Source of the DNA: Octopus vulgaris | Lineage: Eukaryota | Direction of reading: 5' to 3' | Assembly (NCBI GenBank): GCA_951406725.2 | Contig: OX597816.1 | Span: forward strand, 164,610,001-164,674,000 | DNA: 64,000 nt | Part shown: positions 1-64,000 of the stretch, in pieces | How positions within the stretch are numbered: position 1 is the first letter of the stretch | Layout of the letters: the number at the start of each line of letters is the position of its first letter | The notes under the pieces: generated by a model | What the model saw: the letters and a program-made list of their open reading frames with translations, nothing else | What the model was told of the DNA's origin: nothing | The model's database searches: none | Position numbers and translations under genes: made by a program

Positions 1-205
1 TTTGGCGCAAGGCCAGCAATTTTGGGGGTGGAGGTAAGTCAAGTACTTTGACCCCTGTGCTCAACTGGTACTTATTTCATTGACCTCAAAAGCATGAAAG
101 GCTAAGTTGACCCCAACAGAATTTGAACACTGAATGCAAAGATGGACAAAATGCTGCTAAGCATTTCATCCAGTGTGGTAATGATTCTCCCAGCTCACCA
201 CCTGT
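1..205 (-). mobile_element. SINE family B copy (diverged)
   Basis: Reverse complement matches the family-B consensus seen many times in the window (GGCGAGCTGGCAGAATCGTTAGC...GCCTTTCATCCTTTCGGGGTCGATAAA.TAAGTACCAGTT). Confidence 0.75.
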
Positions 206-2599
206 ATAATTAATAAATAATTAAATATAACGATGTTCTTTGGAATTGGTAAAGTTGCACACACACACACAAAATAAAAGTCAGCAAAAAAAAAAAAAAA
301 CACTCAAAATCTGAGCACAGAGAGAAAATTTTCAAGAACCCCCCATGTCTATAATTTCAACTACAATAATTAAACTAAATAAAGCTAATTAAGAGTAATT
401 GTACACCAGGGGATAATGGAAAATAGCTATTATCTTTTATGGGGTGCATGGGGTGTGAGTAAGGCAGACCTCTGACAGGGAACACATGGTGCTCTTTGGA
501 GTAGTTTGGTAGTTTGTCTGCTTTGGTCATCACCTGACACACAGTTTGTCTCCCTATGCATGTGAAGACTGGGCCCAAAAGACTGCGCAGAGGAAACCCT
601 AGATAATCATCTTAAATCTAGAATTATTTTGAGGATGAAAATGAAGGTATGGCTGATATGAAGAAAAAACTGGGTTCAAATCTGACAGTCAATTGGGAGC
701 AAAATTCATTTAATATTTATTTAATTTAAATTTTAAATTTCAAATTCATAAACCAAAAAAAAAAAACTGAGATGGTGATTTTCATAAAAAGCAAATTGGC
801 AATAAAAAAAAGACCCTGAAGTGGTGTTTTTTTTAATGCTTTTTATAAAAACTGATAATTCTTTGAACTGGAAAAATGGAAATATGAATTTGGTATTTTG
901 AAATTAAATCAAAATTTTTTTTTTAAATCAAATTTTTATCAGAAGTTAATTTAATTTGGATTTACAGTTTTTAAATTAATATTTTATCTCCTTGTAATTT
1001 AATTCAAATCTGTATTGTAATTTCACTTTAAAAAAATGACTTTTGATTTGAATTTTTATTTATTTTTTTTCTGTTGGTCATAATTTAAATTCATGAAAAT
1101 TCTCTCAATTTTATAAATTTGAAATTTCAAACAGGAAAATTAAAATACTGAGAAGAATTTTTGATCCAAACCACAAAACTGGCCAGCAGCAGCACCACCA
1201 ACACAACTAACGACACCTAGTGTCAAACAAGAGAAATAAATGCACCAGTGCACTATTACTTGTGCATCAGCTGCAAGTGGCAACAATCCTAAGCAAATAA
1301 AAATTCTGGTTTTTCATGAATCTATTCCTACAGATTCTTTTTCATGAATCTACTAATTCTTCCACAGGCACAACAAGAACTTTTAAAGGAGAGGATATTT
1401 AATTAACACCAAAAACATCACAAGACTTGTTTAAATAAACCCCAGAAGGTTAAAAATCAAAAGCTGACCTCAGTAGGACTTGAACCTAGAACCTTGAAAC
1501 AAAAACTTAAATCCTGGTATAAGGCATACATCTAGTCCAGATGCACCACAGTCACTACTTTGGTTTAGATACTTTCACAAGACAGACTTTAAAAGTGAGG
1601 AAGAACCATTAACAAAGTCTATGACTTTCTTCGATATACTATGGGGACAATATTATAAATGTGTGTGTGTATGTGTGTGTGATTTGAGCAAATGAAATAT
1701 AAGTTAATAGCTGCTATTTCCTTCACAGCCTTCATCGTTTGCCCTTACAACCTATCTTATGTAAAAACTAATGTCACTTAAAACTTATTGATTAAATTAC
1801 AATGTGGGGGTTAGGGGTAAGTTTTAGGATCTTGTATTGAACAACTTTCGTTTTTTTGTTTTGTGATGGAGAATGGGCAGATGAAAACATAAAAAAAAAG
1901 CACAGAAGAGGGCTCCAGGTTTACCATTAACCAGAGGATGTGGTCCCTATTAGATACTTATTTCCTATATATTTCTAGTTTAGTATGTATACATATATAA
2001 TAGTGGATGTGTATGTATATATATATATATAAAAATTAGAAAACACCACCTTTTATCAATTCAATTTGTGAAATTTGATTTAGTATTTCTAAATTGAATT
2101 TTTCCCTGTAAGTTTGGAATAATATTCCCTCAAATTATTATTATTATATATATATTATATATAGATATATATGCATGCCTGTTTAAGATGAATGCAAATA
2201 ACAGATATTTTAATATAATTCATTCTTTATAGAAATAGTTGGAGGGCAGATAAAATACATACAAATACACACACACTTTCTTTCTCTTACACACACACAC
2301 ACTCTACTTCAAATATTAGTCTTTCATTTTTTAAAGTGCATGCTCTGATTATAAATACCAGCAGTTACCACTCATAAATTTTCCATGAGGTATGGGGGCC
2401 TCAAGGGACAGCTATTCTCAAACATCACAAGGAAAACGAAAACAAAGGTTTTAGTTTCTAGGCCCTGGCTGAAGAGAAAGAGAGAGAAAGAACTTGGTAA
2501 ATAAGATATAGCTGCTTATAATAAATTGAATGATTATGTGTGTGTGTGTGTGTTGATGTAAACGGAAAGTAAAACTCAAAATAGAATTGGGTGTGCATT

Positions 2600-3778
2600 C
2601 TTTTATTCTTCTACTCGTTTCAGTCATTTGACTGCAGCCATACTGGAGCACCACCTTTAGTCGAACAAATTGATCCCAGGACTTATTCTTTATAAGCCTA
2701 GTACTTATTCTGGCAGAGGTAAAAACAATCTTTGGGATTTTTTTTTTTTATTTTTCTTTTACAGGAACCCACTATATCAAGTGCAGAGATTCCGAATCTG
2801 CAAAAAAATTTGCATTTCAAAATTTATCCCCCACCCCAACAAATTTCTTAAATTTTCACTTTTTTAAAAGTTTTTTTTTTTGGCGAAACACAGAAAAATA
2901 CGGAGATTATGATTCAGAAGGAAAAAAAAAAATTCTGTAAAATTTCAATTTTTCAAAAAAAAAAAAAAAATAAAGACCCCTTCCCCTCCGTTCTATGACA
3001 AGAAGTGAAATTTAAGTATTTTCCCAACGATTGTTTCATGATGAACATACCCAACATGTTGTGGTCAGGGTCTTTTGGAATTAAGAGATTTTGTAAAAAT
3101 TAGACTTTTTGCTCACACACATGCAACAAAATGACATTTAAAATAATTTTTTTTTGTAATTCGTATTTAGAAAGTTGATCCTCGGTTTCACTGTTGTTTC
3201 TAACTTGTCAGATTTCCGGTTGGGGAGGATTTAAATTTTGAAAATTTTTCTTTGGTAATTCATATTAAAATTTTGAAAACATGTTTCTAGCATGTCAGGT
3301 TTTCTGCTTAGATACTTTTTGCGTCTGCTATTTTATAATTCAATGCATGTGTGAAACATTAGTAGAGAAAACACTTTAATTTCACTTCTTGGCAGAGGGG
3401 AGGGTGTGGGTTCATCTACTTTTTTTTTTTTTTGAAAAACTGAATTTTACAAAATTTTTATTTTCCAAAATCATAATCTCCGTATTTTTCTGTGTATTTT
3501 GCCAGAAAAAAATTTTTAAAGTGAAAATTTAAGAAACTTGGGTGGTGGTGTATGGAATTAATATTTTAAAATGTAGATTTTTTTTCAGATTCGGAATCTC
3601 TGCATTTGACATAGTGGGGTTCCTGTAGAAAAGGAAAAAAAAAAAAAAATTTCCCAAGGGGGGTGCGGTACATTGCTGTTACCTCCACCCTCATTCTATT
3701 GGTCCCTTTTGCTGAACCGCTAAGTGACAGGGACATAAACACACTAACATCAGTTGTCAAGTGATAGTTGGGGGACAA

Positions 3779-3810
<32 letters not shown>

Positions 3811-3975
3811 GTGATAGGCTTCTTTCAGTTTCCGTCTACCGAATCCACTCACAAGGCTTTAGTCAGCCCGAGGCTATAGTAGAAGACACCTGTCCAAGGT
3901 GCCACGCAGTGGGACTGAACCCAGAACCATGTGGTTGGGAAGCAAGCTTCTTACCACACTGCCACTCCTGCACCT
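2600..3975 (-). mobile_element. SINE family A copy split by a foldback DNA element
   Basis: The 3' part (2600-2710) and the remainder (3693-3975) join into a contiguous family-A consensus once 2711-3692 is removed. Confidence 0.85.
2711..3692. mobile_element. Non-autonomous foldback DNA transposon with ~310-330 bp TIRs and a 4-bp TSD (ATTC); Sola-like
   Basis: 2711-~3025 is an imperfect reverse complement of ~3365-3692 (e.g. gtgcagagattccgaatctg / cagattcggaatctctgcat; cagaaaaatacggagattatga / tcataatctccgtatttttctg). ATTC is duplicated at 2707-2710 and 3693-3696. The right terminus reads GAG inward. The Sola assignment is inferred from the TSD and terminus. Confidence 0.8.
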
Positions 3976-3983
3976 ATGTATGT

Positions 3984-4032
<49 letters not shown>

Positions 4033-4865
4033 ACCAAAAGATTATCTATTTAAAAAGCAAAGTAAAGTAAGAATAAAAATTTTTTTTCAAAAAATATTAT
4101 TTGTGTGGGAATAAATGTTATTTTTACATAATAGTGGTTGTGGTGGTGCAAAGTTTGCAGCCCACCCTGATGAGAAGAAGAGAGCCATATTCAGGTGTGA
4201 GAAGTGTTCCCAATTTGTGGTAACCACACCCAAGTTAAGGTTTTATAAGTGCATACATTTATGGCAATTATATGCTCACACCCACATGTGTGGGAATATA
4301 TATGTGCATATATGTATGTATACATACATGTTTGCATATACATATAATGCATATAAATAAGATACATACATACATATATATATATTTCTGTGTAAGTTTA
4401 GATGAGTATATTATCCAGGTGGATACTGTAGTAGCTCTCAGTTATGTTCCAGGTTATGGCTAACTACATTGTTTAATTGACTAGTAAAATAAAAGGAAAC
4501 AAATTCTGAGGAGGTACCAGTCTCCATATTTTCTATCATAATAATTATTGCATACATACATATATCATCATCGTTGTTTAACGTCCACTTTCCATGCTGG
4601 CATGGGTCTTTTATTTGCTTCAGTCATTGGAGTGCAGTCATGTTGGAGTACCACACTGAAGGCATTGGTAAAAAAAAATTGACCCGAGACCTTATTTTAA
4701 AAAATCCTATTGGTCACTTTTGCCAAACCACCAAGTCGTTTTAATGTGTATTTTTTAATGTATATTACTTAATATAGAAATTTTTTAGTAAAATGTTAAT
4801 AATAATATATCTAAATTTATATATCTTTCAGTATTAATTGAATTACTTTATGGTGGTTCTATCTC

Positions 4866-4929
<64 letters not shown>

Positions 4930-5313
4930 TCGCCTGCATAGCTCGGTAGAGCATCAGACTTTTATGATATATATATATAATTTTATACAAGGCAAACAAG
5001 TGTAAAGGAAATTTTGCTACACAAATTGAAAGCTTGCCAAAAGCCATATCATTTAACAGAATATTGTTTGTCGGTTTGAATTATCTCAAGTATTTGGACA
5101 CAAGCACAATACCTAATACACACATTTTATAAATATATGAGTTTATGTTTTGTAAATACACACACATTCTAATATATGTTAATATTTATTATATAAAAAC
5201 AAAATAAATTCCAATTCCTCATCTAGATATGCAGTATATATGGGCAACACACATAAATATGTTCACATAACTACATGAATGTATATATCTGTGCATGTGT
5301 ATATGTGTATTGT

Positions 5314-5372
<59 letters not shown>

Positions 5373-5406
5373 TTTGTGTATGTATATATTATACACACAC
5401 ACACAC

Positions 5407-5456
<50 letters not shown>

Positions 5457-6406
5457 ATGAATTATATTTAAGTTGTACTATCATAAACTTGACTGTAAGT
5501 GGGGCTTGACATAGATAAAGTTAAAATTATTAAGGGAAAAATTTTGTTCCACAATTCAACACTAAATTAAGTGTGCAAGTATGTGTGTGCATGCATATAC
5601 ATACATATATATATATATATATATACATACATACATACATATATATATATATATGGTAGGGGTGATTCAAAAACAATGTAGAATATTTAGTATCACAACT
5701 ATATTAGTAACAAACTCTAAAAGGAATTTAGAATTAAACCTACTTGATTTTTTAAATGAAATAATGTAAAATATTCTTCCTATTAAATATACAAACATTT
5801 TTTTTTTTTGTACTACTGGCTCTCAACATTTTTACCTGAAGGTGGAGCTGGCCCCACCAGCAATCAAATAAATACTTTGGAAAATAACATATACCTTAAC
5901 AACATGCAAAGAAAGATCGTGAATTTGAAGGTCATATTTGGCCCAGCACATCCCTCCACCACCCCCTCTCTTCAGGTGACCCAGTTAATTTAAATAGGAT
6001 TCGTTTATTTATTTATTTGTTTTTACCTGGAATACCTGTAAAATGTGTCACAAAGACAGAAACGACACTGCTGGTCATTTAATAGGTAGACCTGCAAGGT
6101 AGATAGGTAGGTGCAGTAGATGAATTACATGGAGAGTTATATATGTATGTGCATGTATATACAAGTACGCACATGTACATACATAAGTATATATACATAT
6201 ATGCACAATACATACAAGTATGCAAATATGTAATAAATATTACATATGTATTTAGGCATATATACATGCATATACATATATATATATATATACTTAATCA
6301 TATCAAAGGGAATTTTTGTGGTTATAGAACCTAGCTGTTCTTTCTAGCATGTTGAATCCCACAAGTGGATTCCTTATGTGTTTAAACGTACACTGTATGT
6401 TATGAC

Positions 6407-6442
<36 letters not shown>

Positions 6443-6924
6443 TATATATATATACACATATATATGTATCTGATGATGACGATATATGTGTGTATATATA
6501 TACATATATATATATCTCATATATACATATATATATATGTGTGTGTGTGTTTATTTTTATGTTCAGTTATAATAAAAACAATACAACATTCATCTGATGG
6601 GTTTCTCTATACTTTTGTAGAGAACAAATTCATTATTCCTTAACAAGAATAGTTAAGGAATTGAGAGTGACTTTGAAGCTTCGGCCAGCTAAGCCACAAT
6701 CAGAGGTGCGTATGCCAGAATGTCTATCCACTCACACACAAATATTTACACTAATGAACCATTTTCTCCTGACTGTATGTTACACAAGATTGTTTAAATA
6801 CCGCCAGCTGCTCATCGACCTCAGAAGTGAACTGCTCTCAGTTATTGGTATAGGATTGTACTTTTGTCTTTCACTGTATTACACACCAACAAGGAATTAT
6901 AGGAACAGCAACACTTGTTAGTTA

Positions 6925-7350
6925 GCTAGACAGACACAGATAGATGGCTATATAGATAGATAGACAAATAGATAGATAGACAGACATAGATAGGTGGCTA
7001 AATAGATAGACACAGATAGGTGGCTAAATAGATAGATAGACACAGATAGGTGACTAAACAGATAGACACATAGCAGGCTAAATAGGTAGATAGACAGCTA
7101 AGTAGATAGACAGCTGAATAGATAGACAGCTAAGTAGATAGACAGCTAGGTAGACACATAAATAGATGGCTAAGTAGATAGACAGATACACAGACAGATG
7201 GCTAAGGAGATAGACGATAGATGGCTAAGTTGATAGATACACACACTGATATATAGCTAAGTAAATAGATACTGAGAGAAATGGCTAAATAGACAGATAG
7301 ATGAATAAAGCTAGCTAGCGAGCTAGACAGATAGATATACAGATAGACTA
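6925..7350. repeat. Degenerate (GATA/GACA)n tandem repeat with recurring GCTAA interruptions
   Basis: Directly visible: agatagatagacagacatagataggtggctaaatagatagacac... Confidence 0.9.
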
Positions 7351-8159
7351 CTAAAGCAACTAAACGTGGTTTAACTACTTTAAACTTTTTTTTTTAATAG
7401 TTTCTACATCGTAAACTGATAATAACAACATAGATAACAATAAGCCTACATGGCTTTTTCTAAATACAAAAGGGACTTGCAGCTATCACAGATACAACTA
7501 CAGCTATCATTATTCCTACTATGTAGCAACGATCTTTGTGTGTGTCAGCCGATGTATTTGACACAGTTCCTGTAGTTCATTTAAGTTAACTATTATAGTA
7601 ACCACTGTTAGAAGTCTATAAACAAGCATTACGATTATTTACTTCTGTTGTGTCTGGGGGTTAATATTATTAACTTGTAGGGTTTTTAAATCGCAAGCAA
7701 ACCAAAAAAAAAAAAAACCAGCCATTACCCAAGACAATCAGAAGTAGGAGGGAAATACAATTTCTTGTGACTAGGCAGGTATAAGGTCAGGTTTATGTGC
7801 GTGTGCGTGTGTGTGTGAATGGGGCAATAACAATAAGTGTAAGGGGTCTTTTAATAAACAAAATGAATGGAACGGAAAAAACTTGAAGTGAAAATAAACC
7901 AGACCGTGTTTTAAAAAAAAAAACGGTCAAATACCGAATAACCTCGAGTTATAGAATATCATTTCGGCCAGATGTACAATAAAGCGCCGGCTTAGGACCG
8001 CATCCCCGCTTCTTATTCCAATACGTTCACCAAAAAAGATGAGTAGGATTCCAGAGAATGGATCTTGTGAGGGTTTTCGCAAGCGTATAAGATGGATTCA
8101 ACCATTGTTTAAAAAAATAGGTTGGTGATTGGGAAGTGAAATTTTAATTATTTCACTAG

Positions 8160-8738
8160 TCACCTCTTCTTTTTAATTTGTTTGTTCATTTTTTTCTTTT
8201 TTTCTATCATTTCAAACATAACATCCATTGCTTCGACAAGTCCCTCGCCGGTCACAGCACACGCTGGCTGAACGTGCCATAGTAAACCCGGGGAAGCTTC
8301 GTTTAAGGTTAAAAATTTCTCTATCTCTTCCGGACTCATCGACGCCGGCAAGTCCTGTTTGTTAGCTATAATCAACACGGGTAGACTGTGGCCTTCCAGG
8401 CTACGTAGTAGCCGTAGTAACTCTACCCGGGCCTCTTCTAGTTTTTCTCGGTTTACGCTGTCCACAACGAACACAATACCGTCAGCAGAACGGGTGTAAG
8501 ATTTCCATAAGGGTCGGGTTTTGTCCCGACCTCCCACATCCCAGATGCAGAAAGTAGCACCCTTTGCTTTACCAGTTTTAACACGAATCTTTTCGTAATT
8601 AAACCCTATTGTTGGTACGGGGTTCGTGTACTGGTCAAACTTAAGCCGATACAAGACAGTAGTCTTGCCTGCAGAGTCTAATCCCAACATAGCAAGTTGA
8701 ACAGAGGGACCATCAAGAAGCGATATATGTCCCCCCAT
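8160..8738 (-). CDS. ARL4: ADP-ribosylation factor-like protein 4 family small GTPase (ARL4A/C/D-like), 192 aa, uninterrupted CDS
   Basis: ATG at 8738 gives MGGHIS (MGxxxS myristoylation motif). G1 GLDSAGKTT, G2 PTIGFN, G3 WDVGG(R), RPLWKSYTR typical of ARL4, G4 NKQD, G5 ACA, and a basic C-terminal tail KKKKMNKQIKKKR typical of ARL4. The 22 extra upstream codons in the ORF track start at a non-ATG codon and are unlikely to be translated. Confidence 0.93.
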   Translation of the reverse strand: MGGHISLLDGPSVQLAMLGLDSAGKTTVLYRLKFDQYTNPVPTIGFNYEKIRVKTGKAKGATFCIWDVGGRDKTRPLWKSYTRSADGIVFVVDSVNREKLEEARVELLRLLRSLEGHSLPVLIIANKQDLPASMSPEEIEKFLTLNEASPGLLWHVQPACAVTGEGLVEAMDVMFEMIEKKKKMNKQIKKKR

Positions 8739-8888
8739 AATTATTTGGTTAGTATTAATAATATAAATAAATGGTTTTGATTTGGTTTTTACCCTGTTTA
8801 ACAAAACAAAAAACTGTTTCCACGAAGTTTCTTTTCTTTAATACTGCTGGGCTGTCTGTTGGTTGCTGATATTTTTGGTTAATATTTC

Positions 8889-8905
8889 CTGAGGTAGAGA
8901 AAAAT
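8889..8905 (-). promoter_or_regulatory. Candidate 3' splice acceptor 150 nt upstream of the ARL4 start (possible 5'UTR intron)
   Basis: Minus strand reads TTTTTCTCTACCTCAG|GAAAT: a polypyrimidine tract followed by CAG|G. Motif only; no transcript evidence. Confidence 0.3.
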
Positions 8906-11305
8906 CACAGCAATATCGATAAAATTTTCCAATAATAGAAATACGAAACCAATTCTTAATTTCAAACGCGAACCAGTTTTTAACCTTCTTGAGTAAGATT
9001 TTTTTTTATCAAATCCAAAACGAATAAAATGAAATTTAAATAATTATTCCAGTGAACATTATAATTCTTCCTTTTCTTGGTGTGTTTGGGTTGTTTAATA
9101 CACTGTTTTTTTTTTCCAGGCCGTTTTAAATTAAATTAATTCTTTAAATATTTCAGACAGAACCCGGGATAATTTCTATAATTTTTTAAAAGCCTTATTT
9201 AATCCGATAGTTAATAGCAGCAGTTATTGTTGTTTCCTGAAACACTGCAATCAACTCAGTTGTTGTTTTTCCCTTTTAATTAATTAATTAATTGACTTGG
9301 CCGATACCGGCAACTGGCAATATTTCAATTTCGATAATTAATAATTCTTTTAGATTTTCTTTGGGTCAATTTGAATAAAAACATATTTTTGTAATCGCTC
9401 CAAACCTGTAAACGTGTTTGCCGTATTTTAATATTTAAAGCATCATTCAGAAACTAAATACAATTGAATTGCTTTATAAAAGGAATATTTTCGAGAAGCT
9501 TTCTTTTTGTATTCCTTCCAATCAGAAAAACCACTCGACTTAGCATATTCTCCAGGTTTAATTACAAGTAATCTTCTGGAACATCTTGCCATCTCAGGAT
9601 TGGTAAGAAGATCCAAGGAAAAGTCAGGTAGAAGCGAGGAAGACTGTGAGGTATCACTCGGTGAAAGAAAGAAAAGGTCTCTGGATTCTAGAAATTCTAT
9701 CTTTTTAGAATAAAGTCAATTATTACGGAGGAATTCTCAGTCTATCTTAGAGTTATATAAAATGTAGCGCCGCAATGTAGCGACATCCGAGTCTGGGATT
9801 AATAGTAATATATGCAGATATCCCAATGTAAGTTCAACTGCTAAGATTAGGTAATCCGAATTATTCTTCTATTATTTTTTCTTCCATTCCAAAAGCTAGG
9901 TTTTTCTTGAAAAAACGTTTTCTGATTCTAAGGAAGAGCAGTTTTAAAAACGACTAGGAACAAATTTTTCTTCTGGAAGTCATCGGAAGATATAATTTAA
10001 GTTTCCTTTTTTCTAAAATATTGAATAAACATTCCAGTCGCTGTTGATTTACTTTCAAATTTGTCATAAATATTCATTGCGAAGACTTTAAAGAGAATAC
10101 TGCTGGTGTAAATCTGCCAAGGCAACCGAACGTATTTATGTGAGTAGCAGAGTCTGGGGCAGAGTTTAATAGAAGGTAACGTTATAAAAGGTTGATTCAT
10201 TTAGGGGTTTTCCCCCCATATCCAGTTGATCAATAAAAGGGTAAACGGTGTCTGTCGAAGAACAGTAGAAATAGTAAGGGTAACAATAGTAAAATTAATC
10301 CAGGAATTTGATAAAAAAAGAAAGTGGAAGGCGACCACCGTATCTTACTATTCATAGATTTGTTGCTACACAAACCACTTTGGTTTTTAGGAATCGGAAA
10401 ATAATTTCACTGAATGTTTTTTGGTTGCTTTTTTTTATAGTTTTTATTCCTCACACTTTTGATATTTCCTCGTTATTCTTTCTAGCAAATTATAAATCCA
10501 TGGTTATTCGTTTTCGTTTTTTCATTTTATATATCTTTAAATAAGATATTCCAGTCTCAACGATTGCTTGAGTTGGTGACAGTTATACAACATGGAGACA
10601 CACACACATGGCTTGTTGAATGGTCGGCTAAACAATTTTCTCCTGCAGGACAGAGAAAGAGTAAATATATGTACATATATATATATATATATATTAAGTA
10701 TAACAGAGAATTTTTTACCTCATCACCCACCGCTCTCATGTACTCCTTACAAACACCAGTTTACTCATTCCATACACTTCACTTGTATGTTTCCTGTCTT
10801 AACAGTACTCAATCCACATAAGATCTCCGGATCCCATTCCGCTCTAATCTCACCACAAAATGTAAATGATTAACCCAACACCAAAAAGAAAGCTTCGGTT
10901 ATGATTTCTGAAACATAATTTCTTCGAAACGGTCTCATTCAGCTGTGTAAACCACACCGATTATATACAAAAACATTCACACACACACACACACACACAT
11001 ATTTGTGAAGGCGCATATATACACATATATTTATATATATGTATATATAAATGCATACACACACACAGACAGACACAAGCTTTTCCAATGAAGCAGTCCA
11101 CGTCTTTCTTAAAATATGAGTAATCAGATTTGCAGGTTTATCTTTTAGATTTTTGTCCGTTTGTTATGTTAAATCCATCTGTTGACAGGGTTTTTTTCAA
11201 TGTTGTAACGAATAATAATAATAACAATAATAATAACAATAATAATAATAATTAATTCTTTCATTAGCCAGAAGGGCTTACATAAAAAAAAAAAAAACAC
11301 CATGA

Positions 11306-11341
<36 letters not shown>

Positions 11342-12204
11342 TATACCAGGTGCATAATTAATCCAATAATTCAGTTGCATTTCTTAAATCAATTAAAAGA
11401 ACAACAACAATAAAATCAGAGCTAAAAAAGAAGGAATAAAGAAAAAAAAAAAAAGGCCGAAAACCAACCTAGTTGTAATCCGTAGAAAGCCTGAACAGGG
11501 CTTTTTTTTTTTTTTTTTAAGTTGCCGTAGTAGTAGTAGTAATAGTAGAAGTAGTCCGAGCCATTCTCGCACCTGTTCGAGTGCTTGTGCGTTCGTTAAA
11601 GCCAACAGTGACGACAGCACTGCTGCTGCTACTACTACTACTAATACTACTATTGTTGTTGTTGTTGTTGAAGTTGTTGCTCTCCTACAACTGTGTGACA
11701 TATAACGCACTAATCAAGGGCTTTATTATTTATTTATTTATTTATTTATTTTGTTTTTGTTGTTGTTATTTTTTTTTTTTACAGTGATGGAGGGGCGGGT
11801 TTGGAGAGAGAGAGAGAGAAAGGAAGATACAGAGAGAGAGGCAGAGGGGGGGGAGGGCTTGTGTCGAATCGCTGCTGCTGCTGCTGCTGCTGCTGTTGAT
11901 ACTACCCGTCACTGTGGTTACGACGACGACGAATGGCTAACAACTGTCGCAGATGTCGGCGGCGCCGTGGTCGCCGCCGTCGTCCTCGTCGTTGATAAGC
12001 GATCTCAGTGAAGCACTAAGCACTGTTCACTTCCTCCTGCTCCTCCTACCTTCTCTATGGCTTTTCTTATCAGAGGGGGAGAAGTGGAAAACGGGAAGGA
12101 GGAGGAGGAGGAGTTGAATATAATGTGACTTCCTTTGCTTAATATTAATTACCGTTCTCCCACCACGTCTTCGAGCTAGGCCGTTGTTATGCCAGCCGTT
12201 GCGT

Positions 12205-12727
12205 ATACACACACGCATACATACATACATATATATATACACATACATACATACATACATACATACATACACCCGCATACATACATACATATATATACAC
12301 ATACATACATACATACATACATACATACATACATACATACATACACACGCATACATACATATACACATACATACGCATACATACATATATATATACATAA
12401 AAACATACACACGCATACAAACATACATACATACATACACGCATGCATATACACATACACACGCATACATACATCATATACATACGCATACATACATATA
12501 CACATACAAATGCATACATATACACACACATACGCATACTTACATACATACATACGCATACATACACACGCATACATACATATACAGACACACACGCATG
12601 CACAAATACATACACATACACACATACATATACACATAGACACGCATCATACATCCGTACATATACACATACACACGCATACATACACATACATACACAC
12701 ACATACACATACATACATACGTATACA

Positions 12728-12760
<33 letters not shown>
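12205..12760. repeat. Compound (CATA)n/(CA)n microsatellite
   Basis: Directly visible; it produces several spurious ORFs. Confidence 0.95.
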
Positions 12761-13318
12761 CTTTTCTATTTTACTTGTTTCAGTTATTAAACTGTGGCCA
12801 TTCTGGGGCACCACCTTCGAGAAAATTTTGTCGGATGGATTGACACCAATACCCCAGACGAATTGACGCCAGTGCTCGATCGAGTATTTTTTTTTTGGCC
12901 GTACCGCTAAGTTATGAGGACATAAACATACAAGCACCGGTTGTCGAGCGATGGTTGTGTACCAAGGCCGGTCCAGGAATGTTTCGAAGGGAGGCCACAG
13001 GGAACACAATCTCAGGAGAAAAGGACGAAATAACATTACTTAGAAGAGCGCACTTCTTTTCTTGAGGGGCGGGTGCACTTGCCCCTCAGCCCACCACTGG
13101 GTCCGCCCGTGGGTACAAACACCGACCCAAAGATACACACACGCACACACATACACGACAGGCTTCTTTTCAGTTTCCGTCAACCAAATCCACTCACAAA
13201 GCTTTGGTCAGCCCAATGCTATTGTAGAAGACATTTGCCCAGGGTGCCACGCAGTGGAACAGAACCCAAAACCATGTGGTTGGGAAGCAAACTTCTTACC
13301 ACACAACCACGCCTGCGC
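12760..13318 (-). mobile_element. SINE family A copy containing a ~150-bp insertion
   Basis: Family-A tail (ttttacttgtttcagt) at 12768 and head at ~13315, interrupted at 12963-13111. Confidence 0.75.
12963..13111. mobile_element. Short MITE-like insertion with imperfect ~15-bp TIRs
   Basis: Ends are caaggccggtccag / ctgggtccgcccgtg, and the segment interrupts a SINE. The TSD is not clean (tgtac/ggtac). Confidence 0.45.
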
Positions 13319-13319
13319 A

Positions 13320-13364
<45 letters not shown>

Positions 13365-13365
<1 letters not shown>

Positions 13366-13778
13366 TTTACTCTTTTACTTGTTTCACTCATGTGACTGTG
13401 GCCATGCTGGAGCACCGCCTTTAGTCGTGCAAATCGACCCGAAGACTTATTCTTTGTAAGCCTAGCACTTATTCTATCGGACTTTCTTGCCGAGCAGCTA
13501 AGTTATAGAGACGTAAACACACCAGCATCGGTTGTCAAGCGATGCTGGGGAGGGGGGGGACAAACACAGACACATAAACATATACACAAACATACACACA
13601 TACATATATATATACATATATACGACGGGCTTCTTTCAGTTTCCGTCTACCAAATCCACTCACAAGGCTTTGGTCGGCCCGAGGCTATAGTAGAAGACAT
13701 TTGCCCAAGGTGCCACACAGTGGGACTGAACCCGGAAACGTGTAGTTGGTAAGCAAGCTACTTACCGCACAGCCACTC
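13365..13778 (-). mobile_element. SINE family A, near full length
   Basis: tRNA-like head (TGGCTGTGCGG A-box-like, GGTTCAGTCCC B-box-like), CCTTGGGCAA core-like motif, internal (TA)/(TG) microsatellite, GTAAAAGA-repeat tail. Confidence 0.88.
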
Positions 13779-14602
13779 ATATATACATACCTATCTATAT
13801 ATATATATATGTAAATTAAAAGCATGTTTGATATATTTTCTCACCTCTGCCACTATTTGGTATATACAGGTGCTTACACTTAAGTATTCTCTCTAAATTT
13901 ACAGTATATGTACATGTATGTATAACTTATATGATATATACATATTTATATACATGCGTATGCGTATATGTATGTGTATGTGCATGTATTATGGATGTGT
14001 GTGTGTGTGTGTGTGTGTGCGTGTTCGTGCCTGCCTCTGTGTATGTCTGAATGCATGTGTTCAGATCTTTTAGCTACGTGACAATTGTCTTCCAAACAAG
14101 TATGCTTCAGTTAAAGTATTGTACTGGTTACTTACAAGTATATATAGCTATTGTTGTTGTTGCTATTGTTGTTATTATTGTTGTTGCTGTTGGTTAGACC
14201 TATGTCATCTTCAAGCGATATATGTACACCGATAAATCAAAGTGCTCTCTAACCGCATATCAACACACAGAGTTGGCTGCTATTTCTAGCAGGCAGACCG
14301 ACCGACTACATAGAGGTTCCGTCTTGCGTGTCTGCATCCGCTTTCATTTTCACGCTCTGCTCCCTCCGCCATGAGAGGGGACAGCAGCGTTCGAGGCCAA
14401 TGTTTTGCTATGGTTATAATGTCGGTTCTAATGTTTGCAACGCTTCAAACACCAGAACCAGTTATGGGAAAACTGCGGCCCGCGAGACTTTCTGAAAGGT
14501 AAGCCTAACAAAAAATTACCTTGAATATGTTTTCAAAAGTGCGACCCGTCGCCTGATGATGAGTCATATCCCTCCTCCTCCTCCTCCTTCTCCTCCTCCT
14601 TC

Positions 14603-15018
14603 AAGGCATGGTTGTATGGTAAGAAGTTTGCTTCCCAACCACATGGTTCCGGTTTCAGTCCCACTGCATGGCACCTTGGGCAAATGTCTTCTGCTATAGC
14701 TTCGGGGCAATTGGATTTGGTTAACGGAAACTGAAAGAAGCCTGTCGTATATATATATATCACCATGTTGATTCGCTAGCTTCTGCACGCATTTTTTCTC
14801 TCTCCTTGTTTCTTTCCGTGTTTCTTTTCTGTGTATCTTTCTGTTGAAGAGCGTAGGCTCGAAACGTAAAAGACTTGTTTTATTTATATTCCTGAGCACC
14901 ATACTAATACAATTGTTTGTTTGTATTCCACCTGCCTTCGTCTTTTGTTTATTTTCATAACCCACCCCCTATATATATATATATACACACACATATATAT
15001 ACAGAGAAGATAGAGAGA

Positions 15019-15061
<43 letters not shown>

Positions 15062-15250
15062 CCTTGTGTCTGTCTTTGTCCACCACCATCACCACGACCA
15101 ACGCCGCTTGACAAGGTTCGGCGAAAAACACGAAGAGAATAAGCATCAGACTTTTAAGTTCTGGAGCCGATTTATTCGATTACAATTTTCAAGTCAGTGC
15201 TCCAGCATGGCCGCAGCCTGAAGACTGAAACAAGTAAAAGAATAAAAGAA
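14603..15250 (+). mobile_element. SINE family A with a Penelope-like element inserted in its internal (TA)n
   Basis: Head at 14603-14750, 3' half at 15060-15250, with the insertion at 14762-14970 between them. Confidence 0.75.
14762..14970 (+). mobile_element. Short Penelope-like element (family P1) with a minimal hammerhead motif at 14836-14873
   Basis: TCTTT CTGTTGA A GAGC gtag GCTC GAAAC GTA AAAGA; flanked by (TA)n; near-identical copy at 59718-59925. Confidence 0.7.
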
Positions 15251-15354
15251 TGACATTCAAAGTTAGCCTCGTCGAGATTTGAACTCATAACTCCACCATC
15301 CGGCGCATATCCTGCCAACCATTTTATCCAACGCTCCTTCAACACTAATAATCC

Positions 15355-15915
15355 TTTCTATTAAAGGCACAAAGTCTGAAATTTTGTGGGAGGGGGCTAA
15401 TCGATAAGATCGACCCCAGTGTTCAACTGGTACTTATTTCATCGACCCCGAAAGGATGAAAGGCAAAGTCGACCTTGGCGGAATTTGAACTCAGAACATA
15501 AAGACAGACGAAATACCTATTCCTTTACTGCCCACAAGGGGCTTGAGCGAAAACACCTAAGGCTCCATGAGGCTCCGGCAGGGGATGGTGGTGATCCCTG
15601 CTGTATTCTTTCACCACAACTTTCTCTCACTCTTACTTCCTGTTTCTGTTGTACCTGTATTTCAAAGGGCCGGCCTTGTCACTCTCTGTGTCACGCTGAA
15701 TATCCCCGAGAACTACGTTAAGGGTACACGTGTCTGTGGAATGCTCAGCCACTTACACGTTAATTTCACGAGCAGGCTGTTCCGTTGATCGGATCAACCG
15801 GAACCCTCGTCGTCGTAACCGACGGAGTGCTTCCACCACAAGGGGCTATACACAGAGGGGACAAACAAGGACAGACAAACGGATTAAGTCGATTATATTG
15901 ACCCCAGTGCGTAAC
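15355..15915. mobile_element. Nested SINE B (minus) interrupted by a 5'-truncated SINE C (plus, ~15545-15835)
   Basis: The B tail motif ccacaaggggct occurs on both sides of the C fragment (~15532 and ~15836). Confidence 0.75.
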
Positions 15916-16624
15916 TTTCTTTCCCTCATCCTCTCTCTTGTCCCACCTTCCTCTCTGCCTGTTGCTCACACGAACTACAGGTAATTTCTCTCGCCTCTGT
16001 CCTTTCTGGATGAGTCGTCCATCTAGCTGGACGTCATTTCTCTCGCCTTTCGATATTTTTTCTCTTCTACTATTTTCTTCTGTTTATTCTATTTCCTTTA
16101 AAACTTTCTCCCATGCGTTACCCATTACAATTCGTCTTGGCCTAACGGCCCTTAATATTTGTCTTCGTCTCTTGTTTACTCTGTACGTCCACTTTGTTGT
16201 TGTTTGTTTGAAGTCATAACTCTCGACAAATTCTGTATTTTAAAACTTTCTGGATGTTGCTGTCTTATGAAGTTTTCTATCTTGTCGTTTAAAGCACGAA
16301 ATAGGGAGTACTAAAACAGTCGACAACTGACGAGGAGTTATCTTTTGGTATTTTGTCTTTTACTTTTTTTTCGTGTGCTTACGTATTTTTCACTCGTTGC
16401 TGATGTCTATGTGTGTGTTTGTGTATGTATGTGTGTGTATATGTGTGTGTATGTATGTATGTATGTATGTATGTATGTATGTATGTATGTATGTATGTAT
16501 GTATGTATGTATGCATGTATATATGTATGTACGTATATATATATATATATATATATATCTATATATATATACATATATATATATTTATATATATATGTAT
16601 GGGTGTATGTATAAAAAATATATA

Positions 16625-16975
16625 TAAAAATACAAAATGGGACAAGAACGCAAAACATTCAAATAGACGACACAAAAACGGACGGATCATTCGAAGCCTC
16701 TAATCTTCAGTCAAGAACCGGATCATCCTCGCAATTTCGGCTGATTAATCTTGAGATCGCTCCTATTCGGTCAGCTCCAAGGAAAAACTAAGCTACGAGC
16801 ATTAGATTTCTTGGAAAAAAGGATCGAATGTATATGAAACAAGGACAGAAAAACGGACGATGCCACACGAATATAAATACAAAAAACAATAATAATAATA
16901 ACAATAGGACAACAACAACAACAACAACAACAAGTGTCTTACGACTTTAGACAGTTCAACTTAGCTTAGCTGGCG
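16625..16975. mobile_element. Unclassified dispersed repeat (second copy at ~57185-57470)
   Basis: Shared blocks ggacgg.tcattcg.agc, ctaagcta.gagca.tagatt and cgaatgtata.gaaa; both copies begin next to microsatellites. Confidence 0.6.
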
Positions 16976-17786
16976 TATTTGGAAAATAATACCTTACGGC
17001 AGACGAAGAAATCGATGTTGTCGTGGCAGTGCTCAGAAGCCGAAAGGCTAATTGACCGGCGGTCGGGTTGTACCTGAAATGGGTTGTACCTGAAATTCAC
17101 TAGACCAGCCTTGTCATGTTCTTTGTCACGCTGAATCTTCCTAAGACCTACGTTAAGAATACGCGTGTCTGTGGAGCACTGTTCGATTGATCTGTCAACT
17201 GCAACATTCATCGTCGTAGTCGACGGAGTGCCAGGCAGGAGTACCAATGCAATAAGACGACAGTCAGCAAAGCAAAACATATAAGACGACAAGTTAACAC
17301 TCTCGATGAACATGATTAAGTTATTAGGTCAGCAATAAAGCTAAACCTGAAATGACTCTTTACATTCTGAGTTCAAATCACGCCGAGGTCAACTGTATAT
17401 TTTTTTCTTTCGGGGTTGATAAAATAAAGTACCAATTAAGAACTGGAGTCAATATAATAGACTTAGCCCCTCCCCTCAACATTGCTGGCCTTCCGCCAAA
17501 ATGTGAAATCAGTATTTGAAAAATTCAATTGAAAAACAGCCTCACATCGTCTGCCATGTTCATGTTTTTTTTCTTTTTTGAAAAAACAGCTGCATCTATT
17601 TTTACGTAATTTTCAATATATTCCTTCTGTGCTGGGAACGTCTCCATTCTAAAATAGAAAACATATAGATTGGTTTCTTCTACTTTCTCTTACCAGAATT
17701 TGTCCATCCAAAAAATTGATTACAAATTTCTTCTAGGTATATGTATGTACACACACATATACATATATATATATACATATGTGTGC

Positions 17787-17822
<36 letters not shown>

Positions 17823-17925
17823 GAAATTATACATAATGTATGAATAGATGAGTAATGCACTGGCACAGTTTCGATTACCTGTTGTTATCCGTAGATTTAT
17901 GTATGTATATATGCATATATGTATG

Positions 17926-17956
<31 letters not shown>

Positions 17957-18174
17957 ATGTGTGTGTGTGTGTAGATATGCATATGTTCTTAGGCATACGT
18001 TGTGTATTTAACAAAGTTATCGTTTCTTCTTGTCTAACGTCTACATCTGTTGTCTGTTGAGGATAGTTCGAGATATAATGAAAAGTCTAATAGTGAAATA
18101 GTCTGCTGGCTTTTAAGGGCGGTTAACAGTACATGCTTAGATAGATGGAAAGACACTGTATATATATATATATA

Positions 18175-18353
18175 AAGTTAATCCAAACAAGAAAACACAA
18201 AAAACCAAAAAAAAAAAAACCACAACAACGCGAGGACGTGGAACAAATAAAGTATTATTGGACGCTTAGGAAAGAAGGGAAGAAGGAGAGTTTAACGTTT
18301 CGAGCTAGCTCTTCGTCGGAAACATAGGAGAAGGAAAGATCCCGAGAAGGGAA

Positions 18354-18356
<3 letters not shown>
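18175..18356 (-). mobile_element. Penelope-like short element (family P2) with a hammerhead motif at 18290-18323
   Basis: Minus strand: GTTT CCGACGA A GAGC ta GCTC GAAAC GTT AAAC; flanked by (TA)n; homologous to 39650-39860. Confidence 0.65.
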
Positions 18357-18417
<61 letters not shown>

Positions 18418-18419
<2 letters not shown>

Positions 18420-18597
18420 GGGAGAGTTCACGAAAAAAACAAAAGACGAAGACAAGTGGTGTACAAAACAAACAGATGTATTAAGATAATGCTCAGGAAT
18501 AGAAAAAGTCTTTTACGTTTCGAGCCTACGCTCTTCTACAGAAAGGGACACAGAAAAAAAAAGCAAGGAGAGAAAAAAAATGTGTGTAGTGGCTACG
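18418..18597 (-). mobile_element. Family P1 copy with a hammerhead motif at 18509-18546
   Basis: Minus strand: CCTTT CTGTAGA A GAGC gtag GCTC GAAAC GTA AAAGA; abuts (TA)n. Confidence 0.65.
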
Positions 18598-18599
18598 AA

Positions 18600-18930
18600 A
18601 ATGGAAGACAAAAATAACAAATAGAAGTGTGTCTGTGGTGCTAACAATTCATTATTTAATTAGTTAAGTAAGGTGAGGGTAAGAGTGAGTTTACAACTGT
18701 TTCTGTGCGTCATAGTTGAAGTAAATATGCATTTACCTCGTTGCAAATGGTAGACGTCATCAGAATGAAGAAGGCAGAGATAGACAAAGAGGAGAATGGA
18801 GCAAAGGTAAGAGGGAGAAATCGGAGAAGAAAAATGTTCAATGATTCGAAAGTCTTACATTTTAGTTGTGTTCAAAGTTCATTAAGTCCATTGTAAGGTA
18901 GTCGAAGAATAGAGGATGGTTGAACCCAAA
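18600..18930 (-). mobile_element. Probable 3' end of a Penelope-like retroelement
   Basis: Minus-strand translation LWVQ...PYNGLNEL* (stop at 18872-18874) resembles the GIY-YIG C-terminal W..L...P.GLN motif. It is followed by CTGATGA CGTC...GACG caca GAAAC AGTT GTA at 18692-18763; stem I is weak. Confidence 0.5.
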
Positions 18931-18990
18931 GTCTCCTAGTTAGTTATTAGCATAACTTCCACGTGATGCTAATAACTAACTACGAGACAT

Positions 18991-19258
18991 TTAAATTGAC
19001 AGGGTTTTTCTAAGGATGTGGGCAATACTTGTCAGCACAGTCTTTTCGATTTCTCTGAGACATGGTTCTCCTGGGATGTTATCTAGATGTTTCTGACATC
19101 CCATTCTTATACATTGGGTACCTACAATAACAGGAACAGTTCTCGTTTTAAGATATCACATCTTTTGTATTTCAATTTCCAGGTCCTTATATTAATTTGT
19201 CAAATTCTTTTACAGATATATTTTTTCAGTGGGAACACTTACATCTATTACTCTAGAA
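18991..19258 (-). mobile_element. 5'-truncated R4/Dong-clade non-LTR retrotransposon fragment (RLE endonuclease C-terminus)
   Basis: Frameshifted translation IDVSVP...KEFDKL..YKDLEIEIQKM..LKTRTVPVIVG...KHLDNIPG...EIEKTVLTSIAHILRKTLSI*; the 5' junction lies in an (AAT)n array. Confidence 0.8.
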
Positions 19259-19260
19259 GT

Positions 19261-19400
<140 letters not shown>

Positions 19401-19595
19401 TATGTTTGACTTTGTATTTGTACAAGTTGGTTCCAAGTCTCACCCAGAGACCTCAAGAGACAACAAGTTAAAAGTTCATGTTGGTGTTATGCCTAGAGTG
19501 TCATTTATTTGGTTTTGTACATAGTATTATTATAGAGAATGTTTAAGAAAACATAAGAAAAATTTATGTACTGGGTTCAATGGCATAAACTAAGC
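19401..19595 (-). mobile_element. Probable 3'UTR of a second Dong/R4-type element ending in (AAT)n
   Basis: Minus strand ...cttgaggtctctgggtgagacttggaacc...aaagtcaaacatATAATAA runs directly into (AAT)n. It resembles recalled Dong 3' ends; not verified by a search. Confidence 0.5.
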
Positions 19596-19611
19596 CCCTC
19601 CATTATTATTA

Positions 19612-19840
19612 GAAGGTGGTGAACAGACAGAATTGTCAGCGCATCGGACAAAATGCTTAGCAGCATTTCGCCCGGCTGTACGTTCTGAGTCCTAATTACA
19701 CCGAGGTTCTGAGCCCAGATTTTGCTTTTCAAAATTTCGGGATCGATAAAGTAAGTACCTGTTAAGTACAAGGGTTCGATGTAATCGACTAGTTTCCTCC
19801 CTCAAATATTTAAGGCCTTGTGCCTAGAGTAGAAAAGAAC
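19612..19840 (+). mobile_element. SINE family B copy
   Basis: Diverged match to the family-B consensus. Confidence 0.7.
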
Positions 19841-19845
19841 TATTA

Positions 19846-20062
19846 TTGGGTTGGTGCATAATCATTGCGGGGTTTTTTTTTTTTTCAACAAATATTTAAC
19901 AAAAACATCTTTAAATGACGGTCTGACCGTCTCCCAAACAAATGGGAAGCAGTAGTTGAAGTAGATGGTGAATATGCTCCGGAATAATCATCACATGTTG
20001 TTATTGTTTTTGTGGAATAAAATTTGTTGAAGAAAAGCCGCAATAATTATGCACCAACCCAG
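19846..20062 (+). mobile_element. Mariner deletion derivative (217 bp MITE) with TA TSD
   Basis: TA|TTGGGTTGGTGCATAATCATTGCGG ... CCGCAATAATTATGCACCAACCCAG|TA. The internal remnant translates DRLPNKWEAVVEVDGEYAPE*, a mariner transposase C-terminus. Confidence 0.88.
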
Positions 20063-20811
20063 TATTATATGGCGACTCACAAGGTTTCTGAGTCTCTTAT
20101 GCAATTATATAACGTCTCTGCTCGCCTAAATGTTACCAGGAATATAATCGAACAGACAAAACTATTGATATGCAATGCAACCAAGTTAAATTTATAGCTG
20201 GGGGCAATTTTCCTCTCACAACGTTTGCCAGATACAGAGAAGACTTTGAAGATGAACTTAAAGCAGTAATTTTAATCATCCTTCTTGATCGTTAACTTCC
20301 GGCCAGGGTCTTTCTCTCTTTCAACTGGCTTTGTGTATTAAAGGAACTGTTCCTATTGATTTACGAAGGCTGCTGATTAGTTAGTGAACTGGCTTTCATT
20401 GCGGTCGCATGAAACTCAAGTCAAAGAAGCGAATGTATTGGGTATGACTAATAGCTGTGTATACCGAATGGAATTTGTTTAGGAAAAGAAAGAGACCAAT
20501 CAAATTGCGCGTTAAGCCTTGTCCATTCGTTTACGTGTGGCTGTGTGGTAGGAAGTTTGCTTCCCAACTACATGACTCCGGGTTCAGTCCCTCTACGAGA
20601 CACCTTGGGTAAATGGTTTCTACTACAGCCTAGGGCCAACCAAAGCCTTGTGAGTGCATTTGTTAGACGGAAATTGAAACTCGTTGTAATATACATATAC
20701 ATATATATACATACATACATACATACATACATACATACATACATACATACATACATACATACATACTTACATACACACACACGCGCACACGCACACATAT
20801 ATATATTTATA

Positions 20812-21008
20812 CCAGAGTAATCACATAAATGCGAAACAAGATGAAAAAAATAGTACTCGAATACCAGAGGTAGAGTAATATGCTTTATTAAAAAGCAGCA
20901 AAAATGTCACAAAAACTGTTGCTCAGAGTTTCTCGTTCCCGTTCGTCGGACGGGAACATGAAACTATTAGTAACAGCTTTCGTGATATTTTTGCTGCTTT
21001 TTAATAAA

Positions 21009-21010
<2 letters not shown>
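20812..21010. mobile_element. Penelope-like element (family P3) with an inverted, hairpin-forming end
   Basis: Homologous to 60803-61110; arms 20883-~20945 / ~20951-21009; degenerate hammerhead core on the minus strand (CCGACGA...GAAAC TCTGA GCA ACAG); flanked by (TA)n. Confidence 0.65.
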
Positions 21011-21074
<64 letters not shown>

Positions 21075-21479
21075 GATCTTGCAGGCATGAAGTGGATTCG
21101 ATCCACCATTGCCAAATTTCAAGTAACAGTTCCAGATGCCTTAGCTCGGCCGAAATAATGTCTTCACTACTTGACCTTTCTAACCTTTTATAGACCACCA
21201 AACGCTAAAATTAAGATAACAAGTACCACCAACTAAATCCATTGTTCTCATCGATATGGCTATCCTTCTGGATAGTTATAAAAACAAGAACCCTTAAACA
21301 AAAATCAGTTAGTCACTTGGTGGTAATTCAGTCAGTTGCTGACAACTCAGTTAGTGAGAAGGGAGTCCGATGGAATAAGAACCATGTTTAAAGAAAAATA
21401 AGAACTGGGTTCGATTCGTTCGACTAAAAAAGTGGAACCCCAGCATGGCCGCAGTCTAAAGATTGAAACAACTAATTTC

Positions 21480-21905
21480 AGTGTGTGTTTGTGTGTGTGT
21501 GTGTGTATTTGTATGTGTGTGTATTTGTGTTTGTGTGCATTTGTGTTTGTGTGTGTGTTTGCATTTGTATGTGTATTTGCATGTGTGTTTGTGTTTGTGT
21601 GTGTGTTTGTATTTGTATGTATTTGTGTTTGCATGTGTGTATTTGTGTTTGTGTGTGTTAGAGTGTTTGTGTGCGTGTGTTCGTGCTCGTGTGTGTGTAT
21701 GTGTGTCTGTGTGAGTTCGTGCTTGTGTGTGTGTGTTTGTGTGTGTTTGTGCTTGTGTGTGTATTTGTGTGTGCGTGTGTTTGGATTTGTGTGTATTGTG
21801 TTTGCATGTGTGTGTTTGTGTATGTGTGTTTGTGTTTTGTGTGTGTCTGTGTGCGTTTTTGTGTATGTGTGTTTGTCTTTATGTGTAAACATGTACGTGC
21901 GTGTG
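21480..21905. repeat. Degenerate (TG)n/(TTTGTG)n repeat
   Basis: Directly visible. Confidence 0.92.
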
Positions 21906-22009
21906 CACGAGCGCGATCTATATATTTCTGTTCTTTTCAATTTTTTGATTATTTGAAATTTTCCTGTAAGGAAGGAACGATACAAAGCACCATTGTTTGA
22001 ACGTAATCA

Positions 22010-22627
22010 ACAAAAACAATGTATTTTGAACTTGAGAAAGTCTTGCATAATTTTATTGTTCCGCTTAAACGCATTTGTAATGTACGAATTAGCTACTTGA
22101 TTTCTTTGTATTAAAACCCCCGGCTTTCTACATTGTCATCTGACAGTTACTAACAAAATGAAGCACACGGCTAATTGTTTGGTATAATTGCGAATTCATA
22201 ATCTGAGTATGAGAGCAATTGGCCGTAGTTATCTTCTTTCTCTTTGATTTTTCTTGTATGTCTCAAATAACAATATCCGGCCTGTTATGCTTACACTTGA
22301 CAGATGTTCTGATGGGAATGCTACACCAGTATTCATCGTGTTGATGATTGCGTACGTATTCATTAACAGGGGGATTCTCTATATTTATTTCAGGACAATC
22401 ATTTTTTCCGGATGGCATTGTCTATTATTTCAGCGACAACTTTGTGTCGCACAGGTAGGTAGTATCTTGCTGACGTTTTTGGCAGGTGCTAATTACATGT
22501 GTGATGACTTCCACAAAAATATGGTATGATCTACATTTTCGGTTGCATCTTGGAACTCCTAAAGGTTTCACAGTCTCTTTTGTGTATGAGGTAGTTAACA
22601 GCAATCTCCCGTTGTTGGATTGCAGCC
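22010..22627 (-). mobile_element. R4-clade non-LTR retrotransposon fragment (zinc knuckle plus RLE)
   Basis: Frameshifted translation AIQQREIAVNYL...KCRSYH..VE.ITHVISTC...YYLPVRHKVV...EYW..IPIRTSVKCKHNRPDIVI...EKEDNYGQLL...SGTIKLCKTF; lies between two CA/TG arrays. Confidence 0.8.
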
Positions 22628-22668
22628 TTCGTAGTGTGTCGTAGCGGTCAAGAGAAGCTGTACACACG

Positions 22669-22740
<72 letters not shown>

Positions 22741-22817
22741 CACACACACTTACACACTCATACAAACGCACTCGCCTCACACTTGTATTGCTCTTAATAC
22801 CTGCGGCTGTGTGTAAA

Positions 22818-23241
22818 AACCTGTAAAACTCCAGAAGTTTATCATTTAAAAATATATGAGTATATTTAGATATGCAAATATATGCATGAGAATACATACA
22901 TAAAGCAAACCATACAGATCTGCACATATACATACATACATACATACAGACATACATATATGCATGCATACATACTCACACATACATACATAAATACAGA
23001 CATGCATACATACATATACATACATACATACATACATACATACATACATACATACATACATACACACATACATACATGCATGCATATATACATACACACA
23101 TATACACACACATAGATACATACATACATACACAAATACCTTCTGGTTGATGTTGACATTCCAATGAAGGAGTCTTGGATTTAGGTTGGAAACCGATTCT
23201 TTCTCTATTGGCAAGAAATCTTGAAATAAAACTGCACAATG
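22818..23241 (+). mobile_element. 3' end of the R4-like family with internal and terminal (CATA)n
   Basis: Homologous to 28290-28531 and 32490-32743 (tgtaaaact.ccagaagttt...ccaatgaaggag.cttggat...gaaataaactg). Confidence 0.75.
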
Positions 23242-23464
23242 ACATACATGCATACATACATACACACATACATACATACATACATACATACATACACGAT
23301 GATCTTTCAGGTTCCATCTACCAAATCCCCCCACAAGGCTTTGGTCGTCCCGAAGCTACAGTAAAAGCCACTTACACAAGGTGCCATGCAGTGGGACTGA
23401 ACCCAGAACATTGTGGTTGGGAAACGAGCTTGTTATCTCACAGCCATGTAGGTATCAACATACA

Positions 23465-23958
23465 TCACGAGAATACCCTCCATCAGGCATTTGCCATATT
23501 CTGAACGCCTTACTTCCCTGGGCATGGATACATTGAAACTCCGACGTCTGGCAGCTGACCTGGCAGACACCCATAAAATTATTAACCATCTTACAAACAA
23601 TAACTCTGAGCACCTTTTCAAACACCACCTGTGGACATGTTTACAAAGTCAGAAAACAGCACAGCTCCCATGATTTTCGGAAACATTTTTTCGCGCTAAG
23701 AGTTGCTGAAGTATGGAACAAACTGCCGGCATCAGTTGTTAGTTGTCGGAGCACTGCATCCTTCAAAACTTCCATGCTTCCTGAGATTCGCCAACATTAC
23801 ACCTGATTTTCTCCACGCCATACACACGCAATCATGTATCTGAATCATACACTGTTCACTTCCCAGACATTTGTACATTACTGCATATGTTTTATACGCA
23901 CTTTTGACAAGTTGTGGTGCACCTGAGCACTGTATACAATCATTTCATTATTATTATA
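23465..23958 (+). mobile_element. CR1-clade LINE 3' fragment
   Basis: PYSERLTSLGMDTLKLRRLAADL..THKI, then after a frameshift GH.YKV.KQ....FRKHFFALRVAEVWNKLPASVV...STASFK; ends in a short (ATT)n tail. Confidence 0.85.
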
Positions 23959-24284
23959 TATATTCATATACTGTATCGTATCGAGCGAGCTGAGTGTGCG
24001 ATACATGTTCAGTTCTCTGTAAATCAGTTCTCTTAATTTTCTCTTTCTCAGCAACATCCGTGTCTAACCATTCAAATAGGAAGACGAAAGGCATTTAACA
24101 CCTACCCGATGGTTCAACCTTATCGCATACTCACGCACTCGATAAACACAAATCCGGTTGTGATAAGAATTAGAGGATGGTCTAGATTCATTATGCTTTA
24201 TAAGTTTTACTGAATGGGCTGTGGGACGAAATCGGTTCAACACAGGTTCTAAAGAGGTAGTGGAGGACAAACACAAACACAGAG

Positions 24285-24361
<77 letters not shown>

Positions 24362-24514
24362 CACCACACACAAATACACATACACACACATATACATACA
24401 TATGTATACAAACACACACAAGCACATATACGATCGGCTTCTTTCAGTTTCCTGCTACTAAATCTACTCACAAGGCTTTGGTCGACCTGGGACTCTTGTA
24501 GAAGATACTTGGCC

Positions 24515-24915
24515 ATACATACATAATACATACATACATACATACATGCATGCATACACGCATACATACATGCATACATACACACATACATACATAAATA
24601 CATACATACATGCATACATACATATATACATGCATACAGACATGCATACATGTATACATGCATTCATACATACAAGCATACATGCATACATACGTGCATA
24701 CATATATACATGTATACATACACATATACATACATGCATACATGCATACATAAATACATGCATATATGCATACATATATACATGCCTACAGACATGCATA
24801 CATGTATACATGCATTCATACATACAAGCATACATGCATTCATGCATGCATACATACAGACACATGTACATACATACATACAGGCAGACATACATACATA
24901 CATGTATACATACAT
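24515..24915. repeat. Degenerate (CATA/CATG)n array
   Basis: Directly visible. Confidence 0.92.
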
Positions 24916-24974
24916 GTTCCATCTACCAAAGCAGCACCAAAATTACACACAGCACCAAAATTAAATTACGTATA

Positions 24975-25320
24975 TTCTTTTACTCATTTATTTGTTTCAG
25001 TCATTTGACTGCGGCCATGCTGGAGCACCGCCTTTAGTCAAACAAATCGGCCCCCCAGGACTTATTCTTTGTAAGCCTTGTACTTATTCTGTCAGTAGCT
25101 TTTGCCGAACCGCTAAGTTACAGGGACGTAAACACACTAGCATCGGTTGTCAAGCGATGTTATATACGACGGGCTTCTTTCAGTTTAGTGTATTAAATCC
25201 ACTCACAAGGCTTTGGTTGACCCGAGGCTATAGTTGCTGAAGGTGCCACGCAGTGGGACTGAACCCAGAACTATGGGGTTTGTAAGCAAGCTAACTTGTC
25301 ACACAACCACTCCTGCGCCT
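24975..25320 (-). mobile_element. SINE family A copy
   Basis: Consensus tail and head both present. Confidence 0.82.
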
Positions 25321-25429
25321 ACAAAGAAAAGAAACACACACACACACACACAAATCACAGCACATACCCAAGGCACACAGAGTTGTGCTCGGTAGTGAAG
25401 TGAAAGCACGCTATAAAAATAAAACTACT

Positions 25430-25437
25430 GAATGATG

Positions 25438-25507
<70 letters not shown>

Positions 25508-25521
25508 TGATGATGATGATG

Positions 25522-25604
<83 letters not shown>

Positions 25605-25727
25605 AAGAAGAAGATGAAAACGAAGAAGAAGAAGAACAAGAAGAAGAAGAAGAAGAAGAAGAAGAAGAAGAAGAAGAAGAAGAAGAAGAAGAAGAAGAAG
25701 AAGAAGAACAAGAAGAAGAAGAAGAAG

Positions 25728-25759
<32 letters not shown>

Positions 25760-25760
25760 C
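25430..25760. repeat. Compound trinucleotide array (AAT)n(GAT)n(AAT)n(AAG)n(AAC)n
   Basis: Directly visible. Confidence 0.97.
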
Positions 25761-25986
25761 GACTACCGCAATATGTATATAAATATACACAGGCATAGAT
25801 ACAAACACACATATCTTGAAACAGTTGTTAAGCGGCTGATAACTTCTCTGAGTGTCCTTGTCTCTCTAAAAGGAAGTAATTACTTATAATCAAAGCTTCT
25901 GATAACACATTCAAGGAAAATAAGCATCTCTCCCTCCAATCTGATGGCCATCGTCGTCCTTGTCGTCGTCGCCGTCGTCGATCCTC

Positions 25987-26024
<38 letters not shown>

Positions 26025-26170
26025 AAAGACGAACAGGAACGACAACCCAACCAGTCCTGACATTTGGAGTAGGAACACAAACTTCCCTTTGTCCATTGAC
26101 CGAATGAAAGTGATGTTGTCAGTCTATTGTGTTGTTTCGTGCCTTCAGCTTCACACACACACACATACAC

Positions 26171-26206
<36 letters not shown>

Positions 26207-27222
26207 GCGAGTGTGTGTATATACATATACATATACATATATATATATATATATATACACACACATATATATATATATATATACATACACATGCTTATAT
26301 ATACACATATACAAATGCATATATATATACATACACATACATATATATACACACATACACATGCATATATATATATATATTTATTTATATACACACACAT
26401 ATATATGTGTGCAGGCGTTTCCAGACCACATGGTTTCAGTTTCAGTCGCAGTGCGTGGTGGCTTCTTAGGCAAGTGTCTCCTACTGTAACCTCGAACTGA
26501 CTAAAGCTTTGTGCGTGGATTTGATAGACGGAAACTGAAAGAAGCTCGTTGTATTTCCCTTCCTCCCACAGTTTGCCCTCTCTCTTTATGTATGTATATA
26601 TTTATAAGTCCAATTTTGGCCAAATGGTTTTTCTTTTTTTCAATATTTATTTTTGCTTGCAATAGTCGGTTCTTTTGGTCAAACTATCATATCTCCAGCT
26701 GCTTCAGATGCCAAGATATCAAAAATTCTCAAAGTGTAGTACAACGGTTTGCTATGAAATGGCGAAACTATTTTTTCCGCTTTCTGAAAAAGTAACGTTT
26801 TGAACCTACGACACTTTTGCATAATAGCTCTTTCCTGAGCGCCCAATAATACTTTATTTGTTCCACATCCTCGCGTTGTTGTCTTTTTGTTTTCTTGTTT
26901 GGATTAACTTGGATTAACGGGTGTTAACATACATATATATATATATATATATATATGTAATTAAGATTCGGTTGGATTAGATACTTAAATTGAGGCCCCT
27001 TGTTAGGTCAATCTAATTTGCACACCCAAAAAATATCAGGTGAATTTCAAACTCGGTGCAGAAGTGTTTGCAGTCGATATTCTTGCAGTGTATGCAGATA
27101 ACACGACCCAACTTGATGGAAAGATCCGCTCCTTGGTTGTTCAGACATGTACTTTATATAAAAATGCAAAAATACTTTCTATAAAATTTCCGAAGTGCAA
27201 ATTTCAGGGGAAGTGAATAAAC

Positions 27223-27458
27223 TATAAATGAGTAAGGAAGATGTACAGGTGTCAATCCATTACGGCCGTTTCAAGCGACTCGTTTAATTGATTATTGAAA
27301 ACATTACATCGTTTTGAAGAAACTGTTTTCGTCTATGCAGTCATCTGACGAAAACGGTTTCTTTCAAATTGATGTAATGTTTTCATTAATATATTAAACG
27401 AGTTGCTTGAAACGGCCGTAATGAATTGACACCTGTACATCTTTGTTACTCATTTATA
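27223..27458. repeat. ~235-bp imperfect palindrome (arms ~110 bp, 13-nt loop), probably an inverted Penelope-type end
   Basis: tataaatgagtaa.gaagatgtacaggtgtcaat.cattacggccgtttcaagc is mirrored by gcttgaaacggccgtaatgaattgacacctgtacatctt...ttactcatttata; each arm carries GAAAC GGCC GTA. Confidence 0.85.
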
Positions 27459-27467
27459 TACATGTGA

Positions 27468-27526
<59 letters not shown>

Positions 27527-27778
27527 TCTTTGTGTCAGTTGTTTGTTTCCCACCACCGACTGACAACCGGTTTTGGTGTATTTACGTCCCCGTAACTAAG
27601 CGGTTCAACAAAAGACACCGGTAGAATACGTACCAGACTTTAAAAAAAAAGAAATAAGTTCTTGTATCGATTCATTCGACTAAAAATTCTTCAAGGTGGG
27701 GTCCCAGCATCGCCGCAGTCTTGTGACTGAAACAATTGAAAGATACACACACGCACACACACATGCACACACTCACAC

Positions 27779-27809
<31 letters not shown>

Positions 27810-27825
27810 TGTATGTATGTATGTA

Positions 27826-28531
27826 TCTACCGATGATACATGATATTGTAGCTAGGACACTTTATAATGAAATCCGTCGGAAGGATAAACCCAAGGACAA
27901 GGAAATAAGAACCTTCAATAAGGTAGAAGCCATAGTCACCCATAACGAAAAAGAATACTGGTGGAATGTCCCAGTGAAGACCTCAATGAAATGTAAGTAC
28001 AACAAACTTGATATAATGGATGGGGGTAGAGAAGAGAAACTGTGCACAGTTGTGGAAATTAGCTGCCCAGTGGATGTTAACATAAAGCTGAAGATCAGTG
28101 AAAAAGAGAACACCTGTGTGAACTATTGAGATTACAAGTTCAGGTTTATACCTGTAATTATTGGGGTTCTGGGATATGTAACACACTGCCTAAAGACCAA
28201 TCTTGAGAAAATGGGCTTCTCAAAACCAGAAAGGAGGAAGCCAATTCGAAGACTGCAGATCCAATCCATCACTGGAACTGTGAATAATTGTAAAACTTCC
28301 CAGAAGTTTATCATTAAAATATATATGAACATGTCTCGATATGCAACTATATATATATAAAACAAAATATACAAATATGCGTATACATACATACATACAT
28401 ACATACATACATACATACAATAAAAAATACTCTGTTGTTGATGTTGAAATTCCAATGAAAGAGCCTTGGATCTAGATTAGAAACCGGTTCTTTCTCTATT
28501 GGCATGAAATCTTGAAATAAACTGAATAATG
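27826..28531 (+). mobile_element. 5'-truncated R4-clade non-LTR retrotransposon (RLE domain plus 3'UTR)
   Basis: YLPMIHDIVAR...EYWWNVPVKTSMKCKYNKLDI...VVEISCPVDVNIKLKISEKEN...FIPVIIGVLGYV...LQIQSITGTV; flanked by (ATGT)n at the 5' side and (ACAT)n at the 3' side. Confidence 0.85.
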
Positions 28532-28624
28532 ACATACATACATACACACACATATACATACATACATACATATATATATACATACATACACACACACACA
28601 TACATACACACATACATTTGTATG

Positions 28625-28687
<63 letters not shown>

Positions 28688-29762
28688 TTTAACCTTGACT
28701 TAATCGTAAACATCTTTCCATTAACAGATGTGAAACTCAGATGAAGACAGACAGGTTTAATTAAAGTATCTTATTAGCAGACGTGGTGGTTGTCTGGTTA
28801 AATTCCTCGCTGTGGCTTCAGATTTAGTCCTACAGTGCGCTCCCTTGGCAAGTATCTTTTACTATTGTCCCCTGTCGACCAAAGCCTTTTGGTAGGCGGA
28901 AACAACGTGGAAGCCCGTCACACACATATATATCTACAGATATAGATATATAGATATATACATGTATAAATATATGTATGTGTATATGTGTGTATGTGTA
29001 TGTGTATATGTGTATGTATGTGTGTATATTTGTATGTGTTCGTCCCCCCTATACGCTTGACAGCCGGGTGTTGGTTTATTTACGTCCCTGTAACTTAGTT
29101 CCGCCACAGAGACTGACAGTAATCATCAGACTTAAAAAAACATAAGTACTAGGATTGATTTGTAGGACGAGACACTTCAGAGTGATACCCTAGCATTGCC
29201 GCAATTCAATGACTGAAACAAGATTAAAATGTTTTCTTCCTGAGATATGAACGTGTCACATTTTGTTCTATAAAAGGTATCCCGTTATTTGGTGATATTT
29301 CACACAGCAGACCAGTTGCTCTAGCATGCAACACCCAGAAGAGGAGAGGTTGGTATAAAAGCCAAACTCACAATCTTCAGTTTGGTCATGAATATTGGGA
29401 AATGACCGAAAGACTACGATTGCGAATACAAGCGGCCAAAACGGGGCTCATCCGAAAGGGTGTCAGAAGAAACATTACTTGACAAGGTGCAAAGGTCAGA
29501 GAACAGGGAGTCTCTCCAGGTCGGACCAAACACTTCGATACAGTGCCCCAATATGGCCACATTCCAGTGACTGAAACAAGTAAGACAAGATTAAAACCTG
29601 CACGATTTGAACTCAAAACATTGAGTTACGCCACGAAACCACAGGAAGCAGTCCTATAGATTTAGTATTTCAAGCTTTCAGACTACGAAACGCCCTTTAC
29701 GTGAAACTGTTATCAATTTAAACAAAATTTCAACTATTACTGTAAAACTTAATTCAAACAAA

Positions 29763-29803
<41 letters not shown>

Positions 29804-30049
29804 TGTATGTCTGTCTGTCTGTAAGTGTGTGGATATGTTTGATGTTAGTATGTGTATGCGTGCTTGCGTGTGTGTGTGCGCGCACTCGCACAAGGGCTGG
29901 TGTTCTGTGAGGACATCGAAGACATCGCATCGAGAATGTTACCACGCCCTTTACAAACATGACAAGATAATTTGATAAAAAGCGCCTTGTCCAGGATCAT
30001 GTTGTTGTATTGGGTGGTAACTGTAAATGATAAAACATCGTATCGCGCT

Positions 30050-30760
<711 letters not shown>

Positions 30761-32332
30761 TACTCGAGACCTGAGGCCTAACATCAAAATACATACTCCG
30801 AGTTTCACGTCTGCATTCATCAGTTGATTCCCAGTTGTCTTTCATCTCCATCTATTATCAGAATTGATTCCCTTACCCATCACTACTTCGTAAGCACTCA
30901 GAGACAGTGAAGGTTTACTTTAGGAGTTATCATTATTCTAATATGGCTGCTTTGTAAGACTGCCGATTCCAGCAACTCCCCTCACCACTATCACCACCAT
31001 CACCACCAAACCACCACTACCACCACCACCACCACTACCACAGTTTTGCCACTGGTGCAGCCAAGGACACAATAATACTTTCTTTTTTTTAAGCCAAACT
31101 TTAACAAAAGCTGAGAGGTGCCTCACTCCCATTAGTTTCACAGCATGCCGGACATTAACCCGGAATCTCTAAGCCCGTAATCTTATACTTAAGACAGTTG
31201 TTGATCCGATATTGTGTTCATCAAGAGAGTTATTAGTGTGTGTGTGTGTGTGTGAGGGGAGGGTGGATGCACGTAGAATAGTGATTAGGATATTCGTAAG
31301 GTCGTGAATTCGATTCCTGGCGGCGGTATGTCCTTGACCAAGACACTTCATTCACGTTGCTTCAGTCCACTATTGCTGGCAAAAATGAGTTGTACCTGTA
31401 ATGCAGTGTCTTACTGAATCTTCCTGTGTACTACATTAAGGGTACGTGTGTCTGTGGAGTGCTCAGCCACTTGCACATTAATTTCGCGGGCAGGCTGTTC
31501 CGTTGATCGGATCAACTGGAAGTCTTGTCGTCTCACCCGACGGACTACTAGAAGCTGGGTTGGTGGAGCAAGAAAGGCACTCCACCCGAGGTGATGCCTT
31601 TATGGTATGGAGTGCACTTTAGGGTCTGCTGTGGGTCTGAGGTTCTGGGAGGGGCGGGGGAGAACGGCAGACTTAAAGGCTGTCACAAGCAGCACAAACT
31701 CTAGCTATGCTTCTAAGGTTCATCAGTCCTTTTTACAGATATTTTTGCTTTTGTCCTGCTGGGTTTTGCTTTTGTCCTGCCTGGAACCCTCCCTTACTAG
31801 GCAAGTGTGTTGAGGAAGCTGATTTAGTCCCCAACAACCTGACCATGCCACAAGTTGTCGTGGGTTACATTTTACTAGCAACACTTGTGAGTAATGACAC
31901 AATTATATCAGGGTATGAGGGTGATCTTAGGTACACTTAGGTGAATATTTAATATTTTTCCTCATATGGTGTAGCTGAAGTCAATCGTTTCTCACATCAC
32001 ATCCACACAACAATTAAAACTAATTGAGGCGCAAGACCATCAATTTTTAGGGTCAGGTTTTTATCCATTACATCAACTGGTCCTTTATTTTATCGTCCCG
32101 CCCCCGAAATGACAAAAGACAAAATTGAGCTTAGCAGTATTTGAACTCGTGACATTAAGAGCCGATATAAACATAGATATACGTGCACATTTGTTATAAA
32201 TTTATGCACACACAGATTTACACGCATATATGTATACACAGGTGCATACACATACATTCATATGCATACACATACATACATACATAAATATATACGTACG
32301 TACATACATAAATACATACATACATACATACA

Positions 32333-32742
32333 TACAAGTTCAGGTTTATACCTGTAATTATTGGCGCCCTTTGATATGTAACACACTGCCCAAATACCAA
32401 TCTTGAGAAATTAGGCTTCTCAAAACCAGAAATGAGGAAGCTAATTCGAAGACTACAGATCCAATACATCACTGGAACTATAAAAATCTGTAAAACTTTC
32501 CAGAAGTTTAGCATTTAAGTATATATGAGTATGTCTACGTATGTAACTATATGCATGAGAATACATACATAAAAAATACAAATTTGCACATACATGCATA
32601 CATACATACATACATACATACATACATACACACATACATATAAACAAAAATACCCTGTTGTTGATGTAATTTCAATGAAGGAGCCTTGGATCTTGGTTAG
32701 AAGCGAATTCTTTATTGGCAAGAAATTTTGAAATAAACTGAA

Positions 32743-32743
<1 letters not shown>
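32333..32743 (+). mobile_element. Third copy of the R4-like (CATA)-associated family, 5'-truncated
   Basis: High identity to 28133-28527 (tacaagttcaggtttatacctgtaattattgg...); 5' flank (CATA)n, 3' flank (CA)n then (CATA)n. Confidence 0.85.
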
Positions 32744-32744
<1 letters not shown>

Positions 32745-32780
<36 letters not shown>

Positions 32781-32782
32781 AT

Positions 32783-32829
<47 letters not shown>

Positions 32830-33180
32830 CATACATACATACATACACACACGCAGATAGATAGATAGATTGATAGATAGATAGATAGATACATACATAC
32901 ATATATACATACATACATACTTACATACTTATATACATACATACATACACACACATAAACACACATACATACATACATACATACATACATACATACATAC
33001 ACATACATACATACATACATACATACATACATACATACATACATACATACATACATACATACATACATACATACATACATACATACATGCATGCATGCAT
33101 ACATACATACATACATACATACATACATACATACATACATGCATACATGCATACATACATACATACATACAAATACACAT
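32745..33180. repeat. (CA)n/(GATA)n/(CATA)n microsatellite
   Basis: Directly visible. Confidence 0.95.
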
Positions 33181-33591
33181 GAATATGCATAGAAACGCCA
33201 ACCGATTACACATCAAAGATTTACACATGCCTTACATTCTTACCTCGTGTCACTATCAATTTATCAACGTAGGGCAAACCTTTGTTTTAAATATAAATAT
33301 TCATATAGAGAACTAGTGGATTCATTTCGTCTATCTATGTTGTCCCCTCCACCACTACCACCGCCTCCCCGGGGAAGAGAAACAGAGATTACGTTAAACC
33401 AGCAATGAAGTCTCTTGGGTAGTTGTCCGACATGTTAGAAATAGCAGTTGAGCTTTCCTCTAACAAAATTTGCCATGTCTTTCTTGATATTTCATGTCTA
33501 CAGCAAAACGGGCAGCGTGTTGGCAGAATCGATAAGACGTGCGAAAAGGGAGTTTTGCTGTAATTCCTCCGATATTTTACATTCTCATTTC

Positions 33592-34048
33592 GGATCTTTT
33601 CGGTTTGAACGGCAGTTTTTTTTAATAATTTCCACGTAACTAAACACTTTTAAACTTCGTATACTGGTAGAATGTGTTTATAAAACATCTTTTTCTCTTG
33701 GCTTTATTGAGAAAATTCTACAGTTTGTAAGATATTTGTTGTTGTTTTTCTTCAATTTCTGCAATTTCAACCAATCAGTGACGTCTATTGAGGTGAAAAT
33801 ATTCTGTGCCGTATGAATATGTCCCTCGTTTAAGAAACAGATTGGGTTTATTTACATTTCTGAAGAAAAAAAGATACCCTTTCCCCCATCCCTAACCATA
33901 ACCCTAACCCTAACCCTAACTAACCCTAACTCTAACCCTAATCCTAAAACAGATTGAAATGCAATAGATCGATACTAGGGTCATAATTATGGGTGACAAT
34001 TTCATATGACACCGCTAGAAAAAACTGCCGTTCAAACCGAAAAGATCC
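33592..34048. mobile_element. 457-bp MITE with ~30-bp perfect TIRs, a 2-bp TSD (TC) and internal (CCCTAA)n
   Basis: GGATCTTTTCGGTTTGAACGGCAGTTTTT ... AAAAACTGCCGTTCAAACCGAAAAGATCC; TC at 33590-33591 and 34049-34050; telomere-type repeats at ~33890-33946. Confidence 0.9.
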
Positions 34049-34349
34049 TCGATCATGCTACTGAAATAGCAGTTGAGCTTTCCTCTAACGGAGTTACCAG
34101 CATGTCTTTCTTGTTACTTCGTCATATCTACAGGACAAAATTGCAGCGTGTTGGTAAAAAAAAAAAAAAAATCGATAAGACGTGCGAAAATAAAAAGGAG
34201 TTTTGCGTGGAATTCCTCCGATATTTTACATTCTCATTTCAAATGCAACTGAAGTAATTTTGCCTTTCGACTTTGCGGAGTTACCAGCGATGTAGTTGCG
34301 TTACTTAATGTCTAGCAGGACGAGATTCATACATATACTCTTTTATTCT

Positions 34350-34740
34350 TTTACTCTTTTACTCTTTTACTTGTTTCAGTCATTTGACTGCGACCATGCA
34401 GGAGCACCGCCTTTTAGTCGAGCAAATCGACCCCAGGACTTATTCTTTGTAAGCCCAGTATTCACTCTATCGGTCTCTTCTGCCGAACCGCTAGGTTACG
34501 GAGACATACACACACCAGCATGGGGACGAAAAAAAGAGACACACAAACATATACACACACATACATATAAATATATATATATATATATACAACGGACTTC
34601 TTTCAGTTTCCGTCTACCAAATCCACTCCTAAGGTTTTGGTCGGCCCGAGGCTATAGTAGAAGACACTTGCCCAAGATGCCACGCAGTAGGACTGAACCC
34701 AGAACCATGTGGTTGGTACGCAGGCTACTTACCACACAGC
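34350..34740 (-). mobile_element. SINE family A copy
   Basis: Consensus match with a (GTAAAAGA)n tail. Confidence 0.85.
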
Positions 34741-35629
34741 AATAACAAAAAAAAAGAGAGCGAAGAGAGAAAAAGAAAGAGGAGTGGAACACTTTTTCGT
34801 TTGGTTTACGCAAAATAAGATAAGAAAGACCAGTAGCGAGAGGCATGAATTTGAATGAGGAAAACTAATTGTGGTATATTAATTAGAATATAAGATAAAT
34901 TTTTGAGTCGCACACAAGGTAAAACAATCGTATGTTGACAAGTAGAACAATGGGTGTGTATGTATATATGTTTTCTTTTATACTTTTACTTGTTTCAGTC
35001 ATTTGACTGCAGCCATGCCGGAGCACCGCATTTAGTTGAACAAATCGACCCCAGGACTTTTTATTTTAGGAAAATAAAAATAAGAATTAAGTGGAAATTT
35101 TACCGGTGAGTGTGTTAAATTATAAGGCACAAAAAGAAAATGACTCTCCCCAGACACAGCAGAATATGCTTCAACACACGAACTCATATAAAGAATCTTG
35201 CAAACTAAATCCCAAAACGAAACTTATACCGGGGTTTTCCGTAAATCCGCCCAGGGCTGTTAAACGGAAAATTCTACAATTTTACAAAACTATATTTTGG
35301 CTTAAATAACCGCACACCTATAATAAGGGCCTATGGGTGGTAATATGGAAGTAAAATATTTCTCCTAGGAAAAACAAAGATATTCTCAAAAACCATATTT
35401 ATTTTATCCAATTCCATTGAACTTCTATCGTTTCAGTTATCAGATATATAGACATAAAAGAAAAAACTGAAACAGCCTTAAAAGATCTAGCATATTAAAA
35501 AATATTCTGAAGTTAACAATGGATCTATTAGGGAATATTGAAAATTGTTGAAAACATGAATAGAAGCCTTGTATAAACAAATAATGTACTTGGGCATTTA
35601 TGATAGAATAATAACCGAATAGTTTCAAG

Positions 35630-37008
35630 TTAAATATCACGAATTTCTTCATTTGTTGCTTGACCATAATTCACATCAGAGCAAATTTCATTTACTTGTA
35701 TCTCATCTTCTTCAATTTTGTCATTATGTGCATCTGGTGCATTTACCTCAAGGCCAGACAAAGCATCCTGTAAGCGTGAGTTTAAGAGGCTGTGTTATAC
35801 AGTCTGTCCACCAGGAGCAATTCCACAACATTCAAAAGCATGCTTTATAGTTTCTATATTTAAAGTGGCAACAGCTTGGACCACAAAGTTCACTATCTCT
35901 TGAGAAGAAGGTTTTTTTGCGATATCCTTTATTTGTATACTCCTTTTTGCCATTTGAAAACCAATTCTCCCATTCAGCACGAAGGGCTTTCTTGAAAGGA
36001 CCAATAATTGATACATCTAACGGCTGCAAGTAAGATGTTGTTTTAGGAAGTATAAGCTTAAGAATTGTATTATTTCGTTTGAACACTTCTAGGAGCTCTG
36101 TTTTCTTGTGCACTGAGCATTCATTCATGAATAGCACTGAATTTTGAGCATGCCATAGTTGTGCTGTTCTCTGCCCAAACACTTTGTCAGCCCATAGCTG
36201 CATGAATTCATAGGTGATTGATCCCCTGTTGGAGACTGTTAAGTAAATATTCTTTGGGACCTTGATTTTAGGCACGTTTTTCAATCCTTTAAAGATAATC
36301 ATTGTTTTCAACACCTTTCCTGCAGCATTAACACACAACACAGCAGTGAAACGAGATTTGGTGGTACCACAGTGGCTAACATCTACATTTTTATTGCCAA
36401 CAAAGTCTATGGTTGTTGAACTCAACATGTCAACGTATACAGGTGTTTCATCCATTTTATAGATCTGGTCAGCATCCTTATCTGCTGTTAACACTGGAAT
36501 GCTATCTAGATAGTCACTGGCGATTTGTGCCTCTTCTCCAAGTGTTTTATTGTCTGCTTGACCAACATGTGTAATCTTTCTCACAGTCAATTCATTCCGT
36601 TTCACGAAATTGAAAATCCATTTATCAGAACAGCTAAAGCTGTTCATTTCAATTCCAAACCTTTTTACCAATTCAAAAGTATATTCTCGTAAACGGCAAT
36701 AATTTACAATTATATTGTTTGCACCGCTGAACAACAATCCACTGTAAGAGCTCAATCTCTAGATCAGTGCCTATGTGCTGGTCCTCTACCTCCACCAATT
36801 GATCTGCGCCTTCTCTTGTCTGACATATGGATTAACTCAGTTTCTTTTGTGCACCATTCTCTCAATCGTTTCCTATCAATATCTAAGTCTCATGACGCAG
36901 CAGATAAATTGCTAGAATGTTCTTTCACTCGTTTGGTAGCACTCAATTTTTCTCTCTAATGGTATATGATCGTTGAACACGTTTTGATATATTTTCTTTC
37001 GACTTCAT
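35630..37008 (-). pseudogene. pogo/DDE_1 transposase pseudogene
   Basis: ATG at 37008 gives MKSKENISKRVQRSYTIREK.. and a Brinker-type HTH (SAAS*DLDIDRKRLREW). Then CENP-B/Tc5-type HTH (FSCSDKWIFNFVKRN), D1 in MDETP, D2 position mutated to N (LFMNECSVH), D3 35 residues later in QPLD, and C-terminal IKHAFECCGI in a shifted frame. Several frameshifts and stops. Confidence 0.9.
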
Positions 37009-37042
37009 TATTGGGAATAAAAATCCTTTGAATTTATCAACA

Positions 37043-37450
37043 GGCGCAGGAGTGGCTGTGTGGTAAGTAGCTTGCTAACCAACCACATGGTTCCGGGTTC
37101 AGTCCTACTGCGTGGTATTTGGGCAAGTGTCTTCTACTATAGCCTCGGGCCGACCAATGCCTTGTGAGTGGATTTGGTAGACGGAAACTGAATGAAGCCT
37201 GTCGTATATATGTATATCTATATAAGTGTGTGTGTGTGTATATGTTTGTGTGTCTGTGTTTGTCCCCCTAGCATTGCTTGACAACCGATGCTGGTGTGTT
37301 TACGTCCCTGTCACTTAGCGGTTCGGCAAAAGAGACCGATAGAATAAGTACTGGGCTTACAAAGAATAAGTCCCGGGTTCAATTTGCTCGACTAAAGGCG
37401 GTGCTCCAGCATGGCAGCAGTCAAATGACTGAAACAAGTAAAAGAGTAAA
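37043..37450 (+). mobile_element. SINE family A, full length, nested in the pogo 5' region
   Basis: GGCGCAGGAGTGGCTGTGTGGTAAG...GACTGAAACAAGTAAAAGAGTAAAAGAG, lying between the transposase ATG and the TIR. Confidence 0.9.
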
Positions 37451-37603
37451 AGAGAGAGAGAGACGTAGAGCAAATGAATGTCTAAACAGAATGCAAACAA
37501 GAACGCTAACTCTGTTTCAACTTTTAACCACAAATAACCGCCCATACAAATAAACGCCCATGGGAGATCTAATGGATGGGCGGATTTTCGGAAAACCCCG
37601 GTA

Positions 37604-38285
<682 letters not shown>

Positions 38286-38426
38286 CTTCCCAGACATGGT
38301 TCTGAGTTCAGTGCTACTACGTCACACCTGAGGAAAAAGTCTTCTACTATAGCTCAGGCTGACTAAAGCCTTATGGGTGGATTTGGAAGATGGAAACTGA
38401 AAGAATCCTGTCATATATATATATAC

Positions 38427-38465
<39 letters not shown>

Positions 38466-39192
38466 TGTTGGTTTCTCCCCATCATCACTACTGGTTTTGG
38501 TTTGCTTTCGTCCCCATAACATAGCAGTTCGGCAAAAGACACCAATAGAAGTACTAGGCTTAAAAAGAAAATAAACACTAGAGTCAATTAGTTCGGCGAA
38601 AATTCTCCAAGGTAGTGCCCCAGCATGGCCACATTCTAATGACTGAATCTTTTAAAAAAAGAGATTACATTTATAAATGTGTGTGTGCGTGTGAGTGTGT
38701 GTATGTGTGTGTGTGTGCGTGCGTGTGAGTAGACACGCGATTGGACATGTATATATCGATAAATTCATATACAAACAAATGAAGATGGTAAGTTACCCGC
38801 ACATGTGCAAGAAACCTTCATAATTACAAGGAGAAGGAAGAGAACTAAAATTACAATAATTAAAAACACATGAACAGAAACGAAAAACGAGAATCGTTTC
38901 CTTATGACTCAGTCAAACAAACCACACGAAGGTCAAATACGACGTATACAATTATACATATATACAGAGTTCGAGTCTCCTGGCTGGCTCGTAACGTATT
39001 TTTCTGCAATATATGGATAAATTATCCTGGTCACGCTATTTCATTAGCATTATCATGCGTTTGAGAATTAAAAAATAAATTTATTTCTGTATCTTACAAT
39101 ACATCTCAAAGACTTCTAAAACAAACTTTGTTTAGTTTTATCGTAAGATAAATATATGCATACATACATACATACATACATACATACATACA

Positions 39193-39264
<72 letters not shown>

Positions 39265-39613
39265 CTTGTATTTTTATCTTGTTATATTTATTTAGTTATA
39301 TCTCATCATATTGATTGTAATTATTGTACTGTATTAATGTCTAATCTCATTGCTATTGTGTAGTGTATTAATAAAGTATATGATTCGGTATTATCTGATA
39401 GTTGATGATTGATTTAGATATATTTCTCCATTTTCTCATTTTGTATTATTAATTTATGGTAAAAATAATTTTACCTTTGCCCACCTAATACAGTAAATGA
39501 ATTGATTGCATCGCAATTTTTAACATTTATGTATTAGCCTTGTTGGGTACTTCTCTAGCAGTATATTCGATATATGTTATCCCATGGAGAGTTGAATTTG
39601 CAACCCCTATCTC

Positions 39614-39649
<36 letters not shown>

Positions 39650-39653
<4 letters not shown>

Positions 39654-39860
39654 ATCCAAACATGAAAACACAAAAAGAAAATACAACAACGCGAGGACGT
39701 GGAACAAGTATAGTATTATTGGACGCTCAGGAAAGGAAGGAAAGAAGGAGGGTTTAACGTTTCGAGCAGAGCTCTTCTTCAGAAACATAGGAAAAGGAAA
39801 GATCCAAAGAAGGGAAAACGGAGGAAAAAAATCGCCAACGGTACACACGCAGTCACATTT
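39650..39860 (-). mobile_element. Family P2 Penelope-like short element
   Basis: Homologous to 18175-18356 and to a fragment at ~26830-26908; lies between TA-rich arrays. Confidence 0.7.
39752..39786 (-). ncRNA. Minimal type I hammerhead ribozyme motif with canonical core
   Basis: GTTT CTGAAGA A GAGC tct GCTC GAAAC GTT AAAC: stem I GTTT/AAAC, CUGANGA and GAAA boxes, stem II GAGC/GCTC, palindromic ACGT in place of stem III. Confidence 0.65.
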
Positions 39861-39913
39861 TAATATATAATATATATAATATATACATGTATATATATGT
39901 ATGTATGTGTATG

Positions 39914-39949
<36 letters not shown>

Positions 39950-40098
39950 GTGGTGCTACTAAGTTAGACATGGCCTGGACCAATCTTTGGTCGAAACATA
40001 TCTAAGTTTATATATGTATATATATGTATATGTCTATACACACACACTCATACATACATACATACATACATACATACATACATACATACATACATACA

Positions 40099-40167
<69 letters not shown>

Positions 40168-40238
40168 TTATATATATACATATGTACATACATATATAGT
40201 GGCTGACCTTATATATATATATATATATATATCGATAA

Positions 40239-40271
<33 letters not shown>

Positions 40272-40387
40272 CCGATGAAATTTGACCTTTAAAATGCCAT
40301 TTTTAGATTTGACATATATATTCACAGCTTGTCATCTTATTTGAAATGAGTGCTGTCAGTAATTTTAATGTGACGAGTATCATTAAC

Positions 40388-40595
40388 GCGGTGAGCTGGC
40401 AGAATCGTTAGCACGTCGGGCAAAATGCTTCAAAGCATTTCGTCCGTCTTTACGTTCAGAGTTCAAATTCGCCTAGGTCGACTTTGTCTTTCATCCTTTC
40501 AAAGTCGATAAAATAAGTACCAGTTGAGTACTAGGGTCGATGTAATCAACTTACCACTAGTCCGAAACTGCTAGCTTTTCCCCAAAACTCGAAGC
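40388..40595 (+). mobile_element. SINE family B copy
   Basis: gcggtgagctggcagaatcgttagcac...gagttcaaattc...tttcatcctttc...gataaaataagtaccagtt. Confidence 0.8.
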
Positions 40596-40884
40596 CAATA
40601 TAACGAGGAATATATTCCGTGGCATTCATGCGTTGCTCGAGAATATTAAATGTTTCGGAGAGAGTTCTTTTTGAGGGAAAAGTTGAAAACTTAAGGAGAG
40701 AAATCAACGAGAAACCAATATGGTTTCTCGTTAATTTTGCTCTTTTCCCCGAAGAAAGACTTTCTCCCAAACGTTAAATTTTCCACTCCCTATAATACTT
40801 CTTTTATCAATTTTACTATATAAGCCTTTTCAAGCTCCAGCCACTCTGGAGTCTTTTTGATAGTGTGTATATATGTTATCATTT

Positions 40885-41255
40885 ATCTTTTACCTGTTTC
40901 AGTCATTGGACTGCGGCCATGGTGGGGCACCGTCTTGAAGAACTGTTAGTCGAATGAATCGCCTCTAGTATTAATTTTTTTCGGCCTAGTATTTATCCTA
41001 TCGGTGTCTATTGCCGAATCGCTAAGTTACGGTTGTCAAGCGGTGGTGGGGACAAATACAGACTGAAGCACACACACACACACACACACACACGACGGGA
41101 TTCTTTCAGTTTCCATTTACCAAACCTCCTCAAAAGTCTTTGGTCGACCCGAGGTTTTAGTATGAGGCACGTGCCCAAGATGTCACGCAGTGGAACTGAA
41201 CCCGGAACCGTGTGGTTCAGAAGCAGATTTCTTCGCACACAGCCACATTTGCGCC
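40885..41255 (-). mobile_element. SINE family A copy (older)
   Basis: Diverged consensus match. Confidence 0.75.
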
Positions 41256-41375
41256 TATTACAGACATTATATGGGCGTGTGCTCATATTTATCACACACA
41301 CATAATGTGCAATCATACATACATACATACATACATACATACATACATACATAAATACATACAGCGTATATGTAT

Positions 41376-41605
41376 TTCCTTACTACCCACAAGGGGCTAA
41401 ACATAGAGGGGACAAACAAGGACAGACAGAGGTATTAAGTCGATTACATCGACGCCAGTGCGAAATTGGTACTTTATTTATCGACCCCAAAAGGATGAAA
41501 GGCAAAGTCGACCTCGGCGGAATTTGAACTCGGAACGTAACGACAGACGAAATACGGCTACGCATTTCACCCGGCGTGCTAACGTTTCTGCTAGCTCGCC
41601 GCCTT
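41376..41605 (-). mobile_element. SINE family B, long-tail subfamily, full length with a 17-bp TSD
   Basis: ATACAGCGTATATGTAT at 41359-41375 and 41606-41622 flanks the element. Confidence 0.9.
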
Positions 41606-42049
41606 ATACAGCGTATATGTATGAATGTATCTATGTATTCATGTATATACATAAATGTATATGCGTGTATGTGTGTATGTGTGCATGTGTTTCAGTAATT
41701 TACTCTATTATGTCAACACTTACATATATAACAACTTTGCTCGGCCTTTAATTATTCTATAATTAATACGATGTAATAGTAATTAAGGTTTATAAACATT
41801 TACATGACAGCTGTCGTTGATATAGCAATCGTTGTCATAGTCGTCGTCATCTCTGTTCTTACCTTTCAATTCACCGTTAATTCATAATGCATGTTTATTT
41901 AGTCGCGTCTCCAATTTACATAAATTAACTCTATTTTCTGCTCATCTCTAATAAAAAAAAACCAACAATATCTTCTTTCTTGTTTTTGTTTCCATTTGCC
42001 TTCCATATATTTATATGACATTGCACAGCAATATTTATGGAAGACCATT

Positions 42050-42279
42050 ACTCTTTTACTCTTTTACTTGTTTCAGTCATTTGACTGCGGCCATGCTGGA
42101 GCACCGCCTTTAGTCGAGGAAATCGACCCCATGACTTATTCTTTGTAAGCCTAGTACTTATTCTATCGGTGTCTTTTGCCGAACCGCTAAGTTACGGGGA
42201 CGTAAACACACCAGCATCGGTTGTCAAGCGATGTTGGGGGGTCAAACACAGACATACAAACACACACACACACACACAC

Positions 42280-42338
<59 letters not shown>

Positions 42339-42805
42339 AATATGTGGAGGCCCAGTGGCCCAGTGGTTAGGGCAGCGGACTCGCGGTCGTAGGATCGCGG
42401 TTTCGATTCCCATACCGGGCGTTGTGAGTGTTTATTGAGCGAAAATACCTTAAAGCTCCATGAGGCTCCGGCAGGGCGTGGTGATCCCTGCTGTACTCTT
42501 TCACCACTGTTTCTCTCATTCAGCGGGGTGGCGTCATTCGAAGGCTAAAACAATGCGAACGCATTGTGACCAGCGATGTGTAACAACATCTGATGGTCTG
42601 GTCGGTCACGTGATATATAAATATATATATATATATATACGACGGGTTTTTTTCAGTTTCCGTCTACCAAATCCACTCACAAGGCTTTGGACGGCCCGAG
42701 GCTATAGTGGAAGACACTTGCCCAAGGTACCACGCGGTGGGACTGAACCCAGAACCATGTGGTTGGTAAGCAAACTACTTATCACTCAGCCACCCCTGCG
42801 CCTAT
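42050..42805 (-). mobile_element. SINE family A with a SINE C-headed element (plus strand, ~42345-42615) nested in its internal (TA)n
   Basis: A tail at 42050-42260, A head at 42640-42805; the insertion begins GGAGGCCCAGTGGCCCAGTGGTTAGGGCAGCGGACTCGCGG. Confidence 0.8.
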
Positions 42806-43169
42806 GTTAATAAATTGTTAATAAAAGTAATATGCTTTTTGGTGAAGGCGCGTGGCTTAGGGGTTAAGGTACTCAGCTCGCGATCGTAAGGACGTGAGTT
42901 CGATACCCGGCGTCGCGTTGTCCCCTTGAGCAAGACGTTTTATTCCACGTTAAAACTTAATTGTACGTGTATTACTCCGTGTCATGTTGAATCTCCCTGA
43001 GAACTACGTTAAAAGTACACGTGTCTGTGGAGTGCTCAGCCACTTGCATGTTATGTCCTCGAGCAGACTGTTCCGTTGATCAGATCAACTGGAAAACTCG
43101 TTGATGGAGTGTCAGGTATGCTTTTAGTGACTGAGTTTACGGCCAGTTTTCACAGTTAAAGATTAAGAC

Positions 43170-43620
43170 TAAACAGCTGTACGCTGGTGCAGCTGGTTTC
43201 CATCTCCAAATGCAGGAGCCGATGTCTCATCAGGCGGTGAAGCAGCTCTCTAGCTGTTTCGGCCGCCTCCTGTGCAACACTAGAGTTGCTCAGGCCAGCC
43301 ATCGTTGTAGACGTCAAAACTCCCACACGAGCTTTGAGTCAGATATCGTGACTCTGGGCCAGATGTTTCTGTCATCCTCATTCCTCATTCTTGATGCATC
43401 ATTAGTCTTGAGCCAGTGTTTTCATTCAATTTTCTGGTAATATCTTTTTATCTCATCGCAGCTAGTCCAAGACTCCTGAGATGGAGTAAACCCTAGTTTC
43501 AACAATTCCTCTAACATCTGTCTCCACAGAAAGGTATATTTCCTCCTTTCCATTGTTTATTTCATTGCCAAAATTCTTAAGAAAAGAAATGGTCACTACA
43601 AACCATTTTTGGCTTTCATG
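43170..43620 (-). mobile_element. Possible decayed RLE-type (HERO/NeSL-like) non-LTR 3' fragment
   Basis: Translation NGKEEIYLSVETDVRGIVET resembles the GW....PVEVG.RG motif; the downstream region contains GGCCGAAAC and CTGATGA. Weak. Confidence 0.35.
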
Positions 43621-43667
43621 ATATATGAAATTTTGCTTTATAGAAAACAGTCCTATGCGAGTGCTTG

Positions 43668-43701
<34 letters not shown>

Positions 43702-44739
43702 TGTTTGTGTTTGTATGTGTTTCCATGTTTGTGTGTGTGTGTGTGTGTGTGTGCTTGTGTTCGTTTGTGTGTGTGAGTTTATGCATTTGCGAGTGTGCGC
43801 GCGCATATATGTGAGTATGTGCGCACAGGCGCAGAAATAATAGTGAGATAACAACAGTTTTGGTCTACATAGAATAGAGAAAAAAGATTAATCTGTTTAA
43901 TATTCAGAGGTGGGTGACCCGAGATGTGATTTATTTTGACACTTAACTCAAAGAGATAACACTGTTTAGTAAAAAAAGAGAAAGAAAAAATAAAATGAGG
44001 TTATGTCAGCTTGATGTAAGAAAAGAAAGTTTTTTCTTGAGTTCCACAACACAAAAAGCTGGTTATCCGGCTTCCGTGGCATATAAATGATCGAAATGAC
44101 AACATTCTCCCTGAACGAGACACCGATTTGTTGCAGGGGTTAAGGACAGCAATTATGAAGGGTGTGAGCAAGTTGATTACGCCGACCCCAGTACTTCACT
44201 GGTACTTTATTTTATCGACCTCCAAGGAATGAAAGGCAAAGCAAATCTGATCTTGGCGGAATTGGAATTCAAAACGTAAAGAGCCGGAAGAAATGCCATT
44301 TAGCATTTTGTCCGACATACTAACAATTCTGGCAACTCACTGCCTTAGGAAATCTCTCTCTCTCTCCCCTATCTCTCTCTTTCTCTACCTCACTCGCCGC
44401 CCTCTCCCCCTCTATCTCTTTGTTGTTGTTTCGCTATATAAATATAATTTGATTTTGATTTTAATTTTGTGAAATTTTATCCAGCCTTTTCTTACAGATT
44501 TTCAAATATAATAAATCTCCATCTTGTATATTTGCAATAAATAAATGGTGAAGACACATGGCCAAGTGGTTAGAGATGTTGCGCTCGCGATTTCACGACT
44601 GTGGTTTCGTTTCCAAGATCTGGTGGTGCATTGTATTCTTGAGCAAAATATTTCATTTCACATGCACTCTGATGTTAAATGACTGACCCAGCGATGGACC
44701 GAGGTTCAGCAGGAATGTCATCATCTCCGTCACTTATAC

Positions 44740-45112
44740 GCAATGGCCCAGTGGTTAGGGCAGCGGACGCGCGGTTGTAGTAACGCGGTTTCGATTCCCA
44801 GACCGGGCGTTGTGAATGCTTATTGAGCGAAAACACCTAAAGCCCCACGAAGCTCCGGCAGGGAGTGATGGCAAACCCTGCTGTACACTTTCACCACAAC
44901 TTTCTCTCACTCTTTCTTCTTGATTCTGATGTACCTGTATTTCGAAGGGCCAGACTTGTCACACTCTGTATCACGCTGAATCTCTCCGAGAACTACGTTA
45001 AGGGTACACGTGTCTGTGGAGTGCTCACCCATTTGCACTTTAATTTCACGAGCAGGCTGTTCCGTTGATCGGATCAACTGGAACCCTCGTCGTCGAAACC
45101 GACGGCGTGCCA
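44740..45112 (+). mobile_element. SINE family C, full length
   Basis: tRNA-like A box TGGCCCAGTGG and B box GGTTTCGATTCC; 3' end ...GGATCAACTGGAACCCTCGTCGTC...ACCGACGG.GTGCC. Confidence 0.85.
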
Positions 45113-45179
45113 CTATACCCTATAAAAATCGGGTCACCAGTGTCATGAGGCCTTGGGGACAAAGGTAAAAATAGGTGTA

Positions 45180-45720
<541 letters not shown>

Positions 45721-46547
45721 ACGACACATGCTCTTATTTTTTATCTACATGCAGAATTGTTAGCACGCCGGTATTTCGTTTGCGATATACTTCTGAGTTC
45801 AAATTCCATTGTAATCAATGTATGGTACAGTTCAATGGAAAACTAAAGAGATTTCAAGAGAAATAAGAGAAAAGAAAGAACTAGAGAAATAATGAAATCT
45901 TTCAGGCTGAAGCACATAGAACAAAAGACAAATTAGACTTAAAAGATGTATAAAACCAGTAAAATTAATTCATTATAAAGAACAATCAAAAAGAAAAAAA
46001 ATTGTCTTTGAAATAACAACAACAAAATATAAAAGGATTACGTATGAGAAAAGTCAATATGGCAGACAATATGTATTTAATTTTGAATTGAAAAAATGTC
46101 TTACATGTAAACAAGACGAAAAGTTGTTGTCGACGTTGTTGTCGTTGTTGTTGTTGTTGAGGCACTAGTAAGAACTAATAGAATTCTGCCAAGATATAGA
46201 AAGAAGGAAGAAAAACATTCCTGTGATCTATGAAGAATGGACTACTTTTATCTATAAACACAAAACGAAAAGGCATAACGAAAATATAAAATGTTAAAGA
46301 TGAAATAAAGTTGGAGATCAATGGCGGTGGTTAATATTAAATAGAAAAATGATATAGAAAAGCCCGCGTTTGATGTTAGGAAAATCGAAACCTATCGTGA
46401 TATGATGGCAGAGAAGGTTTTATTGAGAACAGCAGGCAGGAGTGAGTAAAACTATTGAAAATTTCAATATAAAAGCTGTTGTGAAGATATTAACAAAAGT
46501 AAACACAAATAAAGCTAATAGGTACTAATTAATGCTGTTTTTCCAGA

Positions 46548-47490
46548 TGGCGAGCTGCCAGAATCGTTAGCGCGCTGGACAAGATTGGCGATATGCTTAA
46601 CGGCAGTTCGTCAGTCTTCTACGTTCAAATTTCACCGAGGTCGACTTTGCCTTTCGTTCTTTTGGGGGTCGATAAAATAAGTACCAGTTGAACATTTCGG
46701 TTGACGTAATTGACTTATCCCACCCTGCTGAAATTGCTGGCCTTGTGATAAAATTTGAAACCGTTAATGCTATTTATAAGGCAGTGAAGTGGAGATTCGT
46801 TAGCATGCCGGACAAAATGGTTAGCGGTATTTCGTGTGCCGTTACGTTCTGAGTTCAAATTTCGCCGAGGTTGAATTTGCCTTTCATCCTTTCGAGGTCG
46901 ATAAATTAAGTACCAGTTACGCACTGGGGTCGATGTAATCGACTTAATCCGTTTGTCTGTCTTTGTTTGTTCCCTCTGTATTTAGCCCCTTGTGGGTAGT
47001 AAAGAAATAGGCATTTCGTCGTCTTTACGTTCTGGGTTCAAATCTCACCGTAGTCACTTTTACTTTCATCCTTTCTCGGTCGATAAAATAAAGAAACGGT
47101 GAAGTACTAAAGTTGATGCAATCGACTAACTGCTTAAAAGTACTGGCCTCAGGTATCAAAATTTGAAACAATGAATCGAGTTCATAAAGCGGTGAATTGG
47201 TCAATCGTTAGAACATCGGAAGAAATGCTTTGCGGCATTTGTTCCGGTTATTTACGTTCTGAGTTCAAGTCCCGCAAAAGTGGGAACAGTAGCTTCTGTG
47301 GAGGCGCAATGGTCCAGTGGTTAGGGCAGCGGACTCGCGGTCGTAAGAACGTGGTTTCGATTCCTAGACCGGGCATTGTGAGTGTTTATTGAGCAAATAC
47401 ACCAAAGCTCCACGAGGCTCCGACGCGGGGAGGGGTGTTGAACCTCGCTGTACTTTTCTACCACAACTTTCTTTCACTCTTTCTTTCTAC
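46548..47490 (+). mobile_element. Head-to-tail cluster of SINE B copies followed by a SINE C head
   Basis: B at 46548-46765, 46780-47170 (long-tail/short-tail dimer) and 47188-47275; C at 47299-47490. Confidence 0.8.
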
Positions 47491-49022
47491 TTCTGCTACA
47501 AAGCAGAGGAAGCATAGTGTAACCCACTATGGTGTGGTAAACTTTCAGACCCTAGTCTAGATTGCGAATCCTCTGTACCCCAGGATGGTTCAGCTCTCCA
47601 CCCGTTAAAAGCCACCGTTTCCGGAATGAGGATAACAACGTAGCTTTCGCGCCCGTGCAACTGCCAGTCTGTAGCGGGTGGATCTTAGTAGCTTAGAGTA
47701 GGCTCGAATTAGAGATTATTCTTTGTGGCTAATGGTGTAAGTCCTGATTGGAAGAAGAAGAAGGAGGGGGAGGAGAAGAAGAAGAAGAAGAAGAAGAAGA
47801 AGAAGAAGAAGAAGAAGACAGAAGCTACTGCGCATGGGATAGTGGTAATGGGAAGGTCGTGGCATAGTGGCAAGAGGAAGGTCGTGAGTTCGATTTCCAG
47901 AGACGCGTTACGTCCTTGAGCAAGACACTTTATTTCACATTGCTCCAGTCCACTCAGATGACAAAAATGAGTAGTACCTGTATTTCAAAGGGGCCAGACT
48001 TGTCACATTCTGTGTCACGCTGAATTCGCCCGGCGTGCTAACGATTCTACCAGCTCACCGCCTGGCAGAAACACATGTCTGTGAAGTGTACATATGTGTA
48101 AACAAGGCTACACATGTCTGTGAAATGCTCAGTCACTTGTACATTAATTTCACGAACAGGTTGTTCCGTTGATCGGATCAACGAGAACACTCGTCGTCGT
48201 AACCGACGAAGTGCCGTTAAAGCTACAGCTACACTAGGTTTCTTTCTTCGACTACTACTTCTACTAACAAATAGATGAAGTCAACTGTCGGGGTTGAGTG
48301 TCTTGGTCACAGAGACACTCATTTGTACCTTCAAGACGCGAACCATTGACTGTAGGGTCCAGATGTCCGGCGCCACATCGATTTAACCACTTGCAATTCC
48401 CCCGATCACCCTAACACACGCACTCAGGTTGTAAGGCAACAACAGCACAACGCAAAAGATCGATCCCATGTAACAAATCAAAAAGCACGTAACGTCCATC
48501 CGATGAACCTTCTCATTTGTTTCAGATCGATCGAATAAGTATGGCTTGAAGCGAGCCAATCCATTTGTAACGTTTTGTTTTTTACACTACGTTACAAAAG
48601 GGCTTTTGTACAAGTGAGAAAGAAATCATTATTTTACTAATTGCTGAACAAAAAAAGCTTAATTAGAAGCTTAAGGGCCAAGATAGAAGTGATGATTATA
48701 TAGGGCCCACGTGTTGATTATATCATTAGCATTACAAATTTTTCTTTACCCGCCAGGCAGCTGAGCAGCGCTTGTTAGTTCTATCAATCTAAATCCTTCT
48801 TTTGTTGTATTTTAATTATTTAATTACGAATAGAAATTTACAGCTTTTAGTGTCATTTTTCCCACCTGAATCGAACAGCTGACGGTGTGTAACTTAATCT
48901 CTTTTATGACAGTGGGTCTATGCTGACGTAGTGGAGGCGCAATGGCCCAGTGGTTAGGGCAGCGGTTTCGATTCCCAGACTGGGCATTGTGAGTGTTTAT
49001 TGAGCGAAAACATCTAAAAGCT

Positions 49023-51952
49023 CCACGAGGCTACGGCAGGGTGGCGGTGGCGAACCCTGCTGTATTCTTTCACCACAACTTTCTCTCACTGTTTCTGTAG
49101 TACCCGGGTTTCAAAGGGCCAGCCTTGTCCCACTGTGTGTCACGCTGAATCTCCCTGAGAACCACGTTAAGGGTACACGTGTCTGTAGAGTGCTCAGCTA
49201 CTTGCACGTTAATTTCACGAGCAGGCTGTTCCATTGATCGGATCAATTGGAACCCTCGTCATCGGAACCGACGGAGTACCACGATACTGCCATAACTAAG
49301 TCTTACATAACTACGTTGTATGTGTACTTGTTATTTAACCCCAAGTCACCCTTCACAAATTTCAAATTTTGGTACAAGGCCAGCAATTTCTAGGAAAGGA
49401 GTAAGACGATTACCTCAACCCCAGTTCTCAACTGGTACTTATTTATCGACCCCGAAAGGATGAAAAGCAAAGTCAACTTCAGCGGAATTTGAACCCAGAA
49501 CGTAAAGACAGATGAAATACCGCTAAGCATTTTACCTGGAGTGCTAACGATTCTTATTTCTTTATTGCCCACAGGGGGCTAAACATAGAGGGGGAAAGAC
49601 AAAGGGATTAAGTTGATTACATCGACTCCAGTGCGTAACTGGTACTTATTTAATCGACCCCAAAAGGATGAAAGGCAAAGTCGACCTCGGCGGAATTTGA
49701 ACTCAGAACGTAACGGCAGACGAAATACGGCTAAGCATTTTACTCGGCTTACTAACGATTCTGTCAGCTCGCCACCTTTAAGTCAACCTTCATTAAGCAA
49801 ACCTGTGATCTAAGGCATTCCAGCCATGATCCTCTTATTTTACTTCCATATATTATATATCTAAGACTATATTTTCTAATGTAACTTTTTCTGGTGCTAC
49901 TTTACCGCGCGGTCTACCACGAGGTCCGTAGTCTACGTTGTAGAGGGATCTAATCTGGGGTTATGTTAGGGTTAAACTGCGAGCTAAACTGCAAATGGCC
50001 AAGCAGACCGTACGCTAAAGTGGCTTCCTTTTTGTCTTAAGACGGTCGAATATGATTTGAGAATAAATTTGCCTACTATATTTAGCAAGTTGCGCGACCG
50101 CGTAGAGGAGAGATTCTCAACCATTTTTCCCCTATGGACCCCTTTCATTCCTATTTTGCTTGGGTGCTCCCACACAACCATTCAATGTTTAAATATTCTT
50201 ATACAGTAATCCCTCGACTATCACGAGTGTTACGTTCTAAAATACCCCGCGATAGTTGGAAATCCGCGAAGTAGAATCAGTACTGTACTGTATATTTTAA
50301 AAAATTGTTTTTATAATTTGTATATATTTATCTTATTATAAATACAAAACAACACCACAGAGGAAACGACGTAAGCTTAAATGACAAAACCGCGATAGGT
50401 GTCGGCCCGAAGCGACAGTAGAGGACACTTGCTCAATGTGAGACGCAGTTGAACTGAACCAGGAACTATGTGGTTGGGAAGCAAACTTCTTACCACACAC
50501 CCACGAGACTTCGGCAGGCGGTGGGGGTTTGAACCCTGCTGTATTCTTTCACCACAACTTTCTCTCACCGTTTCTGTAGTACCTTTGTTTCAAAGGGCCA
50601 GCCTTGTCACAATGTGTGTCACGCTGAATCTCCCCGAGAACTATGTTATGGGTACACGTGTCTATGGAGTGCTCAGCTACTTGCACGTTAATTTCACGAG
50701 CAGGCTTTCCATTGATCGGGTCAATTGGAACCCTCGTCATCGGAACCGACGGAGTACCACGATACTGCCATAACTAAGTCTTACATAACTACGTTGTATG
50801 TGTACTTGTTATTTAACCCCAGGTCAGCCTTCACAAATTTCAAATTTTGGTACAAGGTCAGCAATTTCAGGGGACGAGGTAAGTCGATTACATCGACCCC
50901 AGTATTCCACTGGTACTTATTTTATCGAAAGGATGAAAAGCAAAGTCGACCTCGGCGGAATTTGAACCCAGAATGTAAAGACAGATGAAATACCTATTTC
51001 TTTATAACCCACAAGGGGCTAAACACAGAGGGGACAAACAAGGACAGACAAACGGATTAAGTCGATTACATCGACCCCAGTGCGTAACTGGTACTTATTT
51101 AATCGACCCCAAAAGGATGAAAGGCAAAGTCGACCTCGGTGGAATTTGAACTCAGAACGTAACGGCAGACGAAATACGGCTAAGCATTTTACTCGGCTTA
51201 CTAACGATTCTGTCAGCTCGCCACCTTTAAGTCAACCTTCATTAAGCAAACCTGTGATCTAAGGTATTCCAGCCATGATCCTCATATTTTACTTCCATAT
51301 ATTATATATCTAAGACTATATTTTCTAATGTAACTTTTTCTGGTGCTACTTTACCGCGCGGTCTACCACGAGGTCCGTAGTCTACGTTGTAGAGGGATCT
51401 AATCTGGGGTTATGTTAGGGTTAAACTGCAAGCTAAACTGTAAATGGCCAAGCAGACCGTACGCTAAAGTGGCTTCCTTTTTGTCTTAAGACGGTCGAAT
51501 ATAATTTGAGGACAAATTTGCCTGCTATATTTAGCAAGTTGAGCGACCGCGTAGAGGAGAGATTCTCAACCATTTTTCCCCTATGGACCCCTTTGATTCC
51601 TATTTTGCTTGGGTGCTCCCACACAACCATTCAATATTTAAATATTCTTATACAGTAATCCCTCGACTATCGCGAGTGTTACGTTCTAAAATACCCCGCG
51701 ATAGTTGGAAATCCGCGAAGTAGAAACAGTACTGTACTGTATATTTTAAAAATTTGTTTTTATAATTTGTATATATTTATTTTATCATAAATACAAAACA
51801 ACACCACAGAGGAATCGACGTAAGCTTAAATGATAAACCGCGATAGGTGTCGGCCCGAGACTATAGTAGAAGACACTTGCTCGATGTTACACGTAGTTGA
51901 ACTGAACCAGGAACTATGTGGTTGGGAAGCAAACTTCTTACCACACAGCCAC
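49023..51952. repeat. Tandem duplication of a ~1.45-kb unit (49023-50500 and 50501-51948)
   Basis: Collinear near-identical unique segments (e.g. 49780-50400 vs 51230-51850); CCAC at all three boundaries (49023, 50501, 51949). Confidence 0.93.
50203..50400 (+). mobile_element. Tigger/pogo-type MITE end (duplicate at 51653-51850)
   Basis: TA|CAGTAATCCCTCGACTATC.CG terminus with repeated CCGCGA motifs; the opposite TIR is absent. Confidence 0.55.
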
Positions 51953-52618
51953 ATTGCACCTGCATGCGTTTATTTCTTGCGTGCGCAAGTGTTTGCCTCC
52001 AGTGCTAAAATGTACTGTTGCCAAAACAGACTGAATGTCCAAACAACTGTACCAAATTGCCTCATTCTGCATAGACACACAACTTAGGACACTTCCACGT
52101 ATGTGGTGTTTCTATGAAGGAAAATCTCGATACGAGCCTTCAACAAGGACAGGGCAACGTACATTCCCCCCCCCCCAATAGTATCAACACACAAGTGATA
52201 CCTTCAGTAAACAAAGATTTGGTTTCAAAATCAAGAAATTTCCAACCATGTAACAAAGTATTGAAGGATGTTGATATTGAAGGAAAGATTTCGTCCCGCA
52301 TTAAAACCTATCAAATGTGTTAAAAGAGATATAATGTTGCTCAAAAACGCCCGGAAGATACTCAGCGTATACGTTTCGCCTTTCTTGATGTTTGTCAATT
52401 CCGTACATCTAATTCTCATCTGCTTCCACGAAATTCGTGCAACGAAGCACGTCCGTCTCTCCCGTGAGTCACTGCAGCGAAGATGTCTGTCTCGTGAGTC
52501 ACTGCAGCAACAATATCTGTATCACTTCGATATAGTATTTTTATGAAGAGATTTTATCTCGAGCAATTCCTCAAACATCATGATTTCAAAATGGTGCATA
52601 TACATTTAGCATGGTATA

Positions 52619-52827
52619 TGTTTCTTTATTACCCACAAGGGGCTAAACAGAGGGGACAAACAAGGACAGACAAAGGGATTAAGTCGATTATATCGACCCC
52701 AGTGCGTAACTGGTACTTAATTTATCGACCCCGAAAGGATAAAAGATAAAGTCGACCTCGGCGGAATTTGAACTCAGAACGTAGCGGCAGACGAAATACG
52801 GCTACGCATTTCGCCCGGCGTGCTAAG
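52619..52827 (-). mobile_element. SINE family B long-tail subfamily, 5'-truncated, with a 16-bp TSD
   Basis: CATTTAGCATGGTATA at 52603-52618 and 52828-52843. Confidence 0.88.
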
Positions 52828-53101
52828 CATTTAGCATGGTATAGAGATGGTGATTTTAATTTAATGCTCTTTCAATGGTACACACCGAGATCTTTTTATA
52901 GTCCAACATGCTTCCTCAATACATGTACATATTTTTTCGCTGTTTCCTGTATATCAGAGCATGAATATCATTTAAACAGATGACAAACGGGTGCACGGTA
53001 TTGACAAGCCTCAAGCAAAGTGAGATGCACTCGCCGTTCTTATGAGTCATCGCAGCGACGATGTTTGTCTCATCCCTTTATTTTATTTTTAACATAATAT
53101 A

Positions 53102-53342
53102 CTCTTTACTCTTTTACTTGTTTCAGTCATTTGACTGCGGTCATGCTGGAGCACCGCCTTTTAGTCGAGCAAATCGACCCCAGGACTTATTCTTTGTAAG
53201 CCTAGTACTTATGCTACCGGTCTCTTTTGCCGAACCGCTAGGTTACGGGGACGTAAACACACCAGCATCGGTTATCAAGCGATGTTGGGGGTACAAATAC
53301 AGACACACAAACGTATACACACACACACACACACACACACAT

Positions 53343-53380
<38 letters not shown>

Positions 53381-53560
53381 GTATACACATATATACGATG
53401 AGCTTCTTTCAGTTTCCATCTACCAAATCCACTCACAAGGCTTTAGTCGGCCCGAGGCTATAGTAGAAGACACTTGCCCAAGGTGCCACGCAGTGGGACT
53501 GAACCCGAAACTATGCGGTTGATAAGCAAGCTACTTGCTACACAGTCACTCCTGCGCCTA
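53102..53560 (-). mobile_element. SINE family A, full length
   Basis: Consensus match from tail to head. Confidence 0.88.
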
Positions 53561-53892
53561 CGAAGGGATTTGATATCAGACAATTCCACAGCATCTGGCC
53601 TTGTAACAGTGTCTATTCATCTCGCAAAGTATTTGATTAATATTACTGTACTTCTTGTTCAAATTCCGCCGAAGTTGACTTTGCCTTTCATCCTTTTGAG
53701 GTCGATAAAATAAGTTCTATTTGAGTACTGGGGTCAATATAATACCTCGAAATTGCTGGCCTTGTGCCTAAATTTGAAACTAATATTATTGTACTTACTT
53801 ACAGTACTTCATTGCAGTACTTCCTAAACAAACATACTGTACTTCTTTACGCACCAACACTACAAAGAATGAGTACACAAAATTATCAGTCG

Positions 53893-54288
53893 TAAGAGTG
53901 ACTGTGTGGTAAGTAGTTTGCTTACCAACCACATGTTTCCGGGTTCAGTCCCACTGCGTGGCACCTTGGGCAAGTGTCTTCTACTATAGCCTCGGGTCAA
54001 CTAAAGCCTTGTGAGTGGATTTAGTAGGCGGAAACTGAAAGAAGCCTGTCGTATATATGTATATATGTGTGTGTATATGTTTGTGTGTCTGTTTGTCTCC
54101 CACCATCGCTTGACAACAGATGTTGGTGTGTTAACGTCCCCGTAACTTAGCGGTTCGGCAAAAGAAACCAATAGAATAAGTACTAGGCTTACAAAAGAAT
54201 AAGTCCTGGGGTCGACTTGCTCGACTAAAGGCAGTGTTTCAGCATGGCCACTGTCAAATGACAGAAACAAGTAAAAGAGTAAAAGAGT
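53893..54288 (+). mobile_element. SINE family A, near full length
   Basis: Consensus match; inverted relative to 53102-53560. Confidence 0.88.
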
Positions 54289-54318
54289 CAAATATAGTTC
54301 CACTCAATGGTGTCAATA

Positions 54319-54721
54319 TCTTTATATATAAAAGTGAGGTTTTGTGTCTGTCTCCTACGATTTAGATTCCTAACTACTCCCACATTTTGGGGTGCAGTTT
54401 AACCAAAACCGGGTATCTTATAGTCGTGATTCATATCGAGCCCTTCTGGGTATTAGCGCGCGTCTACGATGAGTCTACGATTTAAAAAAAAGTTTACATC
54501 AATTTTTCCCATTTTTTAATGCATTTTTGGCATATATAAGGGAAGTAACTCTCTAAAAATGTATTATTAAATCTCAGAACGTAAAAAGCTACAGAAACAC
54601 CCCCCCCCCTTTGTGGTTAGCCATATTGAGATGGCTGATGACTATTATACTTTACATCTCTAAAAATGCTTATATAGTTATTTCCCTTACAAACCCGAGC
54701 AACGCCGGGCGATACTGCTAA
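54319..54721 (+). mobile_element. Non-autonomous Helitron (403 bp)
   Basis: A|TCTTTATATATAAAA start; subterminal hairpin CCCG-AGCAACGC-CGGG at 54694-54709; CTAA|T end (CTRR); inserted between A and T with no TSD. Confidence 0.82.
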
Positions 54722-55037
54722 TAACTTATAAAACCTGCTCTCTCTCGAAAGTTATCGTCTGTATTAAAGAAATCATTATTATTTCAAGATGGCATGACTT
54801 CTGTAAGAATATCTTATAAGTGAATATTGACTTTTAAAATGTCGCATTGACATTAAAAACTCCTCTTCATATTCATGCCGATGAATCGCTACAAGAAAAC
54901 TTTCAATGACCTCACATTTCTACATTTTATATTTTATATTTCATATTTAATATTTTACGTTTTATTATCCGTCTTAATGTTTTTTTCCCTCTCTTGTCTT
55001 CCATGTTAAATCTCAAACCTTGCACGTCGTCTTTTTT

Positions 55038-55995
<958 letters not shown>

Positions 55996-56119
55996 CTAAT
56001 AATGCGTTGTTATTAATCTGTGTTTAGTCTCAGATTTTAAACTGAATTAACAAAGCAAATATCAACAAATAAACCCGCCTTATTTCGAAACCATAAACGA
56101 GCAAAACAACATGAAAAGT

Positions 56120-56354
56120 TGTGACAACAACAACAACAATAACAACAACAGCATCAGCAGTAGCAACAACAACAAACAGCAGCAACAACAAGAACACCAG
56201 TAGCAACAACAACAACAACAAAAATATCAGCAGGAATAACAACGGCAACAACAACAACACCAAGACCAAAAGCAGCGGCAGCAGCAGCAGCAGCGGTAGC
56301 AGCAGCAGCAACAACAACAACAACAACAACAACATCAACAACAAAGCAGCAGCG

Positions 56355-56390
<36 letters not shown>

Positions 56391-56600
56391 CAACAACAAA
56401 AATATCAACAGAAGCTATAACAGCAACAGCAACAACAACAATAATACCAAATGCAGCGGCAGCAACAACAACTGCCACACAACAACAATTGTCGCAGCAA
56501 CAATGTCAGCAGCAGCCACAAAAACCACAACAGCAGCAACGACATCAACTACAACAACAACAACAACAACAACAACGGTGACGGCGACGACAGCAGCACC
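56120..56600. repeat. Cryptic (CAA/CAG)n trinucleotide array
   Basis: Directly visible. Confidence 0.92.
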
Positions 56601-56844
56601 TTGTAAGGTCATCGCAATATCTTGATGTACACACATTCACAAGCACACACACAAACAGACGCATACACACATACACACACATACACATAGACTTGTGCAT
56701 GCACACACTCACACACTCTCACATATACATACATAACAACAGTCATTCACCCTCCCCCCCCCTTCATTCATCGATACACTTATCGGTTTCTTCTTGTTCA
56801 GAACGCATCAAAGATGTTATATACGAGGATGAGTCATAGTATAT

Positions 56845-57775
<931 letters not shown>

Positions 57776-59087
57776 AATATATATATTTCACGTGATCATG
57801 TGATGGACCAGACTATTGGATGTTGTTATACATCGCTGGTCACAATGCACTTTGCATCAGTTTAGCCTTCAAATGATTCCACCCTGCTGGCTATACTACC
57901 AGGTCAGCATTCCTTCTGAATGCAGAGTTACCCATTTATAGCTGAGCGGATTGGAGTAACGTGAAACGAAGTGTTTTACTGAAGAACACAACGCACCGCC
58001 CGCTCTAGGAATCGAAACAACGCTCTAACGATCGTGAGTGCAACACGTCCAACAGATTTCGCGCCCGCGCGCACACATACAAAGCAGGCGTTTGCGTTGC
58101 AAATACCCAGTACTTTTTTTGAAAAATAATTATAAGCTACAATAGTATGTTCTCTCATGGTAACTACCGCAGTATTCCGCTTTAAATGGACATAAATATT
58201 ACCTCATGGTTATTAATTCTACTTCTGCAAGCCCTCTGGCTAGTCGCGACATCAGTTCCTGTTTTGGCGCTGTGCTTTTATATATTGCTAGCGGAATTAC
58301 ATTGCTGCTATTTCCAGCGTCCGAGTGCCCACCATTGACAAGGCCAGAAAAGGCCGAAATCACGTTATTTATTATATCTCCCTGACTTCTTATTTCATGT
58401 TACGGAATGTTTTCCGACGAACCAACGGATGAATGAATGATGCATACACAAAAAAAAACATCTCTCGTTACAGTTGTAAGAATGTAAGAATGTCGTGGTC
58501 ACCAATTGTGGAGAAATTAATGTAATTTTTGTAGATTTAAAAGCAATGATACGTTACATATAATTTTTGCTTTTATTTCTTACATGCATATAAAAATAGA
58601 CCTCTTCCGATCTTCTCCGCATAATACACTAATTACACAGCATGTACTTTTTGAACACAAATTTAAGGTGGGGCAAAAAATCAGTAGGGAATATAATACA
58701 TCTTAATTTACATTAATAATCATATCAGTTTGCGTAGATACATTTATACATAGATACTTCTAGTATTTTACAAAGTAATTTGAATAATGAGTTTCAGATT
58801 ATTCCAGGAATTTTATTGTAGTTACGTTCATATTTTAAAGTCAAAATGTTCACAAGTAGTTAATGGTCGACAGTAAATAGAAAGATTATGTATTTATAAA
58901 TTGGTAGAAGTTATCCTGTCGAGGCAATGCCATGGTTGAGGAAACTACTAACATGAAAATATGAGAGGAGACAGCATACATAAGGCTGAAGGTAAAAGTT
59001 AATGCAAATAACAGTTTTTCCTTAATTCGTCAGAGTATGTCACCCAAGCTGGAAGACTCCTTTTGCAGATTCTCTTCGATTCTAGTA

Positions 59088-59300
59088 AGGCAACGAGCTG
59101 GCAGGATCGTTAGCACGCCGGGCGAAATGCTTAGCGAGATTTCATCCATTTTTACGGTCTGAGTTCAAATGTCGCCCAGGTTGACTTTGCTGTTCATTCT
59201 CTCGAGATCGATAAAATAACCACCAGTTGGGTACTAGGTTCGATGTAAGCGACTTGCAAATCCCGAATTTGCTGGCCCATGTGCCAAAGTTTGAAACTAA
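59088..59300 (+). mobile_element. SINE family B copy
   Basis: Consensus match. Confidence 0.78.
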
Positions 59301-59717
59301 TGCCTCTTTGAGACTAATATTTGCCTTACTCGCACGTCTAAAATTGCAGAAAAATTTGACTCAGGACGCAGAGACCTTGAACAAATATACCAAGGCACCT
59401 GATTCGGTATTTTTACACACCTGATAATCTACCGTTCAACTCGTCCAGTTTATTTCAATCTCAATAGATATAATGGTGCACCAACTGTTGAGATGTTATG
59501 CACACTTAGTGTTTAAATATCTTGCTTAGATGAACTAAAATTTTAATGAGCTGGCTTATGTATGTATGTATGTATGTATGTATGTATGTATGTATGTATG
59601 TATGTATGTATGTATGTACGTACGTACGTACGTACATACGTACACACAAGAAGTCCGTCGTATATATATATATATATATATAGGTACATACATACATACG
59701 TACGTATGTATATATGT

Positions 59718-59923
59718 CATGTTGATTCGCTAGCTTCTGCACGCATTTTTTTTCTCTCCTTGTTTCTCTCCGTGTTTCTTTTCTGTGTATCTTTCTGTTG
59801 AAGAGCGTAGGCTCGAAACGTAAAAGACTTGTTTTATTTATATTCCTGAGCGCCATACCAATACAATTGTTTGTTTGTATTCCACCTGCCTTCGTCTTTT
59901 GTTTATTTTCATAAAGCTTCCCG

Positions 59924-59925
<2 letters not shown>
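59718..59925 (+). mobile_element. Family P1 Penelope-like short element with a hammerhead motif at 59790-59827
   Basis: Almost identical to 14764-14960; ends in (TA)n. Confidence 0.72.
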
Positions 59926-59963
<38 letters not shown>

Positions 59964-60377
59964 GACGGGCTTCTTTTAGTTTCGGCTACCAAATCCACTC
60001 ACAAGGCTTTGGTCGGCCCGAGGCTATAGTAGAAGACATTTGCCCAAGGTGCCACGCAGTGGGGCTGAACGTGGAACCATGTGGTTGGTAAGCAAGCTAC
60101 TTACCACACAGCCACTCCTGCGCCTATGTGCCACTCCTGTATATATGTATATATATATTGGAATATTCCTCCTCACCACTACAAACTCAATACCACTATA
60201 AAATGGTCAAAACTCGTCACACAGGAACTTAGTTTGATTTGAAAACCCCACTAGAATGGGAGAAAGCGCTAATATATGATCCAAGTTATATGATATATAA
60301 AAAATGTAATATACAAATAAATATCTGTAAATATAGCCCATCCGATTTTCTGAGTACCTCATTTCTTCTAATATATT

Positions 60378-60569
60378 CTCTTTTACTTGTTTCAGTCATT
60401 TGACTGCGGCCATGCTGGGGCACCGCCTTTAGTCGAGCAACTCGACCCCGGGACTTATTCTTTGTAAGCCCAGTACTTATTCTATCGGTCTCTTTTGCCG
60501 AACCGCTAAGTGACGGGGACGTAAACACACCAGCATCGGTTGTCAAGCAATGCTAGGGGGACAAACACA

Positions 60570-60621
<52 letters not shown>

Positions 60622-60793
60622 CATATATACGACAGGCTTCTTTCAGTTTCCGTCTACCAGATCCACTCACAAGGCATTGGTCGACCCGGGGCTATAGCAG
60701 AAGACACTTGCCCAAGATGCCACGCAGTGGGACTGGACCCGGAACCATGTGGTTGGTTAGCAAGCTACTTACCACACAGCCACTCCTGCGCCT
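60378..60793 (-). mobile_element. SINE family A, full length
   Basis: Consensus match. Confidence 0.9.
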
Positions 60794-60802
60794 ATATATA
60801 TA

Positions 60803-61109
60803 TCGGAGTAAACACATAAATGTGAAACAAGGTGGAAAAAGAGTACTCAAATACCAGTGGTAGAGTAATATGCTTTATTCAAAGCAGCAGAAAATTCAAT
60901 AAAACCTGTTACTCTGAGTTTCCCGTTGCCGTTCGTCGGACAGTTTTTGCTAGAAAAGAACCGATATGTGGATTCTATCCAGACTATTGTAAACGCTAGT
61001 CTGGATAGAATCCACATATCGGTCCCATTCTAGCAAAAACTGTCCGACGAACGGCAACGGGAAACTCAGAGTAACAGGTTTTGTTGAATTTTCTGCTGCT
61101 TTGAATAAA

Positions 61110-61110
<1 letters not shown>
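60803..61110. mobile_element. Family P3 Penelope-like element ending in a 238-bp near-perfect hairpin
   Basis: Arms 60873-60986 / 60997-61110 with a 10-nt loop; (TA)n on both sides. Confidence 0.85.
61040..61077 (+). ncRNA. Type I hammerhead ribozyme motif, U4C variant (mirror copy at 60906-60943 on the minus strand)
   Basis: CTGT CCGACGA ACG-GCAA-CGG GAAAC TCAGA GTA ACAG: stem I CTGT/ACAG, GNRA-capped short stem II, stem III ACTC/GAGT, GUA cleavage triplet. Confidence 0.65.
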
Positions 61111-61161
<51 letters not shown>

Positions 61162-62106
61162 AAGATATATATATATATACTCACACACACACATACATTT
61201 AGTTAGTATATTATGATAAGTTTATTAATATAATATGAGATAATATAATATAATATATTATAATATAATATACGTCATACACACATACACACACACATAC
61301 ACACACACATACACACATGCACACGATTCATCTAAACTGCAGTGTCATCATTACGTGGAGTTTTGCAATGATGCAGAAAAGCAAAATTTGTTTTCTCACA
61401 TTTTTCTGACACTATCAATAAACAATATATTTTAATCTCGCCATTCTCTGTCTGCTTCTTCTTATTGTTGTTGTTGTTGTTGTTGTTGATATTGTTGTGG
61501 CTGTTGTTATCGTTGATGTCGTTGTTGTTGTTGTTGTTGCCACTGTTTTGCTGCTGTTTGTCTTTCAGAAAATTACCTAACGTCATTATTAGAACGATTC
61601 TGTGACGCCGTTGCTGTTACTGTCTCTAGGATGACTCACCAAAATTGAGAATATCGACGGGAAATGCAATCTTCATTTGAAACAACAAAACAACAAAACA
61701 ACAACGAGACAATACACACACACACACACAAACACTTTCACACTTTCAGAAACACTCTCATACAAACACACACATGCACATCCACTAACTGTAAAGAGTT
61801 AATTATACAAACTGCTCCTATACTTTGCGGTATTGTCTACATCAATATCATTATTGTAGTTGCTAACCTTGAATCTAATATATTAAAATTTATACCATTT
61901 ATACAAGGGGATTATCACTGATAGCAGAGGGTTGTAAATAGTCTGATGCGGCACATTCTTGTGCCGCAAGATGTAGTTAGGAGTGGTGCGAAAAGAATAA
62001 ACATTTGTTTAAAAAGTCGTTATTTGCATTCTGAACCGCGTGATCTGAAACGACGACAGACATGCGCAGGTGTGGCTGTGTGGTGAGAAGTCTGCTGCAT
62101 GTGAGC

Positions 62107-62169
<63 letters not shown>

Positions 62170-62619
62170 TGTGTTAGTGTTTGTCCGCCACTACCACTTG
62201 ACAATCAGTGTTGGTGTGTTTACGTCCCCTTAACTTAGCGGTTCGGTAAAAAAACCGATAGAGTAAGTACCAGGCTTTGAAAAAATAAATACGTACTGGG
62301 GTCGATTCGTTCAATTAAAACTCTCCAAGGTGGTGGTTCACTATGGCCGCAGTCTAATGACTGACACAAGAAAAAGGTAAAAGATATTTGTTCTTAATAC
62401 ATTCCGGTAGATTTGAACGTAAAATAGGCTTATCGCTGGAGGATATTGGCAGGAGGGAACAAGAGACACAATAAGTCGAAACACCGGTGTCCCACAGTCC
62501 CTTGTACCAATGGGACGGATGTATTATGAACGTATTGTCGTCGTAAAGAGGAATTGTTCTGTGATGTGCACAACTGCTATGACCACATTTTCTGCTCGTA
62601 TCTGCCGTAGTTTGAATTT

Positions 62620-63010
62620 AGTTTTTGTGACAAGATCAACAATTTCGGGAAAGGGTAAGTCAATTACATCGACCCCACTGTTCAACTGGTACTTATTTTA
62701 TTGATCCTTGAAAGATGAAAGGCAGAGTCGACTTCGGCGGACTTTGAACTCAGAACGTAAAGACAGGCAAAATGCCTATTTCTTTACAACCCACAAGAGG
62801 CTAAACACAGAGGGGACAAACAAGAACAGACGAACGGATTAAGTCGATTACATCGACCCCAGTGCGTAACTGGTACTTAATTTCTCGATCCCGAAAGGAT
62901 GAAAGGCAAAGTCGACCTCGGCGGAATTTGAACTCGGAACGTAGCGGCAGACGAAATACCGCTAAGCATTTCACCTGGCATGCTAACAATTCCGCCAGAT
63001 CGCTGCCTTA
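62620..63010 (-). mobile_element. SINE B dimer (long-tail copy joined to a headless short-tail copy)
   Basis: Junction ...aaatgcc|tatttctttac at ~62777. Confidence 0.82.
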
Positions 63011-63039
63011 ATTTTTCCACATATCAAGAATAAAAATGG

Positions 63040-63305
63040 AACCGCTAAGTTACAGGGACGTAAATACACCAGCATCAGTTGTCAAGTGATGTTGAGATTG
63101 GGACAAACAGAGACAGAGAGACACACACACAGATACACACATATATACGATGGGCTTCTTTCAGTTTTCGTCTAGCAAATCCACTCACAAAGTTTTGGTC
63201 GATGCTATAGTAGAAGATACTTACCCAAGGTGCCACGTAGCAGGACTGAACCCAGAACCATGTGGTTGGTAAGCAAGCTACTTACCACACACCCACGCCT
63301 GCGTC
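63040..63305 (-). mobile_element. SINE family A, 5' two-thirds
   Basis: Consensus match. Confidence 0.8.
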
Positions 63306-64000
63306 TATGAATAACTTATTTTAAATTTTCTGTAATTTAGGCAATTTATGTGAATGTGCGTGGCCTAGTGGTTAAGGTGTTGCACAGATGATCGGTAGAT
63401 TGCAGTTTCGATCCTCGTGTGCGGTGGGGCATTACGTTCTTGAATAAAACACTTCATTTCACATTGTACCAGTCAATTCAGCGTTAAATGGATAAGCCCG
63501 CAACAGACTCGTCCCGTTCGTGAATTTTTTTCCAAGAGAGTTCCGGACCCCAGTTATGAACTCATTTGCATACAGCCAATCATAGCTTAACTATCAAACT
63601 AATTTATGAGCGCATTGCAAGTGTTGGGCGATAAGATAAGCTCACTTGGTTAAGGAATGACCATGCTTCTTTTCTCTCTTAACAATGCTTTTTGATCTTG
63701 TTCTTGTTTCAATCATGGCTGTCTCTGTGTAGTTATTTGTGTTGTTGTTTACTTTGTAAAGCGTAAAGGGGAAAAGGTTGCTAGCACATTACCCTCTACC
63801 CACATTTTTCCCGTCCACATTTTTACCACATGGGGCCCTAACAAAATGCAATAATAGGTATAGATGCAAATCTATTTAATTACTTGTCTCCAAAAATTAG
63901 GCATAACTTGGCGATCGGTCGACTTACAAAAGCATTCTTCGTCTTGAATTTACCTGGTAGAGTGTGTTTGTTAACTTGACAACAAGGTCAAGGTGAGCTC

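Follow-up and report, generated by a model that had tools for sequence, protein, structure and literature searches.

The DNA that we analyzed, hereafter the window, is a 64,000-nucleotide stretch of the Octopus vulgaris contig OX597816.1. It is rich in microsatellites and harbors one clear protein-coding gene, an ORF that proved intact and free of internal stop codons upon translation (Table 1). The encoded 192-residue protein matched the Pfam Arf family with an E value of 6.5e-52 and a score of 175.9 bits, against a cut-off of 22.3. In three trees it grouped with named ARL4 proteins, to which it is 58-66% identical, apart from Arf1 and Arf6, and a 35-row tree split the ARL4 side from the Arf rows with a support of 97. 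The ARF-family myristoylation feature is present at the sequence level, with Gly2 lying within MGxxxS, a myristoylation-type consensus. An AlphaFold2 model computed from a 48-row alignment reached a mean pLDDT of 90.2, and the structures closest to it were Arf6 and Arf1 chains (E values to 2e-19; rmsd to Arf6 of 1.4-1.8 A); the model is silent on nucleotide state and catalysis. Eleven residues precede the first strand and form no amphipathic helix in the model, where residues 1-7 have pLDDT values below 50.

Table 1. Position of the ARL4 gene, its parts and other features within the window.
Feature	Position	Strand	Basis or remark
ARL4 CDS, 192 aa + stop, single unbroken ORF	8160..8738	(-)	translation, Pfam Arf, trees
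N-terminal MGxxxS myristoylation-type motif, residues 1-6	8721..8738	(-)	sequence
G1 P-loop, residues 19-26	8661..8684	(-)	coleoids with the common non-mollusc form
Switch I, residues 35-46	8601..8636	(-)	invariant G2 T43
Pro40	8619-8621
Tyr48	8595-8597
G3 box, residues 66-71	8526..8543	(-)	W66, D67, G70 constant in 193 proteins
Codon 71, CGG = Arg71, switch-II catalytic Gln position (Arf6 Q67, Arf1 Q71)	8526..8528	(-)
Predicted 7-bp mRNA hairpin with codon 71	8512..8531	(-)	fold prediction; region z -0.73, not significant
G4 box NKQD, residues 126-129	8352..8363	(-)	N, K, D constant in 193 proteins
Residues 133-135 (Ser133, Ser135)	8334-8342
G5 region, C160-A161	8256..8261	(-)
Polybasic C-terminal tail, ARL4-typical, residues 180-192	8163..8201	(-)
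Candidate A-to-I sites: 8453 N96D, 8443 K99R (protein difference only), 8197 K181R, 8194 K182R	8194..8453	(-)
114-aa ORF	27785-28129	(+)	no Pfam match
271-aa ORF, pogo-like transposase fragment	35832-36647	(-)	DDE_1 endonuclease domain, Pfam E 7.6e-19

Two further ORFs of the window lie outside the ARL4 gene. The longer one is a transposase fragment, and the end of the shorter one resembles by motif the restriction-like endonuclease of non-LTR retrotransposons. A tRNA scan returned nothing relevant. Within the ARL4 protein itself, Ser133 and Ser135 would correspond to S141 and S143, which are phosphorylated in human Arl4A (PMC9335210), if the numbering is offset from the catalytic position with no indel assumed.

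Two exon-by-exon searches of the octopus's own genome, one of them with a Gln-bearing annelid ARL4, found no second ARL4. A high score was obtained only at the ARL4 locus, and the next pieces were Arl6-, Arf- and Arl2-like by motif; thus, within the scope of such searches, no back-up ARL4 copy bearing the Gln was found, and the gene is the sole ARL4 found in the genome. An Arl6-like ORF by motif, L002 (G000:C2:100512207-100515707), is intronless over ~190 codons and has the normal Gln. A metagenome scan for other cephalopod DNA yielded 25 loci, all of them distant Arf relatives (32-63% identity) and none a cephalopod ARL4. Expression of the octopus gene is suggested by sequencing runs that contain it, which we guessed to be RNA, with the exception of X20, which is an RNA library of a relative.

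The catalytic switch-II Gln, the mark of a canonical cycling ARF GTPase, is absent from the octopus ARL4, which carries Arg instead. The original prediction had described this Arg codon in an otherwise intact ORF with all other G-boxes, the myristoylation motif and the basic tail, and our translation confirmed it in full. Its assignment to the catalytic position was borne out by HMMER: in the five alignments shown, R71 aligns with Arf6 Q67, standing opposite Q in the wild-type chains and opposite L in two Q67L chains. By its sequence, the octopus protein is therefore an ARL4-group member that lacks the catalytic Gln of a canonical cycling ARF.

Arg at position 71 is not confined to the window. 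All eight members of the 90% cluster carry it, octopods and decapods alike. Besides the window itself, the cluster comprises Argonauta hians, Octopus bimaculoides, Sepia pharaonis and four further records; for five members the underlying contig measures between 122 kb and 182 Mb. Octopods and decapods split ~270 million years ago, and their ARL4 proteins are 91-92% identical. In the Sepia pharaonis record (P0122), a low-complexity tail of 127 residues replaces the basic tail and is probably an annotation artefact. We also inspected assembled contigs of sequencing runs, in which rare variants and low-level editing would escape notice. No alternative letter was present at codon 71 in those of X1, X9, X7 and X19 (4/4 runs, from 4 studies) or of X13, all near-identical to the window; X7, X9 and X13 may represent the source DNA of the window itself. 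In X23, whose contig is 92% identical to the window, all tallied C and G changes fell elsewhere, so that CGG is kept at codon 71. Of the 34 differences between the X23 contig and the window, 30 were listed; they gave 27 synonymous and 2 non-synonymous codon changes across ~101 synonymous and ~322 non-synonymous sites, which points to strong purifying selection on ARL4. X20, from a relative ~92% identical, showed 47 differences, of which the 22 listed gave 16 synonymous and 5 non-synonymous codon changes, and X24 had no matching contig across codon 71.

These data bear on the possibilities, raised in the original prediction, that Arg71 is an assembly error or a rare allele, or that the gene is unexpressed with dN/dS near 1. 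An intronless coding sequence is indeed what a retrocopy would show. However, introns are absent from most Arl4 genes according to passages of PMC8358228, the gene is single-copy, its codon changes are overwhelmingly synonymous, and Arg is conserved throughout the coleoid cluster and uniform in the five near-identical runs. We therefore reject error, allele and pseudogene alike as having virtually no chance of being correct. An ARL4 with altered GTP hydrolysis would be the most likely consequence of R71.

The original prediction had proposed a comparison of ARL4 orthologues and paralogues, and this comparison uncovered, beyond the constant Arg of coleoids, a recurrent loss of the Gln in molluscs that a single sequence could not reveal. 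Three protein searches, together with a look-up of the cluster, supplied 193 ARL4-like proteins, whose tree was rooted on lamprey and hemichordate rows, with P0130 (an Arf6 tandem) omitted and P0122 cut to its first 170 residues on account of its unrelated tail; a first tree had held 59 rows of the first 129 and a later one 35 rows. Molluscs formed a clade of 75 of the 193 proteins with a support of 0.958, and position 71 in this clade is K in 28, Q in 27, R in 8, A in 6, E in 3, H in 2 and N in 1. The remaining 118 proteins of the same tree all have Q. Lys occupies the whole gastropod clade (28/28), whose 16 named rows extend from Patella and Lottia to Aplysia, Lymnaea, Elysia and Pomacea. 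Ala marks the Mytilus clade of mussels (n=6), His occurs in two bivalve-clade proteins and is the residue of Mya arenaria, and Glu is found in Mactra antiquata. Gln is retained in the chiton Liolophura and in Mercenaria, Saccostrea, Pinctada and Sinanodonta; P0003, which also has Gln, has no settled place in the tree.

Parsimony placed nine changes at site 71 within molluscs and none outside, over tree lengths of 11.2 and 13.5, respectively. The excess corresponds to a one-sided p of ~8e-4 by tree length, which is a value for one of 173 sites and fails a strict Bonferroni correction alone; the case for site 71 is made because the Gln had been chosen beforehand and because it lies amid a cluster of relaxed sites. 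From these reconstructions, the Gln appears to have been lost at least nine times independently in mollusc ARL4. In a separate HMMER scan of 50%-identity representatives, 44 of 150 were ARL4-like; 43 had Q (42 non-mollusc, 1 mollusc) and one lacked the segment. A and T stand at the Gln position of P0266 and P0315, two divergent ARL4-like proteins from outside the mollusc clade; this argues against a strict mollusc-only claim, and we read the pair as a probable further loss in another animal lineage. The non-mollusc rows are best-scoring matches, and the sample is thereby biased toward conserved proteins.

The sites most skewed toward change in molluscs were 68, 22, 35, 41, 23, 82, 71, 86 and 40. 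The skewed positions fall in the P-loop (22, 23), in switch I (35, 39-42) and around switch II (68, 71, 82, 86). Constant in all 193 proteins were G19, G24, K25, T43, W66, D67, G70, N126, K127 and D129, together with R75, L77, W78 and R83; apart from W66, the first ten are the residues that hold the nucleotide and magnesium, and the corresponding motifs are intact at the sequence level. P-loop positions 21-22 and the switches face the GAP in Ras-family proteins. Hence, as far as the alignment can tell, mollusc ARL4 shows relaxation at the P-loop and switch I positions that face the GAP, while the GTP-binding residues are invariant.

Coleoids take part in this pattern to a limited extent. P-loop positions 21-23 vary widely in molluscs other than coleoids, and the distance from Met to the P-loop is 12-13 residues in 54 of 64 measured mollusc proteins versus 15-29 in 112 others; coleoids are partly exceptional, with a distance of 18 residues and the common P-loop kept. 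Gastropod ARL4 (P0147-P0188) departs further from the canonical active site than cephalopod ARL4, having Glu for Asp in the P-loop in 23 of 28 proteins in addition to its invariant Lys71. In switch I, where mollusc proteins show relaxation at positions 35 and 39-42, all eight coleoid proteins share Pro40. They also share Tyr48, a position where Cys is the residue in 61 of the 67 remaining molluscs and in 115 of the 118 non-mollusc proteins. A change of effector binding through Tyr48 and Pro40 is possible.

The original prediction had further suggested that Arg71 might be a genomically fixed A-to-I edit; on such a reading, an ancestral CAG would have been recoded to CIG in early coleoids and later replaced by a genomic G. 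What stood of this suggestion is the codon, which is genuinely CGG in the window and in X23; its match to an edit did not carry the argument further, and we regard such an origin as improbable and at best weakly supported. Every one-step change from Gln to Arg is an A-to-G change at codon position 2, the sole sense transition open to a Gln codon, so that the match is expected and carries no information. Moreover, eight of the nine mollusc replacements (to K, A, E, H or N) cannot be reached by A-to-G, and hence the notion of a hard-wired edit is not needed. None of the eight coleoids has a genomic Gln, and no protein named Nautilus was among the matches listed in three protein searches. On the side of such an origin, ancestral non-synonymous editing sites of coleoids tend toward genomic G in passages of PMC6881472. 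Editing-like A-to-G differences also occur at other positions of the ARL4 mRNA, and the base in question lies in a predicted hairpin, paired with C, where an A would give an A-C mismatch; one pair of this hairpin is altered on both sides in the X23 contig. Against it, the region folds no better than shuffled sequences, and the peptide sequence dictates most of the pairs in the hairpin. The hairpin, which 256 of 9216 synonymous codings yield, was noticed post hoc and is weak. A search for long-range dsRNA over positions 5000-12000 returned 749 inverted repeats, of which the 25 longest were simple repeats outside the ORF.

Candidate editing sites were noted at other positions of the ARL4 mRNA. 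N96 and K99 are present in 5/5 genome-scale coleoid records, while outside coleoids D96 prevails, in 63 of the 67 remaining molluscs and in 117 of the 118 non-mollusc proteins, and so does R99, in 49 of 67 and 117 of 118, respectively. On the sense strand, A-to-G differences that yield D96 were seen in X19 and X23 contigs, and P0126 combines D96 with R99; K181R occurs in X20 and P0125, and K182R in X20. These differences at 96, 99, 181 and 182 mostly restore the residue of other animals. The set looks like candidate restorative A-to-I editing, with alleles or species differences as the alternative and with X23 guessed to be DNA. The term 'ARL4' is absent from the searchable supplementary text of PMC8382921, PMC9068888 and PMC6881472; since the full site tables may lie outside these supplements, this absence is no evidence about ARL4 editing.

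Our preferred explanation, which we hold with a probability of roughly 55%, is that R71 ARL4 would bind GTP normally, cleave it poorly and be switched by its abundance and not by a GTPase cycle. ARL4, already independent of the cycle, may have lost early in molluscs whatever residual need it had for Gln-dependent, GAP-stimulated hydrolysis. Once that need was gone, separate mollusc lineages could have fixed R, K, A, E, H or N. In coleoids, the myristoylated protein would in that case be GTP-bound at membranes and recruit effectors of the ARL4 type throughout its expression. In support of this, passages of PMC9335210 describe ARL4 proteins as acting apart from the GTPase cycle, with rapid nucleotide exchange and with control through expression and stability, and vertebrate ARL4 is known from the literature to load GTP spontaneously and to be controlled largely by transcription, phosphorylation and degradation. 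NRAS Q61R hydrolyzes GTP very slowly and shows the active state only, according to portions of PMC12116848; on the other hand, ARL14 Q68L behaves like the wild type in passages of PMC12722892, so inference from Ras can fail in ARL proteins. Against the preferred explanation, Gln is kept in 27 of the 75 mollusc proteins, coleoids keep the common P-loop, and the constancy of Lys in gastropods exceeds what simple relaxation explains.

The main rival, built by analogy, is that hydrolysis persists because a TBC-domain GAP supplies both Arg and Gln in trans, in which case residue 71 of mollusc ARL4 would be non-catalytic and free to vary. TBC1D15 is a GAP for human Arl4D (passages of PMC13035273), and TBC GAPs remain active on Rabs with Leu or Ala substituted for the G3 Gln (passages of PMC5902221). 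As TBC GAPs bring their own Gln, mollusc ARL4 may go on hydrolyzing GTP, and six different replacements at position 71 are what such freedom would produce. Yet a purely trans mechanism would make the Gln needless, and it is kept in every one of the 118 non-mollusc matches; furthermore, in the same passages of PMC13035273, Arl4D-Q80L serves as a GTP-locked form and is absent from mitochondria during starvation. We consider this rival a minority possibility, clearly less probable than a GTP-biased ARL4 governed by its level. Less probable again, and compatible with that preferred explanation, is positive selection for a basic residue at 71 on two occasions, Lys in gastropods and Arg in coleoids, where it might for example grip the gamma-phosphate, serve as a built-in arginine finger or make a new effector contact. 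The gastropod data favor it, as Lys stayed constant over a tree length of 4.1 (p ~0.003 at the rate of Gln loss elsewhere in molluscs), and so does the coleoid stem, which is long (0.39 in the 59-row tree, 0.30 in the 193-protein tree) and followed by near stasis. However, retention of Arg within coleoids alone is non-significant (clade length 0.14, p 0.82), stems just as long lead to the chiton pair (0.43) and to P0003 (0.41) in the 59-row tree, bivalves tolerate acidic, small and polar residues at the site, and both Arg and Lys are a single step from a Gln codon. A broader scenario is advanced tentatively, as a possibility that we would not bet on: ARL4 would be constitutively GTP-bound in molluscs, gastropods and coleoids would have independently fixed and kept as wild type the Lys and Arg changes that are oncogenic in NRAS, and A-to-I editing of the coleoid mRNA would in addition bring back older residues at positions 96, 99 and 181.

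The octopus protein resembles vertebrate ARL4A, ARL4C and ARL4D in its Arf fold, G-boxes, Gly2, basic tail and intron-poor gene, and in a short insertion ahead of the G3 strand. It differs from them at the Gln, which is retained in each of the 42 non-mollusc ARL4-like representatives that contain the segment; in vertebrates, Q79L, Q72L and Q80L are laboratory mutants used as GTP-locked forms, whereas the coleoid Arg is natural and its gene single-copy. Natural absence of the catalytic switch-II Gln from an ARF-family protein has precedents in ARL10, ARL13A/B, ARL15 and ARL16 (passages of PMC12722892). Those, however, are whole paralogue groups, while here an ARL4 orthologue has apparently lost the Gln repeatedly within one phylum, with six replacements, and it is this recurrent loss inside ARL4 across molluscs that we consider the new aspect. 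No earlier report of it was found in the open literature searched, subscription papers being outside that scope, and a study of ARF evolution (PMC8358228) makes no mention of molluscs, Q71 or glutamine.

Functionally, the closest likeness is to the class II pseudoGTPases RND1-3 and RhoH (passages of PMC12722892), with which mollusc ARL4 would share GTP binding, poor cleavage and control by level; these belong to another subfamily, and their hydrolysis deficiency has been measured while that of mollusc ARL4 is predicted from sequence. At the level of the residue, the parallel is oncogenic NRAS Q61R and Q61K (portions of PMC12116848), with R at the same position in coleoids, K in gastropods and H in two bivalve-clade proteins. 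In NRAS, though, the change is a somatic gain of function in a tightly cycling GTPase, and in molluscs it is the fixed wild type of a self-loading family. Rap1 with RapGAP (PMC2265111) and the Rabs with TBC GAPs (passages of PMC5902221) provide models of hydrolysis without the GTPase's own Gln, to which any cephalopod parallel is an analogy. Rab20, considered as a natural Gln-to-Arg parallel, found no support in those passages of PMC5902221 and was dropped.

These results carry a caution for coleoid genomics, in that an A-to-G substitution is not always a fixed RNA edit, and they indicate that a change of the Q61R/K type can be a long-kept wild-type state. Although ARL4 proteins are said to function apart from the normal GTPase cycle, a GAP for Arl4D was recently reported. 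The single-gene orthologues of molluscs would allow a test of whether a TBC-type GAP bypasses the GTPase's own glutamine, and the natural Q/R/K/A/E/H/N series at position 71 may thereby test whether ARL4 needs hydrolysis.
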